This document shows, in pieces, positions 1 through 64,000 of a stretch of DNA of 64,000 nt. The stretch's first letter is position 1; each line of letters starts with the position of its first letter. This DNA comes from Holophagales bacterium (GTDB lineage Bacteria > Acidobacteriota > Thermoanaerobaculia > Multivoradales > Multivoraceae). Below the pieces are notes generated by a model that had not been told where the DNA came from, made no database searches, and worked only from the letters and a program-made list of their open reading frames with translations. The position numbers and the translations under genes were made by a program. Location of the stretch: NCBI GenBank assembly GCA_009837085.1, contig VXUF01000111.1, positions 13,497 to 77,496 of the forward strand, given 5' to 3'.

Positions 1-1
1 G

Positions 2-712
2 CGCTGCTGGCAGTCGGGAGGTCACGGCCTCGTTGATCTGCGCGGAGCCCTGCAGCACTCCTGCGACATCTACTTCTACCGGCAGGGCATCAAGATCGGA
101 ATCGAGACGATTGCCGCCTATGCCCGCCGGCTGGGGCTCGGCGACCGAACGGGAGTCGAACTTCCCGGCGAAAGCGAGGGTCTCGTACCCGATCCCGAGT
201 GGAGCCGGGATCACCGGGGCTATCCGTGGTATCCGGGCGAGACGGTCTCGGTGGCGATAGGCCAGGGACCGTTGCTGACGTCGCCGTTGCAGGTGGCGGT
301 GATGACCGCCGCGGTGGCGAACGGCGGATTCCGCGTGCGCCCGCACCTGCTCGCGGGCGGCGGCGAGCCTCCGGAGCCGCTCGGCCTCGATCCAGAGGTG
401 GTCTCCTTCGTCGCGGAGGCGCTCGCCAATGTCGTCGAGAACGGAACCGGACGCAGTGCCAGGACGCCGGTGGTGGCCGTCGCGGGCAAGACGGGTACCG
501 CGCAGGTCGTCGCACAGGCGACCTGGACCCGCTCCGAGGACCTCCCGCCCGACCAGGCTGACCACGCCTGGTTCACCTCCTATGCTCCCGTGGAGGCGCC
601 CGAGCTGGTCGTCGTCGTGTTCGTCGAGAACGGCGGCAGGGGCTCGGAAGCGGCGGCGCCGCTGGCGAGAGAGATGCACGAGGGCTACTTCCGTGCTGCC
701 GCCAAGACCTGA
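2..712 (+). CDS. mrdA: Penicillin-binding protein 2 (class B transpeptidase), C-terminal part; 5' end lies outside the window
   Basis: Frame 2 is open from the window edge. Translation reads ...SCDIYFYRQG..., GETVSVAIGQGPLL and VAGKTGTAQV (KTG box). It is immediately followed by rodA. Confidence 0.9.
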   Translation, partial: RCWQSGGHGLVDLRGALQHSCDIYFYRQGIKIGIETIAAYARRLGLGDRTGVELPGESEGLVPDPEWSRDHRGYPWYPGETVSVAIGQGPLLTSPLQVAVMTAAVANGGFRVRPHLLAGGGEPPEPLGLDPEVVSFVAEALANVVENGTGRSARTPVVAVAGKTGTAQVVAQATWTRSEDLPPDQADHAWFTSYAPVEAPELVVVVFVENGGRGSEAAAPLAREMHEGYFRAAAKT

Positions 713-1808
713 TCCGTGGCCCCTGGTACGCCGGGTCCGGTCCGTTTCCTGGCTGCTCGGCGGATCGGCGCTTGCGTTGTCGGCGATCGGCCTGGTCGTC
801 ATCTCCAGCGCATCGGCGGACATGAGCACGGACTACGAGGTACGCCAGTCGGCGTGGATAGCGCTGGGTCTGCTGGTCATGGCGGCGGCGGCGGCGGTCG
901 ACTACTCGTTCCTGCTCCGCTACGCCTTCTGGATCTACCTGGCGGCGGTCGCGGCGTTGGCGGCGGTGACCTTCTTCGGCCACGAGGCGGGCGGGGCCCG
1001 GAGCTGGATCGGGATCGGCGGTTTCGGCGGTCAGCCGTCGGACTTCTGCAAGATCGCGACGGTCCTCCTGCTGGCCCGTCACATGGCGGAGGCGCAGGCG
1101 CCGGTCGCGCCTCGCGGATGGCTGTGGACCGCATCGGCGTTCGTCGTCCTGCCCGTGCTGCTGATCGCACTGCAGCCGGACATGGGCGGCGCCTTGATGT
1201 TCGTGCCCATGCTCGGCGCGATGGCCATTGTCGCCGGCGTCAGACTCCGTTCCGCTCTGATCGCGCTGGGCGTGGCCGCGGTGGTCGCTGGCGCCATCTG
1301 GGTCTTCGCCCTGCAGGACTACCAGAAGGACCGTCTGTCGAGCTTCTTCAGGCCCCACGCGGATCCGCTCGGCTCGGGATACCAGGTGCGCCAGAGCCGC
1401 ATCGCCATCGGGTCGGGCCAGATGCTTGGCAAGGGATACGGCGAGGGCACTCAGTCGAATCTGCAGTTCCTGCCGACGCCTCACACGGACTTCGTGTTCG
1501 CCGTGCTGGGCGAGGAGTACGGCTTCATGGGCGTCACCGTCGTGCTGGGGTTGCTCCTCCTCTACCTGGGGAACGGCGTGCGCGTGGCCCTGGCGGCACG
1601 AGACCCGGCCGGCATGCTGCTCGTCGTCGGCCTGCTCGCCTTCATGGCGGGACACGTTCTCTACAATACGGCGATGGTGGTCGGCCTGCTTCCGATCACC
1701 GGCATCCCGCTGCCCTTCCTCAGCTACGGCGGCTCCTTCATGCTCTTCTGTTGTGCGGCCACCGGGTTGATGATCGGCCTCGACATACGGCGGTTCGTCA
1801 ACATCTGA
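693..1808 (+). CDS. rodA: Peptidoglycan glycosyltransferase RodA (SEDS family)
   Basis: Multi-TM protein with GYQVRQSRIAIGSGQMLGKGYGEGTQ, LPTPHTDFVFAVLGEEYGF and PLPFLSYGGS. The ORF-track start at 429 overlaps mrdA too far. In-frame GTG at 693 (20-nt overlap with mrdA) is the best start, but it is uncertain. Confidence 0.88.
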   Translation: MLPPRPDPWPLVRRVRSVSWLLGGSALALSAIGLVVISSASADMSTDYEVRQSAWIALGLLVMAAAAAVDYSFLLRYAFWIYLAAVAALAAVTFFGHEAGGARSWIGIGGFGGQPSDFCKIATVLLLARHMAEAQAPVAPRGWLWTASAFVVLPVLLIALQPDMGGALMFVPMLGAMAIVAGVRLRSALIALGVAAVVAGAIWVFALQDYQKDRLSSFFRPHADPLGSGYQVRQSRIAIGSGQMLGKGYGEGTQSNLQFLPTPHTDFVFAVLGEEYGFMGVTVVLGLLLLYLGNGVRVALAARDPAGMLLVVGLLAFMAGHVLYNTAMVVGLLPITGIPLPFLSYGGSFMLFCCAATGLMIGLDIRRFVNI

Positions 1809-1836
1809 GCCGTCCACGGCGGCCGCCGGCAGCAAG

Positions 1837-3315
1837 ATGAACAGGGAGCTTCTGGTCGAAGGGGATCCGCACCAGACCCGCCTCGCCGTCCTGGAGGCCG
1901 GCCGGCTGGTGGAGTTCTTCGTCGAGCGCCATCGGGGCCGCGGTCTCGCCGGCAACATCTACAAGGGAAGGGTACGGCGGGTTCTTCCCGGCATGAGGGC
2001 CGCGTTCGTCGACCTGGGGCTGGAGCGGGACGGCTACCTGTACCTCGAGGAGATGGAGGGTGCCGGGTCCGGAGCGCCCGGCGAAGACGGCCGGCGGAGT
2101 AGCGGCGGCATCGCGCGCCGGGGCGGCGAAGTCCTCGTTCAGATCGCCAGGGAGGGACTGGCGGACAAGGGACCGCGGGTCACCACCGAGATCACGCTTC
2201 CCGGCCGCTACCTGGTGCTGACGCCTCTGGCCGGTCGGCTGGGGATTTCCCGGCGGATCGAGGATCCGGACGAACGGACGCGGCTGAGGACGATGGCCCT
2301 GGAACTGTGTGGCGATGCGCTCGAAGAGGCGGGTTGCATCGTGCGCACGGCCGCGGCGGGGGCGCCGGCGGAAGACCTCGCGAGGGAGTACGAAGTCCTC
2401 GCGGACCTCTGGCGGGAGATCGAGGGGCGGGTGGCCGCGTACGCGGCTCCGGCGCTGATCCACCAGGAGGAAGAACTCGCGGTACGGGTGATTCGCGACC
2501 ATTTCGGGGAGGAGTTTGGCGCCCTGCTGGTCGATGGCTCCGATGCGTACCGGGTCATCCGCCACTACCTCGGGCGGGTCCAGCCGGAACTCCTGACGAG
2601 GCTTGAGCGGAGCCGCCGCGGACTGTTCGATCGTTACCGCATAGACGACGGCGTCGACGCCGCGCTGGAGCCGAAGGCGCCGTTACCGTCCGGCGGCCAC
2701 CTGGTCATCAACCAGACCGAGGCATTGGTGGCCATCGACGTGAACTCCGGCCGGGACGTCGGCGCCGTCGGTGGTGAGGGGAGTTTTCGCGACACCGTCC
2801 TGCGAACCAATCTCGAGGCGGTCGCGGAGGCCGTCCGCCAGATCCGGCTGCGGGATCTGTCCGGCATCCTCGTCATCGACCTGATCGACATGGAGCACGA
2901 AGAGGATCGGCGCAGGGTTTTCGAGCGGCTCGAGGCGGAACTGCGGAAGGACCGCGCCCGGAAACGGGTGCTCGAGATCTCGGAGTTCGGTCTGGTTCAG
3001 CTCACCCGTCAACGGCGTCGCGAGAACCTGGAGCGGGCGCTCACGGGGCCCTGCCCGACCTGCCGGGGCCGGGGCCGGATCAAGTCCGTCGCGACGATCT
3101 GCCTGGAGTTGAGGCGAACCTGCCTGGCGCATGCCGGTCGCGGCTGCCGCCAGGTGGCGGTGCGGGTTCACCCGGCGGTTCTGGACGGGCTGAAGGGGTC
3201 CGAGTCGGACGTGCTGGACGGGATGCAGGGAGCGTTCGACGTGCCCATCCTGCTTCGGGCGGATCCGGACCTGCATCGGGAGCACTTCGTCGTCACCGAG
3301 ATCGAAGGCTCTTGA
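1837..3315 (+). CDS. rng: Ribonuclease G (RNase E/G family)
   Basis: N-terminal S1 domain (NIYKGRVRRVLPGMRAAFVDLGLERDGYL) and catalytic region EALVAIDVNSG. The 492-aa size fits RNase G rather than RNase E. Confidence 0.88.
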   Translation: MNRELLVEGDPHQTRLAVLEAGRLVEFFVERHRGRGLAGNIYKGRVRRVLPGMRAAFVDLGLERDGYLYLEEMEGAGSGAPGEDGRRSSGGIARRGGEVLVQIAREGLADKGPRVTTEITLPGRYLVLTPLAGRLGISRRIEDPDERTRLRTMALELCGDALEEAGCIVRTAAAGAPAEDLAREYEVLADLWREIEGRVAAYAAPALIHQEEELAVRVIRDHFGEEFGALLVDGSDAYRVIRHYLGRVQPELLTRLERSRRGLFDRYRIDDGVDAALEPKAPLPSGGHLVINQTEALVAIDVNSGRDVGAVGGEGSFRDTVLRTNLEAVAEAVRQIRLRDLSGILVIDLIDMEHEEDRRRVFERLEAELRKDRARKRVLEISEFGLVQLTRQRRRENLERALTGPCPTCRGRGRIKSVATICLELRRTCLAHAGRGCRQVAVRVHPAVLDGLKGSESDVLDGMQGAFDVPILLRADPDLHREHFVVTEIEGS

Positions 3316-5540
3316 CCGCCGAGGCCGAAGGACCGGAGCGCCGGTTCGAGTACGAAGACCTCAGAGGCGCGGTCGCCCCGTCAGCGGCGGACGGGGACCC
3401 GGGCGCCGGCTTCGAGGAGACCCTGCGCCGGTTGCTCGACCCCGGGAGCGCCCGGCGCAGCCTGCACTGGGGCCGCAGCTATCTCTACGAAGCCCGGTGG
3501 CGGCTGGCCGCAGAGGCGGGCGAGGCGGCCGTGGTCGTCAAGCAGTTCCGCCACGACGATCTGCGGGCGCGGCTACGCCGACGCCGGCGCGGCACTCGAG
3601 CTCGCCTGAGCTTCCGGGCCGCGCGACGGCTCCGTCGCCTCGGCATCTCGACGCCCGAACCCCTCCTCTACGCGGAATCGAAGACGATCGACGGCCCCGC
3701 CTGGTACGTTTGCCGGCTGGTGCCGGACGCGCTGGAGCTGCGCTACGTCCTGCGCGCCCTGAACGCCGGTGTCGCACCGGAGCAGTTTCCCGGAATCCAC
3801 GGCCCGACTCTGTTGCGGCGGGTCGGCGCGCTGGCGGCGGAGCTGCACCGCCACGGCGTCTGGTTCAGGGATCTGACCGCCGGCAATGTTCTCCTGTCGG
3901 AGCCGACCACCGATGCCGAGCTGTTCCTCGTCGACCTGAACCGCGCCCGTTTCCGGCGACGGCTGTCGACCAGTCAGCGGCTGCGGGACCTCAGCCGGAT
4001 GCCGGTGCTGCGGCAGGCGGACCGGGCCGAGTACCTTGCCGGCTACCGGCCGGGCGGCCTGTCGCGGCTTCAACGGATCTGGTTCGAGGCCTGCCACCAG
4101 GGCTTCCGTTTCAAGTTGGGATCGAAGCAGGGGGCGCGCCGGGGCTTGCGGCGCCTGTCCGATCTCCTGCTGCCACGCCGCCGCGCCCACCCCCATGTCC
4201 CCGAGGCGGAACGGGGAGCCACCACCACGGAGCGCACGGTCTGGGATCCGCTGACCGACCAGCCGCATCAGCAGGCCACTCGCGGCCAGCGCCTCGGCGT
4301 GCGCCTGCGCGACGCCGGCCACCACGCGCGGCCGCTGCTTCGATCGGCCGTGCCGCTGGCGCTGTCGGTCGCGGAGGCGCGTCGAGCGCGGCGTGTTCTC
4401 GACCGCGCGCCGGCGCCGGTCCGCTTCGGCGGCCTTGGCGTCGCGGTCGGTCCCGGCTCGGCTCCCGTCTCCTCCCTGGCCGGTGCGATCGACGATCTCC
4501 GGGTCGACACCGTACTCCTGCGCTTCCACCTCTGGCAGGGCGTGGACCCCGGCCTGGTGGAACTGGCGCGAACCCTCCGCTGCCGCGAGCGGCCGGTCGA
4601 CCTCGTGTTCCAGTTGAGCCAGGACCGCTCGCTGGTGCGGGACGGCGGGTTGTGGCGGCTGCGGGTCGAGGAGGCGGCGGCCGCGCTCGCGCCCTTCGGG
4701 CGCAGGTTCCTGATCGGTCAGGCGCCCAATCGCAGCAAGTGGGGCGTGTGGCGGCCCGCGGACTACTGGAACTTGCTGGCGGCAGGTGCGGAAGCGGTAC
4801 GGACTGAGTGCCCGGACGCCTGCGTTCTCGCCCCCGCGGTGATCGACTTCGAGCCTCACGCTACAGCCGCATTGATCCACTCGGGCTCGGCCGAGCGCCG
4901 CTTCGACGTTCTGGCGAGCCAGCTCTACGTCGACCGGCGGGGCGCCCCGGAAAACCGCCAGCTCGGTTTCGACCTGGCCGGCAAGCTGGCCGTCCTGAAC
5001 TCCCTGGCGCGGAGGGCCCCGGACTGCGCGTCGGGTCGGAGCTGGATCACCGAATTCAACTGGCCGCTCGCGGAGGGTCCGCATGCGCCCGCGGGCCGCG
5101 ATGTCGCGGTGGACGAGGACGCCCAGGCCAGCTACCTGGTCCGCTATGCGCTGGAGGCCCTGGGTAGCGGTCTGGCGGAGCGCGTCTACTGGTGGCAGTT
5201 GGCGGCAGCGGGCTACGGCCTGCTCGATCCCCGGGGCGACGGCCTCCGGCAGCGTCCGGCCTATCGCGCGCTGCGGCAGCTCCAGCGCGAGCTGGCAGGT
5301 GCGGAGGTCCTGCGCATACGGATGCCGTCAGGGCTACGTGGGTACCGGGCGCTTCAGGAAGGCCGCGACACCCGGGTCGTGTGGGCGTCGGGTGGCCGCG
5401 GTGGCTCCTACAGGCCTCAGGGGGAGGTGCGCGCGGTGCGGGACCGGGACGGCCGGAAGCTCGACCGGGTTCCCGCGGCGCTCAGCGGAGCGCCCGTGTA
5501 TCTCGAGTGCGAGGCCGGCGGCTCGGCCGGCGGAACGTAA
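3312..5540 (+). CDS. Two-domain protein: N-terminal lipopolysaccharide kinase (Kdo/WaaP family)-like domain fused to a C-terminal clan GH-A-like (TIM-barrel glycosidase-like) domain
   Basis: Kinase part: VVVKQFRHDD...RARLSFRAARRL..GISTPEPL, HGVWFRDLTAGNVLL, FLVDLNRARF. C-terminal part: WITEFNWP (nucleophile-Glu context), YWWQL. TTG start overlaps the rng stop (TTGA). Confidence 0.7.
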   Translation: MTAEAEGPERRFEYEDLRGAVAPSAADGDPGAGFEETLRRLLDPGSARRSLHWGRSYLYEARWRLAAEAGEAAVVVKQFRHDDLRARLRRRRRGTRARLSFRAARRLRRLGISTPEPLLYAESKTIDGPAWYVCRLVPDALELRYVLRALNAGVAPEQFPGIHGPTLLRRVGALAAELHRHGVWFRDLTAGNVLLSEPTTDAELFLVDLNRARFRRRLSTSQRLRDLSRMPVLRQADRAEYLAGYRPGGLSRLQRIWFEACHQGFRFKLGSKQGARRGLRRLSDLLLPRRRAHPHVPEAERGATTTERTVWDPLTDQPHQQATRGQRLGVRLRDAGHHARPLLRSAVPLALSVAEARRARRVLDRAPAPVRFGGLGVAVGPGSAPVSSLAGAIDDLRVDTVLLRFHLWQGVDPGLVELARTLRCRERPVDLVFQLSQDRSLVRDGGLWRLRVEEAAAALAPFGRRFLIGQAPNRSKWGVWRPADYWNLLAAGAEAVRTECPDACVLAPAVIDFEPHATAALIHSGSAERRFDVLASQLYVDRRGAPENRQLGFDLAGKLAVLNSLARRAPDCASGRSWITEFNWPLAEGPHAPAGRDVAVDEDAQASYLVRYALEALGSGLAERVYWWQLAAAGYGLLDPRGDGLRQRPAYRALRQLQRELAGAEVLRIRMPSGLRGYRALQEGRDTRVVWASGGRGGSYRPQGEVRAVRDRDGRKLDRVPAALSGAPVYLECEAGGSAGGT

Positions 5541-5541
5541 G

Positions 5542-6354
5542 ATGCTCGCGGCAATGGTCGAAGTGGCCCGATCGCTGGTCCGCTACCGCAGCCTGCTCTG
5601 GACCCTGGTCATGCGGGAGCTGCGCGCGCGCTACCGGGGAAGCGTCCTGGGCTTCCTGTGGTCTCTGCTCAATCCGCTCCTGCTGCTCGCCGTCTACTCC
5701 TTCGTGTTCGGCATGATCCTGAAGCGCTCGGACCTCGTGGCCGTCGAGCCCTACGGCGTGTTTCTCGTGACCGGTCTGTTCCCCTGGATCTGGGTCTCCA
5801 CCTCGTTGCTGGAGGGCTGCACGTCCCTCACGGCCAACGGCGGCCTGATCCGGAAGGCGGTGTTTCCGGTCGAAGTGCTGCCGGCGGTGGCGGTGACGGC
5901 GAACCTCGTGCACTTCCTCCTGGCGCTGCCGATCGTCGGAGTCGCGCTGGTCGCCGGCCGCCTGCTCGGCTATCCGATCTCCGGCTGGACGGCCGTCCTC
6001 CTGCCGGCCGTGCTGGCGATCGAGCTGGTCATGGTCGCCGGCCTCGCCTTCGCGCTGGCGGCTCTCTGCGTCCACTTCAAGGACGTGCGGGATCTCCTCG
6101 GCAATCTGCTCGTCCTGGCGTTCTTCCTGGCGCCGATCATCTACACGCTGAGCGACCTGCCGCCGCAGTTCGCGAGCGTGGTGCAACTGAACCCGATGAC
6201 TTCGTTCACCACCGCGACCCAGGACCTTCTGTTCTTCGGCCGCCTGCCCGAACTCCAGGTGTGGGCGATCATGGCCGCGATCGCCGCCGTGTCATGGGTG
6301 GTCGGCGCCGGCCTCTTCTCGCGCCTCTCAGACACCCTGGCCGAGGCGGTCTGA
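5542..6354 (+). CDS. wzm: ABC-2 type polysaccharide/O-antigen exporter permease (Wzm/TagG-like)
   Basis: YRSLLWTLVMRELRARYRGSVLGFLWSLLNPLL followed by 6 predicted TM segments. ATG at 5542 lies 1 nt after the upstream stop. The ORF-track extension back to 5083 is an alternative frame of the upstream gene. Confidence 0.85.
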   Translation: MLAAMVEVARSLVRYRSLLWTLVMRELRARYRGSVLGFLWSLLNPLLLLAVYSFVFGMILKRSDLVAVEPYGVFLVTGLFPWIWVSTSLLEGCTSLTANGGLIRKAVFPVEVLPAVAVTANLVHFLLALPIVGVALVAGRLLGYPISGWTAVLLPAVLAIELVMVAGLAFALAALCVHFKDVRDLLGNLLVLAFFLAPIIYTLSDLPPQFASVVQLNPMTSFTTATQDLLFFGRLPELQVWAIMAAIAAVSWVVGAGLFSRLSDTLAEAV

Positions 6355-6355
6355 G

Positions 6356-7696
6356 TTGAGTCCGCCGGCAGTCGCGGCGAGCGGCCTGTGCAAGCGCTAC
6401 CGGCGCGCCGCCGGCGGCTACCGGCTGCGGACGCTGAAGAGCGCACTGCTCGAGGGCAGCCTGACTGGTGGACTCGAGTCGGGCGAAGTCGTCGAGGCCC
6501 TGACCGACGTCAGTTTCGAGGTCGCCGCCGGGGAGGCGGTGGGGATCATCGGCGGCAACGGTTCGGGCAAGTCGACGCTGATCAAGCTGGTGGCCGGCCT
6601 GCTGCCGCCGACCTCCGGGGAACTCTCGGTGAACGGCCGGGTCGCGGCCCTGATCGAACTCGGCGCGGGCTTTCATCCCGAGATCTCCGGCCGCGAGAAC
6701 ATCTTCATCAACGGGGCGCTGCTCGGACTGAGCCGGCGCCGGATCGAGCAGCGCTACGACGACATCGTGGAGTTCGCGGGCCTCGGCGACTTCATCGAAG
6801 AGCCGATCAAGTACTACTCCTCCGGCATGTACGTCCGGCTCGGCTTCTCAGTCGCCATTCACACCGACCCGGAAGTCCTCCTGGTCGACGAGGTCCTCGC
6901 GGTCGGCGACGAAGAGTTCGTCCACCGTTGCCTGGCGCGGATCGAGGAGCACCTGGCCGGCGGCGGCACCCTGCTCGTGGTCAGCCACACGATGACGCTG
7001 ATCGACGAGATCTGCGACCGGGCGATGTGGCTGGACGGCGGCCGGATCCGGGGCCTGGGGTCGACGCGACGGGTGATCGACGCTTACCTGGAGTCGGTGG
7101 CGGCGCGCGAAGGCGAGGCCCACGACCGCCGCCGCCTGTCGGACGAAGGCGGAAAGGACCCGGCGGTGACCGCGGACGCTGCTGAAGAGGTCGCGCGCTG
7201 GGGCTCGGGCGAGGCCGAAATCGTGGCGGTGCGCCTGCTGGCCGGCGAGGAGCGGCAGGAGCGCTACCACGTCCACTGCGGGGAAGCGGTGGCCTTCGAA
7301 CTCGACGTCGAGCCGAAGGAGGACTTGTCCGACTTCGTCTTCGGCGTCGGCGTCAAGACCCCGCGGGGCGTCGACTGCTGGGGCACGAACACCGATCTGG
7401 CCGGCTACGAGCCGCGCTCTCTGGCCGGGCCGGTGCGGGTCCGGCTCGTCTGTCCGGAGCTGCGGTTGGCGCCGGGCGAGTACACGGTGGATGTCGCGGT
7501 TCACGCTCGCGACGGCAGGGCGTACGATTACCGCCGCCGGGCGCTCCGGTTCACGGTGGCGGAGAGCACACAGCTCAGGAGCATCGGCCTCTACCTGCCC
7601 GACCATGAGTGGCAGGTGGAGACGATGGGCGCGCGGACCGACATCGACTGGCTCTCGCCCGGCCGTCAGGCCGGAGACCAACGGAGAATCGAATGA
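6356..7696 (+). CDS. wzt: Polysaccharide/O-antigen ABC exporter ATP-binding protein with C-terminal Wzt-type glycan-binding domain
   Basis: Walker A GGNGSGKST, signature YSSGM, Walker B LLVDEV. An extra ~190-aa beta-rich C-terminal domain is present (EIVAVRLL..., GEYTVDVAVH...). TTG start lies 1 nt after the wzm stop. Confidence 0.88.
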   Translation: MSPPAVAASGLCKRYRRAAGGYRLRTLKSALLEGSLTGGLESGEVVEALTDVSFEVAAGEAVGIIGGNGSGKSTLIKLVAGLLPPTSGELSVNGRVAALIELGAGFHPEISGRENIFINGALLGLSRRRIEQRYDDIVEFAGLGDFIEEPIKYYSSGMYVRLGFSVAIHTDPEVLLVDEVLAVGDEEFVHRCLARIEEHLAGGGTLLVVSHTMTLIDEICDRAMWLDGGRIRGLGSTRRVIDAYLESVAAREGEAHDRRRLSDEGGKDPAVTADAAEEVARWGSGEAEIVAVRLLAGEERQERYHVHCGEAVAFELDVEPKEDLSDFVFGVGVKTPRGVDCWGTNTDLAGYEPRSLAGPVRVRLVCPELRLAPGEYTVDVAVHARDGRAYDYRRRALRFTVAESTQLRSIGLYLPDHEWQVETMGARTDIDWLSPGRQAGDQRRIE

Positions 7697-8007
7697 GCGA
7701 CCAACCCAAGGAAGTACCGGGCGACCAGGATCCGTCCTCGTCGATCAACGTCAAGATCGGCGACGCCGAACTCAAGGGTGCCTATTCCAACCTGCTGCGC
7801 ATCACCCACACCCGCGAGGAGTTCATCCTCGACTTCATCAACGTGGTTCCGCCTCAGGGCATCGTCAGCGCCCGGATCGTGACCAGCCCCGGGCATCTCA
7901 AGCGGATCATCCGCGCCCTGGGCACGAACCTGCGGCGCTATGAAGAGGTCCACGGGGTGATCGAGGAGGCGCCCGACCCGACGGACGTGTCCGGCCGCGT
8001 CAACTGA
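7693..8007 (+). CDS. DUF3467-like small protein
   Basis: 104 aa with YSNLLRITHTREEFILDFINVVP...ARIVTSPGHLKRI. ATG overlaps the wzt stop (ATGA). The 3' end overlaps the convergent fadD 3' end by 8 nt. Confidence 0.7.
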   Translation: MSDQPKEVPGDQDPSSSINVKIGDAELKGAYSNLLRITHTREEFILDFINVVPPQGIVSARIVTSPGHLKRIIRALGTNLRRYEEVHGVIEEAPDPTDVSGRVN

Positions 8008-9781
8008 CGCGCTGGCTCTTGAGGTACATCGAGGCGATCACGTCCCGGTAGCGCTCGTTGACGATCTTCCTGCGCACCTTCAGCGTGGGCGTGATCTCGC
8101 CCTCCTCGAGCGTCAGTTCGCGTTCGAGCAGCCGGAAGCGGCGCACGCGCTCGTGGGCCGGCAGCCGCTCGTTCGCGCGGTCGAGCACGCCCTGAACGAG
8201 CTCCTGTAGACGCGGGTCCTGCCGGAGCTCCGAGGGGTCCATGCCGGTGAACGGCTCCGGCGGCTCCGCGTAGTTGGGCACGATCAGGGCGTTGAGGTAG
8301 GGGTAGCCGTCGCCGACCACGACCACCTGGGCGATCGCGGGGTGGGTGATCAGCATCTGTTCGATCGGCTGGGGCGCGACGTTCTTGCCGCCGCTCGTCA
8401 CGAGCAGGTCCTTCTTGCGGTCCGTGATGTAGAGGTAGCCGTCGTCGTCGAGGCGGCCGATGTCGCCGGTGTGGAACCAGCCGTCCGGGTCGATCGCCTC
8501 GGCGGTGTCCTCGGGCTTCTTCCAGTAGCCCTGCATCAGGCCCTCGGTGCGGGCCAGGATCTCGCCGTCCTCCGCGATGCGAAGCTCGACCCCGGGGGCG
8601 GCCGTGCCGACCGAGCCGCGGCGGGAGGCGCCCGGGTACTCCACGGCCAGAACCGGCGCCGTCTCGGTCAGTCCGTAGCCCTGATAGAGACGGATGCCGA
8701 TCGCGTCGAAGAACTCGGCGACCTCGTTGGCGATCGCCGCTCCGCCGGAGATGGCGAAGCGCAGGCGGCCGCCGAACCGCTGCTTGATCTTGCGGAACAC
8801 CAGGCGGTCGGCGATCAGGCCCTGGAGTGCCGCTCCGCCGCGCTCCGCCCGCCGCTTGCCGACCTTCAGGGCCCAGCCGATCAGCCGGCGGCGGGCCGGA
8901 GGCTGGCTCGCGAACAGGTTCTGGATCCGCAGGTAGGCGCTCTCGTAGAGCCTCGGAACGGAACACAGGACGGTGGGCCGCACGTCGGGCATCAGGCCGG
9001 CGACGCGCTCGATCGCGGGGGAGTAGTGGATCGACACCCCACGGTAGAAGAAGAGGTAGTCGACGGTGCGCTCGAAGACGTGGGAGAGCGGCAGGAAGGA
9101 GAGCGCCTGGTCCTCTTCTCCCAGAGGGTAGAGCTCCTGGCAGGCGAGGATGTTCGAGACGAAGTTGCGGTGCGACAGGACGACGCCCTTGGGGTCGCCG
9201 GTGGTGCCGGAGGTGTAGATGATGCTCGCCGTGTCGTCCGGGCCGACCCGCCCGCTGAACGCCGCGAGGTCGGCTTCCGTGGCCGGCGGCGCGCCGGCGA
9301 TCAGGGCGTCGAGATGGGTGCCGCCCTCGATGGCGGCGTCTTCGTCCAGTGCCACCATCCGCAGACCCCGCTGCTCGCTGCCGTCTCCGTCGTCCTCGCC
9401 GGCGCCGTGCGGAACGATGCCCGAGAGCAGGTCCCGTTTCGCCTTGTCGTCGTAGAAGATCCAGCCGGCGCCGCTGTCGAGCAGGATGTAGGCGACCTGG
9501 GGCGCGTTGAGCGTCGGATAGATCGGCACGGACACGGCGCCCACCAGGTGGCACGCGAAGTCGACGACGTGCCACTCCGGCCGGTTGGTCGCGAACAAGG
9601 CTACGCGGTCGCCCCTGGCCACGCCGCGCGACTCGAGCGCCTTCGCGGTCCGGCAGACGGCGTCGACGAACTCGCGGGCAGACAACGAATCGGTCCGGCG
9701 ATGGCGCCGGATGGACAGCAGGTCCTCGCGTTCGCCGTAGCGCTCGGCGACGACCCGGACCAGATCAGACAGGGTTTCCAA
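8000..9781 (-). CDS. fadD: Long-chain fatty acid-CoA ligase (AMP-dependent synthetase)
   Basis: YTSGTTGDPKGV AMP-binding motif, GYGLTET, GWFHTGDIG. Start set at TTG 9781 (LETLSDLVRVVAERYG...). The ATG at 9922 would translate through a REP-like repeat and overlap yggS by 47 nt. Confidence 0.85.
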   Translation of the reverse strand: METLSDLVRVVAERYGEREDLLSIRRHRRTDSLSAREFVDAVCRTAKALESRGVARGDRVALFATNRPEWHVVDFACHLVGAVSVPIYPTLNAPQVAYILLDSGAGWIFYDDKAKRDLLSGIVPHGAGEDDGDGSEQRGLRMVALDEDAAIEGGTHLDALIAGAPPATEADLAAFSGRVGPDDTASIIYTSGTTGDPKGVVLSHRNFVSNILACQELYPLGEEDQALSFLPLSHVFERTVDYLFFYRGVSIHYSPAIERVAGLMPDVRPTVLCSVPRLYESAYLRIQNLFASQPPARRRLIGWALKVGKRRAERGGAALQGLIADRLVFRKIKQRFGGRLRFAISGGAAIANEVAEFFDAIGIRLYQGYGLTETAPVLAVEYPGASRRGSVGTAAPGVELRIAEDGEILARTEGLMQGYWKKPEDTAEAIDPDGWFHTGDIGRLDDDGYLYITDRKKDLLVTSGGKNVAPQPIEQMLITHPAIAQVVVVGDGYPYLNALIVPNYAEPPEPFTGMDPSELRQDPRLQELVQGVLDRANERLPAHERVRRFRLLERELTLEEGEITPTLKVRRKIVNERYRDVIASMYLKSQRVS

Positions 9782-9797
9782 GGAGAGAACGGTAACA

Positions 9798-9866
9798 CTG
9801 CGCGGCGCGCACTGGGTGCGCCGGCGTCCCCGCCGGCATCCGACGCGAAGCGGCGGGCTCTGGAAG
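9798..9866. repeat. REP-like palindromic intergenic repeat, copy A
   Basis: CTGCGCGGC-n4-ACTGGGTGCGCCGGCGTCCCCGCCGGCATCCGACGCGAAGCGGCGGGCTCTGGAAG. Hairpin 1 is GCCGGCG/CGCCGGC (9820-9837); hairpin 2 is CCGACGC-GAA-GCGGCGG (9840-9856). About 90 percent identical to copy B by eye. Confidence 0.75.
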
Positions 9867-9875
9867 CGCGCCGCG

Positions 9876-10601
9876 CTATCGCGACGATCGGGGACCGAAC
9901 AACGCGGAACCGATTCGCACATGGGTGGCGCCCTCGAGGACCGCGGCCTCGAAGTCGCCGCTCATGCCCATCGACAGCCACCCTTCCCCGTCGCCGAACA
10001 GGCCGCCGCGAGCCAGCCGGTCGCGCAGGCGCCTGAGAGCGGCGAAGTCCGAGCGGGACTCGCTGGGGCGGGCGCGCTGCGGCGGAATCACCATCAGGCC
10101 GCGGACCCGCAGATGGTCGAGCGCTCCCATGTGCAGCATCGCTTCCGTGTCCTCGGGCAGGAACCCGTGCTTGCTGGGTTCGCGGCCGATGTTCACTTCC
10201 AGCAGACAGCCGCGGACGCCGAGCCCCCGGCTGCCGAGCAGGCGGTCCAGCCGCTGGGCGATCTTCGGCCGGTCAACCGCTTCGAACACGTCGAAGGCGT
10301 CACAGGCGCGGGACGCCTTGTTCGTCTGCAGCGGCCCGATCAGGTGCCAGGCGACCTGGTCGCCGTAGCCGGCTTCGAGCAGCGCCGCGCGGTGGGCCTC
10401 GCCCTCCTGGACCTGGTTCTCGCCGAGGATGCGGAGACCGGCGTCCAGCGCCCCGGCGATGCGTTCGAGCGGCTGGCGCTTGCAGGCGCCGACCAGGGCG
10501 ACCTCTTCCGGCTGCCTGCCCGCCTTCCGGCAGGCCTCCGCCAGCCGCCCCACTATCTCCGCGTAGCGTTCGGCTGCGGGCTTCCCCGGCGCCTCGTTCA
10601 G
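9876..10601 (-). CDS. yggS: Pyridoxal phosphate homeostasis protein (YggS/PROSC family)
   Basis: GRQPEEVALVGACKRQP (PLP-Lys region), ILGENQVQE, HLIGPLQTNK, LSMGMSGDFEAAV. The only start-like codons near the expected N-terminus are CTG at 10601 (CTGA overlap with the upstream stop) and GTG at 10553. Confidence 0.85.
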   Translation of the reverse strand: MNEAPGKPAAERYAEIVGRLAEACRKAGRQPEEVALVGACKRQPLERIAGALDAGLRILGENQVQEGEAHRAALLEAGYGDQVAWHLIGPLQTNKASRACDAFDVFEAVDRPKIAQRLDRLLGSRGLGVRGCLLEVNIGREPSKHGFLPEDTEAMLHMGALDHLRVRGLMVIPPQRARPSESRSDFAALRRLRDRLARGGLFGDGEGWLSMGMSGDFEAAVLEGATHVRIGSALFGPRSSR

Positions 10602-11338
10602 CCGCCCTCTCCGTCGTCCAGGTACAGAATCCGCTGGCAGGAATCGCAAGGCACGAGCGCGCCCTGGGTCTGAATCTGCACCACGACCTGGGGCCTGATC
10701 CGGTAGTTGCAGAACGAGCAGTGCCGGATGGGGGCGCCGGTGCTCTCCACGACGCCGATGGCCGCCAGGGGCGCGCCGCCGTGGCGGTCGAACAGGCGCT
10801 CGTACTGGAGCAGGGCGGCAGGCGGGAGGCGTTCGCGGAACACCTCGATCCGCCCCTCGAGCGCTTCGACCCGCTTTCGCATCTCGGGCTTCTGTTCTTC
10901 CCACACGGCGAGCTGCTCCTGGTACTGCTCGTTCAGGGTCTCGAACGCGCCACGGATTTCGTCGAGCTGCGTCGACGCCTCCTCCTGGCGTTCGATGGCC
11001 TGCAGCGCCTCGTCGTCCGCTTCCCGCATCCTGGCGCGCACGGTGTCGATCTCACTCAGAAGGGCGCCGTACTCGCGCTGCGTCGTCACGCGGGCGATCT
11101 GTTCCTGGTAGCGCTCGATGCTCTCCTTTCCCGTCGCCGCTTCCGCTTCCGCGGCGCGGCGCTCGAGTTCGGCCTGCTGCCACTCCTGCTCGAGCCGTTC
11201 GATCTCGCTCCGCTGGTGCTCGTACTGGTCGTGGAGTTCCTGCATCGATTCGGGAACCCCGTCCAGCAGGGCGCGGCTGTGGGCGAGTTCCACGCTCGCC
11301 TGCTGCAGATCTACGATCGTGTCGAGGACTCTTTCCAT
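10598..11338 (-). CDS. Coiled-coil protein with C-terminal C4 zinc ribbon (DUF164 / COG1579-like)
   Basis: Long Glu/Gln/Arg-rich coiled coil followed by HCSFCNYRI...VPCDSCQRILY (CxxC...CxxC). Confidence 0.75.
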   Translation of the reverse strand: MERVLDTIVDLQQASVELAHSRALLDGVPESMQELHDQYEHQRSEIERLEQEWQQAELERRAAEAEAATGKESIERYQEQIARVTTQREYGALLSEIDTVRARMREADDEALQAIERQEEASTQLDEIRGAFETLNEQYQEQLAVWEEQKPEMRKRVEALEGRIEVFRERLPPAALLQYERLFDRHGGAPLAAIGVVESTGAPIRHCSFCNYRIRPQVVVQIQTQGALVPCDSCQRILYLDDGEGG

Positions 11339-11396
11339 GCGCCGATTGTCAGAGGTTCCAGTGAGTTAGCGATCGCAGGCTCCGCAGTTCGCGGTG

Positions 11397-11469
11397 TGGG
11401 TCCACCTGGATTCGAACCAGGGACCTGCCGGTTATGAGCCGGATGCTCTAACCGCTGAGCTATGGACCC
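11397..11469 (-). tRNA. tRNA with CAT anticodon (elongator Met, or Ile2 if lysidine-modified); CCA not encoded
   Basis: Hand-folded cloverleaf: GGGTCCA-TA-GCTC-AGCGGTTA-GAGC-A-TCCGG-CTCATAA-CCGGC-AGGTC-CCTGG-TTCGAAT-CCAGG-TGGACCC-A. Positions 1-72 are paired and the anticodon stem lacks GGG/CCC, so it is not initiator-like. Confidence 0.9.
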
Positions 11470-11591
11470 TCAGGGCACCCGAGCGCAGTGCCGCAGTATA
11501 GCCCCACGAGCCGGCTCGATGGGCGCCCTCTCATGGCCTGCCTTGGGGTATAGTTCGCAGCACGCAACAAGCGGTCCAAGGAGGCGCCAGA

Positions 11592-12383
11592 ATGTCGAGA
11601 TCCACTCCAATCGGGCGGCCGGGCCGGGCGGGGTTTGCCGCCGGCGCTTCGGTCATCGTGCTGTTCGCCGCTCTGGTCGCGTGCGGTCCTTCGGAGGAGG
11701 AACGGGTAGCCGCGGCGCGAGCCGATGCGTGGGCCGAGCTGCAGGAGGATCAGGCGGCCCTGAACGCAAAGCGCGGTGAACTGGCGGGGCTTCGCGCGCG
11801 GATCGCCGCGCCGGGCGAGGAAGACGACGTCGAAGCCCTCACCGCGGAGGCGGAAGCCCTCGACAACGAGGTAGGCAACGACGGCGAGGCCTTTTCGACC
11901 AAGCTGGTCAACTACATCAACGAGGCGGAGTGGGAACTCGGCGGCGAGATGACCGAGGAGCAGCGCAACGCCTTCGCGATGAAGAGCGGCGAGGACATGT
12001 ACCTGGCCGAGGAGTACGTGGTCAAGGGCGGCGACTACCGACGAGCCGTGGAGATCCTGGAGCGGTCCCTCGGCGTCGACCCCGACAACGCCGACCTCCA
12101 GGCGCGGCTGGCTGACTACCAGGACGCGCGCTACATCACCGCCGAACGGTTGGCGCAGATCGAGCGGGGCATGACCGAGGCCGAGGTCGAGGCGCTCCTC
12201 GGCAAGGTCTTCCATCGCAACGTTCGAGAGTTCGACGCGGAGAACGTGTTCGCCTGGTTCTACCCGAAGAACCCCGAGGAGCATGGCGACGGCGCCGCCG
12301 CCGGCGTGTTCTTCCGCGAGGGCGACAGGAAGGTCTACCGCACGGACGCCAACGCGGTCGAGGGCCGGGACGAAGAGGAGTAG
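11592..12383 (+). CDS. Hypothetical lipoprotein with BamE/SmpA-like C-terminal region
   Basis: Signal peptide with lipobox LVAC (...VLFAALVACGPSEEE), a coiled-coil-like middle and GMTEAEVEALLGKVF near the C-terminus. AAGGAGG lies upstream of the ATG. Confidence 0.6.
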   Translation: MSRSTPIGRPGRAGFAAGASVIVLFAALVACGPSEEERVAAARADAWAELQEDQAALNAKRGELAGLRARIAAPGEEDDVEALTAEAEALDNEVGNDGEAFSTKLVNYINEAEWELGGEMTEEQRNAFAMKSGEDMYLAEEYVVKGGDYRRAVEILERSLGVDPDNADLQARLADYQDARYITAERLAQIERGMTEAEVEALLGKVFHRNVREFDAENVFAWFYPKNPEEHGDGAAAGVFFREGDRKVYRTDANAVEGRDEEE

Positions 12384-12397
12384 GCGGCCCGCGGCCC

Positions 12398-12426
12398 TTG
12401 ACGGGGCGGGCGGGCTCGTGCAGAAT
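12398..12426 (+). promoter_or_regulatory. Putative sigma70-type promoter of the rpsU operon
   Basis: TTGACG (12398-12403), 17-nt spacer, CAGAAT (12421-12426), about 90 nt upstream of the rpsU ATG. Confidence 0.4.
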
Positions 12427-12516
12427 GCGCAACGCTCGCAGGGCTGACGTGCGTCGGCGGTTGCGGGCTATCCAGGGCGCGAGCCCGCAGGTCGACCACG
12501 GGAACGAGATCACTTC

Positions 12517-12726
12517 ATGCCGGTTGTCCAGGTACGCGAGGACGAGAGCTTCGAGAACGCGCTTCGCCGCTTCAAGCGGAAGTGCGAGAAAGAAGGCATT
12601 CTGACCGAGCTCAAGAAACGCCAGCACTTCGAGAAGCCGTCGGTCAAGCGGAAGCGCAAGGTCATGCAGGCGCGCAAGAAGATGCTGCGGCGCCTGGCTG
12701 AAGAGCGCCGCGCCGGTCTCGCCTAG
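12517..12726 (+). CDS. rpsU: 30S ribosomal protein S21
   Basis: [48 protein letters not shown]..., a textbook S21 sequence. Confidence 0.95.
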
Positions 12727-12784
12727 GGAGTCCGCGCAGCGAAGTCGCTGCGTCGAGCTTGGCGATTCCCTGCCGAGCTGACAA

Positions 12785-15286
12785 ATGAGCTGCTGCAGCG
12801 GCGCCACGTCCGAGGCGCTCGAGTTTCCGTCGCTGCTCGCCGTTCTCGCGGGCTTCGCCTCGACGGACGCCGGCAGCCACACGGTTCGGGCGATCGAGCC
12901 GGCGACGGACCGCGGCGAGATCGATCGGCGCCGGGTTCGCTACGCGGAGATCGCCCGCGACGTCGAACAGGGCGGCGTCCTGGTGCCGTCGCTCGATGGG
13001 CTCCTGGATCTCCGCGCTCATCTCGACGGGGACGGTCGGGGCCTGGGCGGGCCGGCGCTGCTCGACCTGGCGGCGGCGATCGAGGTCAGCGAAGAGGTTC
13101 TGGAACGGCTCGAGAACTTCGAGGCCACGCCCCAGTGTGCCGCCGAGGTCGAGACGCTGCGACTGATGGAGGCCGGCGCGGCGGAAGCCGCCGCGCCGGG
13201 CCAGCAGGGGGCGGGCTGCGCCGGGCTGGCAAGCCGCCTTCGTCGCATGCTGGACCGTCGTGGCGAGGTGCGGGACGACGCGACGCCGCAGCTGCGGACG
13301 CTCGTCCGGGACGCCCGGCGCACCCAGGCTTCGGTCGAGGCTTCGCTTCAGGTCTATGTGCGGGAGCACGCCAACGCCCTGGCGGACGATTCCACCCCCA
13401 TGCGGGGCGGCCGGCTTTCGGTGCTTCTGCCCTCCGGCAGCCGCGGACGCCTCGCCGGTCTGGTCAGAGGCCGCTCCGCCTCGGGCAGGAGCTTCTACTT
13501 CGAACCGTCGGAGGTGGTCGAGGGCAACGACGAACTGGAGCGGATCGCCTCCGACCGGGACATCGAGCGCACCCGCATCCTGGCCGAGCTGGTGGCTCAG
13601 GTGCAGGTTCTTGTGCCGGCGATCGTCGCGCGCCTCGACTTCCTGGCTGCCGTCGACGCGACGCAGGCGGCGGTGCGCTTCGCGGGCGACGTCGACGCCG
13701 TGCTCGCCACGGTCGCATTGGACGATCCGGCCGGCAGGGCGCCGCTGCTCGAACTCCGGGGCGCTCGCCACCCGCTGCTCGACCCACGGCTCGCCGACCG
13801 CAGGGAGTCGGCGCTGGGGGCGGCTGGCAACCGGGGGGTCGTCGTGCCGCTCGACCTGAAGCTCGACGACCACCGTACGCTGGTCCTGACCGGTCCGAAC
13901 GCCGGCGGCAAGACGGTCGCCCTGAAGACGGTGGGGCTGCTGTGCCTGATGAACCAGGCAGGCCTGCCGGTTCCCGCCGCCCGGGAAAGCCGCCTGCCGA
14001 TCCTCGACCACGTCGTGGCGGTGGTTGGCGACGAGCAGAGCGTCCTGGACGAGCAGTCGACGTTCAGCGCCCGGCTGCTGCGCCTACGGGAAGTGTGGCG
14101 CCGGGCCGGGCCCTCGACCCTGGTCCTGCTCGACGAGGTCGGTGCCGGCACGAATCCGGAGGAGGGCGCCGCGCTCGGTATCGCCCTGCTCGAGGGGCTG
14201 GTCGAGCGCGGCTCGCTCGGCATTCTGACGACGCACCTCACCCAGCTCGCCGCCGCCGCGCTCGAGTCGCAGGCGGCCTCCTGCGCCGCGATGGGTTTCG
14301 ACCCGGAGAACGGGCTGCCCACCTACCGGCTGGTCGTCGGACCGCCGGGAGGCAGCCAGGCGCTGGCGCTGGCGCGCCGGCTCGGCCTTCCGCCGGCCTG
14401 GCTGGAGCGGGCCGAGCACTTTCTGGGTTCCGAGCACCAGAAGCTGCGCCGCGTGCTGGAACGCAACGAACGCCTCCGGGAACGGCTGCTGGAGCGGGAG
14501 GCGGAGCTCGCCCGGCTGACTGCCGAGACGGAGGCGGCCCGCGCCCGCTTCGAAACCCGGCAGGAGTCGTTGCGGGCGGCCAGAAAGCGGCTGGAACAGG
14601 CCCTCGGGCGCGAGGTCGACGCTCTGCGCCGGGCGAATCGCCGCCGGCTGGACGAGGCGCTGGCCGAGTTGTCGTCGCCCTCCCGGGGACCCGGCAAGCG
14701 GGCCTTCGCCCGGACGGCTGCATCCCTGCACGGCGAACTCGACCGGGACCTGTCGGCGGCGGCCGAGCGCGCTTCCCTCGCGGCCGGCGACGTCGACGCT
14801 CCGGGCCGGGAACCGGAGGAACCGGCGCAGCCGGATGAACAGCATCCCCTCACCCTCGGCGCCCGCGTCCGCCACCGCTCCCTGGGCTGGCTGGGTGAAC
14901 TGGTGGAGCTTCGCGGCGATCAGGCGACCGTGCTGGTCCGCGGCAAGCGGGTCCGGACGCCCAGCGCCGACCTTGCGGCGGTAGCCGGCGGAGAACGCCC
15001 GGCGCCGGGTCGGGTCCAGGTCCGGCGGTCGCAGGCCGACCCGGTGGAGGCGGAACTGCTGCTCATCGGCCAACAGGTCGAACCGGCCCTGGAGTCCCTC
15101 GACGCCTACCTGGACCGCGCCTTGGCGGCCGGCCACGAGCGGGTCCGGGTGGTCCACGGCCACGGCAGCGGCCGGCTGCGCCGAGCCGTTCGCGAGCATC
15201 TCCGGGACCATCCGGCCGTCGCCGGTTCCGATCCCGCACCCCCCTCCGCGGGCGGCGACGGCGCGACCGAAGTCGTCCTCCGTTAG
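12785..15286 (+). CDS. mutS2: Endonuclease MutS2 (MutS domain V ATPase plus C-terminal Smr domain)
   Basis: Walker A TGPNAGGKTV, LLDEVGAGTNPEEGAALG, and a C-terminal Smr domain (LLLIGQQVEPALESLDAYLDRA...VRVVHGHGSGRLR). Confidence 0.9.
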   Translation: MSCCSGATSEALEFPSLLAVLAGFASTDAGSHTVRAIEPATDRGEIDRRRVRYAEIARDVEQGGVLVPSLDGLLDLRAHLDGDGRGLGGPALLDLAAAIEVSEEVLERLENFEATPQCAAEVETLRLMEAGAAEAAAPGQQGAGCAGLASRLRRMLDRRGEVRDDATPQLRTLVRDARRTQASVEASLQVYVREHANALADDSTPMRGGRLSVLLPSGSRGRLAGLVRGRSASGRSFYFEPSEVVEGNDELERIASDRDIERTRILAELVAQVQVLVPAIVARLDFLAAVDATQAAVRFAGDVDAVLATVALDDPAGRAPLLELRGARHPLLDPRLADRRESALGAAGNRGVVVPLDLKLDDHRTLVLTGPNAGGKTVALKTVGLLCLMNQAGLPVPAARESRLPILDHVVAVVGDEQSVLDEQSTFSARLLRLREVWRRAGPSTLVLLDEVGAGTNPEEGAALGIALLEGLVERGSLGILTTHLTQLAAAALESQAASCAAMGFDPENGLPTYRLVVGPPGGSQALALARRLGLPPAWLERAEHFLGSEHQKLRRVLERNERLRERLLEREAELARLTAETEAARARFETRQESLRAARKRLEQALGREVDALRRANRRRLDEALAELSSPSRGPGKRAFARTAASLHGELDRDLSAAAERASLAAGDVDAPGREPEEPAQPDEQHPLTLGARVRHRSLGWLGELVELRGDQATVLVRGKRVRTPSADLAAVAGGERPAPGRVQVRRSQADPVEAELLLIGQQVEPALESLDAYLDRALAAGHERVRVVHGHGSGRLRRAVREHLRDHPAVAGSDPAPPSAGGDGATEVVLR

Positions 15287-15301
15287 CACCGCCACGCGCC
15301 A

Positions 15302-15338
15302 GTCTTGGGTCAGAAGGCGGACCCTTCTGACCCAAGAC
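15302..15338 (+). promoter_or_regulatory. Perfect 16-bp stem / 5-nt loop hairpin between mutS2 and dnaG (attenuator/processing-site candidate; no U-tract)
   Basis: GTCTTGGGTCAGAAGG-cggac-CCTTCTGACCCAAGAC, checked base by base. It starts 16 nt after the mutS2 TAG and ends 17 nt before the dnaG GTG. Confidence 0.6.
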
Positions 15339-15355
15339 GGTTAGCATGAGCGGTC

Positions 15356-17155
15356 GTGCAGCGGCGATCCGGGTTCACCGACGGAGCGGTGGACGCGGTG
15401 CGCGAGGCGGTCGACATCATCGACCTCGTCAGCGAGCACACGAGGGTGGAGCGCCGGGGCGAGCGCTTCGTGGCGCTCTGTCCGTTCCACAAGGAGAAGA
15501 CGCCATCGCTGTCTCTCGATCGCCAGAACAACCTGTACTACTGCTTCGGCTGCGGCGCCGGCGGCGATGCCTTCAAGTTCCACATGGAGCTCACCGGGGA
15601 CAACTTCACGACCGCGCTTGAGCACCTCGCCCGGCGCTACGGGGTTCCTCTGGAGCGGGCGTCCGGGCCGGACGCCGATGCCCGGGCTGAGCGCAACGAG
15701 CGCATCCAGGCCGCGCTCGACGCCGCCCACGACTTCTTCCGGTCGAAGCTCAGGACGGAGGCCGTGCCGCAGCAGTACCTCCAGCGACGCAAGGTGCCGT
15801 CGGAGCTGATCGCCCGTTTCGGCGTCGGCTACGCACCTGACGACTGGCGGACGATGATCGAGGATCTCGGCCGGCGCATCCCGGTCCCCGACCTGGAAGC
15901 CGCCGGGCTGATCGCCCGTAGCCAGAAAGCGCCGGACCGTCCCTACGATCGGTTCCGCAACCGGCTGATGTTCCCTATCCGGGACGTCTCCGGCCGGGTC
16001 GTGGCCTTCGGTGGCCGCACCCTCGGCGACGACCAGGCCAAGTACGTCAACACGAACGAGACGAGTCGTTTCAGCAAGGGCAGGCTGCTCTACGGGCTCG
16101 ACGCCGCGCGCCGCGCCATCCGCGAACAGGGCAGGGCGCTCCTCGTCGAGGGCTACTTCGACGTGCTGGGAGCCGCCGCCTCCGGAATCGACTGGGCGGT
16201 CGCGAGCATGGGTACGGCACTCACGGAGCAGCAGGTGCGGCTGCTGTCCCACTACACGGACGAAGTGGTTCTGGGCTACGACGGCGACCGCGCCGGCATC
16301 GAGGCGGCTCGCAAGGCCGCGGCGCTGATGCTTGGCGCCGGGCTTCACGTTCGCCGGGCCCGCTTTCCGGCCGGCCAGGATCCGGACTCCCTGCGGCTCG
16401 ATGACGGGCCCGAGGCGGTCCGCGCGACGGTTGCCGAGGCTCAGGATGCCGTGCAGTTGGAGATCGACGACTTGCCCGACCGGGGCGAGCTCGACCCTCG
16501 CCTGAGGGCGCGCGAGGCCCGACGGGTGCTGCCGTTGATCTCCCGGATCCGGAACCCGATCGTGCGAAGCGAGTACGAGAGGATCGCGGCCGAGCGCCTC
16601 GGACTCAGCCCGGAGTTGATGCGCGAGGCCGCCGGGGACGACCAACAGCCGGCGCCGGGTTCGACGAAACCCGCGGGCGTGCCCCGCGCCCCGCTGACCG
16701 CCTCGATCGAGGAGCAGGTGCTGCGTCTGACTGCCGCCGCCCCGGACCTGCGCGGCATCGAATGGCCGGCGCCGGATGCCTTCTTCGATCCCGCCCTGCG
16801 CGTCATCTACGAGGCCATGCGCGAGCAGGCGCAAGCCGGGGCGGAGCGGATCGATTCCGGCGCCCTCGTGGACGTCCTGGGACGCCGGCGCGGGACGGAC
16901 AACGAGACCGATCGACCTGTTGACCGGATCGCCGGGCTTTTGTTACAACGGTCGTCTGCCTTCTCTGAATCGGATGAATCGGAACTTCGAGTCAGTCTCG
17001 CCGAGTTGGGTCGACGTTTCGCCAGACAGCGGCTCAACCTGCTCGCCCGGGAGATCAATCGCGCACAGCGTGAAGGTGACATGGAGACCCTGCACCGGAT
17101 GATCGAGGAGAAGCAGCAGCTAAGCCGCGAGCTCTACGGGCAGTCGGGGCGCTGA
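15356..17155 (+). CDS. dnaG: DNA primase
   Basis: Zinc finger CPFHKEKTPSLSLDRQNNLYYCFGCGAGGD, RNA polymerase core and Toprim (LLVEGYFDVL, GYDGDRAG). GTG start. Confidence 0.92.
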   Translation: MQRRSGFTDGAVDAVREAVDIIDLVSEHTRVERRGERFVALCPFHKEKTPSLSLDRQNNLYYCFGCGAGGDAFKFHMELTGDNFTTALEHLARRYGVPLERASGPDADARAERNERIQAALDAAHDFFRSKLRTEAVPQQYLQRRKVPSELIARFGVGYAPDDWRTMIEDLGRRIPVPDLEAAGLIARSQKAPDRPYDRFRNRLMFPIRDVSGRVVAFGGRTLGDDQAKYVNTNETSRFSKGRLLYGLDAARRAIREQGRALLVEGYFDVLGAAASGIDWAVASMGTALTEQQVRLLSHYTDEVVLGYDGDRAGIEAARKAAALMLGAGLHVRRARFPAGQDPDSLRLDDGPEAVRATVAEAQDAVQLEIDDLPDRGELDPRLRAREARRVLPLISRIRNPIVRSEYERIAAERLGLSPELMREAAGDDQQPAPGSTKPAGVPRAPLTASIEEQVLRLTAAAPDLRGIEWPAPDAFFDPALRVIYEAMREQAQAGAERIDSGALVDVLGRRRGTDNETDRPVDRIAGLLLQRSSAFSESDESELRVSLAELGRRFARQRLNLLAREINRAQREGDMETLHRMIEEKQQLSRELYGQSGR

Positions 17156-17164
17156 GGAGATGTC

Positions 17165-18889
<1,725 letters not shown>

Positions 18890-18907
18890 CGGCCACCCCA
18901 GCGGGGT

Positions 18908-18937
18908 TTGACAGTCGGCTTCAAGCCTCCCTAAGAT
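18908..18937 (+). promoter_or_regulatory. Putative sigma70-type promoter for tRNA-Asn
   Basis: TTGACA (18908-18913), 18-nt spacer, TAAGAT (18932-18937), about 40 nt upstream of the tRNA 5' end. Confidence 0.5.
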
Positions 18938-18980
18938 GAACCCCGTGTCGCCCGCCGCTGTTTGCCTTGAGGCGGATTCT

Positions 18981-19055
18981 TCCTCGGTAGCTCAACGGTA
19001 GAGCGTTCGGCTGTTAACCGAAATGTTGGGGGTTCGAATCCCTCCCGAGGAGCCA
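18981..19055 (+). tRNA. tRNA-Asn (GTT), CCA encoded
   Basis: TCCTCGG-TA-GCTC-AACGGTA-GAGC-G-TTCGG-CTGTTAA-CCGAA-ATGTT-GGGGG-TTCGAAT-CCCTC-CCGAGGA-G-CCA. Confidence 0.92.
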
Positions 19056-19120
19056 CTGTTCACGGCCTGGACGGTGAGGCGGGACCGCTTCTCGCTCTCG
19101 ACCGTGGCGAGGTAGTTGAG

Positions 19121-20710
<1,590 letters not shown>

Positions 20711-20739
20711 ATGTCGAGAAGCCGGCAAAGGAGAGTCGG

Positions 20740-22683
<1,944 letters not shown>

Positions 22684-22686
22684 ACC

Positions 22687-23790
22687 ATGAGCCAGGACGA
22701 CCAGCGACGAGACATCGGAACGCCGATGCGCCTGCTGCTGGTCGCGGCCTGCGTCGTGGTGCTGGTCGCCGGCCTGCGGGCCGCGTCATCGATCATGATC
22801 CCGTTCCTGGTCGCGATCTTCATCGCGGCGATCAGCCTGCCCGTCCTGACCTGGCTGCAGCAGCGCCTGCCGATGATCGTCGCCGTTCTCGGCACGATCC
22901 TGATGGACCTGCTGGTGCTCGCCCTGGTCGGCTATCTGGTCGGTTCCACCGCGAACCAGGTCGCGGGCGAGATGGGCGAGATCCAGTCCACCCTCACGGA
23001 GTGGATCGAAGACGGTAGCGAGTGGCTGGAGGAGCGAGGAGTGCCCGTCGCCAGTGGGCTGGCGGGCGACGACTCCTTGCCGCTTGCGTTGTTCTCGCGT
23101 TTCGAGCCGGGCTTCCTGGTGGACTTCGTGAACCGGACCCTGCGCGCGACGACGGCAGCCCTGTCGTCGTTCCTCGTCATCTCGCTGATCGTCATCTTCA
23201 CGCTCTTCGAGGCGGCAACCTTCGGCCCCAAGGTGCGAGCGGCCTTCGGCAGCGCCGGCGCGGAAGCGCGCTTCGCCCGCGCCATGCACGAGATCCAGCA
23301 CTACATGGGGATCAAGACGGTGATCAGCCTGGCCACCGGCCTGCTGATCGGCATCTGGGTCGGCGTGCTGGGCGTCGAGTTCGCGATCTTCTGGGGGCTG
23401 GTGGCCTTCGTTCTCAACTTCATCCCGAACCTCGGTTCGATCATCGCGGCGGTGCCGACGACGCTCCTGGCCATGGTCCAGATCGGCGTAGGCCGGGCGT
23501 TGCTGGTCGCCCTGGGCTACCTGGTCGTCAACATGGTGATCGGCAACTTCATCGAACCGCCGCTCCTGGGCCGGCGGCTCGGCCTCTCGACGCTGGTGGT
23601 CGTCCTTTCCCTCGTCTTCTGGGGTTGGGTGTGGGGGCCGGTCGGAATGCTGCTGTCGGTGCCGCTGACGATGGTGGTCAAGATCCTGCTCGAGAACACG
23701 GAGGAGTTTCGCTGGGTGGCTGTGCTGCTCGGCGACAGCCGGGAAGCGGAACGCCTGGCGCCGGCGTCCGGCGGGGAAGGGAAGGCTTGA
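22687..23790 (+). CDS. AI-2E family transporter (PerM/UPF0118)
   Basis: Eight or so TM segments, with FVLNFIPNLGSIIAAVPTTLLA and LSLVFWGWVWGPVGMLLSVPLT. Confidence 0.8.
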   Translation: MSQDDQRRDIGTPMRLLLVAACVVVLVAGLRAASSIMIPFLVAIFIAAISLPVLTWLQQRLPMIVAVLGTILMDLLVLALVGYLVGSTANQVAGEMGEIQSTLTEWIEDGSEWLEERGVPVASGLAGDDSLPLALFSRFEPGFLVDFVNRTLRATTAALSSFLVISLIVIFTLFEAATFGPKVRAAFGSAGAEARFARAMHEIQHYMGIKTVISLATGLLIGIWVGVLGVEFAIFWGLVAFVLNFIPNLGSIIAAVPTTLLAMVQIGVGRALLVALGYLVVNMVIGNFIEPPLLGRRLGLSTLVVVLSLVFWGWVWGPVGMLLSVPLTMVVKILLENTEEFRWVAVLLGDSREAERLAPASGGEGKA

Positions 23791-24932
23791 GACCGATCGC
23801 CGCTGCTACCGGGATCGCGGCGATCCTCGCCCTCGCGGGTCCGGCGGCGGGCTTCGCGCAAGGTGAAGTGCTCGAGAACGAGGACATCCTGAGCCTCACC
23901 GAGGCGGGCCTGCCGCCGGAGGTCATCGTGGCGAAGATCGAATCGACGGCGACCGCATTCGATACCAGCGTCGAGAGGCTGGTGGCTCTCGTTCAGGCAG
24001 GCGTGCACGCCGACGTGCTGGCCGCGATGGCGAGGGCGTCGGCGTCGAGCGCCACGGAGTCGCCGGCCTACGATCCGGGCGGTGACACCGCGCCGGTTGA
24101 GCAGCCGCGTGCGGATCCGCAACCGGTTCCACGGACGTCCTGGCAGGTCGGGGCGAGATTCTCGGACGCGCTGAACTCCGGTGGCCGTGGGCCGGAAATG
24201 GTCGTCGTTCCGGCCGGCAGCTTCTACATGGGGTGCGTGTCCGGTATGGGTTGCAGCAACCGCGAAAGGCCGATCCGCGAGGTGTCCTTTGCGGAGCCGT
24301 TCGCGGTGTCGATCCACGAAGTGACGCTGGACGAGTACGACCGCTACACGGCGGCTACCGGCCGCCCGCCGGCGGACGACGGGGGTTGGGGCCGGGGCCG
24401 CCGCCCGGCGCTGAACGTCTCCTGGCAGGACGCTCAAGCGTACGTGGCGTGGTTGTCGGGTGAGACGGGTGGCGGCTATCGGCTATTGAGCGAGGCGGAA
24501 TGGGAGTACGTGGCGCGTGCCGGGTCGACCACGCAGTTCCACTTCGGCGACCATCCCGCGGAGCTCTGTCGCTACGGGAACCACGCGGACGTTAGCCTTC
24601 CGGAACACGTCGAATGGCGGAACACGCTCTGCTCGGACCGCGTCGCGCTCGAAACGGCCGAAGTGGGGAGCTACGCGCCGAACCCATGGGGCCTCCACGA
24701 CACCCACGGCAACGTGTGGGAATGGGTCGAAGACTGCTGGAACGGGGCCTACGAGGGTTCGCCGACCGATGGCAGCCCCTGGACCCAGGGCGACTGCTCG
24801 CGGCGTGTCCTCCGCGGCGGTTCCTGGAACAACCGCCCGGGCCTTCTGCGTGCCGCGGGCCGGAACGGCGTGGTTGTCGGCGAGCGTGGTCTGAACATCG
24901 GCTTTCGCGTCGCGCGGACGCTCGTTCCGTGA
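23787..24932 (+). CDS. Secreted formylglycine-generating enzyme (SUMF1/FGE-sulfatase) family protein
   Basis: Signal peptide, then PEMVVVPAGSFYMG, VSWQDAQAYVAWLS, EAEWEYVARAG, GNVWEWVEDCW, RGGSWNN. TTG start overlaps the upstream stop (TTGA). Confidence 0.8.
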   Translation: MRPIAAATGIAAILALAGPAAGFAQGEVLENEDILSLTEAGLPPEVIVAKIESTATAFDTSVERLVALVQAGVHADVLAAMARASASSATESPAYDPGGDTAPVEQPRADPQPVPRTSWQVGARFSDALNSGGRGPEMVVVPAGSFYMGCVSGMGCSNRERPIREVSFAEPFAVSIHEVTLDEYDRYTAATGRPPADDGGWGRGRRPALNVSWQDAQAYVAWLSGETGGGYRLLSEAEWEYVARAGSTTQFHFGDHPAELCRYGNHADVSLPEHVEWRNTLCSDRVALETAEVGSYAPNPWGLHDTHGNVWEWVEDCWNGAYEGSPTDGSPWTQGDCSRRVLRGGSWNNRPGLLRAAGRNGVVVGERGLNIGFRVARTLVP

Positions 24933-24945
24933 GCGGGCCCCGGTC

Positions 24946-25728
24946 TCACAGCAGGCCGGGGAAGAGCGCCCGGCGGTTCGAGGGATAGTCGGGGAACCGC
25001 TCTTGATACCAGCGGTGACGCCACAGGGCTCTTGGGATCAGGTTGGCCGTGGTCCACAGCGCGAACGCTAGCCCGGGGAGCGACCAACTCATCAGCGCGA
25101 AGCCGATCCACTCGACGATCTCTCCCGCCAGGTTCGGGCACGAGACGTAGTCGAAACCTCCGCCGCGGGGCAGGATCGCGCCGCCCGAGGCCCTGGCCCG
25201 CAGCGACGACAGGCGGTAGTCGGAGGCGATGTTCAGGGCGGCCCCGGCGATGAACAGGGCGGCCCCGGCCAGGAACCGCGGATCCCAAAACCACTCCACT
25301 GGATAGTCGGCGAGCCTGGCCATGAACCAGCCGAGGAGCACACCGTTGACGAGGTTGAAACAGAAACCGGAGACGGCCGTGAAGGCGGGGAACGGGCGCG
25401 CCTGCCGCTGGACGAACCAGGGCCACACCAGGGTGCGGTGAACGTAGTGGGCAAGCCAGAGGCCGACCAGTACGTCGCCGACCAGGTGACGCTGCCCGGC
25501 CACGAGGTAGACGAGGGGAAACACCACCAGGGCCGAGAGCTCCATGAAGAGCCAACCCCAACGCGGGTCGACGTTCGGTCCCCAGGCTCGGCCGCCTACC
25601 CGGCCGGTCCGGTCCTTGCCCACCAGACCGTAGAGCAGCACCGGCACGGGCAGCCCGCACCAGATCAGGACGATCGCGCCGAAGACATCGAAGTAGATGG
25701 GAATGGCCGAATCCGTCACGGCGACCAT
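24946..25728 (-). CDS. Membrane 3-oxo-5-alpha-steroid 4-dehydrogenase / DUF1295-like reductase family protein
   Basis: Polytopic membrane protein with a C-terminal GGFDYVSCPNLAGEIVEWIGFAL...WYQERFPDYP pattern typical of this family. Confidence 0.7.
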   Translation of the reverse strand: MVAVTDSAIPIYFDVFGAIVLIWCGLPVPVLLYGLVGKDRTGRVGGRAWGPNVDPRWGWLFMELSALVVFPLVYLVAGQRHLVGDVLVGLWLAHYVHRTLVWPWFVQRQARPFPAFTAVSGFCFNLVNGVLLGWFMARLADYPVEWFWDPRFLAGAALFIAGAALNIASDYRLSSLRARASGGAILPRGGGFDYVSCPNLAGEIVEWIGFALMSWSLPGLAFALWTTANLIPRALWRHRWYQERFPDYPSNRRALFPGLL

Positions 25729-25744
25729 TCTGCCGCGCCAACGA

Positions 25745-25791
25745 TTGACAGACGGTACCGCCGTGCTACTCTCCGAATCGGGACTATTCGG
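25745..25791 (+). promoter_or_regulatory. Putative suf promoter with overlapping palindromic operator
   Basis: TTGACA (25745-25750), 16-nt spacer, TACTCT (25767-25772), then inverted repeat CCGAAT-n7-ATTCGG (25773-25791) directly upstream of the Rrf2 regulator gene. Confidence 0.3.
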
Positions 25792-25808
25792 GTCCCCGTT
25801 CCGCCGCC

Positions 25809-26263
25809 ATGATCCGTCTGACCAAGCAAGCCGACTACGGGATCGTCCTGATGAGCCAACTGGCCCTGACCGGGCAGACTGCGGCGGCTGAGCTCGCGTT
25901 GCAGACGCACCTGCCGCCAGCGATGGTGAGCAAGATCCTCAAGATGCTCGCGAGGGCCGGCTTGCTGGTTTCTCACCGCGGCGTGCACGGCGGCTACGAA
26001 CTCGCGCGTCCGGCGGCGGAGATCAGCGTCGCGCACGTGATCTTCGCGCTCGAGGGCCCCATCGCCCTGACCCAGTGCAGCGAGCACTCGGACGACGAGT
26101 GTTCCTACGAGGCGTTCTGCCGCGTGCGGGAGAACTGGCAGAGGATCGACCGGGCCGTTCGCAGAGCTCTCGAAGGGGTCACGATCGAGGACATGGCGCG
26201 CCCGGACTTCCTCGGCAGCCGCTCATCCTCCTCCACGCTCATACCGCTGGGGAGCAGTTCCTG

Positions 26264-26264
<1 letters not shown>
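25809..26264 (+). CDS. Rrf2 family transcriptional regulator (SUF/Isc-type)
   Basis: [15 protein letters not shown]...[30 protein letters not shown]. Cys-containing C-terminal region ([15 protein letters not shown]). The stop overlaps the sufB ATG by 1 nt (TGATG). Confidence 0.85.
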
Positions 26265-27712
<1,448 letters not shown>

Positions 27713-27780
27713 CCCTTCGGGGGGCCGAGTTGGCCAGGACCGCAAGCGGCCGGAAAGACGCCGCACGGAGAGATACAGCA

Positions 27781-28536
27781 ATGCTGAGGGTGAGTGACCT
27801 TCACGCGAAGGTTGAAGAACAGGAAATCCTGAAGGGTGTGGATCTCGAGGTGAACGCCGGCGAGGTCCACGCGGTGATGGGGCCGAACGGCTCGGGCAAG
27901 AGCACGCTAGCCCAGGTGCTCGCGGGCCGGGAGGACTACGACGTCACGGCCGGCTCGCTGGAACTGGATGGCGACGACCTGCAGGAGATGGCCCCTGAAG
28001 AGCGAGCCCATGCCGGCCTGTTCCTCGCCTTCCAGTATCCGGTCGAGATCCCGGGCGTCGGCAACAGCTACTTCCTCAAGGCCGCGCTCAACGCGATCCG
28101 CAAGGCCAGGGGCGAGGATGAACTCGACGCCATGGACTTTCTCCAGTTGCTGCGCAAGCGCGCGGAACTGGTCGACGTGGACGAGGCGCTGTTGCGGCGC
28201 CCCGTCAACGAGGGCTTCTCGGGCGGCGAGAAGAAGCGGAACGAGATCCTCCAGATGGCGGTGCTCGAACCCCGGCTGGCCGTCCTCGACGAGACGGACT
28301 CCGGGCTGGACATCGACGCCCTGAAGACGGTGGCGGCCGGGGTCAACGCGCTAAGGAGCGAGGACCGGGCGTTCGTCGTCATCACCCATTACCAGCGACT
28401 GCTGAACTACATCGTGCCCGACCACGTCCACGTGCTCCTGGATGGGCGGATCGTCCGCTCCGGCGGCAGCGAGCTGGCGCTCGAACTCGAGGAGAAGGGC
28501 TACACCGGCCTGACCAACGGTTCGTCCGGAGTCTGA
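27781..28536 (+). CDS. sufC: Fe-S cluster assembly ATPase SufC
   Basis: MLRVSDLHAKVEEQEILKGVDLEVNAGEVHAVMGPNGSGKSTL, NEGFSGGEKKRNEILQM, AVLDETDSGLDIDAL. Confidence 0.95.
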   Translation: MLRVSDLHAKVEEQEILKGVDLEVNAGEVHAVMGPNGSGKSTLAQVLAGREDYDVTAGSLELDGDDLQEMAPEERAHAGLFLAFQYPVEIPGVGNSYFLKAALNAIRKARGEDELDAMDFLQLLRKRAELVDVDEALLRRPVNEGFSGGEKKRNEILQMAVLEPRLAVLDETDSGLDIDALKTVAAGVNALRSEDRAFVVITHYQRLLNYIVPDHVHVLLDGRIVRSGGSELALELEEKGYTGLTNGSSGV

Positions 28537-28540
28537 GCCA

Positions 28541-29902
28541 GTGACCGTCGTCAGCGGCCGCTCCAGCGCCCCCTGGGTCGATCTCTACGCCCGCCGCGGC
28601 GGCGAGCCGGAGGTTCTGCGTGCGCGGCGCCAGGAGGCGATCGAGCGCTTCGAGGCCGCCGGCTTCCCGACCGCCCGCGACGAGGAGTGGCGGCAGACGA
28701 ACCTCGGTTCGCTGTTGCGCGCGGCGCCGGCAGAGGCTTCGCGGCGCCCGCTCCAGGGCGGCGAGGCCGCCCGCTTTCTCTATCCGGACTGTCCCCGGAT
28801 GGTGTTCGTCAACGGCCGCTACGCGCCGGAGCTCTCGTCGCCGCCGCGGCAGGTCACCGCGGTGGCTCTGGCGGAGCCCGGCGCCGGCGGCGACACGGAA
28901 GCGATCCTGGAGCATCTCGGCGCCTACGCCTCCGGCCGCGCCTCGTGCAGCGCCGACGCGGGCGTCCATCCGTTCGCGGCCCTCAACACCGGTCTGTTCG
29001 AGGACGGCGCGGCGATCGTGATTCCGGATGGAGCCGTCGTCGAGCCGCCGTTGCAGGTGCTCTGGCTCAACGCTCCCGCGGCGCCCGCCACGGAGTCCGG
29101 CGACGGAACGCCCGCCGTCGAGGTCAGCTTTCCGCGCCTGCTCGTCATCGCCGGCGAGAACAGCCAGGTTTCGGTGATCGAGACCTTCGCCGCTGTGGAC
29201 CCGAAGGCCGGCGGCTACTTCGTCTGCCCGGTGTCGGAGTTCGTCTGCGGCGCGGGCTCGGTGCTTCACCACACCCGGCTTCAGGCCGACGCAACCGACG
29301 CGTTCCACCTCGGCTTTCAGCACGCGCAGCTCGAGCGCTCCGCGTCCTTCGACTCCTCGTCCCTGGCGTTCGGAGGCGGCCTGGTGCGGAACGACACGGT
29401 GGGGCTGCTCGACGGCGAGGGCTCCCACTGCACGCTCGACGGCCTCTACGTCATCGACGGTTCCCAGTTCGTGGACAACCACATGCGGGTCGAGCACCGG
29501 CAGCCGCACACGACCAGCCACCAGCTCTACAAGGGCGTCCTCGACGGCCGGGCGCGTTCGGTGTTCAACGGCCGCATCTACGTGCACCAGGCTGCCCAGA
29601 AGACGGACGCCAAGCAGACGAACCGCAACCTGCTCCTGTCGAAGTCGGCGCTAGCCAACAGCAATCCGCAACTCGAGATCTTCGCCGACGACGTGCGCTG
29701 CACGCACGGCTCGACGATCGGCCGTCTGGACGAGGAAGCGCTCTTCTACCTGCGCTCTCGCGGCATCGAGAGCGAGCAGGCCCACGCGATGCTGGTCTAC
29801 GCTTTCGCCCGGGAGCTGGTCGAGAAGGCGTCCCACGAGCCGCTCCGGCAGGACCTGGAGGGTCGCTTGCTCGCGAGCCTGAACGGCGGCGGAACGCGGT
29901 AG
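28541..29902 (+). CDS. sufD: Fe-S cluster assembly protein SufD
   Basis: EEWRQTNL near the N-terminus. C-terminal beta-helix region reads HQLYKGVLDGRARSVFNGRIYV...TNRNLLLS...PQLEIFADDVRCTHGST. Confidence 0.88.
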   Translation: MTVVSGRSSAPWVDLYARRGGEPEVLRARRQEAIERFEAAGFPTARDEEWRQTNLGSLLRAAPAEASRRPLQGGEAARFLYPDCPRMVFVNGRYAPELSSPPRQVTAVALAEPGAGGDTEAILEHLGAYASGRASCSADAGVHPFAALNTGLFEDGAAIVIPDGAVVEPPLQVLWLNAPAAPATESGDGTPAVEVSFPRLLVIAGENSQVSVIETFAAVDPKAGGYFVCPVSEFVCGAGSVLHHTRLQADATDAFHLGFQHAQLERSASFDSSSLAFGGGLVRNDTVGLLDGEGSHCTLDGLYVIDGSQFVDNHMRVEHRQPHTTSHQLYKGVLDGRARSVFNGRIYVHQAAQKTDAKQTNRNLLLSKSALANSNPQLEIFADDVRCTHGSTIGRLDEEALFYLRSRGIESEQAHAMLVYAFARELVEKASHEPLRQDLEGRLLASLNGGGTR

Positions 29903-29906
29903 GCAG

Positions 29907-31190
29907 ATGACGGCTCCGGCGCCCTTGGCAGACGGGGAGCGGCCACCGGCGGCCGGTGCTCTCGATGTCGAGCGGCTGCGCGCCTCGTTTCCGATCCTCG
30001 CCCGCGAGGTTCACGGCCACCGGCTGGTCTACCTCGACAACGCCGCCAGCGCGCAGCGGCCGGAGGTCGTGATCGACGCGGTCAACGACTGCTACCGCAC
30101 CTACTACGCCAACGCCCACCGCGGCGTCCACGCGCTGTCCGAGCTGTCGACCGACGCGTATGAGGCGGCGCGCGGCAAGGTAGCCCGCTTCATCGGCGCT
30201 CCGGACAGCCATGAGGTCGTCTTCACGCGTGGCACGACCGAGAGCCTGAACCTGGTTGCCCAGAGCTACGGCCGGCCGCATCTCGCGCCCGGCGACGAAG
30301 TGCTGCTGACCGAGATGGAGCACCACTCGAACATCGTCCCCTGGCAGCTCGTCTGCGAGCAGACCGGGGCCCGGGTGCGCGCCGCGCCGATCACTGACGA
30401 CGGTGAACTCGATCTGGAGGCGTTCGCCGGAATGCTCAACGAGTGCACCCGGGTGGTCGCGCTAACCCACGTCTCGAACGCCCTTGGCACGGTCAACGAC
30501 ATCCCGGCCGTGGTCGAGCTCACCCGTGCCCACTCGGACGCGGTCGTCGTCGTCGACGGCGCGCAGGCGGTGCCGCACATGACCGTCGACGTCGCGTCGC
30601 TCGGCTGCGACTTCTACGCCTTCTCGGGCCACAAGATGTACGGCCCCGGCAGCATAGGCGTGCTCTGGGGCCGGCGCGAGCTGCTCGCGGCCATGCCTCC
30701 GTACCACGGCGGCGGCGCGATGATCACGCGGGTCACCTTCGAGCGCAGCGAGTACGCGGCGCCGCCGCAGCGGTTCGAAGCGGGAACGCCTGCGATCGCG
30801 CCGGCGATCGGCCTGGGCGTCGCGGTCGAGTTCCTGGAGTCGGTCGGCCTGGATCGGATCGAGCGGCACGAGCAGGAACTACTCTCCCATACTGTGGAAG
30901 TGTTGAACGATCTCCCCTGGGTTCGCGTGCTGGGGCAGGGTGCGGAGGCCGGTTCACCCCGGGCGGCCGTCGTGTCCCTGGTGATCGACGGCGCGCACCC
31001 CCACGATGTGGCAACGATCCTCGACGAGCAGGGGGTGGCGATCCGCGCCGGCCACCACTGCGCGCAACCGCTGATGGAACGGCTCGGCGTCCCGGCCACG
31101 GTGCGGGCCTCGTTCGGGCTGTACAACACCCACGAGGAAGTCGACCTGCTCGTCTCGAGCCTGCACGAAGTGCGGCGGATCTTCGGCTGA
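29907..31190 (+). CDS. sufS: Cysteine desulfurase SufS (group II)
   Basis: YLDNAASAQRP, ANAHRGVHALS, FSGHKMYGPGSIGVLWG (PLP Lys), IRAGHHCAQP (active-site Cys). Confidence 0.93.
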   Translation: MTAPAPLADGERPPAAGALDVERLRASFPILAREVHGHRLVYLDNAASAQRPEVVIDAVNDCYRTYYANAHRGVHALSELSTDAYEAARGKVARFIGAPDSHEVVFTRGTTESLNLVAQSYGRPHLAPGDEVLLTEMEHHSNIVPWQLVCEQTGARVRAAPITDDGELDLEAFAGMLNECTRVVALTHVSNALGTVNDIPAVVELTRAHSDAVVVVDGAQAVPHMTVDVASLGCDFYAFSGHKMYGPGSIGVLWGRRELLAAMPPYHGGGAMITRVTFERSEYAAPPQRFEAGTPAIAPAIGLGVAVEFLESVGLDRIERHEQELLSHTVEVLNDLPWVRVLGQGAEAGSPRAAVVSLVIDGAHPHDVATILDEQGVAIRAGHHCAQPLMERLGVPATVRASFGLYNTHEEVDLLVSSLHEVRRIFG

Positions 31191-31216
31191 TCGGCGTAGG
31201 CTACGCAGCGAAGACG

Positions 31217-31669
31217 ATGTCCGACCTCCGCGATCTCTACCAGCAGGTCATCCTCGACCACTACCGCGCGCCCCGGAACTTCGGCGCCCTGGAGCCGGTG
31301 TGTGCCTCCGCCGAGGGCTACAACCCGCTCTGCGGCGATCAGGTGAAGGTCTACCTGCGCACCGACGGCGACGTTGTCGACGCCGTGACCTTCGAGGGTG
31401 TCGGCTGCGCGATCTCGACCGCTTCGGCGTCCTTGATGACCGAGGCCGTTCGTGGGCTCGAACGGCCGCAGGCGGAGGCGCTGATCGCTTCCTTCCTGAA
31501 GTTGATGACCGGCGACGGCAACGGGGCGGCCGGCGTCGACCTCGGCAAGCTGGAGGTCCTGAGCGGCGTCAAGGACTACCCGGTGCGGATCAAATGCGCG
31601 ACGTTGGCGTGGCACGCTCTCCGGGCGGCGCTCGAGGGTGGAGACTCGGAGAGGGTGTCCACCGAGTAG
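31217..31669 (+). CDS. sufU: SUF sulfur-transfer/scaffold protein SufU (IscU/NifU-like)
   Basis: LYQQVILDHYRAPRNFG, NPLCGD, GVGCAIS, RIKCATLAW, giving the three conserved Cys contexts. Confidence 0.88.
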   Translation: MSDLRDLYQQVILDHYRAPRNFGALEPVCASAEGYNPLCGDQVKVYLRTDGDVVDAVTFEGVGCAISTASASLMTEAVRGLERPQAEALIASFLKLMTGDGNGAAGVDLGKLEVLSGVKDYPVRIKCATLAWHALRAALEGGDSERVSTE

Positions 31670-31699
31670 GCTGTACCGTCGGACGGGAGGAAACGGACA

Positions 31700-32041
31700 A
31701 TGGACGACATCGCCGCGAGCGGAGTCCAGGTGGACACGGCGGCCCTCGAGGCCCGCATCGTTGAGGCGCTCAAGACGGTCTACGACCCGGAGATCCCGGT
31801 CGACATCTACGAGCTCGGCCTGATCTACGACGTGCGGATCGATGAGAAAGCACACGTCAAGCTGCAGATGACCCTGACCTCGCCGCACTGCCCGGTCGCC
31901 GAGTCGCTGCCCGGCGACGTGGAGCGGACGGTTCGCGACGTCGAGGGCGTCGAAGGCGCCGAGGTCGAGGTGGTCTGGGATCCGACCTGGAACCCGGCGA
32001 TGATGAGCGAGGCCGCGAAACTGGAACTGGGGTTCTTCTGA
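31700..32041 (+). CDS. sufT: DUF59/MIP18-family Fe-S assembly protein (SufT-like)
   Basis: VYDPEIPVDIYELGLIYDV...MTLTSPHCP...VVWDPTWNP. GGGAGG lies upstream of the ATG. Confidence 0.8.
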   Translation: MDDIAASGVQVDTAALEARIVEALKTVYDPEIPVDIYELGLIYDVRIDEKAHVKLQMTLTSPHCPVAESLPGDVERTVRDVEGVEGAEVEVVWDPTWNPAMMSEAAKLELGFF

Positions 32042-32553
32042 TGCGCAACCTACCCATTACGAGCGCCCTGGCCCTGGTCCTCGCCGCCCCTGTCGGGGCA
32101 GCCGAACAGAAGGACCACGGTCTGAGGGGCGCGAAGCACCCGGAACCGGGCGTCCTCTTCGGCGGGCAGCCGACCGAGAACCAGCTCAAGTCGATGGCGG
32201 CCGACGGCCTGTCCTTCGTCCTGGACCTGCGCGCCGAAGGCGAGAACCGGGGCTTCGACGAGCCGGCCGCGCTCCAGAGCCTCGACGTGCCCTACCTGAA
32301 CCTGCCGGTGGACGCGGAACGCCTCGAACAACCCGAGACCTTCGAGCGCTTCATCGAAGCGATGGACAAGGTGGACGGCCCGGTGCTCGTCCACTGCGCC
32401 TCGGGCAACCGGGTCGGCGCCCTCTACTACGCTTATCTGGTCGCCGGAAAGGGCGTGGACCGGGAAGAGGCCCGCACCCGCGCCAAGGACAACGGGCTGC
32501 GAAGCGCCGCGCTGGAGAAGGCGGTCGACCGCTACCTCGATTCGCGGCCCTGA
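32041..32553 (+). CDS. Secreted DUF442 / CX5R phosphatase-fold protein
   Basis: Signal peptide (LALVLAAPVGAAEQ), then VLFGGQPTENQL and a HCASGNRVG P-loop (CX5R). The ATG shares 1 nt with the sufT stop (TGATG). Confidence 0.65.
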   Translation: MRNLPITSALALVLAAPVGAAEQKDHGLRGAKHPEPGVLFGGQPTENQLKSMAADGLSFVLDLRAEGENRGFDEPAALQSLDVPYLNLPVDAERLEQPETFERFIEAMDKVDGPVLVHCASGNRVGALYYAYLVAGKGVDREEARTRAKDNGLRSAALEKAVDRYLDSRP

Positions 32554-32569
32554 GGAATCGGAGCCGTCG

Positions 32570-33388
32570 TTGCCGGGATGGACCCGCAGGTTACGACGCG
32601 CACGGGAAGACGCGTTGACTGACCGGCCGCCGGGCCTCGGCGCCACGCTGCGCAGGAACCTCCCGTTCTTCGCCATTGAGCTGGTGGTCGTCTTCGTTGG
32701 CGTCTACCTGGCTTTCCTCCTGGGCAATCGCCAGGCGGCCGAGCGCGAACAGGACGTGGCGCTGAAGTACCGCGAGGTCCTGATCTGCGACTTCGAGCTA
32801 CTCGTCTCGTTCCTGCACGAGCAACTGGAGGAACTGCGGCCGCACATCCAGGTCGTCCGGCAGATCGATGAAGGCCTTCAGCCGGACATTCCGTTGAGCG
32901 AGTTCTACTACCTGTACGACGACCGGGTCCTCCAGGCCGCTTTCGACAGCCAGAACTTCGAGTCGCTTGACAGCCGTCTGGTGCAGGCCGTTGTGAGGGG
33001 CAGAATCCTGCTCCGGTCGCTGGAACAGTACGTCGACCGCCTGAACGCATTCACGACGACGACTCTGGCGCCGATGGAGCGGGACGGCGACCGCCGCTAC
33101 TACGATGACGAGGGCAATCTGCTTCCTCACCTGGAGGCGTACCCGCGGCTCGTTCGGCGGGCCGCACGCGTGAACGCGGGGCTGCAGAACATCCTGCGCG
33201 GGGAAGCCCTGTTCAGCCTGCACATCGAAACGATGGGTTTCGATCTGGAAGAACTCGTAAGGTTCGATGCCGACGACCCTGGCACCCCCGAACCACTGAA
33301 GGACGCCGTGACTCGCGCGATGGAACTGGCCCGGTTCGACCTGGAGAATCCGTGCTCTCGCGGCTTTGCCAGCTTGCAGGAGCCCTGA
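32570..33388 (+). CDS. Hypothetical single-pass membrane protein
   Basis: One N-terminal TM segment ([19 protein letters not shown]) followed by about 220 aa with ordinary, non-shadow composition. No family recognised. The TTG start is uncertain. Confidence 0.4.
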
Positions 33389-33476
33389 GCAGCGACATGT
33401 ATGCTTGGCGTCGCTTGACCGGCCCTTCGCCACGCCCTCTTCCGCCGCGCCCACGACCCACAGGAACCACGCGTCG

Positions 33477-35519
33477 ATGAGTCAGGTCGAGGCCGCCGGA
33501 ACGCCCGAGACCGGCGGGCCTCCCCAGCGTCAGCCGCTGGATGTGGCGACGGACACGCTGCGCTTCCTCGCCGTCGACATGGTCGAGCGGGCGAACAGCG
33601 GCCATCCCGGCGCGCCGATGGGCCAGGCGGCGATGGCGGCGCTGCTGTGGACGAAGTACCTGCGCTTCGCGCCGAAGGACCCGCTTTGGCCGAACCGGGA
33701 TCGCTTCGTGCTCTCCTGCGGCCACGCCTCGGCGCTGATCTACGGCCTCCTGCATCTGGCCGGCTACGACCTGAGTCTCGACGAGATCCGGAACTTCCGG
33801 CAGTACGGTTCGCTCACTCCGGGCCACCCGGAACATGGTCTGACGCCGGGCGTCGAAGTGACGACCGGTCCACTCGGCCAGGGCATCTCGGCCGCGGTCG
33901 GCATGGCGATCGCCGAGCAGTTGCTGGCGGTGCGCTTCAACCGTCCCGGCCACGTCCTGTTCAACCACCGCACCTGGGTGCTGGCCTCCGACGGCGACCT
34001 GATGGAAGGCGTCGCCTCCGAGGCCTGCTCGATGGCCGGCCACCTTGGTCTCGGGAAGCTGAACGTGCTGTACGACGCGAACCGGATCACGATCGACGGT
34101 CCGACCGACCTGAGCTTCAGCGAGGACGTGCTCGGGCGCTACCGGGCGTACGGCTGGCACACGCTGTCGGTCGAGGACGGCAACGACATCGAGGCCCTCG
34201 ATGCCGCGTTCGAGGCGGCGCTCGCGGAAACCGGCCGCCCGAGCCTGATCCAGGTGCGCACACACATCGGCTACGGCAGTCCGAACAAGCAGGACAGCGC
34301 CGCCTCGCACGGAGCGCCACTCGGCGGTGACGAGGTGGTGGCGACCAAGGAGGCCCTGGGCTGGCCGCTGGAGCCCGAGTTCCTGGTGCCCGACGCGGCG
34401 CGCGCGGCGTTCGCGCCGGCCGCGGACTTCGGTTCCCACGCCGCGGCCGAATGGCAGGGGCTGCTCGAGTCCTACCGTTCCGAGTACCCCGAGGCGGCGG
34501 CGGAGCTGGACCGGCGTTTGGCCGTGGGTTTGCCGGACGGCTGGCGCGATGCCCTGCCGCGCTTTCATCCGGGCGACGGCCCGATCGCCACGCGCTCGGC
34601 CTCGGGAGTCACACTGAACGCGCTGAAGGACCTGATCCCCGAGCTGGCCGGGGGCTCGGCTGACCTGACCGGCTCGAACAACACCCTGCTCGAAGGCGAG
34701 GGCGACTACGCAGCCGGTTCGCCGACGCGACACTTCCGCTTCGGCGTGCGCGAGCACGCGATGGCCGCGGCGATGAACGGTCTGGCCCTGTCCGGCCTGT
34801 TCCGTCCCTACGGCGGCACCTTCCTCTGCTTCCTCGACTACCTGAAGCCGAGCCTGCGGCTGGCGGCGCTGATGGAACTCCGGGCGATCTACGTCTTCAC
34901 CCACGACTCCGTGTTCCTCGGCGAGGACGGGCCGACCCACCAGCCGATCGAGCACCTCGCGCATCTGCGGGCGGTCCCGGGCCTGGTCGTCGTCCGCCCG
35001 GCCGATGCCAACGAGACCGCCGCCGCCTGGGCGCTGGCCCTGGAGACGCCGGGCCCCTGCGCCCTGGTCCTCACGCGCCAGAAGCTCCCCGTGCTCGAAG
35101 CGACCGCCGACGGCGCGTTGGAGGGAGTAAGCCGCGGCGCCTATGTCGTCAGCGACTGCGCCGGCGAACCCGACCTGATCCTGATCGCCACTGGCTCCGA
35201 GGTCGCACCCACGTTGGAGGCCGCGTCCGAGCTCGAAGCGGAAGGCCACGCCGTCCGCGTCGTCAGCATGCCCTCGTGGGAGGCCTTCGCCGCCCAGTCA
35301 CAGGAGTACCGGGACGAGGTGCTGCCACCGGGCGTCCGCCGCCGGCTGGCCGTCGAAGCCGCGGCGACCCTGGGCTGGGAGCGCTGGACCGGCACCGAGG
35401 GCGACGTCCTCGGCCTCGACCGCTTCGGCGCCTCGGCGCCCTACGGTGATCTCGTGGAGAACCTCGGCATCAACGCCGCCGCGATCGCGGACCGCGCGCG
35501 GCAACTCCTCGCCGGCTGA
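33477..35519 (+). CDS. tkt: Transketolase
   Basis: [52 protein letters not shown] at 33477; the ORF-track extension to 33366 is non-homologous. Confidence 0.95.
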
Positions 35520-35570
35520 TCGTCGCCCACTGTCGGCCGGCTCTCTGGGCGGCGCTACGATGAGCGCAGG

Positions 35571-36638
35571 ATGATCCGCTCGCTCACCTCCGTTCTCGCC
35601 CTGGTCCTGCTTCCGGCGCCGGCACCGACTCAGACCGACACCCCGTCACCACTCGTCGCCGCCCTGGACGCCGACGCCGACGGCGCTCTGACGTCATCCG
35701 AGCTCCCCGCCCAGGCCCGTCGCGTTCTCCTCTGGGCACTCGACGCCGACGACGACGGCATCCTCTCCGCCGAGGAACTCGACGCGGTCGGGAAGGGCGG
35801 CGCCGGCCGCGGACGCAAGACCCGGCGCGGCCCCGACAACTGGGACTTCGCCGAGGAGACCACAAACGGAATCCGCATGGTCCGTAACCTCGAGTACGCC
35901 ACGGGCGCCGAGTACGCCGGCGGCCGCGGCAAGCTCGATCTCTACCTCCCGGCCGGCGACGGCCCGCATCCCGTCCTCGTCTTCTTCCACGGCGGCGGGC
36001 TCTACAACGGAGACAAGCACAGCCTCGTCGACCTGGGACCCCGGTTCGCGTCGCTCGGCTATCTCGTCGCGGCGCCCAACTACCGGCTGTCGCCCGAGTA
36101 CGCCTACCCCGCCTACATCGAGGACGCGGCCGCGGCGTTCCGCTGGGTCTGGGACCACGTCGGCGACTACGGTGGCGACCGGGCCCGCATCGCCGTGTCG
36201 GGCGGCTCCGCCGGCGGCCACATCGCGGCGCTGCTCTCGGTCGACGAGCGCTACCTTCGCGCGCACGATCTGGGCCTCGGCAACATCCGCGCGTCGCTGC
36301 CGATCACCGGCCTGATGAACGCCGAGCGCGCCGGTCGCGAGCGTCACCTCCTTACCTGGCGTGCCGACCCGGAACTCGTCCGGCAAGCCTCGCCGATCCG
36401 CTACGTCGCGCCCGGCCTTCCGCCGATGCTGATCACCGTCGCCGACGGCGACACCGAGACTCGCCGTACGCAGAACGTGGAGATGTTCGAGGCGATGGAG
36501 GCCGCGGGCGCCGAAGTCGAGTTCGAGTGGTTGGTCGACCGCACCCACAACTCGATCCGGCCGAACATGGCGAAGGAAGGCGATGCGACCGTCGAGCTGC
36601 TGCTCGACTTCCTGCGCCGCCACGGCATCGCGCCGTAG
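35571..36638 (+). CDS. Secreted alpha/beta-hydrolase (esterase/lipase fold-3) with two N-terminal EF-hand-like Ca-binding loops
   Basis: Signal peptide; DADADGALTSSE and DADDDGILSAEE (DxDxDG...E loops); FFHGGGL oxyanion motif; SGGSAGGH (GxSxG). Confidence 0.75.
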   Translation: MIRSLTSVLALVLLPAPAPTQTDTPSPLVAALDADADGALTSSELPAQARRVLLWALDADDDGILSAEELDAVGKGGAGRGRKTRRGPDNWDFAEETTNGIRMVRNLEYATGAEYAGGRGKLDLYLPAGDGPHPVLVFFHGGGLYNGDKHSLVDLGPRFASLGYLVAAPNYRLSPEYAYPAYIEDAAAAFRWVWDHVGDYGGDRARIAVSGGSAGGHIAALLSVDERYLRAHDLGLGNIRASLPITGLMNAERAGRERHLLTWRADPELVRQASPIRYVAPGLPPMLITVADGDTETRRTQNVEMFEAMEAAGAEVEFEWLVDRTHNSIRPNMAKEGDATVELLLDFLRRHGIAP

Positions 36639-36646
36639 TCGGCACG

Positions 36647-37804
36647 CTAGGCCGGCAGCAGCGTCGCGAACTCGGCGAACGGCAACACCTCCACGCGGTC
36701 GATCCGTTGCGGTCGATCCCCCAGGTAGACGACGATCCGGCGCTTCAGACGGTTGGTCCTCCGTGCGAGAGAGCGGAAGCCGCCCAGGACAGAGCGGTCA
36801 GCCCGGCGGCTCGCCTTGACTTCGATCCCCCAGACTTCGCGGCCCACCTCCAGCACGAAGTCGACCTCGGCGCCGTGGCGGGTCCGGTAATGGTAGAGCG
36901 CCGCCTCCGGCCATAGCGTCCCCAGTCGCCGGTGGAGCTCGTAGGCCACGAGGTGTTCGAGCAGCAGGCCGCGCTCGTCGTCGAGCGGACGATCCAGCGG
37001 CCGGCGGAGCAGGGCGTTCCGTACACCGAGGTCGAACAGGAAGAGCTTGCCGTGGCGAACCAGCGACGATCGGTCTGAGCCACTCCATGCCGGGACGCGG
37101 AAGGCGACCAGGGTGTCGTCGAGGACATCGACGTAGCGACGGGCGGTCTCGTACGGGATGCCTGCGTCCTTGCACAGGGAGTTCAGGTTGAGGATGCGGC
37201 CCGAGGCGGCCGCGGCCAGGTCGAGCAGGCGAGTAAAGCCACCGACGTCACGGACCAGGGCCTCGGCCTGGATCTCGGCGCGCAGGTAGGTGTCGACGTA
37301 GCTCCTCAGGTCGAGTGCGCGTGTCGCTTCGTCGGCCTCTGCGTAGATCCCGGGCAGGCTGCCGTGGGCGAGGACCCGCTCCAGATGGAAGTCGGAGCCG
37401 AGCTCGGAGGCGAGCAGCGGATGCAGGTAGTGGACGTGAATACGCCCCGGCAACAGGTTCGCCTGTCCGCGGCGTAGCTTGCGGGCGCTCGATCCGGACA
37501 GGAGGAACCGGAAGCGTGGCGGCCTCTGGTCGAGCAGCACCTGGACGACATCCAGCAATGCCGGGACTCGTTGCACCTCGTCCAGGAACACCGTCATCGT
37601 CTCTTGAGGCGCGGAGGCGAGTTCCCGAGAAAGGCGCTCGGGTTGAGCTACGTAGTCGCGGAATGCTCCGGGGTCGGCCAGGTTGACGACCAGATCCGGC
37701 TCGAGCATCGCCAGCAAGGTCGACTTGCCGACCTGACGGGGGCCGAGAACGAGTGCGCTACGCCTCGACGAGCGAAGGACCGGAGCCAGCAGTCGGTCGA
37801 ACAT
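36647..37804 (-). CDS. AAA-type ATPase with DUF4143-like C-terminal domain (COG1373-like)
   Basis: Walker A GPRQVGKSTLL, Walker B-like VFLDEVQ, and a restriction-endonuclease-like C-terminal region (GAEVDFVLE...WGIEVK). Confidence 0.8.
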   Translation of the reverse strand: MFDRLLAPVLRSSRRSALVLGPRQVGKSTLLAMLEPDLVVNLADPGAFRDYVAQPERLSRELASAPQETMTVFLDEVQRVPALLDVVQVLLDQRPPRFRFLLSGSSARKLRRGQANLLPGRIHVHYLHPLLASELGSDFHLERVLAHGSLPGIYAEADEATRALDLRSYVDTYLRAEIQAEALVRDVGGFTRLLDLAAAASGRILNLNSLCKDAGIPYETARRYVDVLDDTLVAFRVPAWSGSDRSSLVRHGKLFLFDLGVRNALLRRPLDRPLDDERGLLLEHLVAYELHRRLGTLWPEAALYHYRTRHGAEVDFVLEVGREVWGIEVKASRRADRSVLGGFRSLARRTNRLKRRIVVYLGDRPQRIDRVEVLPFAEFATLLPA

Positions 37805-37862
37805 CCGGGTAAACTAACCGTATTTTTACCCAGGCGCAACAACTTTCTGCCGGGAATGGCCC

Positions 37863-39899
37863 TCACTCCGGCAGGCTGAACGCGATGTAGTCGCCCCCGG
37901 AGGGCCCGCCCGTCCGGCCGCCGCCGGCGGCGATGACGACGTACTGCTTGCCGTTGACGCTGTAGACGGCCGGCGTCGAGTAGCCGGCTGCCGATAGCTT
38001 CGCTTCCCAGAGGATCTCACCGCTCCGCGTGTCGTACGCCCGGAACATCTCGTCCGGCGTCGCTCCGATGAAGATGAGGCCCGAGGCGGTGACCACCGGG
38101 CCGCCGTAGTTCACAGCGCCGAAGCCGAGGCCGGGGTGCGTGGGGTAGTCGCCGAAGGGCACCTTCCAGGCGATCTCTCCGGTCACCAGGTCGATCGAGT
38201 TGAGCGTCCCCCAGGGCGGCGAATTGCCGGGCAGGTTCTCGTGGTCGCGGAGATAGACGTAGCCGCCGAGTGCGTAGGCGACCTCGCCCCTGGGTTCGTC
38301 CTCTTCGGGTTCCGGCGACAGGATGTACGTCTCGATGGCGCCGAGTTCGATCCGGTTGAGGTGTGCGAAACCCTCCATCCGGCCGCTGCCCTCGCGGATG
38401 ATTCGGCGCATTTCGCCTCGGGACAGGCGATCGCCGACGCCGAGCAGGGGGCCGCCCATGTCGGTACCCTCGAGCTTCAAGCCGTGGCAACGGCCGCAGT
38501 GAAGCGCGTAGGTGCCGTAGCGGCTGAAGCCGACCGGCACTTCCGTGAGCTCCAGGATGCCGGCGACGTCGTTCGCGTTGACGATCAGATGGTTGCTGCC
38601 CGGATCGAAGGCCGAGCCGCCCCACTCGCCTCCGCCGTCGTACCACGGCATGAAGAGGACGGTGCCGACCTTCGGCGGCGCCCAGGGCCGGAGATCCCAG
38701 TCCTTGATCCGCTCCTCGACGAACGTGCGCGCTTCCGGGGTGCGGTTCGTGATCTCGAAGTCCTGGCGGCTGATGACCACGGCCGACATCGGCTGGGTCG
38801 GCGCCGTCACCTCGCCCGGCAGGGTGCTTGGAATCGGGGTCTCGATCTCGTGGATGGGGTACATCGACTCGCCGGTCTCGCGGTCGAACACGTAGAGCTG
38901 CCCCGTCTTCGTCGTGATCGCGACCGCGTCGATCGTGCGGCCGTCGCGCTCGAGCTGAACCAGGGTCGGCGGCGAGGGGTTGTCCTTGTCCCACAGGTCA
39001 TGGCGGACGACCTGGAAGTGCCACCTGAGTTCGCCCGTGCGCGCGTCCACCGCGACCAGGGCGTCAGAGAACAGGTTGTCGCCGAGGCGGCTCGCGCCGT
39101 AGAAGTCGGGAGTCGCCGACCCGGTCGGCGCGAACAGGATGCCGCGCTCCTCGTCCAGCGCCATCCCGGTCCAGACGTTGGCGCCGCCGGCCCGTTCGAG
39201 CGAACCTTCGGCCCAGGTCTCGGAGCCGGTGTCGCCCGGCTTTGGAATCGTGTCGAACTGCCAGACGAGGTTGCCGTCCACGGCGCTGAAGGCCCGAATC
39301 GACCCGGGGAAGGCGTTCGCGTCCTCGTTGGTCGAAAAACCGAGGATCAGCTTGTCTTCGAAAACGACGCCGGGCACGGTGACGAAGATCACACCGGCCC
39401 GGTCGACGTCCGGCGTCAGGTCGACCAGGCCGCCGTCGCCGAAGCTCTCGACCAGACTGCCGTCGGCAGCGTCGAGTGCGATCAGGTCCTTGCCGTGGGT
39501 GTAGAAGAGACGCTGGTCATCGCCGTTCTCCCACCACATGAGGCCGCGCTGGGCGTTGCCGGGAAGCTCGAGTTCGCTGCGCCAGATCTCGTCGCCGGTC
39601 GCCGCGTCGAGCGCGAAGGCGTCGAGGTGGGGCGAGAGCGCGTAGAGCACTCCGTCGATGACCAGGGGGCTCGTGTACATGGTGGCGCCGGGGCCCCGCG
39701 GTTCGCCGGCGTCGTAGACCCACGCGACCTCGAGTTGGCTCACGTTGTCCCGGTCGATCTCGGTCAGCGGGCTGTAGTGCCGGCGTCCCGAGTCGCCGAG
39801 ATAGACGGGCCAGTCCTCGTCGGCGGGGCCGCAGGCGGTGAGCAGCAGCGCGCCGGTCAGGGGCGCGGCGAGGGCCAAGGCGGGTCTCACTGGTCGCAT
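37863..39899 (-). CDS. PQQ-dependent dehydrogenase-like beta-propeller lipoprotein with an internal c-type cytochrome domain
   Basis: Lipobox LLLTAC; W-rich propeller blades (DWPVYLGD..., LYVFDRETGE, WGTLNSIDLVTGEIAWK, GGPVVTASGLIFIG). Heme motif CGRCH at 38484-38498 with downstream GRMEGF. The real start is ATG 39899, not 41000. Confidence 0.8.
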   Translation of the reverse strand: MRPVRPALALAAPLTGALLLTACGPADEDWPVYLGDSGRRHYSPLTEIDRDNVSQLEVAWVYDAGEPRGPGATMYTSPLVIDGVLYALSPHLDAFALDAATGDEIWRSELELPGNAQRGLMWWENGDDQRLFYTHGKDLIALDAADGSLVESFGDGGLVDLTPDVDRAGVIFVTVPGVVFEDKLILGFSTNEDANAFPGSIRAFSAVDGNLVWQFDTIPKPGDTGSETWAEGSLERAGGANVWTGMALDEERGILFAPTGSATPDFYGASRLGDNLFSDALVAVDARTGELRWHFQVVRHDLWDKDNPSPPTLVQLERDGRTIDAVAITTKTGQLYVFDRETGESMYPIHEIETPIPSTLPGEVTAPTQPMSAVVISRQDFEITNRTPEARTFVEERIKDWDLRPWAPPKVGTVLFMPWYDGGGEWGGSAFDPGSNHLIVNANDVAGILELTEVPVGFSRYGTYALHCGRCHGLKLEGTDMGGPLLGVGDRLSRGEMRRIIREGSGRMEGFAHLNRIELGAIETYILSPEPEEDEPRGEVAYALGGYVYLRDHENLPGNSPPWGTLNSIDLVTGEIAWKVPFGDYPTHPGLGFGAVNYGGPVVTASGLIFIGATPDEMFRAYDTRSGEILWEAKLSAAGYSTPAVYSVNGKQYVVIAAGGGRTGGPSGGDYIAFSLPE

Positions 39900-39998
39900 G
39901 ACGCGGAATCGTACTTGGAAGGGTCTTGCACCCGGGTTCCGGCGCGCCGCGGGTATCCTGACAGGACCAGAACCCAAGCGCACAAGGGGACCGATGGC

Positions 39999-41399
39999 AT
40001 GAAGAGACTGAACCTTGTCTTCTCGACCTTCCTGCTGGCGTCGGTGGCCGCCGCCGAAGACCCGCCGAACATCGTTCTCCTCTTTGCCGACGATCTCGGC
40101 TACGGCGCCATCTCGGCCTACGGCGGCGCCAGCATCCCGACCCCGCACATCGACTCGATCGGCGAGCAGGGAGTCCGCTTCGTCTCGGGCTACATGACCG
40201 CGCCGGTGTGCAACCCGTCCCGCAACGGACTGATCACGGGCCGCTACCAACAGCGCTGGGGCAAGGAGTTGAACTCCCAGACCGTGCCGCCGATCGGCGC
40301 CGCCCGGGGCACGCTCGGCATTCACCACCGCACGATCGCCGACGCCCTGAAGACCGCCGGATACACCAACGCGGCGATCGGCAAGTGGCAGCTCGGCATG
40401 CGGCGGCTCCTGCATCCCCTCGACCGCGGCTTCGACTACTTCTACGGCATGCCGTCCGGCATGAACTACGTCGACCCGAGCTGGCCGGGCGCGCACGCGC
40501 TGGAGATGAAGCCGGTGACCCGCGGGAACCCGGACCGCGTCGTCGCCATGTTCAAGGGCCGCGAGGAGGACGAGCTGAAGGAGTACCAGACCACGCAGCT
40601 CGCCCGCGAGGGGATCGAGTTCATCGATCGCAACAGGGACGAGCCTTTCTTCCTCTATCTCGCTTTCTACGCGGTCCACGCCCCGATGCAGGTGATGGAC
40701 GAGCACTACGAGCGGTTCCCTGACTTCGACGACCCGTACCGTCGCGTCTACGCCGGGATGGTCAGCGCGCTGGACGACGCGGTCGGCATGGTCCTCGCCA
40801 AGCTCGAGGAGCACGGCCTCGCCGACAACACGCTCGTCATCTTCACGTCCGACAATGGGGCGATGTCCACGCAGGACACGGAGCGCATCCACAACAGCCC
40901 CCTGATCGGCCACAAGCGGAACCTCTATGAGGGCGGCATCCGGGTTCCCTTTCTGATGCGCTTCCCCGGCCGCATCCCCGAAGGTACGGTCTACCAGCAC
41001 CCGGTCAGCTCGCTCGATCTCTTCGCCACCTCGGCCAGCCTGGCGGGCGTCCCAAACGTGGAGAGCTATCGGCTCGACGGGGTCGACCTCATCCCCTACC
41101 TGTCAGGCGAGACGGAGGGCGCGCCGCACGAGTACCTGTTCTGGCGTTCCGGGCCGAACGCGGCCGTCCGGCACGGCTCCTGGAAGCTGCTGATGGCGGG
41201 CGACCGGGTTCGGCTCTATGACGTCGACCGGAATCCCGGCGAGTCAGAGGACCTGTCCGCCGCCCACCCGGAGCTGGTAGAGAGGATGAAGGAGGCGTTC
41301 GCTCGCTGGAGCGACGAGTTGGAGGACGGCCGCGTCTCACCGCCGGCGCGGCGGGTGACGACGAGGTACAACGGCGACTCGATCGAGTGGCACATCTGA
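39999..41399 (+). CDS. Secreted arylsulfatase (formylglycine-dependent)
   Basis: Signal peptide, PNIVLLFADDLGYG, signature PVCNPSRNGLITG (CxPxR), GKWQLG, FTSDNG. Confidence 0.88.
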   Translation: MKRLNLVFSTFLLASVAAAEDPPNIVLLFADDLGYGAISAYGGASIPTPHIDSIGEQGVRFVSGYMTAPVCNPSRNGLITGRYQQRWGKELNSQTVPPIGAARGTLGIHHRTIADALKTAGYTNAAIGKWQLGMRRLLHPLDRGFDYFYGMPSGMNYVDPSWPGAHALEMKPVTRGNPDRVVAMFKGREEDELKEYQTTQLAREGIEFIDRNRDEPFFLYLAFYAVHAPMQVMDEHYERFPDFDDPYRRVYAGMVSALDDAVGMVLAKLEEHGLADNTLVIFTSDNGAMSTQDTERIHNSPLIGHKRNLYEGGIRVPFLMRFPGRIPEGTVYQHPVSSLDLFATSASLAGVPNVESYRLDGVDLIPYLSGETEGAPHEYLFWRSGPNAAVRHGSWKLLMAGDRVRLYDVDRNPGESEDLSAAHPELVERMKEAFARWSDELEDGRVSPPARRVTTRYNGDSIEWHI

Positions 41400-41438
41400 G
41401 ACGGCTGCGTTGAGACGTTCCACTTTGTGGGACGCCCT

Positions 41439-42815
41439 CTACGGATCGGTGCCGGCCCGTTGGCCGCGCTGCACCTGGCCCCAGCGCTCGAGGCGCAGAT
41501 GAGTGGCCACACCCGTCTCTGAATCGATCTCGAAGATCGCGATCTGCTCCTTGTCGCGGGTGCCGGCGAAGCGGTGGTCGCCGATCGGCACGGTCTCCCT
41601 GCCAGCGATCAGCAGTTTGCCGTCCTTCACCGCGACGGGTAGCGGACTCCGTCCGAAGTCGTAGATCCCGGCGTAGCGCTTCAGCTCCTCCTCGTCCAGG
41701 TCCACGGCGGGATGATCCGGTTCCGCCAAGCCGAGCACGGCCCTCGCGATGCGGGCTTCCAGTGGGCCGGGCTCGCCGCAGTTGCAGTTGGCTAGAACCG
41801 TGACGATCAGGTCGTCGTCCGGATACCAGGAGAGTTGGCTCAGGAAGCCGTTGATGCCGCCGCCGTGTTCGATCTTGGGGCGGCCGGCCATCTCGCCGAC
41901 GAACAGGCCGAGGCCGTAGCCGATCTCGTCGCCGCTGGGTAGCCGTCGCCGGGTCGTCATCGCCTCGAGCCCGTCCGGCCCGACCACGTCGCCGGCGCCT
42001 AGCGCAACGATCCAGCGCACCAGGTCGAGGACGCTGGAGCCGAGTGCTCCGGCCGCGAACGGCAGGTGCATGGAGAGCGGCTCGTCGTTCAGCAGGGCGC
42101 CGTCCTCGACCCGGTAGCCCTCGGCGCGGTTGGGCACGATCGGGTCGTTGTAGAGGTAGTGCGACTCCCGCATGCCGAGCGGCCGGAAGAACGTCTCCTC
42201 GAGGTAGTCGGCGTACGACTTGCCGCTCGCCTTCTCGACCAGCAGGCCCGCCAGGTAGTAGCCGGAGTTGTTGTATTGGTAGCGGTCGCCCGGCTCGAAC
42301 TCGTACGGCACCGTCGAGAACAGCTCGATCATCTGCTCGTGCGAGAGGTCGAGGCGGCCCTGTTCCCAGAAGGCCGGCATCTCGGTGTAGCCCTTGATGC
42401 CGCTCGTGTGATCGAGCAACTGGCCGCTCGTGATGTGGAACTCGCCGACCGGGTAGTCGGGGAAGTGCTTCGTCATCGGCTCGTCCAGGGCGACTTTCCC
42501 GTCTTCCACCAGCTTCATGACCGCCGCCGCGGTGAACTGCTTCGTCACGGAACCGATGCGGTAGACGGTGTGCTCGGTGGCCGGCACGCGGTTCTCGACG
42601 TCGGCCAGGCCATAGCCCCTGGCGAGGACCAGCTCCCCGCGGTACTGCACGGCGACGGAGATGCCGGGCGTCTGCGTGGCCTCCATCGAGTCGGAGACGA
42701 GTCCGTCGATGCGTTCGAGCAGGGCGCCGCGGTCGTCGGTGGCGGCCGCGGCCGGCGCGAGCGTTGCCGCCAAAGCGGAGAAGAGGGTGAGCCGGGCCAT
42801 CGATGGGATTCGCAT
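41439..42815 (-). CDS. Secreted serine hydrolase, class C beta-lactamase/DD-peptidase family
   Basis: Signal peptide, FRIGSVTKQFTA (SxxK), YQYNNSGY (YxN). Only 12 nt separate it from the divergent DUF3604 start. Confidence 0.85.
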   Translation of the reverse strand: MRIPSMARLTLFSALAATLAPAAAATDDRGALLERIDGLVSDSMEATQTPGISVAVQYRGELVLARGYGLADVENRVPATEHTVYRIGSVTKQFTAAAVMKLVEDGKVALDEPMTKHFPDYPVGEFHITSGQLLDHTSGIKGYTEMPAFWEQGRLDLSHEQMIELFSTVPYEFEPGDRYQYNNSGYYLAGLLVEKASGKSYADYLEETFFRPLGMRESHYLYNDPIVPNRAEGYRVEDGALLNDEPLSMHLPFAAGALGSSVLDLVRWIVALGAGDVVGPDGLEAMTTRRRLPSGDEIGYGLGLFVGEMAGRPKIEHGGGINGFLSQLSWYPDDDLIVTVLANCNCGEPGPLEARIARAVLGLAEPDHPAVDLDEEELKRYAGIYDFGRSPLPVAVKDGKLLIAGRETVPIGDHRFAGTRDKEQIAIFEIDSETGVATHLRLERWGQVQRGQRAGTDP

Positions 42816-42827
42816 GGACTCGATCCT

Positions 42828-44894
42828 ATGGCGCGCTACCCTGTGGAGATGCCCCTATCAAAGCGTCGAACGACCCTGCCGAAGCTCTCCGCCGCAGCCG
42901 TGATCCTGGGTCTCACCGCCTTCGGTTGCTCCGACACCTCCCTGTCCGTCAGGGACTACGCCGAGACGCCCGCGCCCGCCTCACCGACGGAGGGCTACAA
43001 CGAGCACCGGAACGTCTACTTCGGCGACGTCCACATCCACACCCGCTACTCCTTCGACGCCTACCTTCTCGGCGCCGAGGTCACGCCCGACGAGAGCTAC
43101 CGGTTCGCCAAGGGAGAGGAGATCGAGAGTTCCTTCGGCGATCCGATGAAGCTCCGCGAGCCCCTCGACTTCCTTGCCGTCTCGGACCACGGGTTCTTTC
43201 TCGGCATGGTGCCGCTGTGGGCCGACCCGTCGACCCGGGTGGGCCAGCTTCCCGGCGCGGAGGAGTTCCACGGCGTGAACGAGGGCGACAACCTGCACCC
43301 CTACTCGGTGCAGACGCGCTCGGTCCTCTTCCGCCAGAGCTTCGGACGCCAGATGCGTACCGATGGAGGCTTCCTGCGGCGCCAGCGGGCGCGGATGGTG
43401 AACCACCCGCAGATGCAGTACGCGTCCTTCGACGACGCTGCCCACCGCTCGGCCTGGGAGGACTCGATCCTGGCCGCCGAGCGTCACAACGACCCGGGCA
43501 ACTTCACCACCTTCATCGCCTACGAGTGGACCTCGTCGACGCCTGCGCCCGAGTCGGCGGCGTACCACCGCAACGTCATCTTTGCCGGGTCGAAGGCGCC
43601 GGCCCGGCCGTTCACGCGGATCGATTCGCACGAGCCCGAGCAGCTCTGGAGCTGGATGGACCGGCTGCGGGAGCAGGGCGTCGACAGCCTGGCGATTCCC
43701 CACAACATGAACCAGTCGCACGGCCAGGTGTTCCGGCTCAAGTACTCGGACGGCCGCGCCGTCGACAACGCCTTCGCCGAGCAGCGGATGCGGAACGAGC
43801 CGCTGGTCGAGCTGACCCAGGTCAAGGGCACCTCGGAGACCCACCCCAGGCTCTCGCCCGACGACGAGTGGGCCGACTTCGAGATCCTGAACACCCGCAA
43901 GGGCAAGATCTCCGCGCACAGCGATCCGAGCCGCAGCTACGCGCGGCAGGCCCTGGTCAGCGGGCTGGCGCTCGAGCAGGAGGGCCGCGGCAATCCGTTC
44001 AAGATCGGTTTCGTCGGTTCGAGCGACACCCACAGCGGGGCACCCTCCTTCGACGAGTCGAACACCTTCGGGTCGTCGCCGGTCTCGGGGACGGCCGAGA
44101 ACCGGGGGTCGGTGCCGGTCTCGCAGGAGCGGCTGGACTACATCGCCGGACTGCCGCCGGCGGAGCAGGCGTTCGGCGAAGTGGTCGACGACGCACTGGG
44201 ACCGTACTTCGGGATGCGGCGTGCCCAGTTCTCCGCCTCCGGCCTGGCCGCCGTGTGGGCGGAGGAGAACACCCGCGACGCCATCTTCCAGGGGATGCGC
44301 CGCAAGGAGACCTACGCCACCTCGGGCACCCGCATCCGGCTCCGCTTCTTTGGCGGCTTCGACTACGACGGCCTCGATACGGCCAGCCCGGACCTGGTCG
44401 GGCAGGCCTACGCCGGCGGCGTGCCGATGGGCGGCGACCTGGTCGCCGACGGCGACGCGGCGCCCCGCTTCCTGGTCTGGGCCCAGCAGGACCGCCTTAG
44501 CGCCCCGCTGCAGCGGCTCCAGGTCGTCAAGGGCTGGTACGACAGCGGCTACCGCAAGGAGACCCGGGAGCAGGTCTACGACGTGGCCTGCTCGGACGGC
44601 GGCGCGGTCGATCCGGAAACCCATCGCTGCCCCGACAACGGGGCCACCGTCGATCTCACGGATTGCTCCTTCAGCGAAGACCTGGGCGCCGGCGAACTCG
44701 CCGCGGTCTGGGAGGACCCGAACTTCGACCCGGGCACCGACGCCGTCTACTACGTGCGCGTACTCGAGAACCCGACCTGCCGCTGGACCACCTGGGACGC
44801 GCTACGGGCTGGCGTCGAGCCGCGCGGCGGTGTGGCGGCGACGATCCAGGAACGGGCCTGGTCGTCGCCGATCTGGTACTACGCGCCGCGCTAG
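42828..44894 (+). CDS. DUF3604 domain-containing secreted protein/lipoprotein
   Basis: LTAFGCS lipobox-like, then YFGDVHIHTRYSFDAY, FLAVSDHG, FIAYEWTS. Alternative in-frame ATG at 42849. Confidence 0.8.
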   Translation: MARYPVEMPLSKRRTTLPKLSAAAVILGLTAFGCSDTSLSVRDYAETPAPASPTEGYNEHRNVYFGDVHIHTRYSFDAYLLGAEVTPDESYRFAKGEEIESSFGDPMKLREPLDFLAVSDHGFFLGMVPLWADPSTRVGQLPGAEEFHGVNEGDNLHPYSVQTRSVLFRQSFGRQMRTDGGFLRRQRARMVNHPQMQYASFDDAAHRSAWEDSILAAERHNDPGNFTTFIAYEWTSSTPAPESAAYHRNVIFAGSKAPARPFTRIDSHEPEQLWSWMDRLREQGVDSLAIPHNMNQSHGQVFRLKYSDGRAVDNAFAEQRMRNEPLVELTQVKGTSETHPRLSPDDEWADFEILNTRKGKISAHSDPSRSYARQALVSGLALEQEGRGNPFKIGFVGSSDTHSGAPSFDESNTFGSSPVSGTAENRGSVPVSQERLDYIAGLPPAEQAFGEVVDDALGPYFGMRRAQFSASGLAAVWAEENTRDAIFQGMRRKETYATSGTRIRLRFFGGFDYDGLDTASPDLVGQAYAGGVPMGGDLVADGDAAPRFLVWAQQDRLSAPLQRLQVVKGWYDSGYRKETREQVYDVACSDGGAVDPETHRCPDNGATVDLTDCSFSEDLGAGELAAVWEDPNFDPGTDAVYYVRVLENPTCRWTTWDALRAGVEPRGGVAATIQERAWSSPIWYYAPR

Positions 44895-44898
44895 GAGC

Positions 44899-44966
44899 CT
44901 GCGCGGCAGAAACTGGGTGCGCCGGGTTCCCGCCGGCATCCGGCGCGAAGCGCCGGGTTCTGGACG
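44899..44966. repeat. REP-like palindromic intergenic repeat, copy B
   Basis: CTGCGCGGC-n4-ACTGGGTGCGCCGGGTTCCCGCCGGCATCCGGCGCGAAGCGCCGGGTTCTGGACG. Begins 5 nt after the DUF3604 stop. The second hairpin CCGGCGC-GAA-GCGCCGG is perfect. Confidence 0.75.
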
Positions 44967-45064
44967 TTCTGCCGCGCGCCACCGGACCCGTCGCGAGATG
45001 TCCCGGCAGGGTCATTGACAAAAGAGGACCAATTCGATCCACTATTGAGCCTTCCGACGATCCC

Positions 45065-46315
45065 ATGCGCCGATTCGCCCGCAAGTTGCATCGCTACGCC
45101 GGACTCGTCCTGGCGCTCTTCCTCGTTGTCGTCGGCCTGACCGGGAGCGCGCTTGCGTTCTACGAGGAGATCGACGCCTGGCTGAATCCCGATCTGATGC
45201 ACGTGCCGCCGGGGCGCCCCGCGCTGTCGGCGTCCGAACTCACTTCACGCATCGAGGCATGGGATGACCGTATTCAGGAAAGGACCCTCACGCTGCCGGG
45301 TGACAGTGCCCAAGCGGCCCGCGCGTTTGTCCTACCGGAGGACCCGATTCTGGCCGCCGATCCGGACTATGCCGACGAACTGGGCTTCACGGAGGTGTGG
45401 GCGGATCCGGCCACCGGCGCGGTGCTCGGTACCCGACTCTGGGGGTCCTGCTGTCTTGGGCGCGCGGAGCTCATGCCCTTCATCTACCGCCTCCACTACA
45501 CGCTGCACGCGCCGGGGCGCATCGGGGTCTGGTTGCTCGGCGGCATCTCGGTGCTGTGGACCTTCGACTGCTTGATCGGCTTCTACCTGACGCTGCCGCG
45601 GCGCCGTCCGTTCTGGTCGCGCTGGAAGAAGTCGTGGAAGGTGAAGACGGATGCCGGCGCCGAGCGGACGAACTACGACACGCATCGCGCCGGCGGTCTG
45701 TGGCTCTGGGGCGTCCTGTTCCTGCTCGCCGTCACCGGCGTGTACTTCAACCTGAATCGCGAGGTCTTCCGGCCGGTGGTCGAGGTGTTCTCGAAGCCCA
45801 AGCCCTACCCTTTCGAGACCCGTGAGACCCTGGCGCGGGAGGACTGGGGCAGGGACCTGATCGGCTTCGACCGGGCGATCGACCTGGCTTCGGTCGAGGC
45901 CGCGCGCCGCGGCTGGCCGAGCGGCTTGACCCGCGTGGGCGTCGTACCGGCGCAGGCCTACTACATCGTCTACTTCGAGCCGCTCGAGGGCGTGCGTTCC
46001 GGCCTCGGGTCGCCGATCGTTTACGTCGACGGCCATGACGGCTCCCTGATCGGCGACAGTGTGCCGCTCGAGGGGAGTGCCGCGGACGTGATCTACCGGC
46101 TGCAGTTCCCCATCCACAGCGGCCAGATTCTCGGCCTCCCGGGGCGGATCATCATCTTCCTCGCCGGCATCGTCACTGCGGTGCTTTCGGTGACCGGCGT
46201 CGTCATCTGGGCGCTCGGTGTGCGCCGGCGGGCCCGCAACGGACACCGGCGGACAGCCGCGAGACCTTCACCGCTGCGGCAGGCAGTGCCCGACGCCGGT
46301 CGTGGTGGGCCGTGA
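45065..46315 (+). CDS. PepSY-associated TM helix domain protein (PiuB-like)
   Basis: RKLHRYAGLVLALFLVVVGLTGSALAFYEEID, HRAGGLWLWGVLFLLAVTG, LQFPIHSGQILG. The last 13 nt overlap tRNA-Lys on the other strand. Confidence 0.75.
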   Translation: MRRFARKLHRYAGLVLALFLVVVGLTGSALAFYEEIDAWLNPDLMHVPPGRPALSASELTSRIEAWDDRIQERTLTLPGDSAQAARAFVLPEDPILAADPDYADELGFTEVWADPATGAVLGTRLWGSCCLGRAELMPFIYRLHYTLHAPGRIGVWLLGGISVLWTFDCLIGFYLTLPRRRPFWSRWKKSWKVKTDAGAERTNYDTHRAGGLWLWGVLFLLAVTGVYFNLNREVFRPVVEVFSKPKPYPFETRETLAREDWGRDLIGFDRAIDLASVEAARRGWPSGLTRVGVVPAQAYYIVYFEPLEGVRSGLGSPIVYVDGHDGSLIGDSVPLEGSAADVIYRLQFPIHSGQILGLPGRIIIFLAGIVTAVLSVTGVVIWALGVRRRARNGHRRTAARPSPLRQAVPDAGRGGP

Positions 46316-46378
46316 GGGGATCGAACCCCCGACCCTTGGATTAAAAGTCCACTGCTCTACCAACTGAGCTAACGGCCC
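46303..46378 (-). tRNA. tRNA-Lys (TTT), CCA encoded
   Basis: GGGCCGT-TA-GCTC-AGTTGGTA-GAGC-A-GTGGA-CTTTTAA-TCCAA-GGGTC-GGGGG-TTCGATC-CCCTC-ACGGCCC-A-CCA. Confidence 0.92.
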
Positions 46379-46397
46379 GGCGCAGTATACGTCCGCG

Positions 46398-47744
46398 CTA
46401 ATCGCCGACGGCCGCCTGCACCGCTCCGAGACGGTCGCCCAGCCACTCCCCGAGCGCGCCGCCGCCGCTGACGACGGTTTCCTCACGCCGTGGACCGGAC
46501 GAGATCAGATCCGCGCTGGCCTCGAGTTCCTGCTCCAGGAAGTCGATGTAGTCGAGGGCGGCCTGCGGCAGGTCCCTCCGCTCGAGTACCCCGCGCGTGT
46601 CCTGTTTCCAGCCGGGGAAGCTGCGGTAGATGGGCTCGGCGGCTTCCAGCCGGTCGGTGACCGCCGGCAGGTTGTGCACCACCTCGCCGCCGATGCGGTA
46701 GGCGACGCAGACCTGGAGTTCTTCGAGTTCGTCGAGCACGTCGATCTTCGTCAGCGCCAGGCAGCGCGCCCCGTTGACCCTGCTCGCGTGGCGCAGGACG
46801 ACCAGGTCGAGCCAGCCGCAGCGCCGGGGCCGGCCGGTCGTCGTGCCGAACTCGTGTCCGCGGTCCCGCAGGTGGCTTCCCACGTCGTCGAACAGCTCGG
46901 TGGGCATCGGCCCTTCGCCGACCCGGGTCGTGTAGGCCTTGACTACCCCGATCGCGCCGTCGATCGCCGTCGGCGGCACGCCGCTGCCGGTCGCGGCGCC
47001 GCCGGTCGTCGAGTTCGAGCTCGTCACGTAGGGATAGGTCCCGTGGTCGACGTCGAGCAGGGCGCCCTGCGCGCCCTCGAACAGGATGGTGCCACCACTG
47101 CGCATCAGATCGTCCAGTTCGACCGACAGGTCGCAGAGGTAGGGAGACAGGCGTTCGGCCCAGCGGGTGAAGTCTTCGGCGGCGGCTTCGGGGTCCAGTT
47201 CGGCGCCGTCGGCGGCGGCGCGCTCGAAGTCCGCGACCCGTACGATCTGCCGGTTCATCATCGCCTCGCCGCCGGCGACGAGTTCCGCCAGGCGGATGCC
47301 GGTGCGGCCGATCTTGCTCTCGTAGGCCGGGCCGATGCCCTTGGCCGTCGTGCCGATTCGGTTCGCTCCCCGAGCCTCCTCGCGGACGATGTCGAGCGCC
47401 ACGTGCACCGGCGTCAGGGCGTGCGCCCGGTCGGAAAGCCGCAGCCGGCCGGCCGTTTCGATGCCTCGTCGCTCCAGTTGGGCGACCTCGGCGAGAAAGG
47501 CGTCCGGGTTGATCACCATGCCGTTGCCCAGGTAGCAGGCCACTCCCTCGTGCAGGATGCCGGAGGGGATCAGGTGCAACGCGAAGTGCTCGTCGCCCTC
47601 GCCGCTGCCGAACTTCACCGTGTGGCCGGCGTTGTTTCCGCCCTGGAAGCGGACCACGGCGTCGAAGGCGGGGCACAGGAGATCGATGATCTTCCCCTTG
47701 CCCTCGTCGCCCCACTGCATGCCGACGACGGCTACGTTCGCCAT
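46398..47744 (-). CDS. purA: Adenylosuccinate synthetase
   Basis: VVGMQWGDEGKGKIIDLL, RFQGGNNAGHTV, GTTAKGIGPAYE, TTTGRPRRCGWLD. Confidence 0.96.
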   Translation of the reverse strand: MANVAVVGMQWGDEGKGKIIDLLCPAFDAVVRFQGGNNAGHTVKFGSGEGDEHFALHLIPSGILHEGVACYLGNGMVINPDAFLAEVAQLERRGIETAGRLRLSDRAHALTPVHVALDIVREEARGANRIGTTAKGIGPAYESKIGRTGIRLAELVAGGEAMMNRQIVRVADFERAAADGAELDPEAAAEDFTRWAERLSPYLCDLSVELDDLMRSGGTILFEGAQGALLDVDHGTYPYVTSSNSTTGGAATGSGVPPTAIDGAIGVVKAYTTRVGEGPMPTELFDDVGSHLRDRGHEFGTTTGRPRRCGWLDLVVLRHASRVNGARCLALTKIDVLDELEELQVCVAYRIGGEVVHNLPAVTDRLEAAEPIYRSFPGWKQDTRGVLERRDLPQAALDYIDFLEQELEASADLISSGPRREETVVSGGGALGEWLGDRLGAVQAAVGD

Positions 47745-47846
47745 GTCCGGTTCCCTCAGGCAACTCGCGGTTCGGCCCGCATCGCGCCGACGCGGGGAGC
47801 GCGACCCTAGCAGTGACAGGCCACCGCTGCCGTATCATCCCGGCCC

Positions 47847-49670
47847 GTGGCCGAACGTGCTGGCGCCGCTTCCTTCGTTCGCGAGTCGCTGGTCGCCTGC
47901 GGCCGCGACCTGAGCGCCGGTCTGTTGTTCGGCGCGCTGCTGGTCGGCGGCCCGATCTCGCTTGCGCACCTGGTGCACAACCGGACGGAAAGCGCCGTCA
48001 CCGGAGTCGCCGCGCTCCTGCTGTTCGCGTTGCTCTACGGGGTCTGGGCGGGCGCCGCTTTTGGCGGTCTGGGGTTGCTGTGGCGGACGCTCGCCCAACT
48101 GCGCCGCAGGCCCGCGGGCAACCCGGTCGTCTTCGCCGCCTGCCTCTTCAATCTCGTTTTCCTCGAGCTCGTCCTGTTCTACGGCCTGACCTACGGGCAG
48201 GTCCCCTGGTTCACGCCCGGCGGCTTCCGGAGCATGGCGCTGTTTCTTGCCGTGGCCGGCGGCCTGACCGGCGCCGTCATCTGGATCGTCACCTGGGCGC
48301 TTGCGGCTCGGGCGGCCCGTCTCGCCGCCTCTGGTCGACTGCCGCGGCTGGTGGGCGCGCTCGCGCTGGCCCTGGTCGTGGCCCACGTGGTGCGGCCGAT
48401 CGCGTTCCGGCTCGCTCCGGAGGAAAGGACGGCGTCCTTCGACCCGACGGCGCTGGTCGCCGGCGACGGGCCGCCGGTGGCCCTGCTGGGCTTCGACGGG
48501 GTGGACCCCGACATGCTCCAGGACCTGATCGACGACGGCGAGCTGCCGAACCTGGCGCAGTTCGTCCGCGAGGGCACGTCGAGCCGGCTCGGGACGATCA
48601 GCGACGCCAACTCCGCGGTGATCTGGGCGTCGATCTACACCGGCGAGACGCCCCGGCGGCACGGCGTCCACGACTTCTACCGGATTCGGTTTCCGGGTTC
48701 GGGAGCCGGCCTGTTTCCGGTTCACCGCACCAGCTTCAAGGAGCTGATCGACCTGGTGGCCGGGGCGCCGGGGATCTCGCGGCGCTTCGTCAACCGGCTC
48801 GACCTGGCGTCGCCGCCGATCTGGGAGATCGCGGATCGGGCCGGGCTGCCGACCGTCGTCGTCGACGGCTACTTCTACTCGTTCCCGGCTCAGCGGATGT
48901 TCGATCCGTCGAGCCGGCTTCTCGGCTACGGCCTGAACGACACGCTGGCGGCGTCCGGCACCGTGGACACGACGCTCGAGTGGTTCGCGCAGCCGCCGGA
49001 GTTGCCGCAGGAGGTCATGGACGCGGCCGCCGGCCGGCCGGACCTCGACTGGCAGCACCGGGCCGTGATCGCCCTGCTGGAGCACCGCTCCGCGCAGGGC
49101 GAGCCGCCGCCGCGTTTCCTCAACCTCTACACCCATGAACCGGACACCGTCTCGCACCAGCGCTGGCGCTGGGCCGAGCCGGAGTTCTTCCCGTTCGTCT
49201 CTCGGGCGGGCATCGAAGAGCACGGGGAAGCGGTGGCCGACGTCTACCGGCGGATCGACGGCCTGGTCGGCGAGTTGCGCCGGGCCCTGGGTCCGGAGAC
49301 GGTCTTCGTCGTCGCCTCGGATCACGGCCAGTCGCCGACCTTCGTCCATCGGCTGTACACCCAGCACCGGCACGGCCCGGATGGCGTCCTGCTGATGTAC
49401 GGCCCCGGCATCCGCCGCGGCCACCGGCTGGAGACTAGCCACGTGCTCGATGTCTTCCCGACCATGCTGGCGCTGCTGGGTCTGCCTCTGCCGGAGGATG
49501 CGGAGGGCAGGGTGCTGAGCGAGGCGTTCGAGGCGCCGTTCGATGTGGGTTCGTCCGGGCGCGTGGCGACCTACCGCGACGCGTGGCAGCCGGTCGACAC
49601 GGTGGGCGGCACCGACGTCGAGCGGACGCGGCAGGAGATCGAGCGCCTTAAGGCGATGGGGTACTTGTAA
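47847..49670 (+). CDS. Membrane-anchored alkaline-phosphatase-superfamily protein (type I phosphodiesterase/NPP-like)
   Basis: About 200-aa N-terminal polytopic region, then LLGFDGVDPD, IWASIYTGETPRRHG, VVASDHGQ. C-terminal tail EIERLKAMGYL. Confidence 0.7.
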   Translation: MAERAGAASFVRESLVACGRDLSAGLLFGALLVGGPISLAHLVHNRTESAVTGVAALLLFALLYGVWAGAAFGGLGLLWRTLAQLRRRPAGNPVVFAACLFNLVFLELVLFYGLTYGQVPWFTPGGFRSMALFLAVAGGLTGAVIWIVTWALAARAARLAASGRLPRLVGALALALVVAHVVRPIAFRLAPEERTASFDPTALVAGDGPPVALLGFDGVDPDMLQDLIDDGELPNLAQFVREGTSSRLGTISDANSAVIWASIYTGETPRRHGVHDFYRIRFPGSGAGLFPVHRTSFKELIDLVAGAPGISRRFVNRLDLASPPIWEIADRAGLPTVVVDGYFYSFPAQRMFDPSSRLLGYGLNDTLAASGTVDTTLEWFAQPPELPQEVMDAAAGRPDLDWQHRAVIALLEHRSAQGEPPPRFLNLYTHEPDTVSHQRWRWAEPEFFPFVSRAGIEEHGEAVADVYRRIDGLVGELRRALGPETVFVVASDHGQSPTFVHRLYTQHRHGPDGVLLMYGPGIRRGHRLETSHVLDVFPTMLALLGLPLPEDAEGRVLSEAFEAPFDVGSSGRVATYRDAWQPVDTVGGTDVERTRQEIERLKAMGYL

Positions 49671-49676
49671 CCGGCG

Positions 49677-49728
49677 CTGCCGCACACTGGGTGCGCCGGC
49701 GCCCCCGCCGGCTGCCGCCGCAGGCGGC
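49677..49728. repeat. REP-like palindromic intergenic repeat, copy C (shorter/diverged 3' half)
   Basis: ACTGGGTGCGCCGGCGCCCCCGCCGGC (49686-49712) differs from copy A at 1 position. The second hairpin is replaced by GCCGCC-GCA-GGCGGC (49714-49728). Begins 7 nt after the upstream stop. Confidence 0.7.
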
Positions 49729-49786
49729 CAGTGAGGCGCGCCGGCCGCCAGGCCGGCTCCATTCAGGCTTCGCGCAGAATAGGTCC

Positions 49787-51181
49787 ATGTCCACCATCCG
49801 GCAGGCGCTCACCGCCCTCGACCGCGACGCGGCCGGACGGTCGATGATGGACCTCGCCGCCGAGCTCTACCCGATCCCCCGCAGCCTCACCGGCGACGGC
49901 GTCCGCGCGACCCTCGATCGGATCGCCCGTCGGATGCCGCTGGAACGCCACGAACTCCCCACCGGCACGCAGATCCTCGACTGGACCGTGCCCCGTGAGT
50001 GGAACCCCCGCGAGGCGTGGATCCGCGATCCCTCGGGCCGCCGCGTCGTCGACCTCGCGGACCACAGCCTCCACCTGGTCGGCTACAGCACCCCGGTTCA
50101 CCGCAGGATGACGCTCGACGAGTTGCTACCGCACCTGCACAGCCTGCCGGAACAGCCGGACCTGATCCCGTACCGCACCTCCTACTACGAGGAAACCTGG
50201 GGTTTCTGCCTGCCTCATCGCCTCCTTGCGTCCCTGCCCGACGGCGAGCACGAGGTCTGCATCGACGCCTCGCTCGAGGACGGCTCGATGACCTGGGGCG
50301 AGTTCCTGCTGCCCGGTTCGAGCGCCGAAGAGGTGCTCATCTCGAGCCACGTCTGCCACCCGCAGCTCGCAAACGACAACCTCTCGGGGATCGCGGTCGC
50401 GCTCCATCTGGCCGAGGCCCTCGGCCGGGTCTCCGAACGCCGCTACAGCTACCGCTTCCTGTTCGCCCCGGGCGGCATCGGCGCCATCGCCTGGCTGGCC
50501 CGGAACCGCGAGCGGCTCGACACCTTCCGCCACGGCCTGATCGCCGCCAACCTGGGCGACGCGGGCGGCTTTCACTACAAGAGGAGCCGCCGCGGCGACC
50601 GCGAGATCGACCGCGCCGTCGCCGCCGCCCTGGCCAATCTCGGCGAGGACCTCGTCACCGAGGACTTCTTCCCCTTCGGCTACGACGAGCGCCAGTACTG
50701 CTCCCCGGGCTTCGACCTGCCCGTCGGCGTCCTGACCCGTACGCCCTGGGGCCGCTACCCCGAGTACCACACCTCCGCCGACGACCTCTCGTTCATCAGC
50801 GCGGAAGCCCTCGCCGGCTCGCTCGCGGCGTACCTGGCGACCGCCGCCATGTTGGAGGAAGGCGACGTCCGCAACTGCGCCGAGGGTTCATCTGGCGAAC
50901 GGCAACGCCGCCGGCCCCGGGTCCCGGACTCCGTCGGCGACCGCCGCTACCGCAACCTCAAGCCTTTCGGCGAACCGCAGCTCGGCCGCCGCGGCCTCTA
51001 CGGCGGCCTCGGCGGCGCCGGCCGCAGGGAGTTCGAGATCGCGATGCTGTGGGTACTCAACCAGAGCGACGGCGAGCACTCCCTGGACGACATCGCGGAG
51101 CGCTCCGGGTTGCCGGAGGGCCTCCTCGGCGAGGCGGCTGACGCGCTGCTCGAAGCCGGTTTGCTGGAAGAACAGGCCTGA
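49787..51181 (+). CDS. DUF4910/DUF2172 aminopeptidase-like domain protein (COG4310-like, polysaccharide-cluster associated) with C-terminal winged-helix region
   Basis: LYPIPRSLTGDGVRATLD, GTQILDWTVPREWN, SHVCHPQLANDNLSGIAV. ATG at 49787; the upstream ORF extension runs through repeat copy C. Confidence 0.7.
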   Translation: MSTIRQALTALDRDAAGRSMMDLAAELYPIPRSLTGDGVRATLDRIARRMPLERHELPTGTQILDWTVPREWNPREAWIRDPSGRRVVDLADHSLHLVGYSTPVHRRMTLDELLPHLHSLPEQPDLIPYRTSYYEETWGFCLPHRLLASLPDGEHEVCIDASLEDGSMTWGEFLLPGSSAEEVLISSHVCHPQLANDNLSGIAVALHLAEALGRVSERRYSYRFLFAPGGIGAIAWLARNRERLDTFRHGLIAANLGDAGGFHYKRSRRGDREIDRAVAAALANLGEDLVTEDFFPFGYDERQYCSPGFDLPVGVLTRTPWGRYPEYHTSADDLSFISAEALAGSLAAYLATAAMLEEGDVRNCAEGSSGERQRRRPRVPDSVGDRRYRNLKPFGEPQLGRRGLYGGLGGAGRREFEIAMLWVLNQSDGEHSLDDIAERSGLPEGLLGEAADALLEAGLLEEQA

Positions 51182-51188
51182 GCGCGCC

Positions 51189-53522
51189 TTACTCCGGCGT
51201 GCCGGGCGCCTCCACCCGGATCGGCAGCCGCAGCGGTGTGACGCCGCGCTGCTCGAACCAGGCGACGTGCTCGTAGACGAGGTCGATCTCCAGGGTGTAG
51301 TCGCCTGGTTCGTTCGGTGCGCGGACCGGCAGCATCACCGTTTCGAAGCCGCCGGGAGCCAGGTCCGGCAGCAGGCTGCGGCGGCCTTCCGGGCCGACCC
51401 GGGGGCCGGGTTCCGCGCCGTCGTCTTCGGGCCCGGCGATGCCCTGTCGCCAGCGGGACGCGAGGTTCACTCCGACGTAGCCCTGGCGACGCCAGGTGAC
51501 TTCGGACTCGTTCGTCACGCCCACCGGCAGTTCGACTTCCGCACCGGCCGGAAGCGTGGCCGGCATCAGGCCGACGGTGCCGATCCGCGCCGCGAAGACC
51601 TCCGCGTTCATGTGCTCCTCGCTGCCGAGGAAGCGCAGTTCGGCGCCGAGGTAGAAGGTCTCGTCCGTTTCGCGGTTCCAGGCGTAGGCGGCGCACGGGG
51701 CCGGCGGCCGCACCCTGGTCCAGATGGTCGGCGCGCCACGGGTGGTCTCGACGCGCAGGCGATGGACGTAGCTGCGGTGGCCGTCGCGCCTTCGCGCCTT
51801 GTGCGGCCCGGGTGAAACGAGAGTCACTCGCTGGCGCCGGCCGGCCTCCGCGAACTCCACGTCGACCGCCGGACCGCCGTCGAGGCGCAGCCGCAGGCGA
51901 TTCGGCGCCACGGGCGAAGTGACGAAGAGCGTCAGGCTGTCGAACCGGTGCCGGGACTCGATGAACAGCTCGCTCGGTCCGCGGGCGGCGACCCACCAGG
52001 AACCGCCCCGTTCCAGCACTCGGTCCGCCCGGCCCAGGATTGTCATGCCGGCGATGCTTCTCCGCTCGTAGCCGGGCACGTTGCGCAGAGAGAACTCGAA
52101 CGGCAGGTAGCGCAGCGGCGCGTTGCGGGTGTGCGCCTGCAGCGTCGGCGCGGGCACGGTGACCCCGAAGGGCGCAAGCACCATCGCGCCGACGAACAGG
52201 CCGGCGGCGAGGAAGCCGGCCGGCAGCGTCCACGGGGGGATCCGGCCCGGCACGAGGAAGAGAAACGCCGGCATCACGCTGACGAAGTAGCGGTTGCCGA
52301 TGAAGCCGCCGCCGCCCTGCCAGTTCCAGCCGATGAAGAGCAGGAAGTAGCCCGCGATCACGGCCAGAGCCAGGACCAGCAGCCAGCGGTCCCGGTCGCG
52401 GCGGCCGCTGAACAGGAACAGGCCTAAGGCGATGACCGCGAACGGGTGGTAGGGCATGAGACCGGCATGGCGGCCGATCAGGAAGTAGCCGACGTTCTCG
52501 ACGACCTCACCGAACGACTGGCGGGGAACGCGGAAGAGCCAGGAGAAGGTGTTGCCCGTGGGCGACTCCGGGATGGTCACCGCGGCGGCCGCTTCGCCCG
52601 TCGTCGGAGCGGCTCCGGCGGCGATGCGGCGGGCCTCGACGATCTCGGGCGGCCAGCCGCCCGGCTCGCACACGCGCACCGCCGCCCGCACGTCGGAGCC
52701 CAGGTAGGGCAGCAACTGGCCGGTCCACCCGAGCGACATCGCCGAGAGCAGCGCCAGCGTGGCCGCGAAGCCGGCGATCCAGAGGGCGGCCGTGCGCCAC
52801 TGCCGCCGCAGCAGGAAGGCGCCGGCGAGCGGCAGTGCGATGGCGGCGAACATCGGCTTGTTGTAGACCGGCAGCGCCAGCAGGACGCCGGAGAGGACCG
52901 TCAGCCACCAGGCGCGCCGGCGGTTCTCGAAGCCCCAGTAGAGGGCGCCGAAGACCCCGAACATGTTGAACACCTCCGGCTGGATCCAGAACACGTAGCG
53001 CGAGCAGGCCGAGAGCAGGAGCAGGCCGCAGGCGAAGGTGGCGGCGACGGCGGGCGAGGCGCGACGCGCCAGGAACATCGCGGCGAGCCACAGCATGGCG
53101 ACGAAGAGCGCCATGTTGAGGAACAGCAGCCCGTTCGCGCCCCAGAGCGCGGCGAAAGGCGCTCCGAACAGCGGGTAGGCCAGCGGCTTGCCGTAGTGGA
53201 CGGTTTGCCAGCCGTCCGAGGTCATCAGGATCAGGTTGCCGGTCGAACTGAACGGGAACTCCTCGAGCAGGCGGTCGCCGTCCGCCGGCTCGTAGCTCAG
53301 GTCGAGGTCGCGGGCGAGGCTGAGCGCCATCAGGTAGTAGGCGGGTTCGTCCGCCTTGAGCGTCGCCGGTTGGCCGGGCTTGGCCGTGGTCAGCGGCACC
53401 GCCAGCAGGAAACAGCTCAGGGCCGCCAGCGTCACAGTCGCGGTGCGGCTCGCGAACAGCCCTTCGCGGTCCTGGAGCCGGGCCCGGAAACGCGCGGCCA
53501 GTGCCCGTATGGCGCTCCTCAC
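51189..53522 (-). CDS. GT-C fold glycosyltransferase (ArnT/PMT_2-like) with ~330-aa C-terminal soluble beta-rich domain
   Basis: Ten or more TM segments, with an acidic first-loop motif LKADEPAYYLMALSLA. GTG start at 53522 forms a GTGA overlap with the upstream stop. The ORF-track ATG at 53732 would overlap the upstream gene by 214 nt. Confidence 0.6.
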   Translation of the reverse strand: MRSAIRALAARFRARLQDREGLFASRTATVTLAALSCFLLAVPLTTAKPGQPATLKADEPAYYLMALSLARDLDLSYEPADGDRLLEEFPFSSTGNLILMTSDGWQTVHYGKPLAYPLFGAPFAALWGANGLLFLNMALFVAMLWLAAMFLARRASPAVAATFACGLLLLSACSRYVFWIQPEVFNMFGVFGALYWGFENRRRAWWLTVLSGVLLALPVYNKPMFAAIALPLAGAFLLRRQWRTAALWIAGFAATLALLSAMSLGWTGQLLPYLGSDVRAAVRVCEPGGWPPEIVEARRIAAGAAPTTGEAAAAVTIPESPTGNTFSWLFRVPRQSFGEVVENVGYFLIGRHAGLMPYHPFAVIALGLFLFSGRRDRDRWLLVLALAVIAGYFLLFIGWNWQGGGGFIGNRYFVSVMPAFLFLVPGRIPPWTLPAGFLAAGLFVGAMVLAPFGVTVPAPTLQAHTRNAPLRYLPFEFSLRNVPGYERRSIAGMTILGRADRVLERGGSWWVAARGPSELFIESRHRFDSLTLFVTSPVAPNRLRLRLDGGPAVDVEFAEAGRRQRVTLVSPGPHKARRRDGHRSYVHRLRVETTRGAPTIWTRVRPPAPCAAYAWNRETDETFYLGAELRFLGSEEHMNAEVFAARIGTVGLMPATLPAGAEVELPVGVTNESEVTWRRQGYVGVNLASRWRQGIAGPEDDGAEPGPRVGPEGRRSLLPDLAPGGFETVMLPVRAPNEPGDYTLEIDLVYEHVAWFEQRGVTPLRLPIRVEAPGTPE

Positions 53523-54568
53523 GGTCGTACCCTGGCGGAGCGTCCGGGTTCGGCGCGCCAGCCGGACCTCGCGGGCCAGAGCGCGCGCAGGAGACCCGAC
53601 GTGGAGTCGCGGTCGAGCACGGGCGCCGTCGGCGTCGCCGTCTCGAAGCGCAGCGTCGACGCCGGTCCGGCCGCGGTCCAGGTCCGGTTCGCGCCTTCGA
53701 AGTAGAGCAGCGTGCCGTCGCCGCCGGCCCACTCGGGGTAGAGCGAATCGGCGGGACCTGCCCAGTCTTCGCCGCTCCAGCGGCCGTCTTCGAAGCGCGC
53801 CGTTCGCACCCGGTAGACGCGGCCGTCGTAGCGGCTCCAGGCGACCGCGGCGCCGTCCCGGGTGACCCGGAGCCGCGGCGTGATGTCGGGCACGCCGTTG
53901 TCGGCCGAGACGCGGCCGCCGACCCAGCTTCCGTCCGCTTGCCGCCGCCGCCAGACGAGCTCATCGTCCTCGCCGTCGAAGGCGCACCAGACGAGCAGCC
54001 AGGACCCGTCGGTGAGTACCGCTGCGTCCAGAGCGGTCTGGGAGCCGGGGCCATCCGCGACCAGGCGCACGGCAGGCTCGAAGGCGCCGTCGCGCAAGGG
54101 CGCCAGCCAGACTTCCTGGCCGCGGGGACGGCTCGCTTCGAGCCAGGCAAGGCCGTGCAGGGGCTCTGGTCCGCCCGACGCGAGCCACCGGGCCGAGGCG
54201 AGCCGGTTCTCCGGTCGCGCCCGGTCCGGCGCCGGCAGAGCGGTCACTTCCCCGCCGCGACCGGTGTACAGCAGGAAGCGCTGCCCGTCCGCGCCGCGGG
54301 CGACGCCCGCGACGGCCCACCCCGCTCTTCCGTCGGGTTGGGGCTCGATCAGAACGAGGTCGTCGTAGCGAGCGGCGCCCGCCGCTCCGGCCGCGGGCAA
54401 CTCCACCGAGCGTTCGGTTCCCAGCCACAGGACGGGCGGTTCGGAGGTCGCCTGGAGGTGCGCCCAGGCCGATCCGCGGTAGGCGGTCAGCCCGTCGGCG
54501 GCGATTTCCCCGGGAGACGCGCCGGCCAAGGCGAGGATCGTCAGCGTCAGGCGAAGCGACCTCGGCAT
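53519..54568 (-). CDS. Hypothetical secreted protein with Trp-rich repeated beta-strand pattern (propeller-like)
   Basis: Signal peptide MPRSLRLTLTILALAGASPG. Recurring DG.W..VW / DGAAVAW / DGRWSGE strands. No family recognised. Confidence 0.5.
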   Translation of the reverse strand: MPRSLRLTLTILALAGASPGEIAADGLTAYRGSAWAHLQATSEPPVLWLGTERSVELPAAGAAGAARYDDLVLIEPQPDGRAGWAVAGVARGADGQRFLLYTGRGGEVTALPAPDRARPENRLASARWLASGGPEPLHGLAWLEASRPRGQEVWLAPLRDGAFEPAVRLVADGPGSQTALDAAVLTDGSWLLVWCAFDGEDDELVWRRRQADGSWVGGRVSADNGVPDITPRLRVTRDGAAVAWSRYDGRVYRVRTARFEDGRWSGEDWAGPADSLYPEWAGGDGTLLYFEGANRTWTAAGPASTLRFETATPTAPVLDRDSTSGLLRALWPARSGWRAEPGRSARVRP

Positions 54569-54601
54569 CAACCGCAGCTTACCGGCCGGTAAGCTCCGCG
54601 C

Positions 54602-55333
54602 GTGTCGAGGTTTGCCGATCGAATAGCGGTGGTGGCCGGGGCCACGGGCGCGATCGGCGGGGCGGTCGCCCGGGCGCTCGCCGCCGAAGGGGCGTCCCTG
54701 CTGCTCCTGGGCCGGGACGAGGCGCGGCTGCGGGAGATGGGCGCGGAACTCGAGGCGGGAAGCGGCGCCGTTCGGACCGTCGCCGGCGACCTCACCGGGC
54801 AGGCGGCGGTCGGGGAGGCCGGCGCGGCCGCGGAGTCGTTGGGCGACGGCGTGGACCTGCTCGTCCACGCCGCCGGCGCTTTTCGCGCGGGAGCGGTCGA
54901 ATCGGCGCCGATCGCGGACCTCGACCTCCAGTTCGCCGTCAATGTCCGCGCTCCATACGTTCTGACCCGGCGACTGTTGCCGGCGCTCCGCGCCCGCCGT
55001 GGTCTGGTCGTGTTCGTCAACTCGACCGCGGGCCTCGGAGCGGGCGCCGGCAGCGTCGCCTACGCCGCGAGCAAGCACGCGCTGCGGGCCGTCGCCGACG
55101 GCCTGCGCGCCGAAGTGAACGCCGACGGCGTGCGGGTGCTGAGCGTCTACCCCGGAAGGACCCGTGGCCGGATGCAGCGGGAGGTCTGCCGCGGTCTCGG
55201 CCAGCGCTACGACGCCGAGCGCTTTCTCGATCCCGCGGATGTGGCGACGGCGATCATCGACGCCACCGCGCTGCCACCGTCGGCCGAGGTCTACGACCTG
55301 CGGCTGCGGCCCGCGAGCAAGCCGCGGCTGTGA
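54602..55333 (+). CDS. Short-chain dehydrogenase/reductase (SDR)
   Basis: GATGAIGGAV (TGxxxGxG), NSTAG, YAASKHAL (YxxxK). GTG start. Confidence 0.85.
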   Translation: MSRFADRIAVVAGATGAIGGAVARALAAEGASLLLLGRDEARLREMGAELEAGSGAVRTVAGDLTGQAAVGEAGAAAESLGDGVDLLVHAAGAFRAGAVESAPIADLDLQFAVNVRAPYVLTRRLLPALRARRGLVVFVNSTAGLGAGAGSVAYAASKHALRAVADGLRAEVNADGVRVLSVYPGRTRGRMQREVCRGLGQRYDAERFLDPADVATAIIDATALPPSAEVYDLRLRPASKPRL

Positions 55334-55340
55334 CTCCGCT

Positions 55341-56813
55341 TCACGGTTCCTCGGGCGGCGCCGGCTTGCGCGACGTCACGACGTAGCCCAGCGCGCGCAG
55401 CCGTTCCATCTCTTCCGGACTGATCTCGGGCTCGCCGCGCTCGGCGAGTCTGGCAGCCAGGTCGGAACCGTTCTCCGCCTGCCAGCGTTCCTGCAACCGG
55501 CGCGCGAAGTCGTCTTCCCCGGCGCGCGTCTCGACCGCGCCCTCGGCTCGCCACTGGTAGGCCTGGAGCGCTGGACGCGTTCCGGACGCCCCCATGAGCG
55601 GCGGCGCGTTCTCGAACTCCCGTTCGAGTCGAGCCGTCAGTTCCTCCGGCGCCTCCGGCAACGGTGACGGAGGCTCGCCGCCGGCCAGCGCCAGCATCGC
55701 GTCGTGGTAGCGCTCCTCGGAAGGCGCGAAGCGGCTGGTCCACATGAGCTGACGGTCGCCCTCGACCAGGGACATCCGGTTGACGCCGTTGCCCAGGTAG
55801 AGCTCGGACAGGGCGCCGTCCGCGCTGTGCTCGAACAGGCTGGGCGGGCTCCCCGGCGGCGGCGTGCCGCCGGCGGCCTCGATCAGCGTGGAGAACAGGC
55901 GGTGGTTGGCCACCGTCTCGCCGGGGTCGATCGGGCGGGGCCACTCCTCCGGCAGCTTGACGATCAGCGGCACCTCGATCAGCACCCGGTGCAGGCTGTT
56001 GCCGTGCAGGACCTGGCCGTTTTCGCCGAACTCCTCGCCGTGGTCGGAGGTCACGGCGATCAGGGCCTCGTCGAAGTGCCCGCTGTCACGCAGCGCGTCC
56101 AGCATCCGCCCGACCTCGCCGTCCGCGTGGGCGGCGGTCAGCTGGTAGAGCTGCCAGGCCTTTTCCCTCTGATCCGGATCGAGGGGTCTGTCCGGGTCCG
56201 CGAAGGGCCGCATGTCGAGCGGGGTGAGTCGCTCCGGCAGGTCGTCGCGCGGCGCGTCCAGTCGGTCGAGATAGCGGGCGTGGCGGCGGTAGGGCGCGTG
56301 CGGCGGCAGCAGGTGCATCCAGACGAACTGCTGTCCGCCGTCGATCGCCGCCAGGACCTCCGTGACCCGTTCCATCCGGCTTACGGGGCCGAAGCGGTCG
56401 AAGCCACGGACGTAGCCGAAGGTCTGGGTGAGCCAACTGTTCGAGCGGAAGGCCGCGTTCTCGTAGCCGAGTTCGCGGAGGATCTCGGGCAGAGTGGGCA
56501 CGTCGTCGCGCAGATGGGCGCGGGCGCCGTGCCAACTGCCGTGACGCCAGGGCTGCTGGCCGGTGAAGAGGGACGCCATGGACGGCACCGTCCAGCTCGA
56601 CGTCGTGATCGCCGAACCGGCCCAGTCCGCGTCGACCGCGAGCCGATCCAGGTTCGGCATCAGGCCGGTGCCCACCAGGTCGGCGCGCAGCGCGTCGATC
56701 GTGATCAGCACGATAGGTCCGCGGTGAACCGGCGGCGCCCCGGCGCAGCCTGCCCACAGGGACGCCGCGAGAATCGCCGCCGCCAGTCGGTTTCGGGCCG
56801 AACGTCGCCTCAT
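55341..56813 (-). CDS. Sulfatase-fold (alkaline phosphatase superfamily) lipoprotein with Thr in the nucleophile position
   Basis: Lipobox LWAGC, LITIDALRAD, SWTVPSMASLFTG (T and M where sulfatases have C/S and R), VTSDHGEEFGE. C-terminal EMERLRALGYV. Confidence 0.8.
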   Translation of the reverse strand: MRRRSARNRLAAAILAASLWAGCAGAPPVHRGPIVLITIDALRADLVGTGLMPNLDRLAVDADWAGSAITTSSWTVPSMASLFTGQQPWRHGSWHGARAHLRDDVPTLPEILRELGYENAAFRSNSWLTQTFGYVRGFDRFGPVSRMERVTEVLAAIDGGQQFVWMHLLPPHAPYRRHARYLDRLDAPRDDLPERLTPLDMRPFADPDRPLDPDQREKAWQLYQLTAAHADGEVGRMLDALRDSGHFDEALIAVTSDHGEEFGENGQVLHGNSLHRVLIEVPLIVKLPEEWPRPIDPGETVANHRLFSTLIEAAGGTPPPGSPPSLFEHSADGALSELYLGNGVNRMSLVEGDRQLMWTSRFAPSEERYHDAMLALAGGEPPSPLPEAPEELTARLEREFENAPPLMGASGTRPALQAYQWRAEGAVETRAGEDDFARRLQERWQAENGSDLAARLAERGEPEISPEEMERLRALGYVVTSRKPAPPEEP

Positions 56814-56845
56814 GCCGCCTACCTTATGGCGGCCGCGCGGCGCGG

Positions 56846-58228
56846 CTACTTGGGGAGCAGCTCGATATGCAGGTCGGACCAGCGCCAGCCGGGCTGCGCC
56901 GGCTCGTTGTCGTGCTCGCCGCGGAAGCCGAAGCCGACGGCGATCCGCTGACCCTCGGCGAAGGGGATCTCGGAGATGTTGGGTTGCCCTTCCGATCTCA
57001 TCACCTCGTTGCCCGCGGAGTCGGTGAGCGTAAGCACGATTCGGCCGCCCGCGGCGTCGAAGTCGTACATGACGTCGTACGTCTGGCCGGCCCGCATCAG
57101 GTAGTGCTTCACTACCCGCTGCTTGTTCACGTGGTTGATGCCCCAGTCCGTGCGGTAGAAGACCTGGGCGGGTCCACCGGGGCCTTTGGCGACTCCGAAA
57201 CCGAAGAGGTCGACGTGCTTCTCGCGGGCCAGCCAGAACAGGTTCTGGTTCCGGGACGACACACGGTTCCAGCCGCCGTGGTGGACCTTGAAGCGAAAGA
57301 CAACGCGCTGGTAGGTGCCTGCCGGCGTGTTCAGCCGGGTCTCGTAGCTGGGCCGGCCCGTGGTGGCGCGGTGGAAGGTCCCCTTCAGGTCGACGCAGAC
57401 CCAGCCCTGGGTGCAGCCGGAAGGAGGCGGCGGATCCGGCGTCTCGGGGTTTGGCGCCGGCGGTGGCTCGCCGTATCCGGGCGGCGTCAGACTGGACACG
57501 CCGCTTTGGGACGGTTCCAGGACGGAAACCTGGTGGTTCCAGCCATCGGTGACCAGAGCGGCGACATAGAAGCTGTCGGTGCAGTTGGTCGAGATGGTGT
57601 AGCGGTCGCCCAGTTCGACCCCTACGACAAGAAGCACGTCGGAAACGTAAGTCAGGGAGAGCGGGTGATGATTCAACACCGTCGATTCCCGAGCCCAATG
57701 GCCCTCGTGGCTGCGGACACGGTGCTCGCAGCGGTTGGACGCGTGGGACAGGTTCAGGATCGCGTAGTCCGAACGGTCGTGGACGTCCCTGCGCAGGCCG
57801 CTGACGAACGCCCACGAGCCACCGCGGATCAGGCGCTCCGAGTCGACGATCGGGATCTGCTCACGCAAGCCGACCCGCTTGCCGCTCGAGTTCAGGGGCA
57901 TCAGAAAGGCCTGGAAGGTGAGTTCGCCGTGGGTGGTCAGTTCGACCATCGTGGGTCCGCCCTCCGCGAGATCGGAGTAGATCATCGTGCGGCCTGCCGG
58001 AACCTCCACCCGCGTCGCGGACGCCGACCGGTTGATCCCGCTCGTGTCCGCCGCGATCGGGAGGATGTCGAAGCTCTGACTCTGGCCAGTCGGGTTGTGC
58101 ACGCTGAGAAGAACGTCCCTCTCCTTGTCGCTGTCGCCGATCAGGACGTATGACGTGCCCTGTGCCGAAAGAGCGGCGGAAACACCGAGTATCGCGGCGA
58201 GAACCAGACCACAGGTTTGCCTCATCAT
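56846..58228 (-). CDS. Hypothetical secreted two-domain protein with Pro-rich linker
   Basis: GAGGAG upstream of ATGATG, signal peptide (LVLAAILGVSAALSAQG), linker PPGYGEPPPAPNPETPDPPPPSG. No recognisable family. Confidence 0.55.
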   Translation of the reverse strand: MMRQTCGLVLAAILGVSAALSAQGTSYVLIGDSDKERDVLLSVHNPTGQSQSFDILPIAADTSGINRSASATRVEVPAGRTMIYSDLAEGGPTMVELTTHGELTFQAFLMPLNSSGKRVGLREQIPIVDSERLIRGGSWAFVSGLRRDVHDRSDYAILNLSHASNRCEHRVRSHEGHWARESTVLNHHPLSLTYVSDVLLVVGVELGDRYTISTNCTDSFYVAALVTDGWNHQVSVLEPSQSGVSSLTPPGYGEPPPAPNPETPDPPPPSGCTQGWVCVDLKGTFHRATTGRPSYETRLNTPAGTYQRVVFRFKVHHGGWNRVSSRNQNLFWLAREKHVDLFGFGVAKGPGGPAQVFYRTDWGINHVNKQRVVKHYLMRAGQTYDVMYDFDAAGGRIVLTLTDSAGNEVMRSEGQPNISEIPFAEGQRIAVGFGFRGEHDNEPAQPGWRWSDLHIELLPK

Positions 58229-58367
58229 TCCGTTCTTCTCCTCAAGGGCGTGATGGCCCGAGTACAAGGAAGACTGACAGGATGTGCAAACATGCACAAT
58301 AGCACATAAATCAAGGTGAAGGAACTCATCAGACGGTCTGAACTCGCGCTTGTAGGATGGCGGCCCA

Positions 58368-59546
58368 TTGGCCGGTAACACCTTCCTCGGGATCTGTCGA
58401 ATCCACCTACGGGCGCTCCGGCTCGCCGCCGCGACGACTCTCGTCGCGTTCGTTTTCGGCGCAGGCGCGACCGCACAGACCCCGACCCGCTGCAAGGCAT
58501 TCGGCGACAGCATCACGGCCGGCGTGGGCGACGATCCGGGGCGGGAGGCGCGTGGTTACCCGCCGCGCCTGGAGGAACTGGTTCCCGGGCTTGTCGTCGA
58601 CAACCGCGGCGTGGGCGCGGAGCGGACGCCGGAGGGGCTGGCGCGCCTCGACGGAGTGCTCGCGGAGCCTGGCGACTGCCTGCTGCTGATGGAAGGCACG
58701 AACGACATCAGCCGGGGGATTTCGCCGGAGACGACCCTGTTCAACCTTGAGCGGATGGCCTCGCGGGCGGCGGAAGCCGGCCGGACGCCATTCCATGCGA
58801 CGTTGATTCCCCGCCTGCTGAATGCCCGTTTCGACCCGAACAACGTGGAGAACCAGGACCTGGCGCAGGCGATCCGCCGGCTGGCCGCGCAACACGGCCG
58901 TGGCCTGGTCGATCCGTTCGAGGTGTTCGGCACTCGGGCGCGGCTGTTCCGGGAGTACTACTACGCAGGCGAGGAGGATCCTGTGGGTCACCCGAACGGA
59001 GCGGGCTACGACCTGCTGGCGAGGGTCTTCGCGGACACCCTGCTGGGGACCGATACCGTGCCCCCCGTGCCGATCCGACTCTCGCCGGCGCACGGCGCGA
59101 GTCAGGTCCCCGTCGAAGCCACGGTGGAGGTGGAGATGAGGGACTTCGGCAGCGAGATCGTGGAAGGGTCGGCAAGGCTCGTGGTCGGCGGTGCGCCCGC
59201 GCCTGCCCCCGTTGTGGACGACAATGGACGGGGTCTGCGTTGGAGCTACAAGCCGCCCGTCCCGTTGAGCGGGGTGGTCACGATGGACCTTCGCGCGTGG
59301 GACCTGAACGGGAACGTCTACAACCGGATGCTCGGCCGCTTCCGGGTCCACGGTGCGGTGGTACCGCCGGGCGACGTGGACGGGGACGGACGGGTCACTG
59401 GCACGGATCTGGTCCGTCTCGGTCTGGCGTTCGGCGCCGGCGCCCGGTCGCGGCGTTACGACGCCGACGCCGACGTCGACGGCAGTGGCCAGGTCGACGG
59501 CGAGGATCTGGCCATCCTCGCCGCCAACTTCGGCACCGGCGTCTGA
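58368..59546 (+). CDS. Secreted SGNH/GDSL hydrolase with Ig-like middle domain and C-terminal dockerin-type repeats
   Basis: AFGDSITAG (block I), MEGTNDI (block III). Dockerin-like pairs GDVDGDGRVTGTDLVRL and DADVDGSGQVDGEDLAIL. The TTG start is uncertain. Confidence 0.75.
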   Translation: MAGNTFLGICRIHLRALRLAAATTLVAFVFGAGATAQTPTRCKAFGDSITAGVGDDPGREARGYPPRLEELVPGLVVDNRGVGAERTPEGLARLDGVLAEPGDCLLLMEGTNDISRGISPETTLFNLERMASRAAEAGRTPFHATLIPRLLNARFDPNNVENQDLAQAIRRLAAQHGRGLVDPFEVFGTRARLFREYYYAGEEDPVGHPNGAGYDLLARVFADTLLGTDTVPPVPIRLSPAHGASQVPVEATVEVEMRDFGSEIVEGSARLVVGGAPAPAPVVDDNGRGLRWSYKPPVPLSGVVTMDLRAWDLNGNVYNRMLGRFRVHGAVVPPGDVDGDGRVTGTDLVRLGLAFGAGARSRRYDADADVDGSGQVDGEDLAILAANFGTGV

Positions 59547-59558
59547 AGGACGCGGCGG

Positions 59559-60617
59559 ATGCAGCTCGGCATCCTCGGCCTGCCGAAGGCGGGCAAGACG
59601 GCGCTCTTCAATGCGCTGACGGTTTCACGCCAGGAGACCGGGAAGTTCAAGGCGTCCAGGACGACGAACGTCGGCGTCGCGCACGTGGACGACCCGCGCC
59701 TCGAGCGCCTCCGCGAGCTTTACAGCCCGCGACGCCATGTGCCGGCGCAGGTGCGGTTCGTGGATGTTCCGGGCATCGACCGCGGCCGGGGCGAGACCCT
59801 CGACCTGGCCGGGTTGCGGATGATGGACGCCCTCGTCCACGTCGTGCGAGCGTTCGAGGATCCGGAACTTGTCCATCCGGCCGGCGGCGTCGACCCGGAG
59901 CGTGACGTGGCCGCGGTCGACCTGGAGTTGATCCTCGCGGACTACGAGCTGGTCGAGCGGCGGCTCGAGCGCCTGGTCCAGGCCCGGAAGCGGGGCCTCA
60001 CCGACCTGGAGAAGCGCGAGCGCGCATTGCTGTCGGAGCGTGTTCTTCCCGTGCTCGAAGCGGAGACGTCGCTGCGGTCGATCGAGTTCGGCGACGATGA
60101 AGAGAAGCAACTGCGCGGCTACGGACTGCTGTCCCTGAAACCGATGCTGGTTGTGCTGAACGTCGACGAGGCGGTCGCAGGCGGTCCTTCCGAGCGCTCG
60201 TCATCAGGAGCTCAAACGGACCTGTTGACCGTAAGTGCTGTCCTCGAGGAGGAGATCTCGCGCCTCGAGCCGGAGGACCGCGGCGCCTTCCTGGCCGAAG
60301 CCGGTCTGGACCAGCCCAGCGCGGTGCGTGTGGTGAGGGCCGGCTACGGTCTCCTTGGACTGATCTCCTTCTTCACCGTCGGCGAGGACGAAGTGCGTGC
60401 CTGGACGATCCGCCGCGGCGACACGGCCGGAACCGCGGCGGGGGCCGTTCACTCCGACATCGAACGGGGCTTCATCCGCGCCGAAGTCGTCGACTGGCGG
60501 GAGCTGATCGACGCCGGTTCGATGGCGGCCTGCCGGGACCGCGGAACGCTGCGTCTGGAGGGCCGTGGATACCCGGTGCGGGACGGCGAGGTCGTTCACT
60601 TCCGCTTCAACGTGTAG
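59559..60617 (+). CDS. ychF: Ribosome-binding ATPase YchF (Obg-like)
   Basis: GILGLPKAGKTALFNALT, FVDVPG, and a C-terminal TGS-like region (AWTIRRGDTAGTAAGAVHSDIERGFIRAEV). Confidence 0.92.
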   Translation: MQLGILGLPKAGKTALFNALTVSRQETGKFKASRTTNVGVAHVDDPRLERLRELYSPRRHVPAQVRFVDVPGIDRGRGETLDLAGLRMMDALVHVVRAFEDPELVHPAGGVDPERDVAAVDLELILADYELVERRLERLVQARKRGLTDLEKRERALLSERVLPVLEAETSLRSIEFGDDEEKQLRGYGLLSLKPMLVVLNVDEAVAGGPSERSSSGAQTDLLTVSAVLEEEISRLEPEDRGAFLAEAGLDQPSAVRVVRAGYGLLGLISFFTVGEDEVRAWTIRRGDTAGTAAGAVHSDIERGFIRAEVVDWRELIDAGSMAACRDRGTLRLEGRGYPVRDGEVVHFRFNV

Positions 60618-60627
60618 CCTGCCGGCA

Positions 60628-61326
60628 GTGAACCGGCGGGGCCCCTTCCTGCTCGACGAGCGAAGCCTGGACTTTCCGCCTCCGGAGCTCGCCGATCCGA
60701 GCGGCTTGCTGGCGGTGGGCGGCGATCTCGAACCGGAGCGCCTGCTGGCCGCGTACCGGGCAGGCATCTTTCCCTGGCCGCTCCTGGGCGTCGACGGGCC
60801 CATGCTCTGGTTCTCTCCCGAGCCGCGGCTGGTGCTCTATCCGGAGCGGTTCCGCGCTTCGCGGAGCCTCCGCAAGGAGCTGCGGCACGGCCGTTTCGAG
60901 GTCACTGTCGACTCGCGTTTCCGGGAAGTCATGACCGCCTGCGCCGAGGACCGTCCGGGCAGGCCGGGCACCTGGATCACACAGCCCCTCATCGATGCGT
61001 TCGATCGCCTGCACCGCCGGGGCTTCGCTCACTCGGTCGAGTGTCTGGCGGATGGCGAACTGGCCGGCGGCCTCTACGGGGTCGCCGTCGGCGGCGCGTT
61101 CTTCGGCGAGTCGATGTTCGCGCGGCGTTCGAACGCCTCCAAGGTCGCCTTGGTCTACCTTGTCGAGCGCCTGCGGAACTGGGGCTTTGCGTTCATCGAT
61201 TGCCAGCAGGTCACGGAGCATCTTCTGCGCCTCGGAGCCGAGGAGGTCGCGCGGACCCGCTTCCTGAGTGAACTCGCCGCAGCCGTCGACCTGCCTGGCC
61301 GCTCCGGTTCCTGGCGGGATTCCTAG
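60628..61326 (+). CDS. aat: Leucyl/phenylalanyl-tRNA--protein transferase
   Basis: PSGLLAVGGDLEPERLLAAYRAGIFPW, WFSPEPRLVL, GGLYGVAVGGAFFGESMF. GTG start at 60628. Confidence 0.88.
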   Translation: MNRRGPFLLDERSLDFPPPELADPSGLLAVGGDLEPERLLAAYRAGIFPWPLLGVDGPMLWFSPEPRLVLYPERFRASRSLRKELRHGRFEVTVDSRFREVMTACAEDRPGRPGTWITQPLIDAFDRLHRRGFAHSVECLADGELAGGLYGVAVGGAFFGESMFARRSNASKVALVYLVERLRNWGFAFIDCQQVTEHLLRLGAEEVARTRFLSELAAAVDLPGRSGSWRDS

Positions 61327-62315
61327 CTCTGCCGGTGCGAGGCTCGGAGATTGTCGACCAGTTGCGCCAGCCGGCCAAGGACGGCGTCACCGATTCGCGC
61401 ACTCACTTCGGTCTGGAAGGCGAGGATCTCGTCGTCCGAGCCATCGTAGGCCTCGGTCCACAGCACGGTGCCGTCCTTCGCGAGCAGGAGCCGCGCCCAC
61501 ACCCGGAGCCTGCCTTCCTCGCGCTGAACGCGGCCGTCAAGGACGAAGTCGGCGTTGACACCGGGCACCGACATGCCGATCTCGAGATCTGGCCCGGTGT
61601 CCTTGGCCACGACCGCGAGATTCTGCGAGCCGTGGCGGGCGAGGGACGTGATGAGCTCCTGGGCCAGAGCCTGCCGGAAAGGCTCGGCCCCGGCCCAGTT
61701 CTCGAGGGCGGCGAAGGGCAGGACCGCCAGCACGTGGCGCGGGGCCTCGTCGGCGGTGCCGGGCCGCGAGTCCATGGCGTGCCAGACCAGGACTGTGAGG
61801 ATAAGGCCAACGGCCGCGCCCACCACAGCGAGCGTTGCGGCCGCTATCCGACGAGTCCGCGGGAAGACGTTCGGGACGGTCGACGCGGCCCCCGAGGCCC
61901 GGAGCGGCGGACCGCTGTTCCCGACTTCCATCACGGGCTGCAGGAATCGATAGCCAATCCGCGGAAGCGTCTCGATGTAGCGGGGAGCCACCGCGCTGTC
62001 GCCGAGCGCCACTCGAACGCGTTTGACGCAGGAGTTCATGCTCTGATCGAACTCGACGTGGATCTCGTCGGGCCAGAGGTGGCGTCGAACGGCCTCGCGC
62101 GATACGACGGCGCCGCGGCTGGCGATCAGCAGGTGAAGCAGCTTGGCGGGCTGGGGCTGGAGCCGAACGGTCTCTCGGTCGCTGTGCAGTTCGAGTGTTT
62201 CGGGGTCGAAGTCGAACTCGCCGAAGCGGAGGCGGCGCCACTGGCCGCTGGCGGGGCCCCGGCCGCTGCCGCGCCTGGGCGCTGCCTCTCGCGACGTGCG
62301 GTTACCGCGCTGCAT
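61323..62315 (-). CDS. Membrane-anchored winged-helix (OmpR/PhoB-type, CadC/ToxR-like) transcriptional regulator
   Basis: FGEFDFDPETLELHSDRETVRLQPQPAKLLHLLI...YIETLPRIGYRF, then one TM segment (AAATLAVVGAAVGLILTVLVW) and a periplasmic domain. Confidence 0.75.
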   Translation of the reverse strand: MQRGNRTSREAAPRRGSGRGPASGQWRRLRFGEFDFDPETLELHSDRETVRLQPQPAKLLHLLIASRGAVVSREAVRRHLWPDEIHVEFDQSMNSCVKRVRVALGDSAVAPRYIETLPRIGYRFLQPVMEVGNSGPPLRASGAASTVPNVFPRTRRIAAATLAVVGAAVGLILTVLVWHAMDSRPGTADEAPRHVLAVLPFAALENWAGAEPFRQALAQELITSLARHGSQNLAVVAKDTGPDLEIGMSVPGVNADFVLDGRVQREEGRLRVWARLLLAKDGTVLWTEAYDGSDDEILAFQTEVSARIGDAVLGRLAQLVDNLRASHRQS

Positions 62316-62635
62316 GGGCTGGCTTCTCGACTGCTACGTGGGGCGAAGGTTCCCTGCTCCGGGATCCGGTTCTCCGCGCTTGCGGGACCGAACCCCGAGT
62401 TTTCGATAACTCTAAAGGACACTACGCTCGGAGCATTCCGGACGGCGCGTGACGTTTGGCTGACCAGTCTCTGACCGCGGAGGTGCGTGCCCGGCCGGCG
62501 GACGTCTCTCGCCGGCGACGGACTCCGGTGGGCGGCCTTTCGAGCGGACCGCAGGCGTGGTGTGCCTTGGTAGCTGCCGTAAGTTACTGGTGGGGTTGCA
62601 CTTACGGGCGTGCCGTGCTAGGGTTCCGCCGGGCC

Positions 62636-63420
62636 AAAAAAGAGGATAGGGACCGCTTCAGGAGTTTCGCCCGAATCGACCTCAGCCTCTCACCCACCGT
62701 TCGCATCTCCTGGACCACTACAGCTTGGCGGGCATGGGTCTTGGAGCGCGAGCGCGCCACCAGCCGGGCCTCCCTTTCGCTCGTCTCCCCCTCCGGGTCT
62801 TCCGCTGAAGCTTGCGCTCCTGCGGTTGCCCCTTCGGCGTTGACGGCCGAACGGTCCGCAACGTCTTGCCTCAGGCAACCGACTCCTTGGCTTTCGCCTC
62901 CGAGCCTACCGCCCTGCGGCTCGCCGCCGCGGGGGCTCGCCGAAGCCTGGCCTCTGCCGACCTGACGCCTGCGGGGCACTCCGTCGCTCGACTGGTCGGG
63001 TCTCACGACGAAGCCCCCGTAGGGTCTGCCGACGGAGGCACTTCAGTTACCGGTTGGCTTTCCGTTGCTGCCGGGCAACTTCCGGCCGTCCGCTTCCCTG
63101 AAGCCGCCTTCCCAGTTGCGCCTCCGTCCGGCTTTCGCTTTTCGGTGCCGCTCCCGGGAAGACTGTCGGCCACGGGAGCCACTCGATGACTGGAACTGTT
63201 CGGAACCTGGATTCCCTTCGGCTTGCGCCTCCGAGTCCCCCGAACTCCGAGCGGCTCCTGCCGCCGAGCCCGGCTTCCGAGTCGTGACCCTCCAACCTTC
63301 GCCTTCAAGGGGCGCCCACCACGCGAACGTGACTTTCGCCCTTCTCAGGCTCCGATCCGAAGGTCGCGTCTCAGGACCGGTGGATCAGGATGCGATTCTT
63401 GGTCACAGTCCCTATCCGCG
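62636..63420 (-). ncRNA. Candidate large (~785 nt) structured non-coding RNA of unassigned family
   Basis: Gene-free gap with promoter-like TTGACA-18-TACGTT. GGAUAGGGAC (63417-63408) pairs with GUCCCUAUCC (62653-62644), followed by UCUUUUUU. Strand-specific GNRA hairpins: GCGAAAG x4, GCGCAAG x2. Several 7-8-bp internal helices. Boundaries inferred, not measured. Confidence 0.55.
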
Positions 63421-63424
63421 AAAC

Positions 63425-63454
63425 AACGTACAGGCCGTGTGAAGGGTGTGTCAA
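63425..63454 (-). promoter_or_regulatory. Putative sigma70-type promoter of the candidate RNA
   Basis: On the minus strand: TTGACA (63454-63449), 18-nt spacer, TACGTT (63430-63425). The closing-helix 5' strand begins 7 nt downstream. Confidence 0.4.
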
Positions 63455-63639
63455 GGCGGCGTTTCTCGCCGGTAGCGGGACAGAACTCCCGGGCCGGCGG
63501 TAACTAGCTTCGTTGCTGTCAGTTACGAGTCTCGGGCGCCGGTTGGGAAGTTCTGGAAGGCACTGCGGAATTGCTGCGGATTCTCCAGACTCTCGGCGGC
63601 GGCGGTCCGGAACGGGGGCCGTCGCGGGGTTCGCGCAGA

Positions 63640-63715
63640 TGGTGCCCAGGGGCGGATTCGAACCACCGACACCCTGATTTTCAGTCAGGTGCTCTACCAA
63701 CTGAGCTACCTGGGC
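63640..63715 (-). tRNA. tRNA-Phe (GAA), CCA encoded
   Basis: GCCCAGG-TA-GCTC-AGTTGGTA-GAGC-A-CCTGA-CTGAAAA-TCAGG-GTGTC-GGTGG-TTCGAAT-CCGCC-CCTGGGC-A-CCA. Confidence 0.93.
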
Positions 63716-63820
63716 AGGGTCGCGCGTGACGGGTCGCACGGCAGGGGAGGTTTCTAGCAGCTTGCGGCGTAGAAACGCAACGGGTGAGGCATTCCCGCAT
63801 GCTACGCTGCGCCGACGCCG

Positions 63821-64000
63821 ATGCTCCCCGTTCGCCGCGCACTGGTTTCGGTCTTCGACAAGACGGGCCTGGAGCATCTGGGTTCGGGTCTGGCGAAGCT
63901 GGGTGTTGAGATCATCTCCACCGGCGGCACGGCACGGCAACTCGCGGAACGCGGTGTGCCGGTGACCGCGGTATCCGAGATCACGGGCCATCCCGAGATT
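63821..64000 (+). CDS. purH: Bifunctional AICAR transformylase/IMP cyclohydrolase, N-terminal 60 codons (runs off the window)
   Basis: My own translation from ATG 63821: [60 protein letters not shown], the MGS-like domain of PurH. Not in the ORF track because no stop is reached. Confidence 0.9.

Follow-up and report, generated by a model that had tools for sequence, protein, structure and literature searches.

A probable stand-alone structured RNA of about 780 nt, from an undescribed family, in one clade of Thermoanaerobaculia (Acidobacteriota)

To our knowledge, few bacterial RNA classes other than rRNA, RNase P and introns exceed ~500 nt and have complex conserved folds, and both the Acidobacteriota and the lifestyle of uncultured sponge symbionts have barely been covered by earlier RNA surveys. 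Such classes include OLE, GOLLD, ROOL, HEARO and raiA; each of them is mechanistically unusual, forming nanocages or a membrane ribonucleoprotein, or serving as nuclease guide RNAs. GOLLD (RF01998) and ROOL (RF03087) are large and ornate, and are often found near tRNA islands (PMC12286853). GOLLD, ~800 nt long, combines many stems, GNRA loops, at least one pseudoknot and a tRNA neighbor with a conserved part, variable parts and an unknown function; ROOL has several predicted pseudoknots and no known protein partner (PMC12286853). OLE RNA works with membrane proteins encoded nearby (PMC12265935).

The window, i.e., the whole 64-kb stretch of DNA that was analyzed, very probably encodes, as a gene standing on its own, a highly structured ~780-nt non-coding RNA that belongs to an undescribed family, at positions 63417-62636 of the minus strand. 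A discrete, structured minus-strand RNA of ~785 nt had been proposed here in the original prediction; its boundaries, purifying selection, frame-breaking indels, compensatory changes and the lack of an Rfam match all speak for it, and every coordinate of that proposal was reproduced on rechecking. Homologs are 700-870 nt long. The following elements delimit the RNA:

62636..63417, minus strand: predicted mature RNA, ~782 nt, its ends placed by the spacing from the -10 hexamer and by the U-run
63449..63454, minus strand: -35 hexamer TTGACA; CTTGACA is invariant in 11 of 11 aligned sequences
63425..63430, minus strand: -10 hexamer TACGTT, present in 10 of 11 sequences, with TAGCTT in homolog L093
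63405..63417, minus strand: 5' strand of the terminal helix P1, GGAUAGGGACUGU, pairing with 62644-62656
62644..62656, minus strand: 3' strand of P1, GCGGUCCCUAUCC, pairing with 63405-63417
62636..62643, minus strand: U-run UCUUUUUU, directly after P1; putative intrinsic-terminator tail and 3' end

Conservation sets in exactly at the -35 hexamer, upstream of which the sequence is unalignable or diverged; both hexamers, P1 and the U-run are essentially invariant among the homologs, and the flanks diverge. The -35/-10 spacing is fixed at 18 nt, the spacer being free of indels despite its variable sequence. A simple promoter scan does not flag this site because TACGTT matches TATAAT at only three of six positions, a weak -10 consensus; it is conservation that argues for the candidate promoter. 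P1 ties the two extremities of the RNA together. The closing helix proposed earlier, GGAUAGGGAC (63417-63408) with its perfect complement at 62653-62644, was recovered, but it extends to 13 bp instead of 10 bp; among 12 sequences, 11 pairs are invariant and two show one-sided variants (U-G/U-A). At least four U residues are retained at the U-run in 12 of 12 sequences, and the claimed rarity of such T-runs is borne out by AAAAAAGA, which is found only once in the 64-kb window. A terminator scan does not flag P1 and the U-run, since the "hairpin" of this element is the entire RNA. Transcription would initiate from the conserved TTGACA-N18-TACGTT at about G63417, 7-8 nt past the -10 hexamer; transcription would stop once the 3' strand of P1, immediately before the U-run, had paired with the 5' end, and the 3' end would fall at the U-run. 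The position of P1 immediately before the U-run suggests a terminator in which the whole folded 780-nt RNA serves as the hairpin; the paired ends may also shield the RNA from exonucleases.

Relatives within the Thermoanaerobaculia MAG lineage of the source organism yielded 11 full-length homologs (63-99% identical), and one further fragment is truncated by a contig end; a metagenome scan with an invariant 17-mer yielded 27 loci, 25 of them chance matches and only L112 and L121 real. The RNA is single-copy and sits in a syntenic housekeeping locus in one clade of Thermoanaerobaculia (Acidobacteriota) MAGs, and this host clade is probably sponge-associated, judging from record names. The alignment shows an element that is conserved as RNA and not as protein. 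Its rate of evolution is close to that of purH DNA as a whole and far below that of the fourfold-degenerate sites of purH (identity to the window, RNA/fourfold sites: 0.93/0.77, 0.86/0.67, 0.77/0.56, and 0.70/0.52), and the comparison supports purifying selection on the RNA. Among the indels tallied pairwise, 4/97 are divisible by three and 93/97 break the frame; domain indels between lineages coincide with whole hairpin arms. The longest stop-free stretch switches strand and frame among homologs, with no common ORF. As had been noted originally, the gap contains no credible ORF (maximum 206 aa), and gene callers are silent in six independent assemblies of the locus. A protein search with the joined six-frame translations (1,779-aa query) gave no scoring match, low-complexity words having probably crowded out candidates; an ORF called on the L088 copy has only four relatives, themselves spurious calls, among 5.8 billion proteins. 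On these observations, the region is not protein-coding.

The secondary structure, evaluated on 12 sequences (the window RNA and its 11 homologs), is a conserved multi-domain fold in which the 13-bp helix joins both ends and which includes at least one pseudoknot; a near-invariant core is surrounded by peripheral GNRA-capped arms that are gained and lost among lineages. Its predicted parts are, in 5' to 3' order of the RNA:

63279..63372, minus strand: Domain 1, a long irregular hairpin with an invariant GUCACG-UUCG-CGUGGU tip and a GAAA-type internal hairpin loop
63182..63268, minus strand: Domain 2, a stem (63268-63254 with 63196-63182) and a variable GCAA-capped arm
63106..63179, minus strand: pseudoknot in which stems S1 and S2 cross, with a GNRA hairpin between them
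63179-63173 with 63156-63150, minus strand: pseudoknot stem S1, GCUCCCG/CGGGAGC; 96% paired, one pair changing from G-C to A-U
63163-63157 with 63112-63106, minus strand: pseudoknot stem S2, GUCUUCC/GGAAGGC; 96% paired, two double-sided changes (C-G/U-A)
63038..63105, minus strand: Domain 3, three stacked helices with the invariant hairpin loop CCGGCA
62973..63018, minus strand: Domain 4, a near-invariant hairpin of 17 bp, interrupted by a tandem G-A internal loop and closed by the loop CCGACCA
62776..62932, minus strand: Domains 5 and 6 (variable), GNRA- and UUCG-capped arms with the repeated module CUCGGAGGCGMAAGCC
62702..62750, minus strand: Domain 8, a 3' hairpin around the invariant GCCCGCCAAGCUG; 91% paired, two covarying pairs
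62657..62675, minus strand: final hairpin ahead of the P1 3' strand, UUCGGG...CCUGAA; 100% paired, two one-sided pairs

Domain 1 comprises 30 pairs, six of which are changed on both sides; columns 80:126, for example, are C-G in six sequences and U-A in five. The stem of Domain 2 is 100% paired with four covarying pairs, and its arm is deleted in L095 and carries an extra 17-nt hairpin in L007. The helices of Domain 3 are 95-100% paired with four covarying pairs (columns 362:402 are A-U in six sequences, G-C in four and C-G in one); its loop could pair with the complementary GCCGGGC at 63274-63268, a candidate contact in which both partners are invariant. Domain 4 is 100% paired in the 12 sequences, with 14 of 17 pairs invariant, two changed on one side and one on both. 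The block of Domains 5 and 6, with 14 covarying pairs inside, is missing entirely in L097 and nearly so in L093. Eight homologs (L090, L091, L093, L095-L098, and L112) carry an extra GCAA-capped domain just upstream of Domain 8, ~80 nt long in most and ~40 nt in L093, which the window RNA lacks. Among the three helices verified by hand in the original prediction, GCUCCCG/CGGGAGC is conserved and covaries, but the other two are not conserved: CUCCGUCG/CGACGGAG is 72% paired in the family, its 3' strand pairing instead with CUUCGUCG in the invariant 17-bp hairpin, and GGUUGCC/GGCAACC is 57% paired and retained in the nearest relatives only. Since P1 and large parts of the core do not vary, pairing there gives no covariation signal. 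A local hairpin in Domain 2, 63265-63260 with 63255-63250, competes with the stem and covaries too; the overlapping helices 63265-63250 and 63262-63254/63196-63188 both covary. The model is uncertain in places, where Alifold with and without ribosum scoring differ. Screening the alignment de novo for complementary stretches that are conserved proved too noisy at this GC content, with 145 candidates, and served only to spot the pseudoknot and competing helices.

The consensus model, pseudoknot included, contains 254 pairs, is 94.3% paired, and has 46 double-sided pairs, as against 20.3±2.9 in shuffled controls (0/500) and 10-15 in slid ones. The MFE fold of the window RNA by itself is 87.9% paired across the 12 sequences and has 39 double-sided pairs, as against 20.9±3.0 shuffled (0/500) and 8-17 slid. 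Compensatory changes therefore go beyond the controls, as would be predicted for a structured RNA; some of these "covariations" are single events, since the alignment represents ~9 independent lineages of one narrow clade. One might instead propose a pseudogene in decay, a protein gene missed by annotation, or a GC-rich spacer that has no function and owes its apparent structure to composition, given that GC-rich DNA yields many chance helices, as the 145 candidates illustrate, and that the pairwise comparison of L007 with the window-only MFE fold does not reach significance (pairs kept/broken: 11/12, null 13/16; P ~0.07, an underpowered test). Yet conservation lies well above that of neutral sites and includes the promoter boxes, covariation exceeds every control, and the frame-breaking indels, the missing common ORF, the empty six-frame search and the four spurious ORF relatives leave this explanation a negligible probability; as far as sequence analysis reaches, it is refuted. 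For the same pair, RNAalifold kept 15/15 changed pairs, a result that was set aside as circular.

The minus strand folds beyond chance expectation, with an MFE of -406.5 kcal/mol (z = -6.6; plus strand z = -3.0), and its G+A richness spans exactly the RNA stretch. The strand of the RNA is indicated by 279 G-U vs. 57 A-C cells in the alignment, with which promoter orientation, U-run and purine skew concur. The enrichment of GNRA hairpins on the minus strand, a further element of the original prediction, was reproduced, with six minus-strand and no plus-strand hairpins closed by at least 3 bp; the background for such hairpins is a mean of 1.24±1.15 per strand per 785 nt in the window, and 2.2±1.5 in dinucleotide shuffles. 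The motif ctttcgc at 62774, 62891, 63132, and 63333 accounts for four of the seven copies of the whole window, and cttgcgc is located at 62811 and 63222.

Within the gap, Rfam 15 matches only tRNA-Phe. Neither cmscan at the gathering score over the whole window nor permissive runs with E up to 10, covering 1.5 kb of the window (62200-63760) and 1 kb of the most divergent homolog, L093 (11300-12300), retrieved a known family; the permissive output consisted of noise matches to eukaryotic families. Family models for GOLLD, ROOL, OLE, HEARO/omega RNA, group I/II introns, retron ncRNA, RNase P RNA, tmRNA, SRP and 6S RNA thus gave no Rfam match, the GOLLD model (conserved 3' half, stems, pseudoknot) not even at E = 10 and the ROOL model not in any cmscan run; ARAGORN found only tRNAs and no tmRNA. 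The earlier remark that the RNA could be assigned to no consensus stands, because no Rfam family matches, and a description of such an RNA was not found in the literature. Extreme outliers can escape Rfam models, and the size and the 5'/3' terminal helix recall RNase P RNA and similar molecules; a very divergent RNase P RNA, group I/II intron, tmRNA, OLE or HEARO/omega RNA that Rfam has missed is nevertheless highly improbable, considering that permissive cmscan returned noise only, that ARAGORN found no tmRNA, and that genes for reverse transcriptase, TnpB, IscB or maturase are not adjacent in any locus inspected. The 5' end is not GUGYG and no domain-V-like hairpin was seen, which we take to argue against this possibility as well. 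The RNA resembles RNase P RNA, 6S, SRP and tmRNA in its end-to-end terminal helix, near-invariant core, variable arms, and stand-alone gene with its own promoter; unlike these housekeeping RNAs, it is narrowly distributed and missing at the locus in three relatives, an absence that one would not expect of an essential RNA.

The resemblance to GOLLD and ROOL that had been pointed out originally applies only to size class and tRNA adjacency; the RNA is chromosomal, syntenic and single-copy and has no phage link. Like GOLLD, it is large, rich in stems and GNRA loops, predicted to contain at least one pseudoknot, divided into conserved and variable parts, and located next to a tRNA gene; whereas GOLLD is encoded by phages or prophages near tRNA islands, the window RNA neighbors a single tRNA and has no viral match. 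ROOL is likewise large and ornate, but shorter and phage- or prophage-borne, in contrast to a chromosomal RNA that the present searches found in one Thermoanaerobaculia clade only. Since it is single-copy, lies in a housekeeping neighborhood and has no phage or plasmid matches, the RNA is not a GOLLD or ROOL member. OLE (RF01071) is similar in being large (~600 nt), highly conserved, chromosomal and confined to restricted lineages; moreover, the product of the gene after the window RNA appears to be anchored in the membrane and to carry a winged helix of the nucleic-acid-binding kind, although an RNA-protein link is purely conjectural. OLE differs in occurring in Bacillota instead of Acidobacteriota; its model does not match, and the locus has no homologs of OapA, OapB or OapC.

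The locus order purH-tRNAPhe-RNA-regulator-aat-ychF is syntenic in relatives, and the single-copy RNA keeps its position across genomes with PurH 73-93% identical. Its immediate neighbors are as follows:

63640..63715, minus strand: tRNA-Phe (GAA), on the strand of the RNA and 220 nt upstream of it; genomic context, outside the RNA
61323..62315, minus strand: gene for a regulator with a winged-helix Trans_reg_C domain and, after it, a hydrophobic stretch; genomic context, on the strand of the RNA and 320 nt downstream of it

The regulator domain matches Pfam PF00486 (E = 1.5e-14), and the hydrophobic stretch is probably membrane-spanning. The RNA always lies upstream of this gene and on the same strand (10/10 loci with a visible downstream side), at a distance of 265-415 nt in most, and the rearrangement in L093 split it from tRNA-Phe and not from the regulator. 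Together with the terminator-like element formed by the closing helix of the RNA itself, this arrangement would fit a giant cis leader or attenuator of a ToxR/CadC-like Trans_reg_C regulator, in which P1 and the U-run terminate transcription and a signal that blocks P1 allows read-through. Yet L094 keeps the regulator and a conserved upstream region without the RNA; this suggests a separate promoter region for the regulator, conserved at 62475-62316. The spacer at 62577-62480 is diverged and indel-rich, a palindrome lies at 62607-62577, and no alternative antiterminator pairing was identified. The adjacency of RNA and regulator is weak evidence, because synteny in this narrow clade extends just as well to the neighbors aat, ychF and a lipase gene. 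We know of no leader of such size and complexity, which also counts against this explanation; on balance, the RNA is probably not the leader of the downstream gene, and the attenuator model is improbable.

The stand-alone RNA gene preferred here may act in trans as a compact structural RNA, a suggestion of low certainty, with a ribonucleoprotein scaffold, an RNA-only assembly via GNRA and invariant loops, or a ribozyme as options. A trans-acting scaffold or assembly is a plausible, if tentative, assignment; a link in cis, or a co-regulatory one, with the membrane regulator encoded downstream is doubtful, some other function has a similarly limited chance, and a ribozyme seems unlikely. By analogy with OLE, ROOL and GOLLD, the RNA might, with rather low probability, be the founding member of a new "ornate" class of bacterial RNA, ~0.8 kb in size, chromosomal, and specific to an uncultured symbiont clade, which would build a higher-order particle: either an RNA-only homo-oligomer held by GNRA arms and invariant loops such as the CCGG-containing loop of Domain 3, or a membrane-tethered ribonucleoprotein with the downstream winged-helix membrane protein. 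A further class from the Acidobacteriota, apparently from an uncultured sponge symbiont, would give structural and functional work a new target, and shows that long-read symbiont MAGs still conceal large RNAs. The rarity and narrow distribution of the family limit its general reach; the bounded construct 63417-62636 and the 12-sequence alignment are usable for cryo-EM, chemical probing and ribozyme assays.

The tRNA side of the locus bears on the origin of the RNA. tRNA-Phe adjoins the RNA in 10 of the 11 homolog loci that show the upstream flank (the upstream flank of L112 was left out). A rearrangement separates the two in L093, and in L087 an IS110 lies between them, a lineage-specific insertion outside the RNA; the spacer from tRNA to promoter is not conserved. 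Both events land just upstream of the promoter and leave promoter and RNA intact; the two behave as an independent unit. In L089, L092 and L094 the RNA is absent at the locus, and no remnants were found there or elsewhere in the window; with three related genomes lacking a copy at the locus, the RNA may be dispensable. In distant Thermoanaerobaculia (L008, L009, and L012), the ~1-kb gap after tRNA-Phe holds unrelated small genes, some of them toxin-antitoxin-like by eye, and not the RNA. A tRNA gene directly upstream, unrelated genes at the same site as in an insertion hot spot, related genomes without the RNA, and the frequent location of the large, ornate GOLLD and ROOL near tRNA islands (PMC12286853) would suit the cargo of a phage, prophage or integrative element beside tRNA-Phe, i.e., a distant functional analog of GOLLD or ROOL that became fixed in the clade. 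This origin is very unlikely for an RNA that is single-copy and syntenic across genomes: the locus lacks an integrase, genes of phage origin and any direct repeat of the tRNA 3' end of the att type, two invariant motifs found no match among IMG/VR viral contigs, blastn found none in 50,697 phage records, GOLLD and ROOL models do not match, and in plasmids the tRNA is the sole blastn match. The tRNA 5' end has an imperfect inverted match of 13 nt at 62563-62575, which is probably due to chance.

The candidate RNA (63417-62636, minus strand, about 782 nt) is, as judged from comparative sequence evidence, very probably a real non-coding RNA, structured and transcribed as its own unit, that belongs to an undescribed family. 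It lies in the following gene order, which on the minus strand reads purH, tRNA-Phe, spacer, candidate region.

Layout of the locus (window positions)
From 63822, plus strand: start of purH, opposite to the RNA (sequence reading, confirmed by gene calls)
63715-63640, minus strand: tRNA-Phe(GAA) (Rfam and ARAGORN)
220 nt: spacer between the tRNA and the candidate region
320 nt: spacer between the candidate region and the regulator
62315-61323, minus strand: regulator gene, encoding a Trans_reg_C winged-helix domain followed by a hydrophobic stretch

All motif coordinates of the original prediction were correct on re-checking. The region indeed holds no credible open reading frame, and gene calls are lacking in it in six independent public assemblies of the locus. 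The RNA is present once in the window; the housekeeping genes pyrG, kdsB, lolA, purH, aat and ychF surround it in every locus examined. A search with the regulator protein located the window locus also in the metagenome-assembled genomes GCA_009845005.1 and GCA_009842005.1 and in ENA assemblies named ENGE20-1; record names suggest that the lineage is sponge-associated.

Strand-specific signals single out the minus strand. Its fold across the region has an energy of -406.5 kcal/mol (z = -6.6 against dinucleotide shuffles), versus z = -3.0 for the plus strand, and a purine excess on the minus strand coincides exactly with the candidate stretch. The proposed strand-specific enrichment of GNRA hairpins was borne out, with six on the minus and none on the plus strand, against a window-wide mean of 1.2 per strand per 785 nt. 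Outside the RNA region a single tile (32401-33185, plus strand) also reaches six; it falls where several open reading frames of 170-270 aa overlap, and its count may well be due to chance.

A PurH search in GTDB returned one close species, 'Candidatus Multivorans thiocomprendens' (93% PurH identity), which carries the RNA at 91% identity to the window copy; the next relatives were Thermoanaerobaculia with 59-65% PurH identity, and in these distant members the RNA was not found, the tRNA-Phe flank being occupied by unrelated small genes. Further loci were chosen by protein search from a graded PurH series (73% to 93% identity), among which nhmmer detected the RNA in L087, L088, L090/L091, L093, L095, L096, L097 and L098. 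Scanning JGI metagenomes for the invariant 17-mer GGATAGGGACTGTGACC added L112 and L121, the latter cut by a contig end; the remaining 25 matches were rejected as chance. Pairwise identity among the homologues, all from one clade and representing about nine independent lineages, is 63-99%. The family looks rare: among 5.8 billion proteins, an open reading frame wrongly called on one of the copies has only four relatives. In L088 (3723-4490), L098 (7731-8327) and L090/L091 (1-575), gene callers put hypothetical proteins (198-255 aa, no Pfam match) over the RNA homologues, on either strand; these public annotations are almost certainly wrong.

Four other readings of the region, as a pseudogene, a coding gene, a mobile element or a member of a known family, each conflict with a direct test. 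The RNA matches the window copy with an identity of 0.93 (L007), 0.86 (L087), 0.77 (L090) and 0.70 (L093); the corresponding values are 0.91, 0.88, 0.80 and 0.75 for purH DNA overall and 0.77, 0.67, 0.56 and 0.52 at purH fourfold-degenerate sites, so that constraint on the RNA is roughly on a par with that on a housekeeping coding gene. Among ten sequence pairs, only 4 of 97 indels have lengths divisible by three, and the longest stop-free stretch switches strand and frame among homologues.

RNAalifold consensus structures from 11-12 sequences contain 205-260 pairs, depending on scoring; one such consensus is 93.7% paired (2,917 cells), with 45 double-sided pairs against 20.3±3.0 in column-shuffled alignments (0/500) and 11-15 in a slid control with partners moved by 1-3 columns. 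Since this consensus was derived from the test alignment itself, the count was repeated with the minimum-free-energy fold of the window sequence only, which gave 87.9% pairing and 39 double-sided pairs (20.9±3.0 shuffled, 0/500; 8-17 slid). By the calibration supplied with the tool, unstructured sequences evolved on a tree rarely exceed the double-sided pair count (0-1%). In the variable domains the sequences were aligned with MAFFT and not by structure. The excess of G-U over A-C cells (279 vs. 57) is what an RNA read from the minus strand should show. The predicted architecture runs as follows.

Structural elements of the predicted RNA (minus strand)
Closing helices P1, P1a and P1b, nested, plus the long-range helix 63383-63375 with 62764-62757
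5' hairpin domain, then a stem with a variable GCAA-capped arm
63179-63173 with 63156-63150: pseudoknot helix GCUCCCG/CGGGAGC, compensatory changes
63163-63157 with 63112-63106: pseudoknot helix GUCUUCC/GGAAGGC, compensatory changes
Three-helix domain with an invariant CCGGCA loop, then an invariant 17-bp hairpin
Two variable arm domains, then a 3' hairpin domain

The two pseudoknot helices cross each other, and adding the pseudoknot to the model raised pairing to 94.3% and the covarying pairs to 46. Of three internal helices originally checked by hand, GCUCCCG/CGGGAGC shows compensatory changes, whereas the other two are not conserved. Compensatory changes also occur in two overlapping, mutually exclusive pairings: the local hairpin 63265-63250 (GGCGGC-AGGA-GCCGCU; C-G to U-A in about half of the sequences), and the long-range stem 63262-63254/63196-63188 of domain 2, whose covarying positions fall within the AGGA 'loop' of that hairpin. 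Either a second pseudoknot or a switch between conformations could account for this.

In the alignment with flanks, the -35 element is invariant, and no alignable sequence was found upstream of CTTGACA. The 18-nt length of the -35/-10 spacer is fixed while its sequence varies; the -10 element TACGTT is present in 10 of 11 sequences, and the 20 nt after it are invariant. A start 7-8 nt past the -10 would make the first base of P1 nucleotide 1 of the RNA. The terminal helix P1 (63417-63405 with 62656-62644) comprises 13 bp, unchanged but for two U-G/U-A changes, and in all sequences four or more U come directly after it. Given this conserved promoter, P1 and U-run, the RNA ends appear well defined by conservation alone. 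P1 abutting the U-run suggests that closure of the entire RNA would trigger termination, after which the paired ends may protect the RNA. An IS110-family transposase gene in L087 (3421-4479; DEDD_Tnp_IS110, Transposase_20), an insertion confined to that genome, sits between tRNA-Phe and the promoter and leaves promoter and RNA intact; this insertion and a rearrangement in L093 both lie just upstream of the -35, which fits an independent transcription unit.

About 60 nt just past the U-run (62577-62622, minus strand), containing AACCUAGCAC, are conserved in all homologues except L093. They include an inverted repeat, CCGUAAGU-N15-ACUUACGG (62607-62600 with 62584-62577), whose loop varies and which no U-run follows; L093 has a different hairpin, CCGAC...GUCGG, at this position. 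The stretch may extend the RNA at its 3' end, serve as an operator for a protein or mark a site of processing.

Gain and loss of whole arms is typical of large structured RNAs. Here, L095 lacks the domain 2 arm and L007 has a larger one; L097 is without the block 62932-62776, and L093 without nearly all of it; and eight homologues (L090, L091, L093, L095-L098, L112) carry an extra GCAA-capped domain that is absent from the window, L007, L087 and L088, its length being about 80 nt in most of the eight and about 40 nt in L093. Two copies of the module CUCGGAGGCGMAAGCC(R)AGG, in which a purine-rich 3x3 internal loop flanks a 3-bp GNRA hairpin, lie in the window RNA at 62889-62906 and 63220-63237 (plus-strand coordinates), and both are conserved in relatives. 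The extra domain of other lineages is filled with similar units (GGAG..GCAA..), a repetition that suggests duplicated arms or a unit used repeatedly for binding or docking. The invariant core, the many GNRA arms and the invariant loops together suggest a compact tertiary fold, and the RNA could serve as a scaffold, an oligomeric particle or a catalyst.

The proposed Rfam check, run with Rfam 15 at gathering score, matched only the window's four tRNAs; a permissive scan (E up to 10) added only noise (one tRNA-antisense match; one snoRNA and one lncRNA match at E ~8), and the most divergent homologue likewise matched no family. ARAGORN found no tmRNA, plasmid blastn matched the tRNA and nothing else, phage-record blastn gave zero matches, neither of two invariant RNA motifs was found in viral contigs, and literature searches found such an RNA nowhere described. 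GOLLD and ROOL, which form nanocages, are RNAs of phages or prophages and lie near tRNA islands (PMC12286853). The originally noted resemblance to them extends to size class, ornate look and a neighbouring tRNA, but not to their sequence models, which the candidate does not match, or to their mobile context, which it lacks.

Where the respective side is visible, tRNA-Phe lies upstream of the RNA in 10 of 11 homologue loci and the regulator downstream in 10 of 10. This constant adjacency favours the main rival explanation, a regulatory link between the RNA and the downstream membrane-anchored regulator; yet the RNA-regulator spacer is poorly conserved, the narrow clade is syntenic in general, and L094 has the regulator without the RNA, having kept tRNA-Phe, the regulator and its upstream region around unrelated sequence in place of the RNA. 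Immediately upstream of the regulator, 160 nt (62316-62475) show good conservation between window and L007, GUCCUUUAGAGUUAUCGAAAACUC included, and a related stretch also occurs in the RNA-free L094; this probably represents a promoter and 5' UTR belonging to the regulator itself. L089 and L092 have neither tRNA nor RNA at this locus. The L094 spacer (8090-8704) contains two copies of a tandem-like direct repeat, GGTGTCAGGCCCGACATCTGCGACGAG. The tRNA-Phe 3' flank seems to be a variable insertion spot, as suggested by the unrelated small genes in the approximately 1-kb downstream flanks of distant Thermoanaerobaculia (L008, 2950-3970; L012, 1820-2890; L009, 3800-4750), some of which resemble toxin-antitoxin pairs when judged by eye (PIN/VapC-like in L008, HicA/HicB-like in L012).
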